Assembly: GCA_034226945.1 (NCBI GenBank)
Contig: CP120463.1
Location: 558,001 to 622,000, forward strand
Length of the DNA stretch: 64,000 nucleotides
Reading direction: 5' to 3'
Origin: Picochlorum sp. SENEW3
Taxonomy: Eukaryota
Shown here piece after piece: positions 1 through 64,000 of the stretch. Each line of letters begins with the position of its first letter. Within the stretch, counting starts at the first letter, position 1. The notes beneath the pieces were generated by a model. The model did no database searches and was not told the DNA's origin. It saw nothing but the letters and a program-made list of their open reading frames with translations. Made by a program: the position numbers and the translations under genes.

Positions 1-288
1 CAATATGTAAATAGCTCTTCGAGAACACCCAACTTTGCCCTCGTCTTTTCTGTCCCTTTGACAATCCTGTCAAAATCTTGCGAAGCCTTTTCCTTGACAA
101 CTCTAGCCATTTTCTGAAGTACATTGGGACTTGAATGGACCTAAAATATATAAAGGATGACATATAAAAGAATAATCATCATTGAAAAGGCCAAGATGAA
201 TTGTAAGACGCACAATGTGGGTTGTTCGACTGCTTCTCCGACAGTGATACAAAGGTCTTCCTGTGGTAGCTGCGGATTTTGACCACAT
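1..288 (-). CDS. cpFtsY: Chloroplast SRP receptor cpFtsY, 5' part (runs off the window); intron 141..213
   Basis: Splicing a GTGCG...TTTTAG intron joins a transit-peptide-like exon to VHSSPNVLQKMARVVKEKASQDFDRIVKGTEKTRAKLGVLEELFTY, which resembles the plant cpFtsY N-terminus (..IKEKAKSDVEKVFSGFSKTRENL..). The ORF track misses this. Confidence 0.75.
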
Positions 289-386
289 TTTGCTTTGAAT
301 ATATCTATAGATGAATAAAATTCAATTTCGACTGTCCTTGCTTGACTCTGGGTAGTGACCAGTGTCCACAGTACATTTCCTTATCC

Positions 387-406
387 AGATGACGGATCCG
401 TCATCT
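387..406. repeat. Perfect 20-bp palindrome AGATGACGGATCCGTCATCT
   Basis: The sequence equals its own reverse complement; it is intergenic, about 100 nt upstream of cpFtsY. Confidence 0.9.
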
Positions 407-602
407 CTTTGGAGGATTGCGGAGACACATGTGCAGATCTAGGGACAAGCTTCTAGAGACAAGTCTCGGATGCGCTGGTATCAGGTCTAGATTGAATTCC
501 ACAGTCTTACATATGCATTGGTTTGTCAAGTCATGACACGAGATGGCAATTATTGTACAAAATAGGGACAGAAACATGTCTCTGTATTGGCATTTTATTG
601 CC

Positions 603-2230
603 TTAGGAATCTGGAATCTGGAATCCTGAAATTTCCTTTATGGCCCTTTTACTCTTATCCATCCAGCAATTGATTGCGTCAATGTCAGATGCAGGCACCG
701 CTGTATCATTGGCAGGGTCCACTTTTCCAAGCACAGACACAACCTTTTCAAAACGTTGATATGGCAGCCGTGCATCAAAATGTCTATACAGCATTTGCAT
801 AAATTCGTCTCTTTTAGTTTCCGACCGATTAAGGGCAGCACAGATGCATTCCTCTGGTGACAATGCACGGATTTTCGCCTGGGAGAATTTGCTCAGATGC
901 TCTTTAACTTTGGTAGATACTGTCATGTTATTCTTCGCCATCAATGTCCCCACGTCCTCGCTAGTCAATAGATGTCCCGTATTTTTTACCTCTTGCACCA
1001 CCAAATCACACATCTCAGTGGTTGCACCTGCTTCCATTGCTTGCCTCGAGGTGAACATTGCCTCACGATGCACCCTTGTGTTGCTTGCAAATCTGCGTAA
1101 ATTTTGCAATACTGATGGATCTAAAGGATGATGTGGAGCCGCCTCATTAAGCCATCGGTGGCGGAGAATATACTGAGTGTCTGGCCTTTTGTCGGGATTC
1201 TTTTGAAGCAATTGCTTTATCAAGCCCTTGGCTGGCTTCGAAATGGATGGCCATGGGGTGGCACTAAAGTCTGGCTCTGAATACAAAATCTTGTCAAATG
1301 TGCTCCCACCATCCCGCTCATCAAAAGGAGGGTACCCAGCAAGCATGACATATAAACATACTCCGAGACTCCATACATCCGCTTTAGGACCATAGTTTCT
1401 GTTCAATACCTCTGGTGCCACGTAATATTCAGACCCAACAACTGATTTGAAGTTTTTCCCAGTTGTGAAAAACTGGGAGAGTCCAAAATCAGCCGCTTTT
1501 ACTTTTGCATTCTTCTCCTTAGAAGAGAATAAAAAGTTTTCAGGCTTAATGTCGCGATGTGCGATGCCCAGTGTATGGCAATGATGAACCAGTTCAACCA
1601 TTTGTCTAAACACCCTGGATATGTAATGCTCAGTCACACTCCCCATATCAATGAATCTATCAAAAATCTGCCCTCCATCGCACAACTCAAGGATCAAATA
1701 TACTGCCTCATTGTCCTCATAGACTTTGCATAGAGCAGCCACGGACGGGTGAGAACTCAGTAACTGCATTCAAATGGACCCAGGAGATGAGCTTTCGTTA
1801 TACACAAATTGCATGCAAGAAAGATATACACAGTGCATACCATGAGAATTTGAACCTCCCGTCGGATGTCTTCAACATCCGCCTTTCGCTTCATTTGACC
1901 CTTTTCAATCTTTTTGCACGCGAATACTTCTCCAGTAGCCCTATTTCTACAACGTGTCACAACACCAAAGGCTCCCTCACCAAGCAACTCTCCAATCTCA
2001 TAATCTTTATGCACATCTCTCATCCCAAATCCCAAAATATTGTTCAACTTGAGCTCTTTCTTCTTTTCTGGTGGATCATCTGCTGCAAGGAAGCCGTTCT
2101 CGGCTGTGCTCACCAGCGGTTCGTGAAGACCTTGGTTCTCGACAACCCTTTCATAGTTCGAGTCGTCGAATGCGTCTTCAAGCGCTCCACAACAACAAAT
2201 AAACCTAATCACTGGATTTTGGACACCCAT
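603..2230 (-). CDS. Calcium-dependent protein kinase (CDPK)-like Ser/Thr kinase; intron 1764..1840
   Basis: GEGAFG, FACKKI, HRDIKPENFL, AADFGLS, YYVAPE motifs; CDPK junction-like LDPSVLQNLRRF; N-terminal MG..CCC acylation signal; intron joins ILM|LLSSHP. Confidence 0.9.
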
Positions 2231-2601
2231 CAGATCGAATGCTGTACCTGAGGGTGTCGTTAGAGTTTTCCGTGGTTACAATCGTTGGACTCGCCCACAT
2301 TCAAGTACGGTTTGCCACCAATACTGCCAGATTTCCCTACAGTGATTTTCGAAAATATAAAAACTATCAATTTAATGGCATATTTGATAACAATTCAACT
2401 CTGGAGACTCAATCGGCCATGTGCATGGCTACAATCCTGCGCAAGCTTCGTACAAGTGCATTGCACTTGGTGCATACGTACAGTATTCATACATCATCAA
2501 CAGACGTGGCTCCTCATCAGATGAGATCTATGAAAGAGTGCATCTTAACCTCGTTACACTATCAATACAAAGCATGAGATGATGTATTCTTTCACCGAAG
2601 G

Positions 2602-4246
2602 CTAGATAACATAATCCATTCCCCCATCTTCTGGGTCATGAGATTTGGAGAGCGATGCACTCTCATCTTCTAAAGACTTTGTCCGCCCAGTACTGGATGC
2701 CTTACTACTACTGTCTTTGGTTGCTTCTTGTATCAATGTAGGAGCAACATGCTGTTTATGCGTTGTGTCACCTCCATTACTCTCTACATGCATTGCTTGA
2801 TGCTGTATGGAGGATTCTTTCTTTCCAGACTTGACAACCTTTTGCAAGAATGGATCGAAAATATCTCCACTACTCGTACCTACCTTTGCAGCAGAGGACT
2901 CTTGTGAAATGCTCCATTGCTCCATATTCAGGGCAGGATTGCCCTGCACTTTTCCAACTACTTTTGCAGGAGACCCAGCTACCATGGCTTTGGGAGGAAC
3001 AGGTTTCAAAACAAGCGATCCTGCAGCTACCTGAGAACCTTTTCCTATATCTATATTGCCTAAAATTGTGGCTGAGGCCCCGATGAGAACATTATCCGAC
3101 ACTTTAGGATGACGGTCCCCATGTTGCTTTCCAGTTCCACCAAGAGTCACATTCTGCAGAATCGACACATTGTTACCAATGACAGCCGTCTCCCCAATGA
3201 CAACACCAGTTCCATGATCAAGTAAGACTCCCTTTCCTATCTGTGCTGCTGGATGGATGTCCACGGCAAAAACCTCAGATGAACGACTCTGCAATGCTTC
3301 AGCCATGACCCTCCTTCCTTGCTTCCAAAGAGCATGTGCAATCCGCTGAACTTGAATCGCATGGAACCCTTTAAAATATAGCAGCGCTTGAGAATAGCTC
3401 CGACATGCTGGATCCTACACACATGATACAATACACTCAATTGGCATCACCTCCCAAGTATGATGGTAACAACAAACATGTAACTGCAAGAAAACAAGAC
3501 GCACCCTCTCCCTCATGGCACACAGATCAGCTTGAGATGCTACTCGAATCTTCTCATCCCGCATGAGCACAACATAAAACAATTCAAACAACTCGGTCGG
3601 CAAGAGAGTCGTATTCGATAGCCTATTTGCCAAAATGAAAGCCAAAGACCTCTCAAAAGAATCGTGAGATAGTATACTTGCATACAGAAAACTGCTCAAC
3701 AATGGCTCATCTTCTGCATCTCTTTCAGCTTCTTTACGAATACTCTTCCACAATGTGTTGCTTTTCACGAAATTTTCTTGACCCTGAAGAGTCGTGTGAT
3801 GTTTCTTGGCATCCTCCCAGAGCTCACAGAAATTCGAAGACTCTACGCTCTCCTGCATATATTGAGGAAACGCGGCTTCCTTCCAAATTCTACTGTCCAT
3901 AGACTCTTCATTTGATTGCGAAGAAGACCCATTCTCGTGCCGAGATTTCTTGCCATGTTTCGTTCCTGCAAATATAACACACATGTGTCAGTTCCGTTGG
4001 CATATAGTCCACCTGTTCCATGACATTTGACATACCATTGTTATGATGATCTCTATTGCGTGAAGAATGCACCACAGTTCTATGTGAGCGTTGTTGGGTA
4101 CCTGTCCAATGCAGAACACTCGTATCAACAAGCGACAACACAGCCATGTGTGGCTTACTGAATACAACCATCTCGTTGAGATTTATATCATTTTTTCTGC
4201 GAGAGAATTGATCATTCATTCGATGGCCCATCATTGATGACCCCAC
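2602..4246 (-). CDS. SAT: Serine O-acetyltransferase (multi-exon; intron 3415..3504; first exon/intron boundary uncertain)
   Basis: EPLLSSFLYASILSH N-terminal domain, ER|DPAC splice junction, VDIHPAAQIGKGVLLDHGTGVVIGETA and DRHPK hexapeptide repeats, and a C-terminal DYVI typical of the OASTL-binding tail. Confidence 0.92.
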
Positions 4247-4407
4247 ACTGTGACAGGGCTCTAGAGATCTCTAGGACATTAGACCAAACTTGTGGGAGAT
4301 TGTCCCTGTACAGGGCACAAGGTGACCCACACACGTGTGAATATGAGGCATTATATCACTGAATTAGTACTTCATGGTTTGCAACGTGCATCCCATGCAC
4401 CTTCAGT

Positions 4408-5312
4408 ATGGATAATGGTGTTCGAAGGACAGTTTCACAAGGACCTGGGTATGTGAACCCAAACCTTCGTTATAGCATCCAAGCACGTCAAAAGGTATTG
4501 TGATATATCGCAAATAGTTTTCATGCTAGAATGAATCAGTAATACGGGTACATGGAACCAGTGTGTCATCGAAACGAGGACAAGTCGTGTCGAGTTTTTT
4601 TGTTGTTGGGATAGTTCATCTTTGATACGCTGTATTTCTATTGCAGAAAGCCCGACAAACAACATATGACTTGAAAAAGAAAGAATGGGATGATTGGGAA
4701 GCTCAAGCAGAGCGTGAGGAGGAAGCCTATCGTGCTACAAGGCAGTTGAGCAGGCTGCAGGCTGCTCCTCCTGGGACTCAACCAGATGGCAGCCGTGCAC
4801 GCCGCGTGGTGAGAAGCGACTATACAGGCAATGATAGACCCGATCATATCAATAGAAATGTTGGACGGAGAGGTCAGGTAGGGTTTCCATCCCGAGTGAG
4901 TAGAAGAGATGCTCCTCCTCCTCCTCCACAACCTGGCACTCGGCCAGGCAGACAAGAGGAAAAAGAAACGCCTTCTTCCTCACAGATGGAGGATACCAAG
5001 AAGAAATTTGTTCAGCAAAGGCTCATGCAGAAGGTTATGGGGTTTTCCAGAGTTGTGGAAGATATTCAAACATCTCAGAAGAGTAGAATGGCTGGGGATG
5101 GGATTGAGAGCAGCAGGCAGAAGAAGAATGCGAGCACGGTCACCAGAAATGTGAGGAGGACTCCTCGCCAAACGATGAGTGAGATTGATAGTAGTCCTAG
5201 TATGAATCTGGATCGACGAAAGAACAAGAAAAGAGGCGAGGCTCCTCCCCTTGCAGAGACGGTGGGATCTGATGCCTGGGCAGAGTCGTCCAGCGATTTG
5301 TTGGATTGGTAA
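4408..5312 (+). CDS. Hypothetical basic, low-complexity protein (probable intron 4495..4647)
   Basis: 223-aa ORF preceded by a TTGCAG acceptor; the upstream ATG exon MDNGVRR...RQK ends at an in-phase GTATTG donor. No recognisable domain. Confidence 0.5.
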
Positions 5313-5396
5313 AATGCTCTGCTATGCATTCCATGCCTGCTAAAAAAATAACATATTTATATGTATACATATATCATGGTAATTTAGTCTGTTGAT

Positions 5397-7368
5397 ATGG
5401 CATCCACGGTGCAAACCGGGGAAGAACTGTTGGACAATGTTGCGAGTTGTTTACAGCGCCGAGGGAGTGCTAGCTGTGCCGTTGGGGACGACTATATTTT
5501 GATTTTTGGAGGAGAAAATGGTGAGAAATGTTTCAGGGATTGTTGGAAGTTTCATGTGTCAGAAAAGCGATTTGAATTTGTTGGGGAAGCACCAGAGACA
5601 TGTTCACCAAGGTCTTTTCATACCGCTACTCTTATCGGAGGGGTTGTCTGGTTGATTGGTGGGGGGAACATGTTTGCAAAGAAGAGACAAGTCGTGGACG
5701 ATGTTTGGTATTTTGATATCATGTCGCAAAGCTGGCATCATGTTGACGTTGAGTGCGTTGATTGTTGTTTCCAAGTCTGGATGTAGCATGCTGGCTGACA
5801 CTCAATTGTGTGACCGCTGTAGGGGTGATGCGGAAGCTTTGTCACGAACAGGGCATGGTGCATGTATGAAACCGAATGAGAGCAACGTTATTGTGATCTT
5901 TGGGGGCTATAGTGTCTCGCCTGGCCGGCAGAGAGGTGGTACCTGGAGAAATGATATTCTTGAATTTGATGCCTGTACAAAGACATGCAAGATCGTCGAT
6001 GCAAGGAATCCTCCAGCTCCAAGGGCACATATGACATTTCATCGGGTTGGTAACTATTGTGTATCGCTGTTTGGTCGATCAGGGGCTAAAACGTTGATAT
6101 CTAAACACAAATGTCTGGCTGTCTACGATCCATCCACTATGACATGGTTAAATGAGACATCTGGGAAAGGAGAAGTGCCATCTGCACGGTATAGTCATGT
6201 ATCGTCGGTGTGGACATCTAATGTGATTGTTTTCGGGGGTGTCTTGGACAAGGCTGATTCTTCGGGAGGGGGTACAGTGTCAGTGTTGCATTTTGATCAG
6301 AAGAAGAATGCCTTCATTTGGCTCAAGGGCGGGTCAAAAAAAAAGGGATTGATTCAGCATAGAGTAGGGCATGTTCAAAGTATTATTGATGATACATTGT
6401 ACATTATGGGTGGTTTTTACCAGCACTCGTATCATGTTGATGTGAACATTCTGAAATTCTTCATTGGAGAGACATCTTTCAACTGTGTGATGTGTGATTC
6501 GGGCATTTCAATTTCAGAATCTGCGATTTCCGAAACTGAGGACCCTATATCATGCAGTAGAAGTATGACAAAGCGGCAGAGACGCACATTAGATGCGTTA
6601 CATGGGGAGCTCAATGGCCTTTCCTCCCTGATACCAGATAAGGCACCAAAAGGATCTGTTGCATACTTGGAGAAGGAGTTGGCAATTTCAGATCTCAAAT
6701 GGAAAGAGGCGAAAGAAGAGTCGCTAAATTGGAAAAAGTTGGCAGAAGAAGAGCGCGAGAAATCAGATAGATTTGCAGAGAAACTTGTTCAGGCGGAACA
6801 CAAGTATTTCACACTGTCAAAATCTCTCTCCATGCTTGCGGAATTTTTCCGCTTAGGAAATCTAGATTCATGCTATGATAGTATCGGAGGGTATATAACT
6901 CAACAAATTGCCGAATATGAGCGCATACAAAAGGAGAGCAGGGGAAAGTTGGCAGTCTTGCATGAGCAAGTACACAAGTATCAAGAGAACCAAGAGCAAC
7001 TAGAAAGCACTCTCGTGCAGTGTAGGAAAGATTCTGAGAATCTGGAGAGTACCTACAAAAGTTTACTGGAGAAATCTGCAAATGATATGAAATTGCTGAT
7101 GTCTCGATATAACCAAGATACAGCAAAGAGCAAAGCAGAATTGAATAACCTCCGCAATCAAATTGAAGTTCTCAATACTGACTTGGACATGAGAGCATCG
7201 TATTGTGCAGATTTGGAGAAAAGCTGTACAGAATTGAGGACCAAATGCACTGATTTAGAATCTGCATTACGAGATATTAAAGAACAAATGTGTGCGAAAG
7301 AGGAAGAGAACGAAAAGTTGCAGAAAAAATTGTCCGTCATCAAACAGGCGATTGGGGAGAATGTTTGA
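5397..7368 (+). CDS. Kelch-repeat protein with C-terminal coiled coil; intron 5753..5822
   Basis: Repeated R..H...I.IFGG Kelch blades (PRSFHTA..LIGG, ARYSH..VFGG, RVGH..MGG) followed by heptad-rich E/K/L sequence. Confidence 0.8.
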
Positions 7369-7404
7369 TTGCAGTCGATTTCGTGAATATGTATTACAGT
7401 ATTG

Positions 7405-9282
7405 CTACAACTCAGATTTGATATTTTTTCTTTTAAGGTCTGCATCAATGTTGCACATTTTTTCCAACAGCCTCTCAGCGCTCATGCTACTGCGCAGGTT
7501 CACCTTTTCTCTCAGGAGAGCATACAAGATTTCGTCAATGTGGCTAGGCTCAAATGCCTGCTCCTCCACCGCGTCTTCCGGGCGGAATGTGGTATGTGAA
7601 CTGTACGGCACCGTAGGTAATCGTTTAATTCCATCTTGGATCCACGATATAGCACGCAGGACCAAGTCGCGTGCAGCGGTCACCTTTTGTGTCTTGAGGG
7701 AATATCCAGTTTCCAGACATGTCTCTGCATTTGCAGCACCGAGGCAATGCAGTGACTCATAAATTTCCTCAGTGAGAGGCGAAAATCCCTTTTCAATTGC
7801 ATTTCTTCTCTCAAAAAGCATATCAAGTGTTTTAGCTAAAACATCCACGCCAATGTGGCACTCTGGATTTCTAGACCCTGCAACTGCGGATTCTGCCTCC
7901 TGTCGATGAGCCTTCATCGCGGCATGCCTCCTCGACAAGATATATAACAAACCGTCTATAAAATACTCCTTCTGCCTATCGAATATACTCTCACCGCACA
8001 CAACTTTAGAACGGGGAACCTTCTCTCCACGATCCACCTTGTATTTTGGCACACAACCCACCACTTTTCTTGCCATGGATGGCAGATAATTTACCTCAAT
8101 TAACCAAGGCTTCATATCCGAGTCTAGCACGAAATCAACCCCCAAGAACTCAAAATTACCTTCTTGGTAGTGCGGTAATCGTCTAACTTCCTTCCGAATC
8201 CCAGGTATAGCTGCAGCCAAAGTCCTCGCCGTGCTCTGTTTTACTGTGGACCAAATCCTATCAAATGCATCATCACCACCCGTCTTTTCCAATAAATACT
8301 GCTTCAATTCGGTCATCGACCAAGGATCCTTTGCCTTGGTCCGATTCTGTAGAAACAGGTTGACGATTAAATCATTCGCTTGCGCCAACGTGTCTCTATC
8401 ATGCTCTGGGAAGAATTCCTTGTCTCCGAATGGGATGATGCTCCCATCAAACACATACCCACGAATGGAATCAAGCCCACCGGAGATAACTGTCCATATC
8501 CTGAACGTAAAGGGAATATTGTCGATCAACATCTGATTTCCGACGAACTTCTGCGCAAGAATATACCCATACGGACTAGACGTCTTTGTTTTCTTCCGCT
8601 TGATCTCTACATATTTTGTCATCAGTTTCCCCATGATATCTTTAAGTTTCACTGGCGTCACACCCTGCCCTCTGTGTTTATTTTCTTTCAATACCCACAC
8701 GGATTCTTCTTCCTCCGCACGAGCATGTTTGACATACTCTTGCAATTTCTTCATCCCATCAGGCAGTGCAAAAGACAAAGGCATCACCCCAACCATCCCT
8801 CCATACCCAGACCAGAGTGTCCTCACAATACCACTCTTCTGCGAAATCACACTCAGCCCAGGTGTCACAGAAATCACCTGAGTATCCCTCAAAGGCATCG
8901 TCTTGAATATCTTCTTCCCTTGCGCTCTATTTGTGAGCAAATAATCCCAAGAGGTGCATCCACCTTTGCATGCCTTGCCCTTATCAGATGCATTTGAGGA
9001 AACTCCTGCAAGTGCATAGGACGCACTATGCTGCTCTATTATATCCTTCATGATATCTGTTTCTCCTTTACGGAACACATACTGCATGGAGCATAGAGAC
9101 ACTCGTGTGATGGTTTTGCCCTGGACCAATACACTCTTGAAAAACCAACCAATTCACACATCAAGCCAACGTACATCTTCCAACCACAGCCGAAACCGGC
9201 CCTCTGCGACCTCAGCAGGCTGTGCTCTTGTGCAAAGGCACCATTGAAGAGCAAGCGTGATCAAAATCCCAATCCCAATCAT
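7405..9282 (-). CDS. Tubulin-tyrosine ligase (TTL/TTLL, ATP-grasp) family protein with N-terminal signal-like peptide; intron 9082..9174
   Basis: WVLKENKHRGQG, AQKFV, FRIW and FEFLGVDFVLDSDMKPWLIEVNYLPS TTL motifs; spliced first exon MIGIGILITLALQWCLCTRA; C-terminal KSEL. Confidence 0.8.
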
Positions 9283-9544
9283 CAGTCCACAGCAGTACTG
9301 GGCCCCACACACAGTACTCTCGTCTCAACCACGTTTGATTCGGATGGGCAGCCTCCTACTCGCCATACTAGTATATTTTTATATGATTGCAATGTATATA
9401 ATCCATGCAAGGGAGAATCCCGCCATAGACGTCATGAACCAGAGCCTTTGTAGAAATAGAGAAGCAGTCGACTGTGGATGGGCTGTCCCGACCGAAGGCG
9501 AGCCTTCGGGACAGACGGCATGTCGAAGCCACGGATGTGGATGA

Positions 9545-9569
9545 CGCCTGGCGTGTGCCAGGCACGTGC
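9545..9569 (+). promoter_or_regulatory. Candidate cis-element CGCCTGGCGTGTG with overlapping inverted repeat and G-box CACGTG
   Basis: GCCTGGC-gtgt-GCCAGGC inverted repeat, CACGTG at 9563-9568, a near-identical 13-mer upstream of FTR1, and a TATA-like TATAAAAA near 9636. Confidence 0.4.
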
Positions 9570-9690
9570 GCTCCACAGTCCAGCAGTCGACCATGTCCAT
9601 TCACCAAATCCTCGCCTACATCTGTTGATCTAGCATATAAAAATATTGTAGTAGTCATTTATCGGTATTTATATCGTAGATAGAAGCATC

Positions 9691-10635
9691 ATGGCATCGA
9701 ATTGGAGGGAGACCACAGTGGTGGTGTGTTGCCTTGTTCTCGCTCAGGTGTACCTCTTTTCTCCACCTGTGGTTGAGGGGCAGTATGCGGCCCAGATCGG
9801 TTGCCTGAATGCGACATGCAAGGCCAAGCTTAGTGCATTGTTAGATCGTTATGAATATGCTGTGGATAGTGTGAATGGGTGTGATGTAGAGTGCCAGTAC
9901 AACTGTTATGAGGTGCTGGAGGAGGCATTGCAGAGCACCTCTGGGACGCACTGTCCACCAGTGGACAATGTGACGGCGTGCTTTGGTCTGTACGGTAATG
10001 AATGGGTAGAATTAGCTGAAGAATGCCCATTATTTAATATTAAAGAGCAGTCTGAGGCAGAAGCAGAAGCAGAGAGCGAAGAAGAGGAGGCTGAAGCTCC
10101 ATCCTCTGAAGAGGCAGAGAGCGAAGAAGAGGAGGCTGAAGCTCCATCTTCTCAGGAAGAGGAGGCTGAAGCAGAGAATGATGATGCAACAGGAACAACA
10201 TCAAGGCGACTCATGGAAGAGGAGGCCGAGGCAGAGAGTGAAGAAGAGGAGGCTGAGGCTCCATCTTCTCAGGAAGAAGAGGCAGAAGCAGAGGCCGAGG
10301 CAACTGGAGAAGAGGCAGAAGCAGAGGCAGAAGCAACCTCAGAGGAGGCAGAAGCAGAGGCAGAGGCAACTGGAGATGAGGCAGAAGCAGAGGCAGAGGG
10401 TGAATGCTCCTCTTCAAGTGGTGGTGAAGGAGAGGGAGAGGGAGAAGGAGAAGCTGACTTTGTTGGAAAGGGTTGTTTCCCAGAGTTTGAGACACTCACT
10501 GACTTCAAGGTATATACAGAAGGTGCATACTATGCAGCCGTCTGGAACAAGCCAACAAACACGGTCGGTGTTATTCTTAGCGTCTTCTTCTGGTTGGGCC
10601 TTGCTGGAATGGGTGTGTATCTTGGTAGAAAATAA
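9691..10635 (+). CDS. Unknown type I membrane/surface protein: signal peptide, Cys-rich domain, Glu/Ala repeats, C-terminal TM helix
   Basis: Hydrophobic N-terminus, a domain with about 8 Cys, EAEAESEEEEAEAPSS repeats, VGVILSVFFWLGLAGMGVYL then GRK-stop; TGTAA downstream. Confidence 0.8.
   Translation: MASNWRETTVVVCCLVLAQVYLFSPPVVEGQYAAQIGCLNATCKAKLSALLDRYEYAVDSVNGCDVECQYNCYEVLEEALQSTSGTHCPPVDNVTACFGLYGNEWVELAEECPLFNIKEQSEAEAEAESEEEEAEAPSSEEAESEEEEAEAPSSQEEEAEAENDDATGTTSRRLMEEEAEAESEEEEAEAPSSQEEEAEAEAEATGEEAEAEAEATSEEAEAEAEATGDEAEAEAEGECSSSSGGEGEGEGEGEADFVGKGCFPEFETLTDFKVYTEGAYYAAVWNKPTNTVGVILSVFFWLGLAGMGVYLGRK
10051..10455 (+). repeat. Coding tandem repeats (GAGGCAGAAGCA / GAAGAGGAGGCTGAAGCTCCATC units)
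   Basis: Directly visible imperfect tandem repeats encoding the acidic stalk. Confidence 0.85.
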
Positions 10636-10693
10636 TTCAGTACTATTACATCATTTGTAACATTTTAAATAGAGCATAAATACCATATTGCTA

Positions 10694-11206
10694 CTACTGC
10701 CCAAACGTATCATCTAGGGCAACAGCAGCGAGCTGTTGGACATCATGACCACACGCAACCTTGACACACGTCACCTCCTCATCATGAGCTGGTACGGATA
10801 CATGCACTGCAGGTCCACGCTTGCACTGTCCAAGGCATGTCGAACTCCTAACATCTACTCGAAGCCCATTGATGCGCATAGCATCTTCCTGAAGAGCCTT
10901 TAGAACGCGTGTTGACCCACGTTTGCAGCAATGCTTTGATGAACACACAGACAAGACCACATCATGCTGGTCTTCCTCCCGTACATACTTTTGAAGCTTC
11001 GCTAAATTCACATCTACATCCGTTTGCCCCCGCACATCACTTTCTATCCGATTATCTATAGCTCTCAAACGCCTACTACTATGACTTCTCTGTGGTTGAG
11101 AATGGAAAACACGTGGCTGGACCATTCGTCCACTCGGACCACATGTTGACACACAAGCCTGGTCCATGGGACCCCTACTCCAACCGACGCGAATACTGCC
11201 GCTCAT
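10694..11206 (-). CDS. Thioredoxin-like [2Fe-2S] ferredoxin family protein, probably plastid-targeted
   Basis: VCSSKHCCKRGS...CLGQCKRGPAV (Cx4C...Cx3C, NuoE/TRX-Fd pattern); Ser/Arg-rich transit-like N-terminus. Confidence 0.75.
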   Translation of the reverse strand: MSGSIRVGWSRGPMDQACVSTCGPSGRMVQPRVFHSQPQRSHSSRRLRAIDNRIESDVRGQTDVDVNLAKLQKYVREEDQHDVVLSVCSSKHCCKRGSTRVLKALQEDAMRINGLRVDVRSSTCLGQCKRGPAVHVSVPAHDEEVTCVKVACGHDVQQLAAVALDDTFGQ

Positions 11207-11306
11207 TTTTGTATCTATGCTAAATAAAAATACTAATTAAAGCTGCCCAGAGCAGAATTCTGCGGATGTCTTCTGTGAAGTGTGTGTCGTTGGTGGAGGA
11301 TGATAT

Positions 11307-11336
11307 GACACGCGCCAGGCGTGTGTCGAGCACACG
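11307..11336. promoter_or_regulatory. Candidate iron-responsive element in the divergent ferredoxin/FTR1 promoter
   Basis: Imperfect palindrome GACACGCGCC-A-GGCGTGTGTC; CACGCG (11309) and CACACG (11331) match the hexamers described as Fe-responsive elements of Chlamydomonas FOX1. Confidence 0.45.
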
Positions 11337-11662
11337 CAAGGCAGACTCTGGCGACAGCCACTCGCACTCCATCCATCGATGCGATCCACAGCCTTTTATC
11401 CTTCCCATCGCTCTTGATGTCTCACATTTCTATAATTGTAATATTTTTAGATAGGAGAGTACGTGTAGAACACGTAGATACGGCCGATCTTCTGTACTCG
11501 ACCTTTTGCTCACTGTCACTGCGTGCGTGAGTGAAAGTGGGTGACCGCCAGCAGCAGCAGGTTGTATTCAGTGCCCACTGGCAGAGCCACGAGCCGTCTG
11601 GACCGCTTTAGAGTGTCACTAGTCTTTGTTGATCTATAGAGATATAGTATAGAGCCATCATC

Positions 11663-12922
11663 ATGTCGGAATACTTTTCGATCGCTGCCCTACTGATTAT
11701 GTTCAGGGAGGCCCTGGAGGCCTCTGTCATCATTGCAGTACTCTTGCAGATGCTGAACAAGATGCAGATGACAAATCTCAAGCGATGGGTGTGGTTTGGA
11801 GCGCTACTAGGGGTGGCTATATCTGTCGTCATAGGTGTTATATTTGTGTTGGTATTTTACCTTGCCAATACCAAGCTCATGAGTTCAGAGGCATCGCTGA
11901 TATTCAAAGGCTGCATCTGTTGGCTGGCAGCCATTCTCATCACGGTGGTGGCATTCGCCATGCTCAAGTTTTACAATCTGGAGAGAAAATGGAAGAGGAA
12001 ACTTGAGTCTGAATTCTCTCGAGAAAAGGCGTCAAAGAATTACAAATGGTCAATGTTTTTGCTTGCCGGGTCAGCAACCTTGAGGGAGGGTATGGAGTCG
12101 GTCCTATTCCTGACTGGAACGTCAGCGGGACTTAGTGTGAAGAGTGTCATCATCCCGGGTATCGTTGGTATCATTGCTGGGTCTTTACTGGGAGTGATTG
12201 TCTATTACTCGGGTCATTCCATCAAGAGTCTGAAATGGTTCTTCATCGTGTCTGCCGGCTTGTTGATGTTCATCGCAGCTGGAATGGTCATCAATGGTAC
12301 AGCATTCTTTACTGGAGCTGGATTATTCGGTGTATTGTATCCATACGAATGGAGACCATGGTCAAATTTGATTGTCTGGGACGCCACCAGCTGCTGCAAC
12401 CCAGACACAAATCAGGGCTGGGCATTGTTACGAGCTCTGTTTGGATGGCAGGCAGCTCCTACGAATCTCTGCGTCTTATACTGGGGGCTGTACTGGGTTG
12501 TGACCATTCCTCTTCTGGCATGGAAGGCATACAATGGCACCCTTACAGACAAGGTTGAAGCAGGTATCGATGATTTCAAATCCTTTGCACGACACGGTGT
12601 GCAGGGTGACTTTGACTCATTCAAAAAGTCTGATGAAAGCTTGGGATTAGATACACAGCCTTCTGAGAAGGAGTCTACCATCAAGTCTGCTTCGGACATG
12701 GAGTCTGGGTCTGATAGCAGAGCTGGTTCAGAAGACAATGTTGGGGCAGAGCGATTGTCTACAGATGACAATAGCTCGTCGTCAGTAGACAAGAGTACAT
12801 CGACAAAGAAGGAAGAGAAAAAGTCATTCGTAGAAAACAGCAAGGCGTGGTGGCACAAGACGGTGGACTCTGTCTTCAAGAGACCAAAGGCACCCGCCTC
12901 TGCACCGCAGGAACCCAATTAG
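11663..12922 (+). CDS. FTR1: High-affinity iron permease, FTR1 family
   Basis: Two RExxE iron motifs (FREALEA, LREGMES), about 7 TM helices, LRALFGW segment, Ser/acidic cytosolic tail. Confidence 0.93.
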   Translation: MSEYFSIAALLIMFREALEASVIIAVLLQMLNKMQMTNLKRWVWFGALLGVAISVVIGVIFVLVFYLANTKLMSSEASLIFKGCICWLAAILITVVAFAMLKFYNLERKWKRKLESEFSREKASKNYKWSMFLLAGSATLREGMESVLFLTGTSAGLSVKSVIIPGIVGIIAGSLLGVIVYYSGHSIKSLKWFFIVSAGLLMFIAAGMVINGTAFFTGAGLFGVLYPYEWRPWSNLIVWDATSCCNPDTNQGWALLRALFGWQAAPTNLCVLYWGLYWVVTIPLLAWKAYNGTLTDKVEAGIDDFKSFARHGVQGDFDSFKKSDESLGLDTQPSEKESTIKSASDMESGSDSRAGSEDNVGAERLSTDDNSSSSVDKSTSTKKEEKKSFVENSKAWWHKTVDSVFKRPKAPASAPQEPN

Positions 12923-13685
12923 AATCTCTCATCCATCAATCAATACCCTGATTACTAGTTTATGTAATACCAAACATTGGTACATTAGGAGAACATATAC
13001 AGCCCTGACATTGCTGTGTGGTGTCTTTGTGAAAGCCTCGCTAACACTGATTCGAATCACCGAATTCGGTCGAATGCCACTTTCTACCGAACTGATTGCA
13101 GTCGAGGTGTATACACGCAATTGTAACAAGCATCCGCGCATGTATATCCCTGATCTCATGGCGTACTACTCTCATACATTTATTCACCAATGCTTCAAGG
13201 CATTGGTAATAGGAAAAGTCTCTCATACATGTTGGTGACTTTTGAGACAGATTCGAAAACGCACCGTCTCGTGAACTGATTCAGATATCTCGCTGAAGCA
13301 CGGTTTTACCACATTATTTGAGTGGAAAATATTAAAATACAGTATTATTACCCTGAGACAGGCTGTCCTGAGGGCCATTGTAGAGTTGTTTTGGTCACAT
13401 GAAGGTACGGGGGGTTGGGTTTCTTTGAGGAGACTGGGTCTGACGCACGTTGCCATAACGCCATGGGAATGTGTATTTAAAAATATAATATCTTTATATG
13501 GGTGGTTGGAATGCTCCAAGGGATGTTCCAGAAATTGCCTTTTCGACTCCCGCCAACGTTGGGAGTGGAGTTGGTTTGTTCCGCAAAGCCCTCGAGGGCA
13601 CCCTCAACACACCTGATGTGTGGAATAAAGTTTGTATTGGCATGTATGTATACCATGGACGTGCGCACTGATGGGATTTTTTGCA

Positions 13686-15605
13686 ATGCGTGATATGCAG
13701 TCTATGGGCTTGGTATCTGTTGTTGCTCTGGGAGGTGCACGTGGCATGCATGCACGCTCTTCTCAGAATCAGTTGCGTACCGTAGGTATAGTACGTAAGA
13801 AACCTACCACTGTTGGAAGAGGTGTTGTTGGGGTAAAAAGGGAATGTCGTCGCTTGGATTTTACCGGATTGAATTCAACATTGTTGGAGAGGAGGGTGGC
13901 TGTGAGGAGCCATGATGGGGACTCGGATGATTATGAGGTCGAGCAGTCGTACGATTCTGATGATTATGAAGATATGTATCTCTTGGAAAGCATGGCAGAG
14001 GCGCCGAGGAATGGTGTTGTGGATGAGGATGGCCAGGCATCGCCTTCATCTGGACAGCACAGTGGCACTGGAGACGCGACAGGGTTTTTTGCTATTGATG
14101 CTGATCGGCCTCAAGGCAAGAGGATCAAAGCACCTATATCAAAAGGTTTCAATCTTTTTCTTCTATTTGGAGCAGCCGTGGACCGGTTCGTATCCAGGAT
14201 TCAGTATGGCATTTTGGCATCGTTGAGATTTGCCTTGTCCTGCCTGAATGAGTCTCTCAAGCCATTGAGATCTCGTGTTTCGAGATTGGTAGCACGATTC
14301 CGGTTGAGTCCTGCAGGAAAGAAACTGAAGCACATCAAACATCAGACGGAAGAGATAAAAAAGGATCTGCCTGATGATACCTGGGGGAAACTGTTGTGGC
14401 TTTGGGATAGGCCTCCTGTGCAGAGGCTGCGTCTGACTATTAGTATGGCGAATCTGAGCTTTCGTCTGCCAGCTTTGGTAGCTTTGATAGTAACACAGGG
14501 AAGTCTACTCGCGAGTCAGGTATCTCTTCCAATGTTGGCACCATTGCTTTTGGGTACTGGTATGATGATGAGGTCCATCAAGTCCAATGCTTCTTTTCTG
14601 TTCCCTCGAATCGGGCTCTTGGTTGTGTTGCTCTGGATTCTCTGGTTTACAAACTCTGTCATTCAAAATACTGTACAATACTTGAAGAAACAAAAGGCAA
14701 TAGATGACAGATTAGCAGGTGGTATCATCACCATCACAGAAGTATCAACCTTGCTTGTTGCCATGGTAGTTTTGTTGTCCATGATTGGTGTGAATGTATC
14801 AGCGTTATTGCTACCAGCTGGAATTGCCGTCGCAGTTGCTGCAAAGGATTTATCGCACAACTTTTTGGCTGGATTTTTCTTGTTTGTTGTCCAACCATTC
14901 AAGCTTGGTGATAGAGTTGCTGTCTCTTCTTCTGCACCATCACAAGGACCAGGTGCCATGGGAGCACCCCCTGGTTGGTTTGAAGGGATATGCGAAAAGG
15001 TTGATTTACGGTACACTGTGGTTCGTCAGGGGAGAAGGAAATTGATGATACCAAACTCTGCCTTTCTCACACGGGAATTCATGGTGTTGGATGATATGAC
15101 TTCCTCCGATCCAAAGTCGAATAATGGTTCCAATGAACAAATGGAGTTTTTGACGAACGATAATCGTCATGTATGGCAATATATGAACGGGCCTCCGTTC
15201 CACCAAGAGCTGGCGCAGCAGCAACCAATGTCTCCACAGCCACAACCTCAGCCACAGCCACAGCAACCACCACCACCACAGCAACAGCAACCGCAACCGC
15301 GAGCAAATCAGGGAGATCCCTCTGCAAGAGAGTTATTCTATGGCAGAGATCAACCACATTATGTGAATTCAAATCAGATACCATATGACACATCGTATTA
15401 TCCTCAATCAGCACCACAAACTCCAGTGCATCCTCATAATGCACCAATTGAGGGACAAAACAAGGGTGCCATGGGGTCAGGTGGTGCTGTACAGAATTTC
15501 CAGGCCTATCAAGCGCCAGAAATGTATAGGAGACCTTACAGCAACCCACAAACATCTCCTCCATATGGATATTGGAATCCTCAGGACAGAAAACCAACAA
15601 ACTGA
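13686..15605 (+). CDS. MscS-like mechanosensitive channel, probably plastid-targeted, with Q/P-rich tail
   Basis: AVAAKDLSHNFLAGFFLFVVQPFKLGDRV, G.CEKVDLRYT and IPNS motifs of the MscS domain; transit-like N-terminus. The start codon is uncertain. Confidence 0.85.
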   Translation: MRDMQSMGLVSVVALGGARGMHARSSQNQLRTVGIVRKKPTTVGRGVVGVKRECRRLDFTGLNSTLLERRVAVRSHDGDSDDYEVEQSYDSDDYEDMYLLESMAEAPRNGVVDEDGQASPSSGQHSGTGDATGFFAIDADRPQGKRIKAPISKGFNLFLLFGAAVDRFVSRIQYGILASLRFALSCLNESLKPLRSRVSRLVARFRLSPAGKKLKHIKHQTEEIKKDLPDDTWGKLLWLWDRPPVQRLRLTISMANLSFRLPALVALIVTQGSLLASQVSLPMLAPLLLGTGMMMRSIKSNASFLFPRIGLLVVLLWILWFTNSVIQNTVQYLKKQKAIDDRLAGGIITITEVSTLLVAMVVLLSMIGVNVSALLLPAGIAVAVAAKDLSHNFLAGFFLFVVQPFKLGDRVAVSSSAPSQGPGAMGAPPGWFEGICEKVDLRYTVVRQGRRKLMIPNSAFLTREFMVLDDMTSSDPKSNNGSNEQMEFLTNDNRHVWQYMNGPPFHQELAQQQPMSPQPQPQPQPQQPPPPQQQQPQPRANQGDPSARELFYGRDQPHYVNSNQIPYDTSYYPQSAPQTPVHPHNAPIEGQNKGAMGSGGAVQNFQAYQAPEMYRRPYSNPQTSPPYGYWNPQDRKPTN

Positions 15606-15662
15606 CATTTTGCTTGACAATAATTATTCTGATTACACATTTGTTTGTTTCTCAATATAATA

Positions 15663-16934
15663 TCATGGTTCTTTCTCAACTTTGACGACAGTGTTGTCTA
15701 TTTTTGACTCGGTTTTGACAGCTTTGATCATGCCGTATTCCATGAGACCGTCGAAAAATGCTCTATGCATACGCTCCAAGGTGACAATTTCTCTCATCAC
15801 CTTGTACCATGCCAAGGGACCCTTGAAAATGACAATCCAAGGATCCCATACTCCAACCCAAATTGAATGCCTCCACGAATCAATAGTAGGGGCTGTCCAA
15901 TCAGAAATCACAATATCATCAAGCTGCCCAGTGGATTGGCAAATTCTACCGTATTCCTCTTTGCTAACAAAGTATGGATGTGCCCACTCATCGTACAAAA
16001 ACTGCAATCTATCCTTATCCTCCTCACTTAATGGGTTGTCCTCCGTCTCATCACGTTGACACCACGTTGCAATAGCGAGCGTGCCACCGGGCTTGAGGAC
16101 ACGCATCATCTCCTCCACATAGGCCTTCTTGTCAGGCATGTGCTCACCAGATTCACATGCCCACACAAAATCAAAGCTATTATCAGGATAGTCCATAGCA
16201 AGAGCATCCATTACTTTGAACTCTACATTATTGATGTTTCTTTCTTTGGCAAGCTCGGTACCCCTCTTGACCTGGTTTCTAGACAAGGTGATGCCAGTGA
16301 TTTGTGCATTGGGAAAATACTTTGCCAAATGCCTTGAAGTGCCCCCAATGCCACATCCAACATCAAGGATTGTCTTTGGATCCTTGCAACCACTCCATTC
16401 CAACATTTTATCAATAAAAGTGTATTTAGCCTCGATGAAATCTCTCTTTTTGTATCCAGCCTCCCTCTCTGCTTTTGTGTAATATCCCAGGTGAATATGT
16501 TCACCCCAATAATACTCCAAAATGCCATCCTCGGTCCAAGAGTCATACTCATCTCCTACATTTTGATCATACGTACGAGACGGAGTATCGAACGTCTTCT
16601 TGACCGCATACCCCCCGAGAACCAGTCCTCCCAGAATGAGGGACAAAGTAGGCAAGGACAGTCCACCCACTTGAACGTCGTTATTATTCACTACTGGGGC
16701 TGCTTCCCCGATCTCAGCCATACAGTTATCATGGTATGTCATTGTTTCAATGGTAGATGTCACACATTCCGCATGGAATGTATCTCCGACAACTGCTGTG
16801 GCCTGTATACCTCTTGACGACAGAAAGCCACGCCCTCCAGCCACATGTGCATTGGGAGGGGAACACCCCGCATTGCGCCTTGATTGAATTCCAGTAAATT
16901 TTCCCGGTGCGATCTTGTAATTGGAGGCCAGCAT
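15663..16934 (-). CDS. MPBQ/MSBQ methyltransferase (cyanobacterial type; tocopherol/plastoquinone synthesis)
   Basis: EYDSWTEDGILEYYWGEHIHLGYY, LDVGCGIGG SAM motif, WACESGEHMPDK, ATWCQRD; transit peptide and a TM helix. Confidence 0.85.
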   Translation of the reverse strand: MLASNYKIAPGKFTGIQSRRNAGCSPPNAHVAGGRGFLSSRGIQATAVVGDTFHAECVTSTIETMTYHDNCMAEIGEAAPVVNNNDVQVGGLSLPTLSLILGGLVLGGYAVKKTFDTPSRTYDQNVGDEYDSWTEDGILEYYWGEHIHLGYYTKAEREAGYKKRDFIEAKYTFIDKMLEWSGCKDPKTILDVGCGIGGTSRHLAKYFPNAQITGITLSRNQVKRGTELAKERNINNVEFKVMDALAMDYPDNSFDFVWACESGEHMPDKKAYVEEMMRVLKPGGTLAIATWCQRDETEDNPLSEEDKDRLQFLYDEWAHPYFVSKEEYGRICQSTGQLDDIVISDWTAPTIDSWRHSIWVGVWDPWIVIFKGPLAWYKVMREIVTLERMHRAFFDGLMEYGMIKAVKTESKIDNTVVKVEKEP

Positions 16935-17069
16935 CGTGTATCTGATACGCACAGGTGAAGTTGCCTTGAGTGGAACCACACAGAGTTGTGGCTGCAGAAT
17001 TCGATTGGATTCTCCCGAATCAAACACAAATAAATGAATATATTTCAGACGTTTACAATGGGAGATATT

Positions 17070-18359
17070 TCAGTCTTTCTTTCGGAGGGAAAATCCTTGT
17101 GATGGTGGCATCGAGTCTTCCTGTGTCAGAGAGTGCCCATTATTATTGTTCTTGTCTTCGTTCACTTGCGTCGGCTCGCTTGCATCCGCAGTCTTCACCA
17201 CAGCCGTGGCATCTGCCTTGATGATATTCTTGTAAATGTTCATCGCCTGTGCCACCATCGAGGCCGGATCATGTCCAGAGGATGGCAACAACATGGTTGT
17301 GCTTTCCTTTGCCACCTTGCCAAATGCATCAAGATACTGCTCAGCCACCCTCAGAGAGACAGCTTCAGATCCCCCAGTCGACCGAATACTCTCTGCTAAC
17401 TCTCGAATACCTCTTGCAGTTGCCTCCGACTTTCTAAAAATAGCCTCTGCTTCCCCCTGAGCTCTGTTCACCTGATCCTCCCGAGATCCCTCAGATTCCA
17501 AAATCTGCGCCCTTTTCTTTCGCTCCGCCTCTGCTTGTAGCTCCATAGCTGTCCTAACTGCTGGAGGAGGAAGGATATCGCGAATCTCATATCGAAGAAC
17601 CTCAAGCCCCCATGCCGCTGCAGCCGGCTGAATGCTCGCAACAATTCCCTGATTCAAGGCATCACGCTCTGCAAACACAGCATCCAGCGAAATCTTCCCC
17701 AGCTCACTCCTCATTGTCGTTTGAGCCAACTGTGTCACAGCAAACATGGCATTCTCCACTCCATAACTAGCCAAGTAGGCATCCACAACCTTTACATACA
17801 ACACCCCATCAATCGTCAAACTCACATTATCCTTTGTGATCGCCGTCTGATTCGGAACGGGTATCGTTGTTTCCTTCAAACTATGAGCATACGCAATTCT
17901 ATCCACTACTGGGATCAACACATGAAGGCCTGGAGTCAATGTTCTACTATATTTCCCAAAACGCTCCACAACAAATGCAGTCTGTTGGGGCACAATCCTC
18001 AGAATCGTATTCGTTGGAGTGCTCCTTGGAGCAAATGGAGACTCTGGATCGTACAAGCTTGCAGCAAACGATCTCACACTCGACCCTGAGTAGGCACGAC
18101 GACCTTGAACCCCTGCCGGGTGAGTTGTCCGGGCCCTGCCTGCACCCGTTGATGTTACAAGAGGGCCACGACTACTACGCTGATCAGATGAATAAGGCGC
18201 AGATACATTAGATGTAATACTAGAAATCTGATTCAAATAGGATTTGGATGAAACATAGCTGGATGAAGAGGGTACCTCGAGCACTTGTGGACAGACACTC
18301 ATGGAGACCATCCCACACAAGTGCCTTCCCTTCCGCTGATCCCGGGATACCCTGAACAT
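17070..18359 (-). CDS. Stomatin-like protein 2 (SPFH/band 7), mitochondrial
   Basis: [42 protein letters not shown] Band_7_C motif. Confidence 0.92.
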
Positions 18360-18548
18360 TGTAAATGGTATTCGTGTAATTTTTTTGATATATGTAGTGG
18401 TTTAGGTTTGACCCAGACTGTCCTGCATGAACACGCCGAGTTCTCTTTTTCTATCTAATTCAGTATTAAGGAAGGTCTCCATGCCGTATTCTTTTGTGGG
18501 CCATAGGCTGCGACAATTCCCCTGTTATACAATACTAAGCATATTATT

Positions 18549-20444
18549 ATGGCGATGATAAAGTCCAGGCATCCTGTAGGGGTGCTGTCGTGGTATCACG
18601 TCGTGTTGGTGCTGGGGATGTTGGTTGGATCAGCACTGGGTGGAAAACACAAATTCGAAAAGGATCAAAAGATTATTTTATGGGCTAATAAAGGTACGAA
18701 TTAAGTAATACGAGTGCTTGGATGGACTGAAGAGGCGAGGTTGAGTGCTGCAAGAATACGACTGGGGAACTACTCGAGTGGCGTGATTGTGCTTGCAGTT
18801 GGTCCATTTTCAAGTCCCACTGAGACGTACCAGTACTTTGATCTTCCATTTTGTCAGCCAAAGACAAAGGATAACAAGCCATTGACTCTGGGGGAGGTGG
18901 TTGATGGGAATAGAATGATTGCCACACAGTATGATGTTTCGTTTCGAGTGGACAAGGAGAAGATGTCATTGTGTAAGCGCAAGCTGTCTTCTGACGATTT
19001 GGCTGCGTTCCGCAAGGCTGTGTCTAAAGATTATTACTTTCAATTCGTGTTTGATGATCTCCCTGTGTGGGGGTATGTTGGAAAGACTGAGAAGGATGCC
19101 AATGGGAATATTCAGAAAATTCTGCTCTTTACCCATTTCAACTTTGACCTTGCCTACAACGACGACAGGGTGATTGAGATTAACATATCGACCGATCCAA
19201 CAAAGGTGGCGGATATTTCAGAAGGGGTGCAGGAAGCGAATGTAGAGTTCACCTACTCTGTTTCATGGAAGGAGACACATGTCAAATTCTCCCAGAGAAT
19301 GGACAAGTACAGAAAGTATCAATTCTTGAAGCATCATTTGGATATCCATTGGTTTTCCATCATCAACTCATTTGTGACAGTCATGTTGTTGACTGGATTC
19401 CTGGCCACTATTTTCATGAGAGTCTTGAAGAAGGACTTTCTCAAGTATGCTGTGGATGAGGAGGAGGTTGAGGATATGGAAGAGAGTGGATGGAAGTTTG
19501 TTCATGGGGATGTGTTCCGATTTCCTATCCACAAGTCATTATTCTGTGCATTTGCTGGAACTGGTTTGCAGGTTTTGGTGTTGACATTCTTCGTATTTGG
19601 TCTGGCATTGATAGGAACATTCTATCCATACAACAGAGGGGCCATGTTCACAGCCCTGATTGTTCTGTATGCGCTGACAGCTGGATGCGCTGGATACACG
19701 TCTGCGTCGTACTTTAAACAGATGGAGGGTAAGAAATGGGTGAGGAATCTGCTGCTGACTATTGGTGTGTTCTGTGGCCCATTGCTTGTTGTCTTTGCAT
19801 TCAACAACTCTGTTGCATGGGTGTATGGCTCAACAGCAGCACTTCCTGTTGGCACAATTATCATCATGATTCTCATCTGGCTCCTCGTATCTGCCCCATT
19901 GACAATCATCGGTGGTGTCTTGGGGAAAAATGCCAAGGTCGACTTTGCAGCGCCATGTAGAACAAACAAATACCCAAGGGAAATTCCAGATCTTCCTTGG
20001 TACAGGTCCACCATCCCGCAGGTGATCATGGCTGGATTCCTTCCATTTTCAGCCATTTATATTGAATTATACTACATCTTCGCCTCAATATGGAGCTTGA
20101 AAGTATACACGCTGTACTCTATTCTGTTCATCGTGTTTTGCATTCTTCTCGTCGTGACTGCATTTGTGACCATTGCATTGACCTACTTCCAGCTCACTGC
20201 GGAAGATCATCGTTGGTGGTGGAGATCATACATGTGTGGAGGGTCGACTGGTTTGTTCGTATATGGATACGCGATATACTACTTTTACGCCAAATCAGAT
20301 ATGAGTGGTTTCATGCAGACAGCATTCTACTTTGGTTACAACTTTATTGTATGCTATGCCTTGTTCCTGCTCCTTGGATTTGTAGGATGGAGAGCATCCC
20401 TTGCATTTGTTAGACGAATCTACAGAGCCATCAAGTGCGAATAA
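18549..20444 (+). CDS. Transmembrane 9 superfamily (EMP70/nonaspanin) protein; intron 18694..18798
   Basis: Signal peptide exon, ANK|VGPFSSPTETYQYFDLPFC, IHWFSIINS, GWKFVHGDVFR, C-terminal IYRAIKCE. Confidence 0.95.
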
Positions 20445-20544
20445 AACAATGTTTATTTTAGATTTATATATATAGAAGTATAGATGGATTGAGTCGTGTA
20501 ATCGTACACTGCCCTGGCAAATCAGTAGTATGTCTGTTTATTAT

Positions 20545-21630
20545 TTATCCATAACACCGGACAGGGTCTGTGCAGTTCTTTGCCGCACTCTGAGGTCTTC
20601 CAAACCTGCCACCCTTCTCCAAATACTGCTGATGATAGTCTTCCGCGGAATTATATTTGTCAACCATATCCACCTCTGTCACAATCTGTCCACTAAATTT
20701 GGGCTGCAGATCCTCAATCACACGCTCTGCAACCTGCTTCTGCTCCTCACTGGTGACATAGATGCCAGACCTATACTGCGTCCCGACATCATTCCCTTGA
20801 CGATCCAACGTCGTTGGATCATGAATATCAAAGAAACGAGTCACAAGATCCTCGAAGGAAATCGTACCCTCATCATACCTGACACGCACGACTTCATTAT
20901 GCCCAGTCTGACCAGAACACACATCCTCATACGTAACCCCATCCACATGACCATTGGAGTACCCCACTTCAGTATCAAGTACCCCTGGAACCCTTTGAAA
21001 CTTCAATTCCACTCCCCAGAAACATCCACCACCAAAGAAGGCCTCGTGAATCCGCTCCTTTGGAGACATGGACAACAACTCCACCTCATAGCCAACATCC
21101 CTTCCAGCCAAGGGATGATTGGCATCAATTGTAAAACTCTCGTCATCTTCCTCCGTCACCACAGCCGTCATACCATTCTGGAGGCCCACCTGTATCCCCA
21201 CCTTGACCCCCTCTGGCGCCTGACTCTTCTGCAGCTTGGCCATCATATTCGAAAGCCTCTCCCCATACGCCTTGTCCGGTGTCACCACAGCCTGCCGAAC
21301 GTCCCCAACCTTCATACCAACCACCAACTCTTCCAAACCCTTCACAACCTTTTCATCATCCACAATAAACTGGAGAGGCTTCTCCTCAGGAACTCGACTG
21401 TTCCTCACAACCACCTGCTCATCCCCTTGCTGCACTTGCTCCACATAATGCACCTCCACAGCATCCCCATGTTCCACCGCACGGCCATCCTGACAACGAC
21501 ATATATGTGTACTAGATGAATAATACGTGGACAGATGCATACGACGCCCAATACTGCGAGCAAGCCGTGGTGCTACAACCAGTCCACCAGGTCCCCTACC
21601 ACAACCAGTCATCATCCAATGCTGCATCAT
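20545..21630 (-). CDS. MSRA: FKBP-type (SlyD-like) PPIase fused to peptide methionine sulfoxide reductase A
   Basis: GDAVEVHY...GMKVGD...PDKAYG...IDANHPLAG (SlyD), then GGGCFWGVE, GHNEVV, GTQYRSGIY, AEDYHQQYLEK, CTDPVRCYG (MsrA). Confidence 0.9.
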   Translation of the reverse strand: MMQHWMMTGCGRGPGGLVVAPRLARSIGRRMHLSTYYSSSTHICRCQDGRAVEHGDAVEVHYVEQVQQGDEQVVVRNSRVPEEKPLQFIVDDEKVVKGLEELVVGMKVGDVRQAVVTPDKAYGERLSNMMAKLQKSQAPEGVKVGIQVGLQNGMTAVVTEEDDESFTIDANHPLAGRDVGYEVELLSMSPKERIHEAFFGGGCFWGVELKFQRVPGVLDTEVGYSNGHVDGVTYEDVCSGQTGHNEVVRVRYDEGTISFEDLVTRFFDIHDPTTLDRQGNDVGTQYRSGIYVTSEEQKQVAERVIEDLQPKFSGQIVTEVDMVDKYNSAEDYHQQYLEKGGRFGRPQSAAKNCTDPVRCYG

Positions 21631-21924
21631 CTCTCCGTCTATCCTTTCGTCGTAATATATATGAAGCGGTAGTCGATTGATATACTAATAATAATTCCTT
21701 GCTCAAAGGCCAGATTGGATTCAGTCATTCGAATGCAGAGATATCGATCAATGTTTTGAATTCCGAATGAAGGAAGGTTCCTGTTCCCAACAATCATTCC
21801 GTGGCATAGACAAGCTCCCAGGCTACTCGTCCAGTACTTGTTGGAAATATAGACACGAAGGAGCAGCGGTTGTAGTCATAGAGACACCCGAGTCAAAGTT
21901 TGTACACACAAACACACGGTAGCC

Positions 21925-23263
21925 ATGCCCAGGGGTGAAACGTTTAGTGTCCAAGTGGCACCGGAGAATGGACAACCGTACACAGTTATGTTGGAAATAG
22001 GTATGGAAGGGGTGGATATTAGGAATAGCGAAGGGTCTATGAGTCTTATGAAGATTCCGTTGGAGACGATTTCGAGATGGTCCATGCGAGGGAGTCGCTT
22101 GTTATTGTTCACCAAGAATAGCAGGGTACGTGTGAATGGTATTTTTAATCACTATGAGGCTGTCGAAGAAACGATGACTTGGGTGTCCGGTGGTGTAGGG
22201 AGAGGAACATATTGTGACTCTGGTTGGGAGTCAGTATACTATTCGCTCAGTCTTGGATACTCTGACGAGTTGCTGTATGCAAATGGCTGAGATATTAGAG
22301 AACGAGGAGGAGCAGAGTAGGAGGAGGGAGCCTGTCAAGGTGGAGTTACCGTCGTCTGATCAGGTTGTGTTTTGGTCAGAGCCAGAGAAGAGTGGATGGA
22401 TGCATTCGCAGGGGGAGCATATCAAGACGTGGAGGAAGCGATGGTTTATACTCAAAGATGGGTATTTGTTCAGATTTTCGAGCCCTGATGTGGACTCAAA
22501 GTCTGTTCCTCGGGGTGTTGTGGATTTGTCACAGGTGTCTCATGTGGGGGATGGGCACGAGGGGACTGGGAAGGAGAATTCGATTTGTCTGTCTGGTGTG
22601 GGTGGAGACACGTACTTTTTTGTTGATAGTGAGACTGCTCAGGTGGAGTGGATTTCAGCGTTGGATAATGCAGTGTCTAGGATTGTGAAGAAGATTGCTG
22701 GGGTGGAGGAGACGCCAGTGAATCATTGTTTGACGGATCAGTTGGAGGAGAGGTATTCTCGAGCGGCTGAGAGGAATACAAAAAAGATTACCCGAGCGTA
22801 TCGTGGGGATGAAGGTATGGTGAATATTATGAATTATTCGCAGCAGAGACAGGAGCCAGAAATGATACAGATTGATTATGGGAGTATTGCTGGAGGGAGA
22901 CAGGCGCCTCAAGCAGCCCCGCCATCATCATCATCATCTCGACCCTCTGGACCTGGTTATGATACTGCCCATGTGCACCAAAGCACATCTGCTCCTTCTC
23001 CTCCTGTTGTATATGGCAATGGTGGCACACAGTACCAGGCTCCCATGCCACAGCAGCCTACTCCTCCTCATCAGTATCATACCAATACTACGAATGCATA
23101 CCAACAACAGTATACTGCATCACATGACCTCATGGATTTTGCTACAGCCCCTCCACAGTCACCAGAAATCCCTCAATGGGAAGTGCATTATACTGAAGAT
23201 GGGAGACCATATTATTACAATAGGACGACTGGAGAAACAACATGGGAACCACAGCCATCGTAG
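21925..23263 (+). CDS. PH-domain and WW-domain protein; intron 22126..22198
   Basis: KSGWMHSQGEHIKTWRKRWFILK PH domain; WEVHYTEDGRPYYYNRTTGETTWEP WW domain; in-phase intron. Confidence 0.88.
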
Positions 23264-23409
23264 CGTATCAATTTTATTTTTTATTGGTATATACCATGTG
23301 TAAAACAACCAGGATGGCTGTATCTATAGAATGGCGAAATATCTTTTTGAACGGTCGCTGAGGGATGAAACGAACGAAACACCGTTGGTCTCGAAGGTGT
23401 CGATTATGG

Positions 23410-26376
23410 ATGACCCGAATGGCATTTTGTATATCCTTATATTCCATAGTCACATGGATGCGGGACTGGGTGTCGAATGCCTCTGTGCACGAGGAAAGGG
23501 GTACACGAGACACTGGTGCTTCCATTCTCAAGGAGCTTGAATGCTTTGATCTACTCCATGATACAGGGTGTACTGGATTGAGGACGAGATGGACACTGAG
23601 TAATGCCAGAGGGAATGGTAATGTGTCTATTGAGATTGGAGAGGAGAGGAGTAGAGGACCCATGGTGGTGCATTCATTGCTTTTTGAAACGGGTGTTGTG
23701 GAGAATCCTGCGTATGGATGGAACGAGGTGGATGATGCGTGGGTGAAGGAGGATGTATGGACGTTTGAGGTTGAGTTTGAATTGCCTCAATCTGATGGTG
23801 GGGGGAATCATACGGATATTGTCTTGTCCATGGAGAGTATTGATACGTGTAGTACAATAGAGGTGGATGGGGTGTTCCTGAGGAATACGTCCAATATGCA
23901 TCGAGCGTACTATATTCAAGATACGGCGCTTTTGAGTTTATTTCAATCACCAGAAGAAGAGGATCGGCCGAGCGGTGTCCATACGCTGTCCATCACATTG
24001 CATTCTGCAGCAGCAGTGACAAGGGAGATGCAGAAGAAACTGCCCTATCCAGTGCCGCATACCATGCATGAGATACGTGCAGGTCACTATAATTTGGCTC
24101 GAAAATCTGCTGTTGACTTTGGGTGGGATTTTGCGCCTGCATTTGTTCCAGCGGGGTTGCTTGGTCCACTCAGGTTTGCCAAAGTTCATTCCATGTGCCA
24201 TGTTTTAATGGAGCAGGCTGTCATTCGGCAGGATCATGTGAAGGATCATGGGTCTGTTCTATTGGATATTGATGTCTGGTTTCGCTCGAAAAATGACATG
24301 GGTGGTGTGTGTGGTTCCCTGAGTGTTGATGTTGTTGCTCCAGGAGAGCGTGGTCAGAGACCAGTTGCTCATGGTACTATAGACTTGGAAGGCTGTCGTA
24401 TGATATGTGCTGGTGATGAATATACGAATATTTCCTCGAAGCATACAGATGATAATGATTGTCTGTGGAAGTGCCCCGGTCCTCGGGTAGCAATACAGCA
24501 TCCCATACTCTGGAGGACTTGGGATCAGGGCAGTCCAGAGAGGAAACAACAGCCACTGTACTCTGTTCATGTCCAATTTAAGCAGAACGGATGTACTCCT
24601 GATAGTGTTGATACTATTTTGTGTCCTATAGAAGAAAAAAAAGTCAAGATTGGATTGAGATCGTTTTCCTTGGTACGAAGGCTGCTGAGAAAGGGTGAGT
24701 CATTCTTTTTCAAACTGAATGGAGAAAAGATCTACTCAAAGGGCTCCAATCTCGTTCCTCTCAATATATTTAGAGACCAGATACGTGAAGGAGATATTGA
24801 AAAATTGATATGGTCTGCCAAGAATGCGCATTTTAATACAATCCGTGTTTGGGGAGGAGGAGATTACCTGCCAGATGCATTCTATGATCAGGCAGATGAG
24901 GCTGGCATTCTCGTATGGCAGGAGTTTGCCTTTGCCTGTGCTTTGTATCCTGTGAGTGAGGAGTTTCTCACAGATGTATCTATCGAAATTCAACAGCAAA
25001 CCCTGAGAATAGTGAATCACCCGTCGGTCGTGCTGTATGGGTTTAATAATGAGAATGAAAATGCATTCGAGTGGTTTGATGAATCCATCATGAACTCTCG
25101 TCTCTACGCTATCGATTATCACATTCTATTTATTCAAACGATACGAGAGGTGTTGCTTCATATTGATTCCCAGGTACAGTATGTGGATTCATCTCCCTCT
25201 AATGGCATCATGCGGACTGATCCAGCGTTTTACACAAAGAGGTGGGGAGATGTAATGGATGAAGCATACGGTGATGTTCATTTCTACGAGTATGGACGGA
25301 ATTTGATCAATCATCTGGATGTGTTTCCCAAGGCGAGATTCATATCCGAGTTTGGCTTCATGAGCCTTCCATCGTGGCGAACGTACAAGAACTATGTTCC
25401 TCAGCAGCACTTGGCAGACATGCTCACCTTTAGGACCAGGCGTCACAATGGCCTAGGAGAACTCTCTGAACAAATGAAGTACCATTTTTTCTCAGACTCG
25501 TGTGTTGCAGAAAAGGAATCCTCCGTCATCGACACGCTTGACTGGGCGAATTTCCGTGACTTTGTGTATTTGACGCAGCTGCAGCAAGGCCTCATCTACA
25601 GGAGTGCAGCAACAGCGTGGAGGAGAGCCATGCAACCGGACGCCACGATGGGATTTTTATACTGGCAATTTGCGGATATAGGAGGCTGGTCTGGACCATC
25701 ATGGAGCTCATTAGATTCGGACTTTGGATGGAAAGTGTCACATTACTTTGTCAGAGACTTTTTTGCTCCCATTGCCTTTGTCGTTGAGCATGCAGCTGAC
25801 CACGTTGATATATTTATCTCCGGCCATGACAGCAATTCCAGACAAGTACGCATAAAGGTAGATATAGTACCCTATAATGCGTTGCATCCCACTGATGCTC
25901 AAACCAGCTGCGATGCATCAGTCAATGTGGAGCCACATGCCTTTGATCACATCTGTAGGGTGCCCATCCAGGATGCACCAGCATCATTCATCCTCGCAAG
26001 CCTGCAGGGAACAGATCCACCACTCCAATATGTGTCCTTTCTAGAAGAACCTAAAAGATCTGCGCTGAAGTACAACCTCTCGGTGGCAATCGAAAGCGTG
26101 GATTTCTCAGAAGCAAATCCAGGCATGTGTCCACATCACACCCACCTGGCCATGGTCAAGGTATCCAGCACTGCAGTGGCTCTTTTCGTCACCTTGGAAT
26201 CGACATCGGATGATGTACATTTTGTTGACAATGCAGTGACGATCCTCCCATGGAAGGCGCAAACATTCAGAGCTTGCACCAATAATAGCAGCAGTATTGA
26301 TGTGAGGTCTCTCACAATCAGGTACCTGCAGCATTCCATTCAAACAATCTGCCCCATGACAATGCCTGCCACATAA
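23410..26376 (+). CDS. Beta-mannosidase (glycoside hydrolase family 2); start and possible first intron uncertain
   Basis: RKSAVDFGWDFAP, KGSNLVP, NTIRVWGGG, VWQEFAFAC, NHPSVVLYGFNNENE (acid/base), RFISEFG (nucleophile), GFLYWQ. Confidence 0.92.
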   Translation: MTRMAFCISLYSIVTWMRDWVSNASVHEERGTRDTGASILKELECFDLLHDTGCTGLRTRWTLSNARGNGNVSIEIGEERSRGPMVVHSLLFETGVVENPAYGWNEVDDAWVKEDVWTFEVEFELPQSDGGGNHTDIVLSMESIDTCSTIEVDGVFLRNTSNMHRAYYIQDTALLSLFQSPEEEDRPSGVHTLSITLHSAAAVTREMQKKLPYPVPHTMHEIRAGHYNLARKSAVDFGWDFAPAFVPAGLLGPLRFAKVHSMCHVLMEQAVIRQDHVKDHGSVLLDIDVWFRSKNDMGGVCGSLSVDVVAPGERGQRPVAHGTIDLEGCRMICAGDEYTNISSKHTDDNDCLWKCPGPRVAIQHPILWRTWDQGSPERKQQPLYSVHVQFKQNGCTPDSVDTILCPIEEKKVKIGLRSFSLVRRLLRKGESFFFKLNGEKIYSKGSNLVPLNIFRDQIREGDIEKLIWSAKNAHFNTIRVWGGGDYLPDAFYDQADEAGILVWQEFAFACALYPVSEEFLTDVSIEIQQQTLRIVNHPSVVLYGFNNENENAFEWFDESIMNSRLYAIDYHILFIQTIREVLLHIDSQVQYVDSSPSNGIMRTDPAFYTKRWGDVMDEAYGDVHFYEYGRNLINHLDVFPKARFISEFGFMSLPSWRTYKNYVPQQHLADMLTFRTRRHNGLGELSEQMKYHFFSDSCVAEKESSVIDTLDWANFRDFVYLTQLQQGLIYRSAATAWRRAMQPDATMGFLYWQFADIGGWSGPSWSSLDSDFGWKVSHYFVRDFFAPIAFVVEHAADHVDIFISGHDSNSRQVRIKVDIVPYNALHPTDAQTSCDASVNVEPHAFDHICRVPIQDAPASFILASLQGTDPPLQYVSFLEEPKRSALKYNLSVAIESVDFSEANPGMCPHHTHLAMVKVSSTAVALFVTLESTSDDVHFVDNAVTILPWKAQTFRACTNNSSSIDVRSLTIRYLQHSIQTICPMTMPAT

Positions 26377-26463
26377 TTTAATTCTTAATAGAAACAAATG
26401 GTTATATAGACCCATTAAATGCAGTATCAATGACAAATTGACGACTGAGTCGAAGAATCAAGC

Positions 26464-28264
26464 ATGGTTGATTATAGCACGAGTGATACCTTGCAACGTC
26501 GTCGAAGTGAGCTACGCCAAGCAGTGTTTGATTGTCGAACCAGAAAATTATCGGAAGCATCGAAATGGGCGAGTTTACAGCTACAGGGAATGAAAAAGCC
26601 GGAAGTTTCCGACCTGCCTGCAAACCGTTCGTTTTCCAGTACCATGGAGCAGCGCGTAGACCTCAGCGATGCCTATGACGTTGCAATAAGTTATTTCGAT
26701 AGTAGGGTGCGTGGGATGAATCAATCCATGGGTGATGACATGCGTCTTATTCTGTGTGTCTTGTGGTATGTTGCAGGAATATCGTTCAGCCATGCTGGTA
26801 TTGGAGCCCCTCGTCACGGCACTCGAAGACTGTCCGAATGAGATCAAGTTTCTGTACTACTACTCCCACTACCTCAAAGTGCAGAGATTCAAAGCGCACA
26901 AAAAGGCCAAGCCAGGCATGTTGGTTGGCAACCTGATGCTTGCAGAGTCTGATTTAACACAGATACGAACGAATTTAGAAAAACAAGTGGAGCGGTTGGA
27001 TGGATTTTTACTATATATATTAGGCCTTGTCTTGATAGATCAGGATCACATGGAAAAGGCTCGAGAGGTTCTCGTAAGGTCTGTAGAATTGTACCCATGC
27101 AACTGGTCTGCATGGAAGGCTCTTGGAACAGCCTGCCCAGACCAGCACACAGCAGGCTCGTTGGCACTCCCGGATCATTTCATGGCAAAATTCTTCAGAG
27201 CGCATGTACTGGTCGAGTTTCATCAACCGGAGCAGAGTATGGAAATTCTCCAAGAGCTCGATGGCGATTTTCCAGAGAGCATGGCCACCATTGCCACTAC
27301 AGCAATGGCACACAATCACATGCATGACTACGAAATGGCACAGGAACTCTTCGAAAAATTATTAGAGAAAAACCCAAACATTATAGACTACATGGATGTG
27401 TATTCAAATATACTGTATGTGAAGGAAGATAGCATGTCGCTGATGCTCTTGGCACGGAGGCTAGCAGATGAAGACCCCTACCGCCCAGAAACATGCTGTG
27501 TTATAGGAAATTATTATTCATTCAGAGGTCAGCATGACAAGGCAGTGATATACTTTCAACGAGCTTTGAAAATAAATCAAAATTATCTCCCCGCGTGGAC
27601 GTTGATGGGGCACGAATTCGTGGAATTGAAAAACCCACCTGCTGCAATTGAAGCATACAGAAAGGCAGTCGCCATCAACCCAAGCGATTATAGAGCATGG
27701 TATGGTCTCGGCCAGACATATGAATTAGTGAATATGCCGTACTATGCGATACATTATTACAGTAAAGCTGTGGCTCTGAGGCCAAAGGATGCTCGCATGT
27801 GGAACGCCATTGGCCACTGCTATGGTTCAAATGCAGTCTCACAGATTGAATCAGCCATCCGATGCTTTGAACGAGCTTTGCCGTATGATAAAGAGTGCGT
27901 CGCTCTTCGTCAGCTTGCATATCATCATAAAACGCTCGGTGAGACTAATAAACAGCATTACGATCAAGCAGCCAAATATTATCAGATGATTTGGGAGCAA
28001 TCTCAGGAGCAGGGTGAAACACCCAGATCAGATGCCACAGAGGCCCTCAATTTCCTCGCAGAATATCATAAAAGCTCTGGCGACTTGCACACAAGTCACG
28101 AATACTTTACGAAACTTCTGGACTTTGGGCACCTTGAGCATAGAGAGGGAGCCAAGGCATCCCTCCGAGAGTTGCAGGACATGCTTGGCATGGGCTCGGC
28201 ACTCTCTCCATCACAAAGCCCAAGAGACATGGTACACTCTCCGGGAGGCTCAGCACCCAGATAG
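26464..28264 (+). CDS. APC8: Anaphase-promoting complex subunit 8 (CDC23); intron 26707..26776
   Basis: ELRQAV..C..R.L..ASKWA, MDVYSNILYV, YRPETCCVIGNYYS, AWTLMGHEFVELKN, DYRAWYGLGQTYE TPR motifs. Confidence 0.95.
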
Positions 28265-28300
28265 ATACAAATCCATTGTATGTAAGCAACTGTAATATAC

Positions 28301-28753
28301 TTATGATGATGTAGGCGCAGTAGATTGAAATCCTTTCAAGACATGCTCCACAAGCGTGGAAACATCCGCCCGACTCTTTACAGGTACTCCCAGGCACAAG
28401 ACGATTGGCATACTAGCCCCATGGGCTTCCATCGCTTCCACAATCATCCTCGCACAGAGCTCTGGCATCTCATCATTTCTATTCCCTAGTACCATGCGAG
28501 TGTCGTAGGTTAAACCACCACGCAGAGAAGTATGCTTCTGAGCTTGAACGATCGACCCAAATGTCCCCCTGCTCGAGACCACCACCAAGGCCCTATTCGA
28601 ATATCGAGCCACAAGGATATACCAGGTAGTTCCATTCACATCCACATGTGTTTCATAGGTCTGTTTATCCAGCGTTGGACAGCCAGGAATGACCTGAGGT
28701 GGTTGGCTCGGAGTGTCTTCACACAGTCGCAGCCCTGCGATGGACTCGCTCAT
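28301..28753 (-). CDS. Proteasome assembly chaperone 3-like (PAC3/PSMG3)
   Basis: YSNRALVVVSSRGTFGSI...YDTRMVLGNRND...LCLG pattern; 150 aa. Confidence 0.7.
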   Translation of the reverse strand: MSESIAGLRLCEDTPSQPPQVIPGCPTLDKQTYETHVDVNGTTWYILVARYSNRALVVVSSRGTFGSIVQAQKHTSLRGGLTYDTRMVLGNRNDEMPELCARMIVEAMEAHGASMPIVLCLGVPVKSRADVSTLVEHVLKGFQSTAPTSS

Positions 28754-29266
28754 TGCTCCCCTCTCTCGCTGTGTATGACGAATGAAATTATTATTTAGAA
28801 ATTTACTTACTTAATGGTGGCTAATTAAATAGGGTATGTGACGCCATTGTACAATGGCGGAGACAAAGATCTCCATCTTCCTTGTGTTTGAATTTGAAAT
28901 GGACGGATTTTCGCTACCAACAGAGATCCCACAGATCTACGTGGGTGCGACATACGATGTCCAGTATACCCAACTCTATATCTACCGGATAGTACAATGC
29001 TTGGGTACTGCTACTGGCACATTCACGGGTCCCAGAATGGGACCATGGGAATGGCATCATGGGAGTCCCAGGTTGCATGGGACAATCGACATCGTATTGC
29101 CCATACCGATTGAATTTCCAGACTGCGCTGGCTTGAACTAGAGAGAGTCAATAAAGCGATGGAAAATTATTGATGAAATCGAAGCGGACTTGAATGACGA
29201 TTTGAGAGCATTTCGTATACTGTGTCACCCAGGTGGCCTTTGAGACAAGAGACCGCGACGATAGTC

Positions 29267-30644
29267 ATGTCTGAAGCACCGGCTTCGCCACCAAAGACAG
29301 ACAAAGATGACACTTCAAAGAAATTGGGTCATGTATCGACGAGAGAGAAGAGATTTACAGAGCTAAAGGTGCGGAGGTCCTGCATGAGTGGGTCCATGCA
29401 TGCTATAGTGCTATTTCAAGAGTTCTACGACCATGTTGTATACTATCATGTTGCAGTTGGAAATTCCATCACCGGATATCGATAGAATTGCTTCGATTTC
29501 AATGTCTGCCTCGGGAAGCTCTGGGTCTTCCAAACTGCTCCGAGTTGATGAGCGACTGCATCGATGGTTGGAGGAAGAGGCCCTGCAGGTGTCGTCACCA
29601 AAGGGTATATCCAAGGTCGCTGCGGGGCAGTCGATGAGGCTGCATGCAAAGCTTCTCGTTTCGAATAGTGCAGCGGGATCTATTATTGGAAAGGTTGGGG
29701 TGAATATTCATCAGACGCAGTTACAGACTGGAGCCAAGGTGCAACTGTCCAAGGCCAATCAATACTTTCCAGGGACTATAGAGAGAACACTGCTGGTCAA
29801 AGGGAATCTGAGCCAGATTATTTCAGCATTATATTCGATCTATGTTCGTCTCATAGATGAGAATGCTGCTCCTATTTTAAGGGAGGAGGAAGAGGAGGAG
29901 GAAAAAGTTGGCGATGAAGGGGCTGTGGGAGAAGGTGAGGGCAGAGCTGTGTCAGACAAGGCGGAGGAACCCAAGGGTGCTCAGGATATTTTGCATCGGG
30001 TGGCATCATCTCATCTTCAGGTGAAGATGCTGGTCCCAGATGAATTGTGTGGTATTATTGTTGGGAAATCTGGGTCGACGATAAAGTGGTGTGCAGAAAC
30101 CACGAATACATCAATCAGGGTGCTAACCAGGAACCCATCTGTGTCTGGGACACTGACACATAAAATAGTTACTTTAAGGGGACATTTGGTCGATATTTTG
30201 AAAGCGATTGCGGTATTCTTATTAAAGCAGGCTGACGATCCAGAATTTACATCATACGGGCATATTCCAAGGACCTATGTTCGTGCTGGGTTTGGAAGCG
30301 AGTGGAGCGGTGTGGTGCCGTTTGCTCCTCAGTATCCATATGCTACGTATCCTGCTGCAGTTCCATATTCTCCAGCTGCATCACCGTTTACTTCCATGGC
30401 ATTTACAATTATTCCACAACATCAGCCTATCGTGGTTCGCAATTTTATTCAGTATGCTCACTACATACAACAAATGACTGGAGTGTTTATGAAACTCGAG
30501 CCATCACTTGAAGAAGGGAGGTTGGTTGTTCGTTTCCAGGGTCCACAGGAGCAGATTAACCAAGCGAGAGGATTGTTGTCACAGTTGCTTTCATGTAGCA
30601 CGGATATTCCGGGAACTTTTGAGCAGCCACGCTTCTCATTGTAG
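29267..30644 (+). CDS. KH-domain RNA-binding protein (NOVA/BTR1-like); intron 29369..29456
   Basis: KLLVSNSAAGSIIGKVG...LSKANQYFPGTIER and KMLVP...GIIVGKSGSTIK KH motifs; degenerate third KH. Confidence 0.85.
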
Positions 30645-30748
30645 CGATGATGAATTGATGCCATTGAAAACTGATGAGAGGAATTGCAACACTAGGTACA
30701 TACATTACACAAGAACAGTGATCATATATCTGTATGTCAAGAATATTA

Positions 30749-33178
30749 TTAATATGTATTTTCAGCTTTCAAAATATTCAACAGTTCGTCATGCTTTTCC
30801 CAAAATATCACTTTTGCATTTATTTTCTCTTGTGCGTTGAGGATGAGTTTCTCAAGGGAAAAACCTTTCCTAACCAAAACAATATCGTTTCTTCCAAGTG
30901 CCAAGGCTGGACAAAAATCATTTGCTCCATCCCCAACAAAAATGACCCGTTTTGCTTTCCTCTTCCTACTTGCTCTCATTGTGGCAAGTTCTCTGCCCTT
31001 GCACAGGTTTTCTGGGCAGTGGGGACACCCATGATGGCCACTACTCCTGTAATCATGTTTTGGTGAAACCACTAATTTGTGGTTTGTCTTTTCTGCTGGA
31101 TCTGCAATCTTGTCGCCAAAAAACCATTCATTGCTTGCAGAGTCCTGGGATACCGTCTGTTCACTACGCTCAAATGCTGCAGGGTTCGTCACAATCTCCG
31201 TGAAACAGGATTTGATCTTTGCAGCAGACAGAATGTGGTTGATGAATATGGTGTTGCAGTCAGACAATACTCGGCATTCAATGCCACTGCCAACACACCA
31301 TCGAATGGCAAGAATGGATCCTTTGGGCACCTCTGCTCCCATTCCTCGAAGAACATTTATAATCTTGTCACGAGACACTCCTCGCCTATGCATTTCTGAT
31401 AGTACAGTATTTGTCAACGGAATAAAATTGGCAGGGGATTCGACAGAGCTCAACAGAGACGTCAACTCTGGTGAGATTTCGTCTGTCAATCGCTCTCCTG
31501 CATCCCAGTCTGTTATTGTTTTGTCAAAGTCCATCACAAGCATCATCTCGGAGGGCAAAATATGCGAATATATTTCTCCTGCAGTATCGTTTGGCGACGG
31601 AAGAATAGTGGATGCACTTCTCTGTAAAGAGACAGTGGCTTCCTTGGCTTGAGCCATCTCAAGAGTTGGGTCCAGCCCTTGGAGCTGGAACCAATGCCGC
31701 ATGTTGAATCTGCGCCGCAACGCCAGGGGAATGTTCTTCTCTTTCATCAATGAAAAAATGAGTGGCTCGACTGCCTCAAGAAGAAGGCGATCATCAACGT
31801 CACCACGAAACTGTAGCACTGGAATTCCGAGATCTGGCTGCCTGAAAAATGCCAGTGGCGTGTCATCTACAAGAATGCACTTGTTAATATCTCTCCCAAG
31901 CTTTGACATATCTTTAACGCAAGGATATACTTCAGAATGTGTTGTGGCTGGCCTATAGAGCCTGTACGCAAAAACCTTTCCATATCTCCTTTCTATCTCG
32001 TCCAAAATCGGAGCGGCATAATCCTCCAACCCAGCTGTGAACAGAACAACTTCACACAAGCACGCAGCCCGTCTCAAAAAGTCCCCCAGACCTGGTCTCT
32101 CAACAACAAACACACCCCCAGGGTTGAGCTTCCCCCCTTGTCCAACAACATACGACACTGCAGAATCTGGAAGTCGCGGTGCCCTCTTTGGGGTAAATGT
32201 TGTCACAAGCGTCCCATCCAAATCCAGACATAAAGTCAGCTTGTTTCTATACTCTGGAAGCTGTGCCGGAAGCAAGTACGATTTCTCAAAAACATCCATT
32301 GGAACTGTCGATGTTGCCTCGGCATCCTTCTGCCGAGACTCAAGCTGAAGAAGGTACTTTTCTAGGTGCATGTCCACCACCAATCTATCCAAATTCAACA
32401 ACTCTTCCCTCCTACACGATGGACAGTTGAATGTCGCGACAGAACTTGCTTCATCATCTGAACAATCCCACACTGCCTTTTCATTCTTGTCAGCAGAAGA
32501 ATGATGCTCCTGCCTCCTCACCACGCTACACAGAGAGACCAGGCAGCCCCAACAATATATATGACTGCATGTCAGCACAACTGGACTCTTCAGAAGATTC
32601 AAACAAATAGCACATGAATACTCTTCCATGGCCTTGTCCACACTCATGGCCTCCATCCCAGGCATGCCCTTCTCCACCACATCCAACCTGGTCTTCATGC
32701 TCGCCAACTTGAGGGACGTGAAGAAGTGCTGCGTCGCCAGAAACTGAATCGGCTTCATCTTCTGAACAACAGAGTCATCCATCGCTATCGACATCATATG
32801 CCTATTTCTCTTCTTCACAGCTTTGACTACTGCAATGTAATTCAACAACACAAACTTGTTCAAGTCATGGACATCACTCTTGAGCTCTCGAAACGTATCC
32901 AACAGCTCCTTTTCAATCGATTCAGACACATGAGATCCCTTCATACTCTTCCCCTTCTCCAGAAACGTCCCCATCCGATACTCTAGAAAAGATTCCTGAG
33001 CATTGTAAAATGCATCAACCTTGTCCAGCTCAGACGAGAGAACACGACGGAATTCAGCACTCCCCAAGTCCCCCTCACTAATATCCTTCTTTATCGCTTT
33101 CTTCAATGCTTTATAGTCGACATACGACTCCAGCCAACGGCGTTCAGCCTCAGCCTCCAGGCGTTTGCCGAATTTCAT
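30749..33178 (-). CDS. SPX - RING (C3HC4) - FCP1/SCP (NIF) HAD phosphatase - PHOSPHO/PECP-type HAD phosphatase multidomain protein
   Basis: MKFGK...YVDYKALKK and KAVKK (SPX); CAIC...CSHIYCWGC...CPSC (RING); DLDGTL, ERPGL, FTAG, VDD (NIF); DFDKTI, SDCN, CPENLCKG, VGDGANDFCP (PHOSPHO1/PS2 type); one uninterrupted 809-aa ORF. Confidence 0.9.
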   Translation of the reverse strand: MKFGKRLEAEAERRWLESYVDYKALKKAIKKDISEGDLGSAEFRRVLSSELDKVDAFYNAQESFLEYRMGTFLEKGKSMKGSHVSESIEKELLDTFRELKSDVHDLNKFVLLNYIAVVKAVKKRNRHMMSIAMDDSVVQKMKPIQFLATQHFFTSLKLASMKTRLDVVEKGMPGMEAMSVDKAMEEYSCAICLNLLKSPVVLTCSHIYCWGCLVSLCSVVRRQEHHSSADKNEKAVWDCSDDEASSVATFNCPSCRREELLNLDRLVVDMHLEKYLLQLESRQKDAEATSTVPMDVFEKSYLLPAQLPEYRNKLTLCLDLDGTLVTTFTPKRAPRLPDSAVSYVVGQGGKLNPGGVFVVERPGLGDFLRRAACLCEVVLFTAGLEDYAAPILDEIERRYGKVFAYRLYRPATTHSEVYPCVKDMSKLGRDINKCILVDDTPLAFFRQPDLGIPVLQFRGDVDDRLLLEAVEPLIFSLMKEKNIPLALRRRFNMRHWFQLQGLDPTLEMAQAKEATVSLQRSASTILPSPNDTAGEIYSHILPSEMMLVMDFDKTITDWDAGERLTDEISPELTSLLSSVESPANFIPLTNTVLSEMHRRGVSRDKIINVLRGMGAEVPKGSILAIRWCVGSGIECRVLSDCNTIFINHILSAAKIKSCFTEIVTNPAAFERSEQTVSQDSASNEWFFGDKIADPAEKTNHKLVVSPKHDYRSSGHHGCPHCPENLCKGRELATMRASRKRKAKRVIFVGDGANDFCPALALGRNDIVLVRKGFSLEKLILNAQEKINAKVIFWEKHDELLNILKAENTY

Positions 33179-33358
33179 CCCAAACCTCGTCTACTGGGTA
33201 TCCTACTATGGCGTCGACTGGTAAGACTCTACAATGGATCCTTCGAATATTAAATAATGAAATATAAATATAGAATGGTCTAGTATGCCAGGGAATGCGA
33301 GGCATTGCGAGGGTATCTTTGACCACAACCCTACCAGGAATCTGCCGTCGTTGAAAAG

Positions 33359-33366
33359 GAATATAC
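33359..33366. promoter_or_regulatory. P1BS-like element GAATATAC (GNATATNC)
   Basis: Exact match to the PHR1-binding consensus about 180 nt upstream of the SPX gene start. It is a short motif and may be chance. Confidence 0.35.
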
Positions 33367-34622
33367 CCTTGGAGGGTTTTTCCATGGTCCAGGAGGCGCG
33401 GCGATGGAGGAATCTTCCATGATGATGGTCCACCACGACTGGCATGTACCCATTTCGAATACCTGCAATGCATATAGTAGTTGGATGGGCTGTGAGATAT
33501 AGAAACATGGTGGCGATGCCTTTTGTGTCACAGGTGATGTGGCTCCTCAGACATCCAAGGAAGGTTGGTACCGCATCAGCTCTCAAGCCTGCGCAGGCGA
33601 AAGCTCTAGATCGGGCACTGCGAATGTTTATGAGAAACGCCCTGATATGGAAATTTCAATCATTGGAGCACTGGATGACAAAAAAAAACGCAGAAAGGGT
33701 GCCTCAAAAGTGCCTCGGACTGCAGCCTTGACTGCGCCATGAGCACAACTGCCGGTTGACCATACATGCCGATGTATCCATGGCTGCAAATGGCGAGAAA
33801 CAACAAGGTTTCAGCGCCATTCCGCCATAATCGGGACTATCGTATGGCAACCTGTGGGCAGCGTTGGGTAGGTTCGTCCTGCACAGGGCAGGTTACCCAG
33901 CAGACACCACGGCCTGTGCACGTCGGCAACTTTCGTCACTGGCAATGAGACATCATGGTATGTATACAAAGCGCTCAGTGGAAGAAGAAGTCGTTTTTGG
34001 TGAAAATTCTAATCACGGCGAATGCCATCAGAAACAGCCTCAAAAGGTATCTTCATAGCGCAACATGAAGAGGGAATGCTCACCTGGATCCTTCCTGTTT
34101 CAGCAGTATTTATTTCTCTGATAGCAATATAGTACATTCACGTTCGTTTTCTGCGAGTCTGCAGTGCAGTATTGGGTACATTACGTCGATACTGTCTGTC
34201 CAAGAGATCATGTTGTCAAGTCCACGCTGAATCCCACCCACACAGTCTTGAAGGAGGGATGAATAACTACAGAGAGGGCTCATTGATATCGCTATCACCT
34301 AGTATGAGCCCAGAAAACCGTGGATTCTGTGCTCGACCGTCGGATAGCACAATTCCCAAATACAGCACCATGGGAACATACCATTTCCTGTATCACATGA
34401 TATAATGATTGCTCAGCATGTGTTCATATGATATAGTAAAGATGTCCAGAAACGTCGTCTCGTGGATGCAACAATAAGCAGCTCGAGATAGCGAGTTCCT
34501 GGGTCAACAACTGCCGGTGCCTTGATCATAACACCAAACAGCCTCATCGATCTTGCTTCTGGGAACGGGCAGTACAGAGATTGATTGCCTCTGACGGCCA
34601 ACTTTATAGAAGCCTTTTAGAG

Positions 34623-34988
34623 TGCTCAGACACAGCCAAGAGATGTAGAATCATCATGGCCACAAGGCCTCTGAAACTCTAGTCCATGAAAATTCTCAGT
34701 CGTCACAGCAATCCTTTGAATGCGCTATCAGTGCTGATTCGTACCTTGATTTGTTATCATTTTATCTTCTTTTCATAGTATATACACACGGGCGCGTGAA
34801 AACAAAACAAAACAGAGTGATGCGCTGCAAAAAGTACATGTGGGGTGGATTCAGCCAATGTAGATCATGTCCTCAACAGATGTGGGCAGCACCACATGAT
34901 GATGTTGCTCAGACAGCCAAGAGAATCTCAATCGTCACAGATTTGTACTCTGAAACTCTAGTCCTTAAATACTCATTCTTCACGGCAA
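34623..34988. repeat. Degenerate direct duplication of about 90 nt (34623-34711 and 34906-34988)
   Basis: Shared blocks TGCTCAGACA and ACAGCCAAGAGA, an exact 17-mer CTCTGAAACTCTAGTCC (34669, 34948), and CTCA.TC.TCAC.GCAA. Confidence 0.75.
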
Positions 34989-35810
34989 CAGCAGATCAAT
35001 GAGCCTGTAGGCTGCATACCTTGTAGTATACAAATCTGCATAGAAATATAGTATCCATAGTTACTGCATCCACACGCAGATATCGACAGGCGTCTATCTA
35101 TGGGAGAGTGATGGAGGTCAGGGTACTTTTATCTGCATCAGCTATGCTGAATAAATAACACGGACCAAAGTGGTTAGTTCATCACCCCTCCATCAGCAGT
35201 CTCCACAGGCACTCCTCCACTCCATCGGTAGCAAGCACTATCGCTCGGCCAAAAAGAACGTGTTAGGAAACCTTTATTTTCGTCACAGCCAATCAGTATG
35301 AGCTGGGTAAGGCAATCGTCATCACGATAGGCCGCACCACCGACGGATCAAGAGTGCATGCATGGCATCAAACGCATGGTATCGCAGCAACGCAATCCCA
35401 TACTACAAGTGGGGTCAGAGACCAAAAGGTCTAGTCAATCCTCATCGTTTATGCCCTGGCTTTGGGCACTAGGACTGGGGCGACAATCCAAACTCATCAG
35501 TCCCTCACTATGCTTCTTCTCTTGAGTATACAGTTTTCAAATTTTCACGTACCACATAGTGTAAAATATGTATTAAAAAATATTTAATGGGGAAGCGCCG
35601 GAGCATGCTTGCACAGACGTCGATGATGCTGTGGCAACTCCGCCCACATGATGATGGCAGTCTCTCCGGAGAGACTCTGGATCTGCAGATCTCTCGATTA
35701 AGAGATCTAGAGATCCATCCTGGTTGTTGATTGGTTGGAAATCATAACTGTTTGTTTCTTTAAAAAAGCACATCATTAGTATATATATGAGCAGAGTAGT
35801 CCAAGGATTT

Positions 35811-37610
35811 TCAGGGCAAGTTTGGTTGATAATCCTTTTGAATTGTTCTTCGGTTCCAGTGCAAACCTTCTCTGACACTTGTGAACCAGTCATGGCTTGC
35901 ATCCAAATGGCATACCATTGGCACCGGGCTTTGCGACAGATAGACGACGACACTATCACCTGGCCCCAAGGGCTGCCTGCCTTTTCCATCAAATGAGCAG
36001 TACAGGTCTCCCCTGCTATCTGTTGGGACTTCCAAACGCAGAATGACATGCTCCGGGAATACAAGCGGCCTAGATGACAATGTGTGTGGGCAAATGGGTG
36101 TAAATAAAATGCAAGGCACTGCAGGATGAACCATGGATCCACCCGCTGCCAAATTATATGCAGTTGAGCCAGTTGGGGTGGACACAATCAAGCCATCTCC
36201 TTGAATGGTTGCCATGAAGTGATTGTCGATATAGCACTCGAGCTTTGTTAATGAAGCAGTGATGCCTCGATCGATCACAAGCTCATTCAAAACCAAAACA
36301 TCCTCTCCACAAGGGGCTTTATTCAACATGCTGAAATCAGATTCCATGTCCCCTGCTCTGATTATTCTGCACTGTAGCCTATGTCGTAACATGAGAGGAA
36401 GCGAACTATTTGGAGAAACTACACATTCGACTGTCTTTTGTAGCCTTGATACCGGGAAAGGCGTCATGAACCCCAAGGATCCCATGGCAATGGCAACTAT
36501 TGGTGGCACAGATCCCAAGGTTCCGAGCAATGAGCATGTCCACAATACTGTCCCGTCGCCTCCAACGGTGAATATCAAATCTAACAGAGATATTATATCC
36601 TCTGGAATAGCATTACTGCACTCACAACTGCCAAGATTCCATGTATGCAAGTGGGCTGTGTTGCAACAAGAATCAGAGTCCTGTTGTGATTTGACACATT
36701 CCTTCACCCTCTCATACATCTTTGGCTCGACAAAAACATGTATACTTTCACGCAACAACAGACATATAGTTTTGACTGCAGCATCGAGTGCATCTGTGGT
36801 CAACTTGAATACAACCAGAACCCTTCGAGGCTGAGACATCCATTGCAGCTTCAAATGTGCTCCAAAAGCAACCCACTCAGATGTGGTCTCTAAAGTCGGA
36901 TCCAAATTATCAAACGGTATGCTCTCTTCTTGATTATATAGTACCTGCTCAGATACTGTTCTCTTTGGACCAGACATTCTACCAGGGCCTTTGGGCACCG
37001 CAGCAACAAGCCTAAACCTTGCCTTTGGGATTGATGCCATATCTGACGAGTCTGAAGCCCCAGAAAGGCTCTGATGACTTCCTTTGACTTTTGGTCCTGT
37101 CGCTGAAGTCCATGATTTCGCCAACGCTATTGATATAGCAGCAGCTGCTGCTGTTCCCACGCTGGATTGACCATCATTTGCAACTGAGACTGTTGCATGG
37201 TGATGATCCTCCTCCTCGAGCTTGGATTCGTGTGGTGATAGTTGGGCCAGCAAAAACCAAAATCCCAATGAACTATTAAATGCCGTTTCAGCGGCGCACG
37301 CTGCGTCTTCATGACTGGGAGGCTCCGACACAGTATGCCTTCTGCGAAGATGTGCCTTTTGAAAAGTCTCCTTCTTCTCTACCCTCGAAATTCCCAGCAC
37401 ATTGCTGAATGTACTCTTATTTCTATCAACCTTCTGTTGCTGATGGGATGTGTTCGAAACAAAGCGCTGCCGTTGCTGCAGTGATTCATGTTCTTTGCGC
37501 AGACTGGCAAGTGACTTCCTAGCTTCAGCAAGCTCCCTCTCAAGTACCTGTCTCTCGCGTGACGTCTCTTTAATAAATTGCAATAGACCTACAATACGAT
37601 TCAAGTCCAT
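35811..37610 (-). CDS. NADK: ATP-NAD kinase with N-terminal coiled-coil extension
   Basis: VGGDGTVL, GSLGFMT, VLNELVIDRG, GDGLIVSTPTGSTAYNLAAGG, TPICPHTLSSRP. Confidence 0.95.
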   Translation of the reverse strand: MDLNRIVGLLQFIKETSRERQVLERELAEARKSLASLRKEHESLQQRQRFVSNTSHQQQKVDRNKSTFSNVLGISRVEKKETFQKAHLRRRHTVSEPPSHEDAACAAETAFNSSLGFWFLLAQLSPHESKLEEEDHHHATVSVANDGQSSVGTAAAAAISIALAKSWTSATGPKVKGSHQSLSGASDSSDMASIPKARFRLVAAVPKGPGRMSGPKRTVSEQVLYNQEESIPFDNLDPTLETTSEWVAFGAHLKLQWMSQPRRVLVVFKLTTDALDAAVKTICLLLRESIHVFVEPKMYERVKECVKSQQDSDSCCNTAHLHTWNLGSCECSNAIPEDIISLLDLIFTVGGDGTVLWTCSLLGTLGSVPPIVAIAMGSLGFMTPFPVSRLQKTVECVVSPNSSLPLMLRHRLQCRIIRAGDMESDFSMLNKAPCGEDVLVLNELVIDRGITASLTKLECYIDNHFMATIQGDGLIVSTPTGSTAYNLAAGGSMVHPAVPCILFTPICPHTLSSRPLVFPEHVILRLEVPTDSRGDLYCSFDGKGRQPLGPGDSVVVYLSQSPVPMVCHLDASHDWFTSVREGLHWNRRTIQKDYQPNLP

Positions 37611-38098
37611 GAAAGGCTCTCGACTCTGAAAATTCCACTGATTCTATGCAACAAGGTGGAAGAGAATATTGTTCAACGACACCTCATACCTTCTGTGGCC
37701 TGAACCATAGAGTTCACGTTGGCTGAATCCATTCTATCAGTGATTTTACCTTTGAATACTAGATGATAGATCACTATGAAAGGATTGTAAATCGGCAAAG
37801 GCTGTTTGGTAATTGAGCTAGAGAAAAATCACAGGACATGTCGTGGGTTTCGACCAGTTGGCACCTCTCGTTCAAGCGGTGTATACTCGCATGCCATTAA
37901 GTGACCATTTCAAATCCTTAGTACTATTACTATGCAGCGAGAAAGCCGTATCGAATCGACCAAGGCTACATCATCATCTTTTGGTACTCCGTATTTCGAC
38001 ACACATCAAGCGATTACTCGCGAGCCTGGCAGTATTTACTATTCAACCCTTGCGGATTTCATTGAAATACATGATATTGCGGTGGAAAAAGTGACACA

Positions 38099-38804
38099 AT
38101 GGTACTTGCCCTTGCCATTGGCGATATTGGAGTCCCTTTGGGATCCCAAGGAATTCCTCAGAAACTGAAAGAGTTACTGCAACCGGGGAAAATACACCAG
38201 GTTATTTGTACCGGTAATTTATGTGATGAGGTACGTCACATGTTGAACGTCTCTCTCTCTCTCTCTTTGGCGGAGAGAATAGGGCTTCTGCTTGTACTAG
38301 TTTTCCCCTTCAACCCAACAACCAGTGACACACATAGAGTATGTGACATCCGTGATACAGGCAACGATGGACTTCCTAAAGACAGTTTCCAGTAATATTA
38401 TCATAGTTCAGGGAGATTTAGATGCTAAACGAACGTATCCAATAGAAAAAGTGGTGCAAATAGGTGAGTTTCATGTTGGGGTGTGTCATGGCCATCATAT
38501 TATCCCTCCTCATGACAGAGACGCAATCAGCGCGGTTCAGCGACGACTTGGAGTTGATATTTTAATCAAGGGATGTTTTGATCCATCAAAAGGATTCGAA
38601 TCGTACGTTCATAGAGAAGGGGAGATTGTGGTACAGCCTGGGTCTGCAAGTGGGTGGCAACCATGGTCAGATGCTCAGGATTCTGCATGTCGACCGTCAT
38701 TCGCGCTCATGGATATTAAAGGGAAGCGAGCAGTAGTGTATGTGTATACACTGGATATCAATAATGAGGTTCAGGTTGAGAAGATTGAGTTTACTAAACC
38801 ATAG
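38099..38804 (+). CDS. VPS29: Vacuolar protein sorting 29-like (retromer); intron 38231..38360 containing a (CT)n tract
   Basis: LALAIGD, KLKELLQPGKIHQVICTGNLC, CHGHHIIP, RRLGVDILI, PGSA, PSFALMDI, VYVY...VEKIEFTK. Confidence 0.85.
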
Positions 38805-38829
38805 CAGAAAATTATTGTGTATGACACAA

Positions 38830-40722
38830 TCAATCAATCTTTCTTTCATGTTCATCCATGTGACATTCATTGTTTTCTTGAGTTTCACTGCTGACTGAAG
38901 AAGCACTTTCGTTCCACATGGTATCAAGATCTTGGATTATTTGCCCGTACTCGCTGGCCATTTCGCTATCCTGCTTCTCAATGGTATCCTGTAGAGACTC
39001 TTCAACTGGAATGCTTGTTTGTGAATCATCCTTGTCGGACGACACATCACCCTCTTCCAAGGATTTGATATATTTTGATGCTTGATCAAATGCATCATGC
39101 AGCTCTTCGTCCGTAATCGGAGAATTGATACCGCCATTCACTACCCGCCGCAGCCGGATAGAATCCCATCGCAATGGGTCTACTTTTAAATACATGAGGA
39201 GCTCCTCAAAGTTCTCTTGCATCATCAACTCTGCTTCACATTCACCCATGATGGCAATTGCTGTTCGAAGAATAATTGCATCGCTGCCTTCGAGCAACAT
39301 GATATCAATGATTCGAGCACAGAATGGCACAGGGAATGGGCAAGAAAACAGTGACAAGAACCATTGGCTTGCATACAGCACTGGCGTTGCACCATTGCTC
39401 TCTAAATGCGACTTCAAATTAGGCATATGCTTTTCAAGCAATATATCAAACATTTCGAGAATGACCTTCAACCCCATGAGGCCGGGTAAGTAGAGCTTGC
39501 GCAGACCAAAGCCATATGGAGGTGCATCCATAAATCGACAGAGAATCTCAAATGCTTGCTCTTCTGGGACAAAAAATAGCAACAGACCAGCCACAAAAGC
39601 CATCCCTTGACAATATCCTACTTCTAAATCGTGCAATGAATAGGCTTTTAGAAGATTGAAGAGAGATTTCTGCCCCTGCTCAAATCCGAACAGAGGGTGT
39701 TCGGGAAATGTTCTATGTATATCCCTAGAAATAACTTCATCTATATCCTCCTGACCGACACTAATCTGTAACAAGGTAGCATAACGCCCGTCGTCACGTA
39801 TATCACTTTCCAAAGGCCACTCCACATGGATCATTGCCTCCATCAATCTCTGCTTGAAATCCTCTTTTGTAGAATTCCATGGCTGAACACAATTGCTCTT
39901 TCCAGCCTTCAACAGAGCACCTCCTTGTCTCCATTTACCTGTCCCTCTGTCTCCCATGACTTCCCATTCCTCTTCGTCTTGTGAATTCTTCTTCTCCGCA
40001 TCACCACCATCCAGCACATCACTAGGTGCTCCAACTCCCATCGCATTCTCGTCACGTGCCTCCACATGCCTTACCACATCACGCTGATTTCTCGAGTATC
40101 TACTATACTCTTCAGAAAATTCCTGACGAAGCGTCGAGTCCCGCATTAAAGCCATCCACAGTCGAGATCGAAGCTCCTGAGGAGCATCCTCATACACAGC
40201 AAATCCAATCTGCACATCCATTGGCGCATCCTTCTCCTCTTCTAACAATGCCTTCATCCTCTGTTCTTCAAACTGCTTTGACAACCTCGCCAATGTATTC
40301 TGAATCTGCCGAGGCCCTTCAAACAATGTCTCAAACCCCCTCTGAATACCATAGGCACCAGTTGACAAGCCCTGCTGAATCCCCTTCATCCCCTTTGCAG
40401 CATTCGACGAAATCACCTCGGCCCCCTTTTGCCGCAAAGCTCGATCACTGAGCATGGTCCCAGCAGCAGCTGCTGTCCGATACACCGCACCACCAAACCC
40501 CCCAGCAGCTGCAGCCAACCTGCTTGCAAATGTCACCTTTTTAACAGCCACATCCTCACCCTCTTCCTCATCAATACCATCTCTCGGTGCATCAGATACA
40601 CTCTTCTCTCCCTGCAGGCGAACAACGCCCTCCTCTCCTCTTTCAAGTGGTTCCCCAACCGTGTCCTCTTCAACCTTTCCAACCAGCCTTTCCTGGCTCA
40701 AATCACCACCACTTCCCTCCAT
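38830..40722 (-). CDS. Rab GTPase-activating protein, TBC domain (EVI5-like)
   Basis: ISRDIHRTFP (arginine finger), GYCQGMAF (glutamine finger), YASQWFLSLF. Confidence 0.93.
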   Translation of the reverse strand: MEGSGGDLSQERLVGKVEEDTVGEPLERGEEGVVRLQGEKSVSDAPRDGIDEEEGEDVAVKKVTFASRLAAAAGGFGGAVYRTAAAAGTMLSDRALRQKGAEVISSNAAKGMKGIQQGLSTGAYGIQRGFETLFEGPRQIQNTLARLSKQFEEQRMKALLEEEKDAPMDVQIGFAVYEDAPQELRSRLWMALMRDSTLRQEFSEEYSRYSRNQRDVVRHVEARDENAMGVGAPSDVLDGGDAEKKNSQDEEEWEVMGDRGTGKWRQGGALLKAGKSNCVQPWNSTKEDFKQRLMEAMIHVEWPLESDIRDDGRYATLLQISVGQEDIDEVISRDIHRTFPEHPLFGFEQGQKSLFNLLKAYSLHDLEVGYCQGMAFVAGLLLFFVPEEQAFEILCRFMDAPPYGFGLRKLYLPGLMGLKVILEMFDILLEKHMPNLKSHLESNGATPVLYASQWFLSLFSCPFPVPFCARIIDIMLLEGSDAIILRTAIAIMGECEAELMMQENFEELLMYLKVDPLRWDSIRLRRVVNGGINSPITDEELHDAFDQASKYIKSLEEGDVSSDKDDSQTSIPVEESLQDTIEKQDSEMASEYGQIIQDLDTMWNESASSVSSETQENNECHMDEHERKID

Positions 40723-41118
40723 TTAATAAATAATTGCCTCTCAATGTCCTCTACTCAGTCATATAGGATTTTTTTGAATCAATACAAGTACCGCTTTGTC
40801 GCAAACGCACTCAAACCTCATTGAAGCCAACGGAATTCAACTGTCCGATTGAAACATCACTCTGACCGGATAACACAGTTTCTCTCTCGAGTCTGCCAGT
40901 GAAGAACAACAATCGCCGTTCCATATGCTCAGGTTACTGTTTCAATTATAATCAATTCACCTTTCACTGATATTGAAAGGAATAGAAACGGGTTCTTCTG
41001 AAGAGACTGTTGGACTGTCGAGCCAACTGTGGAAGTGTCTCCTTTTTTGGCAAAGCCTTGCATGTAGGGATATGCGGTATGCAGACATTCCCACTCATGA
41101 AATGAAATATAATACATC

Positions 41119-42207
41119 ATGTCCGAGGATCGCCACGTGAATAAGGAGAGGGAAGAAGAGCATTTGCACATGGAGGGACAGGAAGCCCTTCCTGGTATTG
41201 TGAATGGTGGTGGGACATCGCATATATTCGGTGCAGAGATACCTGATGTATTCACAACATCTCACGCAGAGGATGATGGGAAAGGGCGTCATGGGGAGAT
41301 GACGCTTGAGGGTATGGAGAAGCATCATATGATGATGATGCATCGTCCTCATGAGCAACATCCAATGCATCACCATCATCATCACCATCATCATCATGTG
41401 TTGGAGCATCAACAGGAGCATGCTGATATGGGTATGATTAGAATGCTGGGAGAGGAGGAGACTGCCGCTCTGGCTGCAGACTTGGCGGACTTTGAGAAGA
41501 GAACACAAACAGATACTAGAGAAGCAGACACGAATGAGGAAGCGACTACCACTAAAAAGCGTGATATTCATGAAGATGATGCCGAGGAGAGGACAGACGG
41601 GGATGGGGATGGGAAGGGCCCGTCACAGAAGAAGAGGAGGGGTGGGTATACATGGTGGTGGAGGGAGGGTGTCATTGAGCATATATTAGAATTTGTGAAG
41701 GAAAAGAAGAGTTATTTTAAAGCAGTGAAAGAACTGAAAGCTTCAGAATATAATGAAGATGGTAAATATAACAAATTGGCCTCATCCACAGTTGAGTCTT
41801 GGTTTGTCAAGGGTTCCTATGATGAACTCAAGGACAAGTACAAGGTGCATCGAGAAAGGCTCCAAAAGTCCACGAGACCAGGCCAGACGACTACCCTTGG
41901 TCGACATCCTCATTTAGAAAAGGCCGTGTATGATATTATCAAGGAAGGGATTGATAGAGCAGCCATGGAGATGAAAGACTTTGATGGCAAGGGTGTACAG
42001 GAACAAGTTTTGAGATTGGTTGAGGATCAGCATCCTGAACTGTTAAAAGTAAATGGGGGCAAATTAACACTGTCGATGAAATTTATCAAAAGATTCTGTG
42101 AGAGATACTTTGCTGACAGAAATCCCTTCCCAGTAAAGAAGAGACAGAGCGGCTTTGGTCCTGAGGAACACCAGGATGAAATGAATAACATCTTATCAAG
42201 CGATTAA
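41119..42207 (+). CDS. His/Met-rich protein with putative CENP-B/pogo-type HTH DNA-binding region
   Basis: Run of 10 His, KKRR NLS-like motif, LASSTVESWF helix-turn-helix-like segment and LEKAVYDII...ELLKVNGGKLTLSMKFIKRF segment. Confidence 0.6.
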   Translation: MSEDRHVNKEREEEHLHMEGQEALPGIVNGGGTSHIFGAEIPDVFTTSHAEDDGKGRHGEMTLEGMEKHHMMMMHRPHEQHPMHHHHHHHHHHVLEHQQEHADMGMIRMLGEEETAALAADLADFEKRTQTDTREADTNEEATTTKKRDIHEDDAEERTDGDGDGKGPSQKKRRGGYTWWWREGVIEHILEFVKEKKSYFKAVKELKASEYNEDGKYNKLASSTVESWFVKGSYDELKDKYKVHRERLQKSTRPGQTTTLGRHPHLEKAVYDIIKEGIDRAAMEMKDFDGKGVQEQVLRLVEDQHPELLKVNGGKLTLSMKFIKRFCERYFADRNPFPVKKRQSGFGPEEHQDEMNNILSSD

Positions 42208-42559
42208 GATATTTTGATTTGATCAATCCATAGCATCAAGGTTGGGTTACGTGCGTGGAAAATCTGGCCTGAATATAGATTTCTGTTTGATTGATTTTCC
42301 TCTGTTTTTTTTAGAAGGGTGCATGTAATATGTGTTCCGGAATCATCTGATGACATCTGATGGTCCGTTGGATGCTCAATATTGTAAGAATATACATGTA
42401 ATAATTTATTGGCGGGATCCTCCGTGATATTTTGGCGTATGGCTGATTGTTGTTGTCGAAACAACATCAGAACTGTCACTCTTTGTAGCAAACGGTTTTT
42501 GTCTTCTTCTGCCCCATAGATACGACCATATCAAGTAAAAAAGCAATACTAATAAAATA

Positions 42560-43189
42560 ATGGCCAAGGATGGAGTGAATAGTGGCGCCAAAGGAGGTCC
42601 AAATCCTTCCGGAAGTGCAGCTGCCAAGTCTGGCGCAGCGACCGGTATTGGTGCCTGGTGGCAGAATTTCACGAAAAGTCCAAAAGGAGAAGCAGTGAAA
42701 TCAAGAATGTCTTCCTTTACTACTATGGCAAAGGAGAAGGCGAGCAAGATGAAGCTGGCCATGCCAGTCGATGTGAAGGTTGACTTTTTGCAGCCAACAA
42801 TTCAAACAGTGCGAGGTGCTTTTGATTCGGCTTGGCAGCAGTTGCCGCCACAGGCGCAGCAGGCTGCTCCGTATGTAGGAGTAGCGTTTGGAAGTGGTTT
42901 GGTGGTATATCTTATACAGCAACGTAGGGTTAACTATTATAAAAAGAAGCGGGAAGGGTTGTTGGCTGAGGTCAAGTCTTTACAGAAGGATAAGGATGAT
43001 TTGAAGTACAAGGTTGGCGTGTTGAAGGCGGGGGGAGGTATTCCCCGGACTGAAAATGAAATTAGAATGGCAACAGCCATAGCCGAGGCGACCAATGCGG
43101 CGGCGGCTGCAGCAGATGCTGCTGCTCGAGCGGCAACCTCGTGTATTGTTAATATCCAGAAACCAAAAGTTGCGGTACCGAGATCATGA
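42560..43189 (+). CDS. Hypothetical single-TM protein with coiled coil and Ala-rich C-terminus
   Basis: 209-aa ORF with ATG start, TM segment YVGVAFGSGLVVYLI, heptad repeat, TGTAA just after the stop. Confidence 0.7.
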   Translation: MAKDGVNSGAKGGPNPSGSAAAKSGAATGIGAWWQNFTKSPKGEAVKSRMSSFTTMAKEKASKMKLAMPVDVKVDFLQPTIQTVRGAFDSAWQQLPPQAQQAAPYVGVAFGSGLVVYLIQQRRVNYYKKKREGLLAEVKSLQKDKDDLKYKVGVLKAGGGIPRTENEIRMATAIAEATNAAAAAADAAARAATSCIVNIQKPKVAVPRS

Positions 43190-43200
43190 ATGTAAGAGCT

Positions 43201-44937
43201 CTATACAACTGCATATATTGCGTCTGTGCTAGCTCCACAGCCGTGATTGTTCCGCGAAATTTTAACGTATCCTTCGTCGCCCCAGTGTTCTGACCACGAG
43301 TTCTTGACAATGTAATAGTCACCGCCAACAGGATCTGTACCATAGCCAACCAAGAGTACCGAATGGTCCAGGTCGTCTGGCCTCCACATGCAGGCAGGCT
43401 CGTTATATACACCTTCTGAGTAGAATGTGAACGAATCCTGACTGGCATCGATACTTATTGCCACGGCTCCTCTAGAGTAGACAGCCTCATGCAAGGCATC
43501 ATCATTGAATTGAGGTATCCTGGCATAACCTTTTGCTGTCGCGACCTTGTCTATATTCTTCTCCATGCAATAGTTTCCTTGTCCTAAATAGTTATAATCA
43601 GATGATGATGCGATTCCCCCTGCATCGATAATGTGTCCAATACCTGCATAGGCATCTCCACCATTGCAGGCTGAGGCAGCAGCTTCATTTCCCTCCACAT
43701 ATCCCCACGAGCAGTCCATAACTTGCTGCTCAGAGAACCTTTCTGAAGTTCCATGGACTTTGTTCCACGCCGACTCTAACGTGCCAACTGCACCAAACGC
43801 CCAGCAGCTCCCACAATTGGCCTGATCCTTCACAAGTCCTGCCACTGGAGTACCCCTCCAGTCAACAGAGGAGGGAATGGAACTGATAGCTGTCAACGGC
43901 TCGTATGGTATCTCATGCTTATCATTTTTTTTATCATTGGTGCTCTTCTGGCCGTGCCTTGGAAGCATGACCGCCAGGAATTCTTCCCTTGACCAATCAG
44001 CAAATCTGTTCATTGCCATGGTGTACGTCTTTGATGGGTTGGAGTTGTGCGACTCAATCATATTTCTATTGCACTCAAATATCAGAGATCTCATTGTATA
44101 CTCTTGCAGAGAAGCATGGCGCCGAGGGCCGTACTGAGAAAGGAAGGCATCATAGCCTGCATGACCACCACTATATGTGATTCTTGGCAGCATGCCATGC
44201 CATCGCATAGCCATAGATGTTTGCCTTCTACCTTCTTCTCCGACCTCCTCGCATACACCCGGAATGGAAAACACATGCTTATGAGGAGGTGAAGGGTCGT
44301 ATGACGTGTAATCCATCACCCATTCGTCCAGATGTGCACCAGAGAAGAGCTCTGTGCCAATCGCATGGAGTCTCAAAGGCGCCTGATCTGGCTTGGAGAC
44401 ATAGAATTTGTACTGGATCTTTTTCTCCTCAAATTGAGCTTCATATTGAAATAAAAGAGCGTCGCGTCCTCGAAAATGGAGGGATCCTACATATTCCCAT
44501 CCTGAAATGTCTGGCAGAGCTTCCAATGTCTCCTCACCCACATCAGAAACAGTGCATGTCTGTTTCTGCAACCGTGGGACCACCTCATACTGCTGCGAGC
44601 CATCCATCAAAAGAATGTTGGTCCCATTCATTGTTTCCATCAAAACCTGGCTTCCACGCTTACGATGCGTACGCTTGTGAAAAGAAACATCATAAGAAAT
44701 AGCCTCCTCTTGAATAGTCCTGGTGTATGGTAGCGAGAACACATAGGACAATGAGTACGACTCCGGCCATACAATATCCAGAGAAGACCTTTCAGCATGC
44801 TGATGACAATGCGCATTGTCATTCTGAAGGGCGGCGTCTGTGTTGTCTCGTGTCATGGCCAGGGCTGTCTGCCCCCGTTCGAAACTGAGAACGACCAGCC
44901 CTGCATATACGATGAGATACAGCCGCCTATTCATCAT
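43201..44937 (-). CDS. Papain-family (C1A) cysteine protease with long N-terminal domain and I29 prodomain (26/29-kDa proteinase-like)
   Basis: Signal peptide, MNRFADW prodomain motif, DQANCGSCWAF, LDHSVLLVGYG, KNSWSEHWGDEGY. Confidence 0.93.
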   Translation of the reverse strand: MMNRRLYLIVYAGLVVLSFERGQTALAMTRDNTDAALQNDNAHCHQHAERSSLDIVWPESYSLSYVFSLPYTRTIQEEAISYDVSFHKRTHRKRGSQVLMETMNGTNILLMDGSQQYEVVPRLQKQTCTVSDVGEETLEALPDISGWEYVGSLHFRGRDALLFQYEAQFEEKKIQYKFYVSKPDQAPLRLHAIGTELFSGAHLDEWVMDYTSYDPSPPHKHVFSIPGVCEEVGEEGRRQTSMAMRWHGMLPRITYSGGHAGYDAFLSQYGPRRHASLQEYTMRSLIFECNRNMIESHNSNPSKTYTMAMNRFADWSREEFLAVMLPRHGQKSTNDKKNDKHEIPYEPLTAISSIPSSVDWRGTPVAGLVKDQANCGSCWAFGAVGTLESAWNKVHGTSERFSEQQVMDCSWGYVEGNEAAASACNGGDAYAGIGHIIDAGGIASSSDYNYLGQGNYCMEKNIDKVATAKGYARIPQFNDDALHEAVYSRGAVAISIDASQDSFTFYSEGVYNEPACMWRPDDLDHSVLLVGYGTDPVGGDYYIVKNSWSEHWGDEGYVKISRNNHGCGASTDAIYAVV

Positions 44938-44979
44938 TCTGAGGAATAATTTTTTACATATAGTGAGAATAAATTTGAA

Positions 44980-47900
44980 TTATGCTGCCGTAGACAAGGT
45001 TGGAATTTTGAACCCTGATTTTCGAATGACCGGAAGGCATCTTTCGCATATTTCCGCGTGCTCTTGATCCATGCCAACCTGGGTGCTGTAATTCCAGCAA
45101 CGGGCACATTTTGAGCCCTCAGCCTTGTTGATTCCAACAGTGAAACTTCCTTTAAAGGTTCCTTCGAGGCTTCCAGTTGAGCTATAGAGGGCTTCCTGGG
45201 CCGTGGATGGATCATTGACCAGTTTGACATCTGATGTGATGAAGGCATATCGGAGGGCATCCTGACCATTGTCAGAAGCTTGGAGATCCTCCAATGCTTC
45301 GAAAAGGCCAGCGTCTTCTACATGTAGGACTACATTAGCTTCAAGGGAGGATCCAAGTGCCTTTTCTACTCTGGCTTTCTCGAGTTGCTGATTGACCTCG
45401 TCTCGAATGGCCAAGATGGATTTCCATGTACTTTCGAATTCCTGTGAGACGTTCCATTCCTCATCCACATGTGTCCACCCGTTCAAGAAGATGCTCTTCT
45501 TTGACACTGGATATGGAAGATTCTGCCATGCATCCTCAGCCATATGAGGTGTTAAAGGTGCAATGATTGGAAGGAGTCCCATCAGAAGATGGTTCAGGAC
45601 TGTCTGGCATGCCCTCCTGCTCTCGTTTGTTGGCTCGCTGACGTATAACCTGTCTTTGACGACATCTAAATAAAAATTGGACAAGTCTAATACCACAAAA
45701 CGCTGCACTGCTTGGTATACTCTATAGAATTGATAGTTGTCATAAGCTGCTCTGCATTCATTCAGCAGAGTTGCAAAGCGATTCAGAATGTATTTGTCAG
45801 TTGCTGGGAGATCCTTGTACTCAACAGTGTTGTTCTCTGGATCAAAGTCGGACAGGTTTCCTAGAATGTAGCGGAGAGTGAAACGCGTTTTTCGATACAC
45901 GTCTGCTACTTGGCTAATAATCCTATCCCCGATGAGTACATCAGATGTGTAGTCTACAGAAGCAACCCACAGGCGAAGAACATCAGCACCATACGCTGGC
46001 TCTTTCTTCTGGTTATCACCTCCCAGGATGACTTTACGCGGATCCACAACATTTCCAACACTTTTAGACATTTTCATACCCTTGTCATCGAGTACAAAGC
46101 CATGGGTCAACACACTCTTGTAGGGGGCCACGCCTTCGGATGCCACGGATGTCAAGAGGGAGCTTTGGAACCATCCTCGATGTTGATCACTACCTTCGAG
46201 ATACAAATCCGCAGGGTGATCCAAACCCTCCCTCTGACCAAGTACTCCAGACCAACTTGAACCAGAGTCAAACCACACATCCATGGTGTCTGTTCCTTTC
46301 TTCAGTTTAGGAGCCATCTCTCTGTAGCTCTCCGGAAGCAAATCCACAACATCACGTTTGTACCATGCATCTGTTCCTTCCTTCTCAACGATGGAAACGA
46401 TATGCTCGATGGTTTCTTCGTTCATCAAAGGTTCTCCCGAATCAATATCGTAAAAGACTGGGATGGGCACTCCCCACGTCCTTTGCCTAGAAATGCACCA
46501 ATCAGAACGCCCTTCAGTCATGGCTGTAATGCGGTTCTCACCCGACTCTGGAATCCACTTGACTTCTTTGATTGCCGCCAAAGCTTCCTTTCTAAATCCT
46601 TCTACCGACGCAAACCATTGATCAGTAGCTCGTGTAATGGTAGGCTTTTTTGTTCTCCAATCATATGGATACCGATGGGCATACTCCTCCTCACACAACA
46701 GAGCCCCACCCGACTGCAGGGCCTCAACAACAGCACTCGTCCCTTCTGTTTGCACTTTCAACCCCGCAAAAGGTCCAGCTTCGTCAGTAAACACACCCGC
46801 ATCGTTCACAGGAGACAACAATGGAAGACCATACTTTTGACCAACCATGTAATCCTCCTGCCCATGGCCTGGTGCTGTATGCACCAACCCTGTACCAGCG
46901 TCAGTCGTAATATAGTCCCCACCAATCACCACTGGACTCACTCTATCAAACAATGGATGTCTGTATGTTGTTCCTTCGATATCAGACCCTTTGAACGAAC
47001 AAAGAACAGTCATATCTACTTTGAGTTTTTCCTTCAAGACTGATATCAGCTCCTCTGCCACAACCAACTTTGTCGCCTGACAAATGCTACCCTCTTTCGG
47101 AGTCACTTGGACAACCGCATAATCTAAAACTTCATTCACTCCAACAGCTAAATTCGCAGGAATCGTCCAAGGAGTAGTCGTCCAAACAGCAATAGATGCC
47201 CCATCCATGTGCTGCCTCACCTCCTCTGACATGGTCTCACTTGCCTTTTCAATAGGAAGCGCCACATAAATCGATCGAGATGTATGTCCATCTGGATATT
47301 CCAGTTCTGCCTCTGCAAGCGCTGTTCTTGACGAAGGACTCCAATACACTGGCTTCCTACCACGATAAATGTGCCCATTGGTAACCATTTTCCCAAACAC
47401 TCTAATCTGTGCAGCCTCATACTCTGGCTGCAGAGTCACATACGGTGCATCCCAGTCAGCCCAAATTCCATATCGCTTAAACTGCTCTTTCTGAGCCTCG
47501 ACAGTATCTAATGCAAACGTTGTTGCCTTTTCCCTCAGTGTAATAGGCGTCAGATCTTTGCGCTCAGAACTCTTCATGGATTGCAACACTTTCAACTCAA
47601 TCGGCAACCCATGCGTATCCCACCCTGGGACAAATCTCGCCTTTTTACCCAACAACAACTGATACTTGTTAATAAAATCTTTCAAGATTTTATTCAACGC
47701 ATGCCCAATATGAAGGTCACCATTTGCATACGGTGGCCCATCATGCAATATGTATGCCTCCCCCTCACGTTCAATCGCAAGCTCCTCATACACTCTATTC
47801 TTCTGCCAAAACTCCTGAATCTGAGGCTCTTTCACCACGGAATTCGCCCTCATATCAAAAGACGTTGTGGGCAGGTTGACAGTCTCACTGTATGGATCTG

Positions 47901-48335
47901 CACACCACCATGGTATTAGTATTTGAACAACCAAGCATACATACACCATCATCCCCACGTACTATCGTCTTTTTTCTTCTTTCTCCTCTCATTCTTTTGC
48001 GTTGCCATACAACGAACCTGTCCTCTTCCTGGCAGCGTCCCTACCATCCTACATGGTTCCGTAGGAACCATGGGAGGAGAGACTGGACGCCTCATCCCCA
48101 TTTTCATGAATCCACCAAACCGGCATGATTTCTGCACACACACAAACATGCATATGAGCCAAATGAATGACCAAAGACACACACTCTCACGCAACAGAGA
48201 GGAGAAGAGAGAACAACCTCCCCTGCCTAGCAGAGGGTAGAACCCTCTCGTGTCCCGACAACCACGCACCTGCTGCAAAGGCAATGCCGAGCCATACGCC
48301 TGACAGCGCCCAGAAAAAGTCAATCTCCCAGACAT
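44980..48335 (-). CDS. ileS: Isoleucyl-tRNA synthetase, organellar (bacterial type); introns 47898..47962 and probably 48132..48269
   Basis: HDGPPYANGDLHIGH, WTTTPWT, DWCISRQRTWGVP, KMSKS, C-terminal CARC...CERC zinc finger; transit-peptide exons. Confidence 0.96.
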
Positions 48336-48694
48336 TATTAATGGAAAATGATCAATATAGACCCCAGAATGTCCCTGCTGGAGGCGGAACAAGAGGCTCT
48401 GAATTCGCTGAGCAATTGTCACTGGACCACACAATCACCCCACAATCCACCTCTTGTAGTTTATATCGTATTACTATTGAATTTGAGATGCACACGTCTG
48501 GCACATTGTCACATCATGTGTTTTTTTGAGTTGATCCAGATACAAATTGGTATAAAAATGATTGATACCATCAACGCACCCCTTTGACCGAGTATGTACG
48601 GTACTGCCACCACACTCCTTCGATCAACCTACCCTTGACCAAATCCACGACTGATAATGCTTGAATAATAAAAGATTACTTTACAATAGCCAAG

Positions 48695-51600
48695 ATGGAG
48701 GCTAGATTGACTCATACCAAGGCCATGGTAAGCCATCCTTTCCGATTGAAAGGAGGCTTGACACTGCGCCATGCGGTGGGTCGTCATGCACCGTATTTGC
48801 GAGCGACAATTAAACCACACGCTCGGAGGATGCGAATGTCTCATGTTGTTAAAGTGGTTGCTGATGGTTCTGAGGGAGCAACTGTGCGTTCTTGTGTCAT
48901 TGGATGGGCTTGCTCAATTAGGGATGCGCCGAACTTGTATCTGTCCTTGCCCGGATATGTGATTAATTCTTCATTATTTGTGATGCAGAAATCACCCGAG
49001 TTGTCTGATACTCCGTTTAAGAAGATTATGGCTGCGAACCGAGGGGAAATTGCAGTGCGTATTACTCGGGCAGGGTTGGAGCTTGGTCTCCAGACGGTGC
49101 GTTGCTGCTGTTTGATGGAGATGTGTATTGTGGGATGTGCTCATGGTGTTTTGGGGTGCAGTTGGCAATTTATAGTGCTGCTGATCGGCTTCAGCCGCAT
49201 CGATTCAAAGCTGATGAGTCGTATCAGGTTGGGTCAAAGGATATGACCCCAGTGCAGTGCTACCTGGATTACTCTGGTATTGTCAAGTTGGCAAAGGCGC
49301 AGGGGGTGGATGTGATTCATCCCGGGTATGGATTTTTGTCTGAGAATTCCAACTTTGCCAGGGAGTGTGCGGAAAATGGTATTACGTTTGTTGGTCCACT
49401 TCCAGAGACGATTGATGCCATGGGTGATAAAACTGCTGCACGAAAGATGGCAGAGGAATGCAATGTGCCTGTGGTGCAGGGAATCAATGAGCCAATTATG
49501 TCTTCGGATGATGCCAAGGTGTTTGCTGGAAGTATTGGGTATCCGGTGATGATCAAGGCTCGTTCTGGAGGTGGTGGTAGAGGTATGCGTGTTGTGAGGG
49601 GGGAGGATGAGATGGATGAGCTCTTCCAGAGGGCATCGAATGAAGCCGCGGCTGCGTTCGGAGATGGAGCCATGTTTGTAGAAAAGTTTGTGGAGGATCC
49701 TCGTCATATTGAAATTCAGATTCTTGCGGATAATTATGGCAATGTTGTACACTTGTATGAGAGGGATTGCTCTGTTCAGAGGCGTCATCAGAAGGTTGTT
49801 GAGATTGCTCCAGCGCCGAATTTGTCTGATGATATCAGACAACAGTTGTATGCTGATGCAGTCAAGATTGCAAAGCATTGCGGGTATCGCAATGCGGGAA
49901 CTGTGGAGTTTATGGTTGACAAGTATGGGAAGCATTACTTCCTTGAAGTGAATCCAAGAATTCAGGTGGAGCATACTGTGACGGAAGAAATTACCGGAGT
50001 GGATTTGGTTCAGGCGCAGATTAAAATTGCTGGTGGGAAATCGCTGGCGGAGATTGGATTTGATGGTCAGGAGAATGTTCCTGCTCCAAATGGGTATGCT
50101 ATTCAGTGTCGTGTGACGACAGAGGATCCAGAGAGGAATTTCCAGCCAGATTTTGGTAGAATTTCTGCATATAGATCTGCTGGAGGTCCTGGAGTTCGAT
50201 TAGATGGAGCGATGGGATCAGGAAATACGATATCTCCATTCTATGATTCCCTATTGGTCAAGGTGATTTGCAAGGCCTCGTCATTTGCTGCAACAGTTCA
50301 AAAAATGCAGAGGGCATTGTATGAATTCCATGTGCGAGGGGTCAAGACAAACATTCCATTCTTAGAAAACGTGTTCCATCACTCTGAGTTTTTGTCCGGG
50401 GAAGCGACGACCTCGTTTATAGAGAACCACCCAGAGCTTTTTGATTTTGGTGCGTCTGGGGCATCTGAGAGCCACAAGGTGCTCTCCTACCTGGCAGAGA
50501 TGATTGTGAACGGTCCAAAGCATCCAGGTGCTGTTGGTCCACCACCACCAAAGATTACTCCACTTGATCCAGTGATTCCACAAGACTGTGATCCAGCCAT
50601 TCCCCCCACAGGATGGAGAAATGTCTTGCTGGCAAAGGGTCCAGAGGGTTGGGCTGCTGCTGTGAGGGAGCACAGGAAGACCAGAGGTGTCTTGCTGACT
50701 GATACGACTATGCGAGATGCCCATCAATCATTGATTGCAACTAGAATGAGAACACATGATATGCTTAAAGCAGCGCCGGCAACAGCCCACATCCTCAGGA
50801 ATGCTGGGTCTTTGGAAATGTGGGGTGGAGCCACTTTTGATGTTGCCTTGCGCTTCCTCCAGGAGTGTCCGTGGAGACGTCTTGAATTGTTGAGAGAAAA
50901 AATACCAAATATTCCTTTCCAAATGCTTTTACGTGGAGCAAACGCTGTAGGATACACAACATATGCTGATAATGTTGTTAATGAGTTTGTTCTGGAGGCC
51001 AGAAGAGCTGGCATAGATATTTTCAGAGTATTCGACTCTTTGAATGACATTGATCAGTTGAAATTCGGTATGGATGCTGTCCGTGCAGCCGACGGAGTGG
51101 TAGAAGGCACAATTTGTTACACAGGGGACGTGACAAACCCTGCGGGAACAAAATACACCTTGGAGTACTACATCAACCTTGCTGACCAACTTGTGGCTCA
51201 TGGAACACACTCCCTTGCAATCAAAGATATGGCTGGCTTACTGAAACCAAGAGCTGCAACCATGCTCATCGGGGCATTGAGAGAGAGGTTCCCAGATGTG
51301 CCAATTCATGTCCATACGCATGACACAGCAGGAACTGGAGTTGCCACACAGTTGGCAGCAGCTGCCGCAGGAGCTGATATTGTGGATTGCTGCATCGACT
51401 CCATGAGTGGTACAACTTCACAGCCATCCATGGGAGCAATTATCCATTCATTGAGTGGAACAGAGCTGGATACAGGAATCAACCCTGAGGATTTGCTGTC
51501 GCTGATTGACTATTGGGATGGTACACGACAGCTGTATTCACCATTCGAATCCACCCTCAGATCACCATCTTCAGAAGTATACTACCACGAAATGCCTGGA

Positions 51601-52599
51601 GGCCAGTACACAAACCTGAAATTCCAGGCACAGAGTCTTGGCCTCGGAGAGGAATGGCAAAAGGTGAAGAATGCCTATGCAGCTGCAAACCGCGCATTGG
51701 GTGATATTGTCAAGGTAACTCCATCATCAAAGGTGGTAGGAGACCTCGCTCAGTTCATGGTATCCAATGGAATAGAAGATGAGCACGCGCTTGTTGAAAG
51801 AGCAGAGAGCCTCAGCTTGCCATCCTCAGTCATAGAGTTCCTTCAGGGATGCATTGGACACCCTGTTGGAGGCTTCCCAGAGCCCCTTCGCTCCAGAGTC
51901 GTCAAAGACCGACCAACCATCAACGGACGCCCAGGAGCTTCCTTAGACCCAGTCAACATGGCAGATTTGCACACAGCATTGAAAGAAAAGTTTGAGGGCT
52001 CTAAAATATCCCACAGAGACTTGCTCTCAGCAGCCATGTACCCCAAAGTATTCGATGACTACATGCATTTCAAATCCTTATATTCCAAGCATTTGGAGCA
52101 CCTTCCAACTCGTGCATTCTTAGCTCCACTCGACGTCGACGAGGATATTGATGTCGAGTTATCCAAGGGAAATGTGGTCAACATCAAATACAAGGCCAAG
52201 GGAGAGCTGCAGCCATCAGGCATGAGAGAAGTCTTCTTCGAAGCAAATGGAATCCCACGAGTCGTTGAAGTACGAGACACCAACCAATCAAAGACTGGCG
52301 GCTCCTCAAAGGTACAAGCAAGAGACAAAGCAGACCCATCAGACATTGGATCCGTTGCCTCCCCAATGTCTGGCGAAGTCATCGATGTCAAAGCAAAACC
52401 AGGAGAAAAAGTCCAGGCAGGAGAGACACTGATCGTCCTCAGTGCCATGAAAATGGAAACATCTGTCGCTGCCCCGTGCTCTGGAACAATAAGGCATGTT
52501 GCTGTCATTAAAGGCGACCAACTCGACACTGGAGATTTACTCGTGTCCATCAATGCCGGAGAAGAGGTGGTTGAGAATGAAAAGGAAGCAGTCCTGTAA
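48695..52599 (+). CDS. PYC: Pyruvate carboxylase with transit peptide; introns 48884..48988 and 49097..49161
   Basis: ANRGEIAVR, GGGGRGMR, RDCSVQRRHQK (biotin carboxylase), RDAHQS and WGGATFD (carboxyltransferase), AMKME biotin attachment site. Confidence 0.97.
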
Positions 52600-52708
52600 A
52601 TCTTACCTCTGCGTACCATTCTGATGAGAAATATATATTGTTCAATTCATATGTAACCCATTCAATTCATACGAATGAGTATTGATCGACACAGAGAGTA
52701 GAATATCC

Positions 52709-53810
52709 ATGAGTGTCCCAGTCAATCGGCGCTCGTCTTCTACCCATACAGAGGAACAACAGCCTCTCTTTGACTCCAAATTGGTCATTTTGGTATGTTA
52801 ATAAGTATATTTGTAGTTCTAGATAGGGTTTTATCACTCATGGCGTTGTAGGTCACTGGGTGTTCCTCAGGCCTGGGAGAAGCGGTTGCGTTGTACCTTT
52901 CACAACAACCACGTGTACAGTACGTTTGCATCGCATGGAATGCATTCCTCTTGTCATGTCATACGATTGCTTGCTCTTACGACATTCAATATCCTCCTGC
53001 AGTGTGATTGCCACCTCTAGAAAGCCACTGGCACAAGACCATGTTTTACGAGGCTCTTCTGCAATTGATCTTCAAATACTGGACGTGACAAGCCCAGACA
53101 GCTGTCAAGAATGCTTCGAGTACATCAAAACAGCGTATGGATACCTGTCATGTGTGGTCAACAATGCTGGACTGAGTCGATTTGGTCCTGTTGCGGAGCA
53201 ATCCATTGAGGATGAATTTATGACAGTCTTCTCAACAAATGTGTTTGGTGCTGTACGGGTGGTACAGCATGCTGTTCCCCTCATGCTACAAAAAGGAGGT
53301 TTGATTGTGAATATTGGGTCCGTGACATCGTTTCTGACGACACCGTGGAGTTCGGCATACTCGAGCAGCAAAGCAGCCTTGCTGAGTATAACATCAGCCA
53401 TGAGGCAAGAACTGGCTCCGTTTGGTATCGATGTGACTTTCGCGATGGCTGGAGCAATCAAAAGTAATTTTGGAAATAATAGTGCCATGTCTGACTTTAG
53501 CAAGTATGACACGGCAACAAGTCTGTATCAGCCATATGCTAGGGCAATTTCACAACGAGCATTCATGTCTCAGGGTAAAGATGCTGTCCCTGCGGAGGCC
53601 GTGTCTCGGGATGTATGGAATGTGATACAGAGACGGTTTGAAAAGGGAAAAAAGCCTGGTCTATGGTTTTATACTGGAGGAAAGAGCCGATTCTTGTACA
53701 TCTTGGGGGTGATACAAAAGTGCCTTGATATTCTGGTGGAGAAGCTTCTCATGAGACAGAATAACCTCAGCACGAGTCCTCCTCCCACTGCTACTGGCAA
53801 GCGCGCATGA
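52709..53810 (+). CDS. Short-chain dehydrogenase/reductase (AYR1/YbbO-like); introns 52793..52851 and 52920..53002
   Basis: Spliced VIL|VTGCSSGLG Rossmann motif, VNNAG, YSSSK catalytic motif, RQELAPFGI. Confidence 0.88.
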
Positions 53811-53836
53811 TTGAATTACACTATATATATATGATA

Positions 53837-54748
53837 TTATCCAAATGGAGATTTGACCGATTTGGTCTTTTTCGGCTTGGCCCTCCCCCCGGATGCTGCC
53901 AGCCTGTTGAGCAGATCAATCACCCCACTGAATTCAAATGGAGGCATGAGAGTGCCACTCAGAATCTCACGCTCTCCGCACGCATCACTATATACTTTGT
54001 CATTCAAATACGCATCTGGATATGTCCGTATAAATTCTATGCTAAAATCAACCATCATCGCCTGCATTCTAAAGTACTTGGCCATCAGGCCACCCTTGCT
54101 GTCAATATTGATGACATTGTCCACCTGACTCGTCGAATCCAGACTCACAGATCTGATGTACGCCCCATCCATATCAATTAGAAACTGCAAGTTTGCCCCA
54201 AACTTACCCTTTTTCCCTAATGCATAGTCCAACGCTTCTTCATTCATCAATGCCAGGCAAATCCCACTGGACAAGCGACCAAAGGAAAACCCTATCCCAA
54301 CACCCCGCCCTTTGGTAAAATATGGCGCAGACCATGATATATTTCCCTCCTCATCTACAATCTTTCTCGTAATAAATCCAGTTTCATTCTCAATACTAAC
54401 CAAACAGCCCCATTTGCGCTTGAATAAAAAAGCCAACGCAGTTGGCTTTGCAAAAGCAGAGTGGGGCATGGCTGCCTTCTGACGTGGCCCATGTAACCCA
54501 TCTGGCTGCTCACTCGTTAAATTGTTCAGAAATTTGACTACTTCGTTGGACCATTTCATCAGGGCTTCATGACGAGCGTTGGTGAGTGAGGACGATCGTC
54601 GACTGTCCATGGACTGGGTTCCCTGGAAAGAGGCCGTGCTCTGTCCAAGATACTCGTCCCTACTCATTTTTTTAAAGTAGTTTTTTTGTTGGATCCATGC
54701 CATGCCATGGCATGGGTTCTCTATTTGGTCAATTGCTTTGGATTCCAA
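53837..54748 (-). CDS. SYLF/Ysc84 domain protein (start uncertain)
   Basis: G.GF...WSAP...G.G.GFSFG...L.LMNEEAL...LNDKVY...EILSG pattern. Confidence 0.7.
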   Translation of the reverse strand: MESKAIDQIENPCHGMAWIQQKNYFKKMSRDEYLGQSTASFQGTQSMDSRRSSSLTNARHEALMKWSNEVVKFLNNLTSEQPDGLHGPRQKAAMPHSAFAKPTALAFLFKRKWGCLVSIENETGFITRKIVDEEGNISWSAPYFTKGRGVGIGFSFGRLSSGICLALMNEEALDYALGKKGKFGANLQFLIDMDGAYIRSVSLDSTSQVDNVINIDSKGGLMAKYFRMQAMMVDFSIEFIRTYPDAYLNDKVYSDACGEREILSGTLMPPFEFSGVIDLLNRLAASGGRAKPKKTKSVKSPFG

Positions 54749-54863
54749 CCAAACATGCTATATTAAGAACGCATCATGCGTTGCATGTTCAAACAAAAGA
54801 AAGGCACTTGCGTCCCATGCATGGGCTTTATAGTGAATGCAGATAATTTCTCTGCTGTATAGT

Positions 54864-56438
54864 ATGGATGCAGAGAAGATTGAGCGCTTGCGCTCCAAAG
54901 CTGTGTTTCGAGCTGTAGAAAAGTACGTGGTATGGGTTATATTTGATGCAACAGACGCTCTTATGTTACATTTATATTACAGATTGATAGAAGATGAGGG
55001 GGATGGGAGTAGATTAGTGTCACAGGAGGGGGTGTGGAGGGCAACCCGTTGCATGTCTGGAGAGGAATTTGAATTGTCCTTGGAGGAGCGGTCCTTGGTG
55101 GGTGTCTGTGGGAATCCTTCTTGTTCTAATCGTATAGAGGGTAAAGTAGGCGATAAGGGGCGGAAGAAGGCGTATGTGTGCTGTTCGGTGTTTTGTTATG
55201 AAGCTGTTGAGGAGGTTGCGGAGAGACTTGGGAGTCGGAAGGATGCTGCGGAGCGGTTTATGGCACTATACGAATCTGCGAAATATCAGCGTGAGAAGAA
55301 GAAGAAAGACGAAGAGCGGGAAAGGGTGGAAGAGAATAAAAGTCCATCATCATCGTCTGGCACTGGTCGGTCTCATGCTGCTGCTGCTGGAGAGCAGCTT
55401 GCTGCTGGGACAAGGAAAGCTCCTGTGATGAAGGCTGTGGTGCAGGAGAGGACGACCAAAGGGCGTGCAAAAAAGAAAGAATCTTCGTATGATTTTCAGA
55501 CTATTGAGGGGTACAGGCCAAAGAATGCAAAGAAAGATGGTCAACAACAAGAGAGACGGGTGCGCTTCTCTGATGAAGAGGGTGGTGCAGAACAGAGCAA
55601 TGGTATGACGGGTAATGCTGCCCGCTTTGTATTTGATATTGAGGATCCAAAAGGTCATGTGGAGGGCGATGTGACGTCTTTGGGGGATCAATTTGGGACA
55701 CTTCGTGTGGTGGAGTCGAATGACACACAGTACAATCATGAGGCGCCTCATCAGCCACCAGCTGCAGCTGCACAGGTTGACGAGATCTTGGCAAAGACGA
55801 TGCGCGAGGGAGCCGCAAAATACTTTCCTCATTTGAAATCATGCATTCCATCGGAATTATACGATGGTCATGATGACGATGAGAGTGAGGATGATACATA
55901 TGATGATGATGATGATGAATGGATGCGCAGTGATGATGATGTGGCATCAGATGACGACAACGTTCCCATTCATTGCCATAAAACCTTCTTCACAGAAGTC
56001 TTCTCCTTCTTTGATCTCTGGATTACAGATTACACAATTGCTCTCATGCGATCAGAAAATGGACATATGGACACATCGCTGCCTCAAGTGCCAGAGATTA
56101 TGACTGCGATGCAGCGCTTCTTGTCTATTGCATGCAGCACTCTAGCAGCCAAGCTTTGCGCACAAAATCATCAACGGACTATTACAGATAGCGTGGGACA
56201 AGTTGTTCGAACATTCCGATTAGATCAGGCATTGCCAGCATTCCAATCAAAGCAGTGGGTGATTGTCGCCCTCATCATCTTGAAGGCACAGTCATTATCA
56301 TCACACCCAGAATATCAAGAATTTACAGACAGCAGAGCTGCCATATCTCGAATTGGCACTGTGTTATCTGATGCGAATTTCACTGTGGAGGAATTCTATG
56401 CTGTCTTGGAGCTATTTCTTCTCGGGGACGACACATGA
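54864..56438 (+). CDS. RPAP2/Rtr1-like RNA polymerase II CTD phosphatase; probable in-frame intron 54923..54982
   Basis: EERSLVGVCGNPSCSN...YVCCSVFC Rtr1 zinc finger; C-terminal TFRLDQALP..KQW motif as in plant RPAP2. Confidence 0.78.
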   Translation: MDAEKIERLRSKAVFRAVEKYVVWVIFDATDALMLHLYYRLIEDEGDGSRLVSQEGVWRATRCMSGEEFELSLEERSLVGVCGNPSCSNRIEGKVGDKGRKKAYVCCSVFCYEAVEEVAERLGSRKDAAERFMALYESAKYQREKKKKDEERERVEENKSPSSSSGTGRSHAAAAGEQLAAGTRKAPVMKAVVQERTTKGRAKKKESSYDFQTIEGYRPKNAKKDGQQQERRVRFSDEEGGAEQSNGMTGNAARFVFDIEDPKGHVEGDVTSLGDQFGTLRVVESNDTQYNHEAPHQPPAAAAQVDEILAKTMREGAAKYFPHLKSCIPSELYDGHDDDESEDDTYDDDDDEWMRSDDDVASDDDNVPIHCHKTFFTEVFSFFDLWITDYTIALMRSENGHMDTSLPQVPEIMTAMQRFLSIACSTLAAKLCAQNHQRTITDSVGQVVRTFRLDQALPAFQSKQWVIVALIILKAQSLSSHPEYQEFTDSRAAISRIGTVLSDANFTVEEFYAVLELFLLGDDT

Positions 56439-56446
56439 GAACACCA

Positions 56447-57018
56447 TCAAAACCTTCTAGAAACAAAACCCAACTTCTTCATCGCTTTTTCGTAGGTCGG
56501 AGGAACAAGTATTCCTTTAGATAATCTATTTAAGCGCTTTTTACTTTTATTAAACCTCTTGTGAACAAATCCTGGACTCATACAGCGAATTGCACCTGAC
56601 CCTGTCACCTTGAATCTCCTCTTCATAGAACTGCACAGGTGAAAAAAAAAAAAAGATGACATGTTGTCGTACAAATATACTCTTTGGTCTCATATATAGA
56701 TATACATATATAGCATGCTTGGACGCACGAATATGGTTTTGGTGGGCCTCCTGCATCAGAAGGACTCTTGAGCACAATGGGACTCCCTGTGGCACTAAAC
56801 TGCTGTGCCTGTTGCTTCTGAGACAGAATCTCCCTCGCCGCACGCGGCAACATACCACTCCGGGATTGTTCAATCACATTTTTACACCACTGAGAAGCAA
56901 TACGAAGCGTCGAAAATGACCGCACTGTCTCTTCGAGGGCACAAGCAGGCGAACAAGAGGGAAGAGAACAAGTTGCCACCACGCAACGGCGGCCTATCGA
57001 TGCCAGGTATCGAGACAT
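56447..57018 (-). CDS. Mitochondrial ribosomal protein bL35m; intron 56631..56728
   Basis: Spliced KPYS|SMKRRFKVTGSG...GFVHKRFNKSKK; Arg/Ser-rich presequence. Confidence 0.85.
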
Positions 57019-57273
57019 CGAATACCAAGATCTCAAGAATTTTTAAACAATGCAATGCAGGTGGCCGAATGGTTCTCTCTGATGGACATGGATGACCACC
57101 ATGTGTTGGATGGCGTTATCTCCCATCAACCATGGTGTTTGACCGACTACTTCCACATGATCATCCCAGTGCCCGTGGACACAGACATGCAGGAGACAAA
57201 ACCTGGTGCTGGGCGCTATGATCCGATCATATCTTTTGTTATTTATACATTGATATACAGTCAACTAATCACT

Positions 57274-58283
57274 ATGGGTACGTCGCTTTCACCCGCTATT
57301 CCTGTGGAAAGGACGACGTTGGAAAAGCCGCCTTGCGGCTGTTCTCAACACCGCCGGTTTTTAGGCAGGCGTCGACTTTCCTTGCGCACTATGCACTCAT
57401 AGTAGCATATGATTGAAAGATTTAAAATCTTAATGGGGTAAATGAGGTGAAGATGGGTCACTGACGTGACAATTTCCATGTGCAGGTATTTCCCGTGATT
57501 CCCTTCATAAACGCCGTGCTACTGGTGGTAAGCAGAATAAATGGAGAAAAAAGAGAAAGTATGTTTTCAGATGATCTTGTGTGTATGTTGAATCCGAGGA
57601 TGATGCAGAAGACGGTCTTTTGGGTTGCTGCCGCCGATTTGCTTCCTGCAGCGGCGTGGTAATCTGATACAGTGTATCCCGATTCATTGACATATTTGGC
57701 CCAAATAACTAACATTGATGCTATTATCGTGCGTAGGTATGAGCTCGGACGTGTCGCTGCCAACACAAAGTTGTCTTCTAATGTCTGTGTGAGAACTGTG
57801 CGTGTGCGTGGAGGAAACTCAAAGTTCCGTGCCCTTCGTCTCGACTCTGGAAACTTCTCTTGGGGATCTGAGGCTACTACCAGAAAGACCCGTATTTTGG
57901 ATGTCGTGTACAATGCTTCCAACAACGAGTTGGTCCGTACTCAGACGTTGGTGAAGAACGCCATTGTGCAAATAGATGCTGCTCCTTTCAAGCAATGGTA
58001 CAAGCAGCACTATGGTGTTGAAGTAGGTCTTAAGAAGAAGAGCGCTGCAGCTGCTGAGACTGAGGAAGAGAAGAAGAGCAACCATGTGAAGCGCAAGCTT
58101 AGACAGAGAAATCAGAACCGCAAGTTGGATCAGGCCCTTGATGATCAGTTCTCTATTGGTCGTCTGTATGCTTGCATCTCTAGTCGTCCAGGACAGTGTG
58201 GACGTGCAGATGGATATATCCTTGAAGGAAAGGAGTTGGAATTCTATGCAAAGAAGATGCAGAAGAAGAAGGGTGCCCACTAA
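57274..58283 (+). CDS. RPS8: 40S ribosomal protein eS8; introns 57278..57485 and 57559..57736
   Basis: Spliced [17 protein letters not shown]...[39 protein letters not shown]. Confidence 0.97.
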
Positions 58284-58324
58284 CATGGTCATAGGATATA
58301 GAAATTTATTGTAATCTAAGCAAT

Positions 58325-60173
58325 CTACTTGCCTGTTTTTCCTCTGGTTTTTAGCCGAATGACATCCTTCGCGGCTTCTTCAACCAAAGCTCCTTTAAGA
58401 GCTTGTGTGACTTCATCATTGGCATCGCCACGTTGGCGGAGCATGGCTGCTCTTTGGATTGCTGCTTTCCGCAGCTCCATCTCCTGCGGATCATTCTTCT
58501 TGGAATTCTTGTATTTGAATCCGCGTATTCCTGTATCAGGAATTGTGTCAAACCCAAGAGGAAGGTCAACCATGGTGTCTGCACATGTGAACCTGACTTT
58601 TCTCTTTTCAAACTGACCAAACTCTGCAAAGTGCTCAAACAGGGATTCGCGGGTATCAAAGCCAGCTCGGTCAAGATCGCCATGTTGCTCAGCATAATAC
58701 TGATGATCAAAACAGTTTGATCCTCGCGACAAGACATAGGCAATTCTGTATGAATTCCCAACTTGCAAAGGACATGTAAACTTGTGTGGCTTTGCTTGAA
58801 ACTGTCCAATCAATAGGAATTGCTCCCACAGTGCCATCTCATCGCTTCTAAACTTCTCCAGGTCAGGGTTATTCTGTAGCACAACAAAGTTAAACAAAAA
58901 ATGTATTCACCAAGGTAGTGGGCCTGAATGATCCAAGATTCATACAACATACCTCTAAATAATACTCAAAATCAAAGCACTCTGGCCCACGAGAGTTCAT
59001 CGTGACTAATTTTTCTTGCTTATACTGCCAGTGTTTTGAAATCCAAGCATTGTTTTGAATCTCTCGGACCGCCTTGCCCTGCCTCAAATGCATATCCAGC
59101 CACCTCTCATAACGGTCTGCTTGCTCTACAAAAGACCATTTCGCAGCAGCTGATTCTGACTTCACAGGGACAAAGACAACTTCATACGGATTCAAACTAA
59201 TCCCATCGTAATGCCATTCTAAATCTGGAGGCACACGCTGATTACACTGCCACGTGGCTGGTGAACTCCAATCAATCCCTTGGTACCTCGACATGAGCGA
59301 GTCAATCGTCCAACCAGATCTAAACATTGCCAGAGCAGCTCCAGCATCCGAGTGATACCTCGCATCCCACTTGTTTTTATGACATCGAAAGACCCCCTTC
59401 TGCCCCATGAGCCGCTCAAAGCCAGCTGCATCCGTTGCCCATGCATGTGATCTAATATACGGATTCCCTCGCCATTCACCTGCAGCATTACCATCTTTCG
59501 GAGCACCCTCACACGACAGAATCGATCCAACCATCTTGACCTTCCCCTGAAGCTTCCTCGTAAACACCTCTGTCCAGTGCATATTTGTCACATACGAAGG
59601 CATGAAAGGACCACGCACTTGCGAATCCAGAACAACAAAATACTCATATTCATGCACATTCAATACACGAATGACCGCATCAATAGCGCCCCACGTCGTC
59701 GTGCACAGCGACGTCCGCAAATACTGAGCATTACTGGGCAAAGAGGGCAGCCTCGGAAAGGCCTTCACAGAAGGCCCATCTGTCACGATAATCCGATACG
59801 TCGGCTGACTCTCTGTTATCCCATACCGTAAGAAGAATGCAAAGCTCCGTTCTTGCTCTTCATCCTCCGCATTATACACGTAGAGTACGAGAGTCTTTTC
59901 TACAAGCCCACGCTTCCCCTCCTGCGATACAGAATCCCCTCCATTCCCAAGGAATGGCATACTACCGCTGCTTCTATTACTACTACTTGGGTCGTTTTCT
60001 GAATCATTCTGATTCCACTTGTGTACATTCAGCCAAATAAGCAGAAAAACACCGACCAGTGTCAAACTCGCCATGACATTCGAAGACACATACGTCCCCT
60101 GTGCTTTCCCTCTCCTCCCTCTCGTCCCAAAATTATGCATAGAAGATTGACTAGAAGATGTAAACATACCCAT
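58325..60173 (-). CDS. Type II membrane putative glycosyltransferase (RgpF-like) with two C-terminal FDxxYY repeats; intron 58874..58952
   Basis: Single N-terminal TM, YEYFVVLDSQVRGPF, VKMVGS; spliced FDFEYYLE|NNPDL and FDHQYYAEQHGDL...FEHFAEFGQFEKR. The gene is solid; the function is tentative. Confidence 0.6.
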
Positions 60174-60502
60174 GATGAATCAATCGATTGGAGTCAGAAA
60201 TGACCATTGGCAACCACCAGGACAATTCATATGTACACGATCGTACCCTCCAGTACGATTCATCACCTCTCTTGGCTTTAATATGACATATATATTGATT
60301 CTAATAAAGATTCAGATGCCTTCATCCACGAGTACACATGAAACCAATCAACAATCGTCAACAGTTGATTGAATAGTATGTCCCCATCCAATGACCTCCT
60401 TGATGGGCAATGTATGTATCTCTAGATCAGTACCTTGTCTTCTTAAAAAAAGACCCATAGGGACGAGGCATACCGCAGATGTGTTGTAGCAAAATCGTAA
60501 TT

Positions 60503-60925
60503 ATGAAGACGATTGCATTTCTTGTGGTAGTAGCTGCCGTGATCGGCGGTGCTGTGGGTTCTTCTGCCTCAGCTGTCAAACATTTTAAATCTGCTTCAGA
60601 ATACGACGAAGCGACTGGTGATGGATCCAATGTGTATATAGTTAAATATTACGCTCCATGGTGTGGCCATTGCAAGAGGCTTGCGCCTGTATGGGAAGAT
60701 TTGGCTTCTGCCTTGAAAGAAGAAGAGAATGTGGTGATTGCCAGCGTGGATTGTACGAATAAGGGTTTGAGACCGATATGTGATAGGAATAATGTGAAAG
60801 GGTTCCCGACGATCAAGTCTGTGTTCGGTGGGGAGTCGCGGGAAATGTACAAGGGGACGAGAGTGTTGGATGCGTTGAAACGGTTTGCGTTGAATCAAAA
60901 GCTCTTGTGGTTTGCAGAATCCTAG
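60503..60925 (+). CDS. Single-domain protein disulfide isomerase-like thioredoxin
   Basis: Signal peptide, YAPWCGHCKRLAPVW, VDC, GFPTIK. Confidence 0.9.
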   Translation: MKTIAFLVVVAAVIGGAVGSSASAVKHFKSASEYDEATGDGSNVYIVKYYAPWCGHCKRLAPVWEDLASALKEEENVVIASVDCTNKGLRPICDRNNVKGFPTIKSVFGGESREMYKGTRVLDALKRFALNQKLLWFAES

Positions 60926-60945
60926 TTGGTTGCACTGATGAATTT

Positions 60946-62802
60946 TTATGTGGCATGTGAATGGCCGAATAAATTAGAAAAGATTCGGGACGCGTATTCT
61001 GGTACCTCTTCCTGCTCTGGAGTCATAAAGTTGACCAATTTTTCATGGATGTGGTATCTGATCTTTCTGCCCTTTGATGCCCTCCTGTCTACGATTTTGC
61101 GCTGCTTTGGTTCCTGTATAACGTTTTATCATAGCATGAGTTCTTTTTTATGTAAGTCGTGTACACATGATGCGATCATCACATACCTTGTGGAGGTTCT
61201 TGGTGAGGAGGTTGGTCGAGCCTTCCAAAAATTCAGAGAGCAGAGCTTGATAAAATTCGCCATCCTGATACGTATCGGGAACACCTATGAGTGTATTTGT
61301 ATGTTCTTCGTTCTCTTGTCCCGTCTCTTGGTGTGATTCGTCCTGCACATGGCACATTTGATGGGTTGAATATATATTCTGAGGCATAATAATCCAGGTC
61401 AGAGAGCCCTGTGCAGTGTAGTATAGAGTGCTGCCACACGATACCTGATTGGGCACAAATTTCCAATAAATTTCTATTTCGTAGGTGAAAGACCCTACAC
61501 CCCCTCCCTTTTTCTATTCTGCGTTCCTATTTGCATGGTATTGCAATCCAATCAATAGATATATGAACGTACCACAGTGGTTTTCATTCCATTATTATTC
61601 ACGGCTGGAGGATGGAGCTGGCAGAGTCCCTTGTACTGTGCCAAGGGCACTCTGGACCTCTCTGCAATACGCTCCGAATCCTTCATGACCAGTGCTACCT
61701 GCTTTGAAACAGTCTGATTCAAAACTTTGAGGCTTGATTTTGAGGCGGAGCCTCCGGAGAGCATTGTCTTTCTATGCCAACGATCCAATGATGTGTCCCT
61801 GAATGCAGCAATCTCCTTGTACCGCTCATCCAGTGCCTCCCAGACCTGTTCAATGGTACCCCCTGTTGCGTCTCTCTTTCTCTTTGAGCTCTGTATCGAT
61901 GTATTTTGTTCCACGAGGGCATCCAGAATGGCACACATATCATCAAGTGTCCGTTCTGCGTCAATGGATACAGCTCGCATTTCCTCTGCTAGAGATGGAT
62001 CTGCATCACCTATGAACGGGTGGACGTCTTGATTTGGCAATCTATGTGCGCCTTGCACTACTTTTTGAACCATAATGCGGGACTCCAAACTTGCATTCCA
62101 CAATCGTTTCTGGGCTTTGACACAGAGAGCCTTTCTATATTCTTTTGCCGCTCTATCTTTAAGTTCCTCTGCAACTTGAGCTTCTGCCTCTTCCACATCT
62201 TCTATTTCTTTCTCTAGCATATCGGCTTCATCATCTACATGGGCATGTCTCTCTGTGGAATAAAGAGGTGCTCCATCGTCTTCTTCTTCTTCTTCTTCTT
62301 CTTGCTCCTCCTCGCTGTCACTATCATCGTCTTCATGGCTGCTCTCATCATCAGAGATGGAATCAGAGGCATCGCCATTCACTCGCTCATCGTCACCGAA
62401 GAATGTCTTTCTGCTAGAGTGTTTCCCAATGTACAGCTCCTCATCTCCACCCAAATCTATATTGCTACGAAGGCGTCTCCCCTCTTTCCCTCTACATGTC
62501 ACACCAGAATAGGATCAGTATCATATCTCAAAAGGATCAGATACCAGTCAGGAATAGAAACATGAGCAACGCACCGAGACAAAAACCCTGTATCCACCTG
62601 ACCCAAAATCTCCTCATCCGAGTCCTCCAGCACTGCTCCCTCCTCCAAACCGTCCTGTTCAGGATCAATCTCTGCATACATACACATAACCATCGTCATC
62701 AGACGGCCATCGTTAATATTGCAGCGAGAAGAACCCACCTGACCGAGGTGCAGGCCTCGTCAGTTCTGCAATCTCTTCAGCAAAGCTCTTCTTCTTTGCC
62801 AT
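60946..62802 (-). CDS. AATF/BFR2 (TRAUB) ribosome biogenesis factor, multi-exon
   Basis: N-terminal MAKKKSFAEEIAEL, acidic tract, KAQKRLWNASLESRI, RDTSLDRWHRKT, DTYQDGEFYQALLSEFLE; last exon VDRRASKGRKIRYHIHEKLVNFM. Confidence 0.88.
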
Positions 62803-63316
62803 GCCTATCCAATTCTACGTTTATTGCATAAATCTTCAGAATGTATCAATTCTGCTCAATCTCAGCCTCTTTCGCGCTCCAAATAGCGATTAATTCAATG
62901 CACAGACATGCATGGGAATGGCACCAAATATGCTACGAATTCACGGCCACCACAATATCTTATAAAATTATACTCTTTTTAAGAAATGTAATTTTACATC
63001 CACATCCCTGGCCAGGTCGCCTCAGACATCAGTCGGGGCACCCAGGACTCTGTAAAAAGAAGTTTAAAAACCAACCCCCCCAAAAGCAAAGAAAACTGCT
63101 TACATTACTTCGAAATCTGAATACTTTCTCTCATATCAAGTATATACTGCGATGTGGTATAGAACATTAAATCACCGGCCTTTCTATTTATTCTCTTCAT
63201 TCATTGAGGTTACTGTACATGAACCCACACACGTGCACACCAAAGCATTCGCATACACAAGCAAGGTAGTATGCTGAGTACCAACAACAATCTGCCGTGT
63301 GCGTTGTATACAATAT

Positions 63317-63979
63317 TTAGTCTGTTCGTTGAGAGAACTGAATGCTCAAGTCACGTTCACCAAACATGAACCGGATCGGTTGAATCGTTTTCACAGCATT
63401 CATTTCGAATGTAGCAATCCATGTGCTAAGAGGCATAGTAGTCGTACCACACAAGTCAGTGGCATGCTTGAGTTTGGTTGGCTGCAACCCTGCGGCTTCA
63501 AGAGCTGCCTTGGCAAAGCGTTGGTCGAGTATGGGAATGGACTCTTGTTCGTCCCACAAGTCGATGACGTACTGTTGCTCACAATCCGGCCATAAAACCT
63601 CAACCTCGTGCTCGTGATTGTCAATAACCATTGGGATTGTATCACCTGGGGCCAGGGCATGCACATGTTCTACCACGTCATCCACAGTGACATACGAGCA
63701 TTGTAAGACGGCTGTGCTGTTGGACTTTTCTGCTTTAAAAGATTTTGTGCCATAACGCCAACAGGTTTCAATGTCGTGGCGCACAAATGTACCTTTTGGC
63801 ATCTGCTCAGTCAGTAGCTTTTCGCAGCTGTCTTTGAACAAGCCCATCTGATGCTCTATATACACATTCGACGCATGATTGCAGTACCAAAATTCCCGAG
63901 GATTTGGAATTTTCATCCAAAACTGGAATTTGACAGGGCGAGCAGTGTCACAAGCACCCAAAACAACTGGGTTTGACAT
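63317..63979 (-). CDS. Hypothetical protein, intronless, weak resemblance to non-LTR retroelement ORF1 (pre-C2HC/RRM-like) domain
   Basis: 220-aa ORF with ATG and stop; the segment AKAALEAAGLQPTKLKH...PLSTWIATF. No confident family assignment. Confidence 0.5.
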   Translation of the reverse strand: MSNPVVLGACDTARPVKFQFWMKIPNPREFWYCNHASNVYIEHQMGLFKDSCEKLLTEQMPKGTFVRHDIETCWRYGTKSFKAEKSNSTAVLQCSYVTVDDVVEHVHALAPGDTIPMVIDNHEHEVEVLWPDCEQQYVIDLWDEQESIPILDQRFAKAALEAAGLQPTKLKHATDLCGTTTMPLSTWIATFEMNAVKTIQPIRFMFGERDLSIQFSQRTD

Positions 63980-64000
63980 ATTCCTGGTTTCGGAAGGATC

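Follow-up and report, generated by a model that had tools for sequence, protein, structure and literature searches.

The locus lies within a 64,000-nucleotide stretch of contig CP120463.1 of Picochlorum sp. SENEW3, hereafter the window, whose first letter is position 1 in the coordinates below. On the reverse strand, positions 30749..33178 (-) hold a complete intronless coding sequence of 809 codons plus a stop, encoding protein P0001; the frame runs from ATG to stop without interruption, as a single exon, in both the ORF list and the translation. Database searches returned 110 matches, 81 of them at least 700 aa long, and all residue counts given here were taken on these 81 relatives. The N-terminus, MKFGKRL, is a canonical SPX start common to the relatives; M1 is present in 69 of the 81 aligned proteins and falls in a gap in nine. 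Four domains follow one another along the chain: SPX, RING, NIF (an FCP1/SCP-type phosphatase) and Put_Phosphatase (a PHOSPHO/PECP1-type HAD phosphatase, called PHOSPHO below). Chance does not come near to explaining an open frame of 809 codons with matches to four families. An earlier note on this DNA had claimed a single intronless 809-aa ORF with these four domains, and the claim is borne out by the ORF, its translation and an HMM check in which all four domain calls exceed the Pfam gathering cut-offs. The motifs that it quoted were all located: YVDYKALKK at residues 19-27, KAVKK at 119-123 and DLDGT at 319-323, then the HAD motifs DFDKT at 550-554, SDCN at 639-642 and GDGAND at 749-754.

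The SPX domain (residues 1-171; 32666..33178, -) is a helical bundle recognized by PF03105 (41.9 bits against a cut-off of 27.8, the aligned model positions being only 1-31) and by structure matches. Residues 1-148 match solved SPX domains by sequence, namely those of Gde1 (5ijj_A, 3e-8), Vtc3 and Vtc4. The predicted model is all-helical over residues 20-170, with pLDDT of 90-98, and superposes on 5ijj_A with a TM of 0.73 and an rmsd of 3.5 Å; the SPX domains of XPR1 are matched too. SPX domains are eukaryotic receptors for the phosphate-status signal. Their ligand surface was reportedly named by Wild and colleagues in 2016 as a Tyr and a Lys on helix 2 and a K-x2-K-K-x2-K pattern on helix 4. 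The corresponding surface residues here are Y22, K26, K119, K122, K123 and R126. The first five are all present, and in the sequence alignment the basic residues align with Lys residues of 5ijj_A, an SPX domain with an inositol phosphate ligand according to its PDB entry title. At the fourth basic position of helix 4, R126 stands in place of the Lys of 5ijj_A; among the relatives this position is R in 69, K in nine and a gap in three. K119, K122 and K123 are kept in 77/81 relatives, and Y22 with K26 in 64/81, the remainder being mostly N-terminal gaps.

A C3HC4 RING follows at residues 186-258 (32405..32623, -), with the spacing C189-x2-C192-x11-C204-x-H206-x2-C209-x2-C212-x39-C252-x2-C255. 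It is recognized by zf-RING_UBOX (30 bits, cut-off 25.2) and zf-C3HC4 (22.5 bits, cut-off 21), and a sequence search of solved structures matched the region to TRIM and BRCA1 RINGs at E-values of 3e-6 to 1e-4. The eight zinc ligands are all kept in 77 of the 81 relatives. Between ligands 6 and 7 lies a variable 39-residue insertion (residues 213-251; 32426-32542, -), and in those 77 relatives the ligand 6-7 spacing ranges from 39 to 104 residues with a median of 55. So long an insertion at this place in a RING is unusual. Neither AlphaFold run, even with 65 sequences, brought the RING region up to a pLDDT of 50.

The NIF/FCP1-homology domain, of the small-CTD-phosphatase (SCP) type, occupies residues 314-480 (31739..32239, -) and scores 110.4 bits with PF03031 against a cut-off of 21.8. 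Its catalytic residues are present: DLDGT at 319-323 (D319, D321, T323), T381, K422 and D438-D439. The six residues D319, D321, T381, K422, D438 and D439 occur together in every one of the 81 relatives. By sequence the best solved match is human CTDSPL (2hhl, 8e-21), with CTDSP1 and CTDSP2 also matched (SCP1/2/3 together range from 8e-21 to 3e-18); weaker matches are CTDNEP1 (9e-15) and TIM50 (3e-12). The predicted fold agrees, giving a TM of 0.88-0.90 to SCP1, 0.62-0.77 to the other subtypes (0.62-0.66 for CTDNEP1) and 0.33 to Fcp1. The domain thus belongs with the SCPs and not with FCP1, Dullard or TIM50. Human SCP1/CTDSP1, CTDSP2 and CTDSPL are the best fold matches (TM 0.85-0.90, rmsd 2.5-4.7 Å) and share the DxDxT, T, K and DD motifs. 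Those human enzymes are small single-domain proteins, crystallized as 180-200 residues, whereas the NIF domain here is flanked by a RING and another phosphatase; it also differs from them in a strongly conserved insertion of its own (GGKLNPGGVFVVERPG) and a C-terminal RRFNMxxWF helix.

The likeness to SCPs bears on a reading that we consider unlikely, in which the SPX-RING-NIF core regulates nuclear gene expression and is not a transporter-directed ligase. The SCP domain would then act on the CTD of RNA polymerase II or on a transcription factor, for example in the PSR1 pathway, with RING and SPX as recruitment or turnover modules and PHOSPHO incidental. It is consistent with this that the nearest matches of the NIF domain, by sequence as well as by fold, are the human CTD Ser5 phosphatases SCP1/2/3, and that no other part of the protein is conserved as strictly as this domain, whose catalytic residues are invariant. 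However, the Pfam scan of the protein found no BRCT domain and no DNA-binding or other nuclear feature, and a best match to SCPs does not fix the substrate; many substrates of SCP-family members lie outside the CTD.

The Put_Phosphatase/HAD-IB domain, of the PHOSPHO1/2-PECP1-PS2 family, spans residues 546-804 (30767..31543, -). PF06888 matches it over its full length (162.8 bits against a cut-off of 27; model positions 2-231 of 234), and TIGR01489 scores 111.7 bits against 81.55. HAD motifs I to IV are present, with D550, D552, T554, S639 (S639-D640), K727, and D750 and D754 of GDGAND (749-754). PHOSPHO1/PHOSPHO2, PECP1 and PS2 (PPsPase1) carry all these HAD motifs and a C-x2-C-x4-C cap motif that is also found here; they occur as separate enzymes of some 250-300 aa, whereas the domain here is part of a fusion. 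Characterized PF06888 members act on phosphoethanolamine/phosphocholine, PPi or PLP. The model resembles MtnX (2fea, TM 0.68), and a sequence search of solved structures in the PDB with this domain gave no match at E 0.01. Short relatives of the PHOSPHO part number 38, mostly unnamed or bearing automatic MtnX-type names, and include no characterized enzyme that would point to a substrate.

Conservation of the PHOSPHO domain is high, short of the invariance of the NIF residues. D550, D552, K727, D750 and D754 are kept together in 73/81 relatives, which counts against the nuclear regulator in that it suggests a domain that is not incidental. At least one of the five is absent in the remaining eight, so the activity would be dispensable in some lineages. 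In five of the 81 the nucleophile Asp is lost, and Pi release is therefore ruled out as the core function that the family conserves; in these same five the other three domains are intact, as a nuclear function of the core would allow. PHOSPHO is best explained as an accessory domain, apparently catalytically intact in Picochlorum and decayed in a few lineages, on a putative SPX-RING-NIF core.

The two phosphatases together also suggest a phosphate-gated enzyme of membrane-lipid remodelling that recycles phospholipid phosphorus, a scheme to which we give little probability. NIF would have a phosphatidate phosphatase of the lipin type as its substrate, as Dullard/Nem1 does, and PHOSPHO would attack phosphocholine or phosphoethanolamine head groups in the manner of PECP1. 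PF06888 does include the head-group phosphatases PECP1 and PHOSPHO1, both steps belong to the lipid remodelling of phosphorus-starved plants, and CTDNEP1 (Dullard) is a significant sequence match as well as a fold match. But SCP1/2/3 surpass CTDNEP1 on both measures (8e-21 against 9e-15; TM 0.88-0.90 against 0.62-0.66), neither a partner nor a membrane-binding element came to light, and the scheme gives the RING no role.

NIF and PHOSPHO are joined by a disordered, poorly conserved linker (residues 514-537; 31568..31639, -; pLDDT below 50). In the alignment of relatives, residues 501-542 have a median identity of 14%, where NIF has 58%. The AlphaFold model of the full-length protein has a pTM of 0.38, so no fixed domain arrangement is predicted. 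A complex prediction for NIF (298-512), PHOSPHO (540-809) and SPX (1-175), run without controls and with the supplied alignment unused, gave a score of 0.00 (mark 0.34) and no verdict, and carries no weight in either direction.

The fusion is not peculiar to one alga, a point that goes beyond the view of the earlier note. The key residues of all four domains occur in the same order in 57 of the 81 relatives, and median identity to the relatives is 41% for SPX, 61% for the RING core and about 50% for PHOSPHO, with 12-17% for the linkers. All named relatives are Chlorophyta (Trebouxiophyceae, Chlorophyceae, Tetraselmis and one pedinophyte), and in the corresponding ESM Atlas cluster of 58 members Chlorophyta is the commonest phylum among the 42 for which the phylum is known. 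The alignment of relatives shows that the four-part protein forms an orthologous family across chlorophytes, in which the predicted ligand-binding, zinc-binding and catalytic residues are under constraint. Neither the 110 database matches nor the looked-up clusters contained an orthologue from Chlamydomonas reinhardtii. Orthologues are present in relatives of Chlamydomonas.

Could the fusion be an artefact, either an assembly chimera or a read-through of adjoining genes? Some annotations do separate the parts. In Chlorella variabilis SPX-RING-NIF and PHOSPHO are consecutive loci on one contig (CHLNCDRAFT_137319 and _137320), and in Scenedesmus sp. NREL 46B-D3 they are likewise two models on one contig; in these genomes the PHOSPHO part appears as a separate adjoining gene. 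A chimeric model is known from the same neighbourhood: a 1487-aa protein of Picochlorum sp. BPE23 joins an upstream NAD kinase to the four-domain protein. Against an artefact, the 809 codons are open without any need for splicing, collinear proteins come from dozens of genomes, metagenomes and transcriptomes that are independent of one another, and the stretches between the domains vary while keeping the frame, as real linkers do. Transcriptome-derived ORFs of relatives, P0054 of Tetraselmis chuii (MMETSP) and P0075, labelled 'complete' by TRINITY, cover 99% of the query.

RNA-library contigs point the same way. In the libraries recorded as RNA, X7 and X9, contigs 90-99% alike match the SPX, RING, NIF and PHOSPHO parts and show no joints. 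RING and NIF are bridged by X7 at 32100-32430 and by X9 at 32205-32428, and NIF and the linker by X7 at 31582-32094; at the junction of linker and PHOSPHO (31537-31581 of the window) there is no bridging contig among the RNA-recorded libraries. Such libraries may contain DNA, and stretches left uncovered by X7 and X9 carry no evidential weight. Runs X1 and X2 were only guessed to be RNA, with X1 flagged as probably DNA, and neither is counted as expression; an X2 contig nonetheless covers 30400-32714 in one unbroken piece, which also speaks against an assembly chimera. A splitting of the ORF by transcripts, which the earlier note had named as a way to overturn its claim, is seen neither in the transcripts of relatives nor in the RNA-library contigs. 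The artefact is close to refuted, and the Picochlorum gene is a real single-exon gene whose product is an 809-aa cytosolic four-domain protein.

The region upstream of the ATG was searched for the P1BS pattern GNATATNC as a sign of control by PSR1/PHR1. A single P1BS-like octamer (GAATATAC) lies at 33359..33366 (+), 181 nt upstream of the ATG. With 31 such sites in the 64-kb window, a promoter region of 364 nt would be expected to contain one in about a fifth of cases; the single site is compatible with chance and is a weak lead as a sign of PSR1/PHR1 control.

Among known SPX proteins, plant NLA/BAH1 (class IV SPX) has, as here, an N-terminal SPX followed by a C3HC4 RING, with the basic residues and the eight ligands. 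NLA ends after the RING, at about 335 aa, whereas here 550 more residues follow, with two phosphatase domains. Because two catalytic domains follow the RING, the protein is classed as a variant of the SPX-RING type and not as NLA. A metagenome yielded a stand-alone SPX-RING protein of 272 aa, P0224, which has 34% identity over residues 1-232 and lacks the insertion between RING ligands 6 and 7, which measures 39-104 residues in the four-domain family. The short SPX-RING relatives (21 matches) are mostly fragments of the same four-domain family; no named plant NLA is among them, in a word-indexed search of a kind that may miss NLA. There are precedents for an SPX joined to an enzyme that hydrolyses phosphometabolites. 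In fungal Gde1 the SPX is fused to a phosphodiesterase, and the Gde1 SPX of Chaetomium thermophilum (5ijj) is the best solved match to the domain here; a HAD-type S6PP_C-SPX fusion is described for Selaginella in the available portion of PMC8717665. Both differ from the present protein in enzyme family, domain order and partners, and have neither a RING nor a protein phosphatase.

The earlier note had presented the combined architecture as one not known to be characterized. Consistent with that, no description of an SPX joined to NIF or Put_Phosphatase was found in the full-text literature, a search that included the locus tags of six relatives and whose scope was main texts other than supplements and the Wang et al. 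(2021, Mol Plant) survey of algal SPX proteins. SPX-family surveys, in the sections available, recognize four plant classes and a few algal extras. The accessible text of PMC8717665, which covers Chlamydomonas and Ostreococcus, does not mention the SPX-RING-NIF-PHOSPHO architecture, nor does that of PMC13153306, which covers Volvox. Two reviews, in the passages available, describe NLA as an SPX-RING E3 ligase for PHT1 transporters, and an excerpt of a review from 2026 places the root of the SPX-RING subfamily in Volvox carteri, a chlorophyte; that excerpted statement about a tree is the one piece of support for orthology to plant NLA. The four-domain fusion is real, conserved and uncharacterized, a variant of the SPX-RING class.

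The function that we favour, and hold to be moderately probable, is that of a conserved chlorophyte protein acting as an NLA-like E3 ligase gated by inositol pyrophosphates (PP-InsP), with two phosphatases in cis, one for proteins and one for metabolites. The SPX domain would bind inositol pyrophosphates as a read-out of cellular phosphate status. The targets drawn in for ubiquitination by the NLA-like SPX-RING module would depend on whether the SPX domain is occupied; in plants, the precedent is phosphate transporters. The tethered SCP-type phosphatase may remove phosphate from Ser/Thr residues of that same target or of an adjoining protein, and the C-terminal HAD domain may hydrolyse a small phosphomonoester or pyrophosphate, the substrates in the family being phosphoethanolamine, phosphocholine and PPi. 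From knowledge of the families we infer, as the earlier note did, that Pi sensing may in this way be coupled to ubiquitination, protein dephosphorylation and Pi release.

A further-reaching form of this proposal is offered tentatively, as a possibility less probable than the ligase described above. The protein could represent a fifth class of SPX proteins that has been overlooked and is confined to chlorophytes (SPX-RING-SCP-PHOSPHO), in which one PP-InsP receptor gates ubiquitination, protein dephosphorylation and phosphate-ester hydrolysis in cis. Bolder still, the C-terminal HAD domain might act on pyrophosphate-type signals and so feed back on the SPX ligand. If such a class exists, it would be a self-contained phosphate-signalling node, uniting roles that land plants spread over NLA, protein phosphatases and enzymes of the PECP1/PS2 type. 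How SPX domains control the enzymes attached to them is an active question, and an SPX-RING wired to two phosphatases offers a compact and genetically tractable system, intronless in Picochlorum. It could serve as a test of PP-InsP gating of catalytic domains in cis and as a way to the targets of an algal counterpart of NLA, and may bear on efforts to engineer how microalgae that serve in wastewater treatment take up and store phosphorus.

An uninterrupted frame of 809 codons, from ATG to stop at window positions 30749..33178 on the minus strand and needing no splicing, encodes P0001, the SPX-RING-NIF-PHOSPHO protein. The motifs quoted in the earlier note are all present in the translation (residues 19-27, 119-123, 319-323, 550-554, 639-642, and 749-754). 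Its four domain calls stood up to a Pfam scan, in which four non-overlapping families each score over the curated cut-off: SPX (41.9 bits, cut-off 27.8); RING (zf-RING_UBOX, 30 vs 25.2 bits; zf-C3HC4, 22.5 vs 21 bits); the phosphatase domain NIF (residues 314-480; 110.4 vs 21.8 bits); and Put_Phosphatase, here PHOSPHO (residues 546-804; 162.8 vs 27 bits). The MtnX-like HAD-IB family TIGR01489 (NCBIfam) is also matched (111.7 vs 81.55 bits). In the full-length structure prediction (pTM 0.38) no fixed inter-domain arrangement is predicted; the linker 514-537 and loop 675-696 of the last domain are disordered.

The Pfam SPX alignment covers only the first 31 residues, so the rest of the domain was checked by sequence and structure. 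Residues 1-148 match solved SPX sequences (5ijj_A, 3e-8; also Vtc3 and Vtc4), and an AlphaFold model of residues 1-300, using 65 sequences, has a pTM of 0.70 and is all-helical over residues 20-170 at pLDDT 90-98. The full-length model matches 5ijj_A, the Chaetomium Gde1 SPX solved with inositol phosphate (TM 0.73), and, in the fold search, the SPX domains of XPR1. P0001 has Y22, K26, K119, K122, and K123. The HMMER alignment places the K-x2-K-K-x2-K run of 5ijj_A on K119, K122, K123, and R126; the last basic position is thus Arg, not Lys. Of the four domains, the RING is called least securely. Its spacing, C-x2-C-x11-C-x-H-x2-C-x2-C-x39-C-x2-C, fits the C3HC4 consensus, and in its first half it resembles the RINGs of TRIM proteins and BRCA1 (E 3e-6 to 1e-4). 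Ligands 6 and 7 are separated by a variable 39-residue insertion, and residues 178-298 have pLDDT < 50 in both structure predictions.

The top sequence matches of NIF are human CTDSPL, CTDSP2, and CTDSP1 (8e-21 to 3e-18), followed by the weaker CTDNEP1/Dullard (9e-15) and TIM50 (3e-12). The fold search gave SCP1 at TM 0.88-0.90 (rmsd 2.5-2.8 Å), CTDNEP1 at 0.62-0.66, and Fcp1 at 0.33. Sequence ranking and fold together identify the domain as SCP-type, not FCP1-type, and the Pfam scan found no BRCT domain in P0001. SCP-type enzymes act on protein phospho-Ser/Thr (structure entry titles), and the NIF domain is very probably active. The SCP matches also bear on an alternative in which P0001 would be a nuclear SCP-type regulator of gene expression, a reading we consider unlikely. 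For PHOSPHO, no solved structure was matched by sequence; the nearest folds are MtnX (TM 0.68) and cytosolic 5'-nucleotidase III. Enzymes of PF06888 act on small phosphomonoesters or pyrophosphate. In this Picochlorum the PHOSPHO domain is predicted to be active with good, slightly lower confidence than NIF. Another alternative, that the protein serves as a lipin/head-group module for lipid remodelling, is less likely still.

The anatomy of P0001 is established, and so is its conservation. A search of 5.8 billion proteins gave 110 relatives, and searching 1.84 billion representatives exhaustively with HMMER yielded 97 at E <= 1e-30. The fusion does occur across green algae: the named full-length relatives are all chlorophytes. 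They come from Picochlorum, Trebouxia, Apatococcus, Elliptochloris, Myrmecia, Symbiochloris, and Micractinium (Trebouxiophyceae); from Chlamydomonas incerta, C. schloesseri, Volvox, Gonium, Astrephomene, Edaphochlamys, Dunaliella, Haematococcus, Sanguina, Scenedesmus, Tetradesmus, and Raphidocelis (Chlorophyceae); and from Tetraselmis and one pedinophyte. The ESM Atlas cluster of P0001 has 58 members, all Eukaryota, Chlorophyta being commonest among the 42 with a phylum. All four Pfam families appear in 27 of the 110 listed relatives (precomputed Pfam, manual count). The Pfam SPX model is weak on these proteins, so residues were counted in an alignment of all 81 relatives of >= 700 aa, the 29 shorter ones being excluded. 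NIF D319/D321/T381/K422/D438/D439 are present in 81/81. The eight RING zinc ligands are kept in 77, as are SPX K119/K122/K123, the other four being gaps at the latter; position 126 is R in 69, K in 9, and a gap in 3. Y22 and K26 are each found in 64/81, the remainder mostly N-terminal gaps in which truncated models and real losses are indistinguishable. PHOSPHO D550/D552/K727/D750/D754 are found in 73, and all four sets jointly in 57. Against P0001, median identity is 41% in SPX, 61% in the RING core, 58% in NIF, and about 50% in PHOSPHO, falling to 12-17% in the RING insertion, linker, and PHOSPHO loop. Such conserved domains and variable linkers form the pattern expected of real domains and real linkers; that P0001 is an artefact is highly improbable.

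Five relatives keep SPX, RING, and NIF intact without the full PHOSPHO set: P0063, in which the domain end is missing, and P0074, P0075, P0078, and P0080. The PHOSPHO nucleophile Asp is lost in 5/81 (P0074, P0075, P0078, P0080, and P0082), which by sequence constitute a predicted pseudo-phosphatase subset. Motif IV is also degenerate in most of these; NIF is intact in all five, and SPX and RING in four. P0074 is from Chlamydomonas eustigma.

Among the relatives, the assembled transcripts that span 99% of P0001 include P0054, a Tetraselmis chuii MMETSP ORF of 861 aa, and P0075, a TRINITY ORF of 767 aa marked complete. Contigs of four sequencing runs were mapped to window 30400-33600. Two runs are on record as RNA, the metatranscriptome X7 and the oligo-dT metatranscriptome X9, and their contigs on the gene are 90-99% alike. 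They cover SPX (X7, 32779-33064; X9, 32873-33043), RING (X7, 32415-32646), the RING-NIF junction (X7, 32100-32430; X9, 32205-32428), NIF into the linker (X7, 31582-32094), and PHOSPHO (X7, 31386-31536 and 30936-31365). Neither run had a reported joint; the single frame claimed earlier is not split by these contigs. The 45 nt at 31537-31581 are unbridged by any X7 or X9 contig. As the contigs lack strand and ends and RNA libraries may hold DNA, this is support rather than proof. In Chlorella variabilis, SPX-RING-NIF and PHOSPHO are annotated apart on one contig under consecutive locus numbers (CHLNCDRAFT_137319 and _137320), and in Scenedesmus sp. NREL 46B-D3 the same parts are separate models on one contig (P0092 and P0301). 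These splits, which may be real fissions or gene-model errors, count against a single polypeptide family-wide. P0001 itself is almost certainly a real, single, conserved protein.

At 90% identity P0001 clusters with KAI8103902.1 of Picochlorum sp. BPE23, which is 812 aa long and labelled "hypothetical protein". NAD kinases also fall in this cluster because a second BPE23 model, KAI8114042.1 (P0243; 1487 aa, window 30752-37589), joins NAD kinase, short fragments from the snoRNA region, and a whole P0001-type protein; it was rejected as a real gene, being a chimeric annotation. The true start of P0001 is MKFGKRL, which matches the relatives. Downstream lies a convergent KH-domain gene (29433-30644, plus strand). 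Its stop is 105 nt from that of P0001, so the two 3' UTRs probably overlap; a single contig of X2, a run only guessed to be RNA, spans both gene ends. Upstream is an NAD kinase gene (35814-37589, minus strand) that matches a record from Picochlorum sp. SENEW3 at 100% identity, and the intervening 2.6 kb holds no long ORF. Seven consecutive C/D-box snoRNA matches occur there (33543-35504, minus strand), in the order SNORD14 (62.9 bits, E 2e-12), snoZ152, snoZ157 twice, SNORD18, snR71, and snoU31b, only the last scoring above the gathering score. The run looks like a polycistronic snoRNA cluster. X2 read depth jumps at 33511-33600. One P1BS-like octamer, of the kind bound by PHR1/PSR1-type factors, lies 181 nt upstream of the P0001 ATG and is compatible with chance. 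Over the whole window there are 31 copies of the P1BS-type octamer GNATATNC, where 14.3 (sd 3.4) would be expected; at least 31 sites were reached by 0 of 100 dinucleotide-preserving shuffles.

The N-terminal 260 residues share the architecture of NLA, the plant SPX-RING E3 ligase. However, NLA has a two-domain definition that P0001 falls outside, making it a variant of the SPX-RING class rather than an NLA. P0224, a stand-alone SPX-RING protein of 272 aa found in a metagenome, shares 34% identity with P0001 residues 1-232. Its RING is compact, lacking the long stretch between ligands 6 and 7, and Lys takes the place of R126; P0224 may be related to the ancestor before fusion, or may be an NLA-like protein. 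Fusions of SPX with an enzyme that hydrolyses phosphometabolites have precedents in Gde1 and, in the covered part of PMC8717665, a Selaginella S6PP_C-SPX protein. The earlier note knew of no characterisation of the fusion, and no SPX with NIF or Put_Phosphatase was found in the full-text literature searched; Wang et al. 2021 (Mol Plant), which lies outside the texts covered, might bear on this. The accessible text of PMC8717665 surveys Chlamydomonas reinhardtii and Ostreococcus lucimarinus, gives SPX fusions of other kinds from algae without listing this architecture, and has the RING class arising in later-diverging plants. PMC13153306, in the passages covered, puts the SPX-RING origin in Volvox carteri and leaves phosphatase domains unmentioned. 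Nor is the architecture mentioned in the accessible portions of PMC11528361, PMC5795055, and PMC6606587. Database labels for the relatives are only "hypothetical", "FCP1 homology domain-containing", and "CTD small phosphatase-like".

SPX domains bind inositol pyrophosphates (PP-InsP) that report phosphate status, and NLA ubiquitinates PHT1 phosphate transporters (review passages). By analogy with these families, P0001 would be i) an NLA-like E3 ligase gated by PP-InsP, in which ii) target engagement by the SPX-RING E3 would be linked to a protein phosphatase in cis, and iii) the metabolite phosphatase at the C-terminus would play an accessory part. This combination is the most economical reading, and one we favour with some reserve. 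That P0001 is a functional E3 is, on the same analogy, somewhat probable. The SPX-RING-NIF-PHOSPHO proteins form a chlorophyte family that is real, conserved, and uncharacterised, and whose Picochlorum member may well have a role in phosphate homeostasis.
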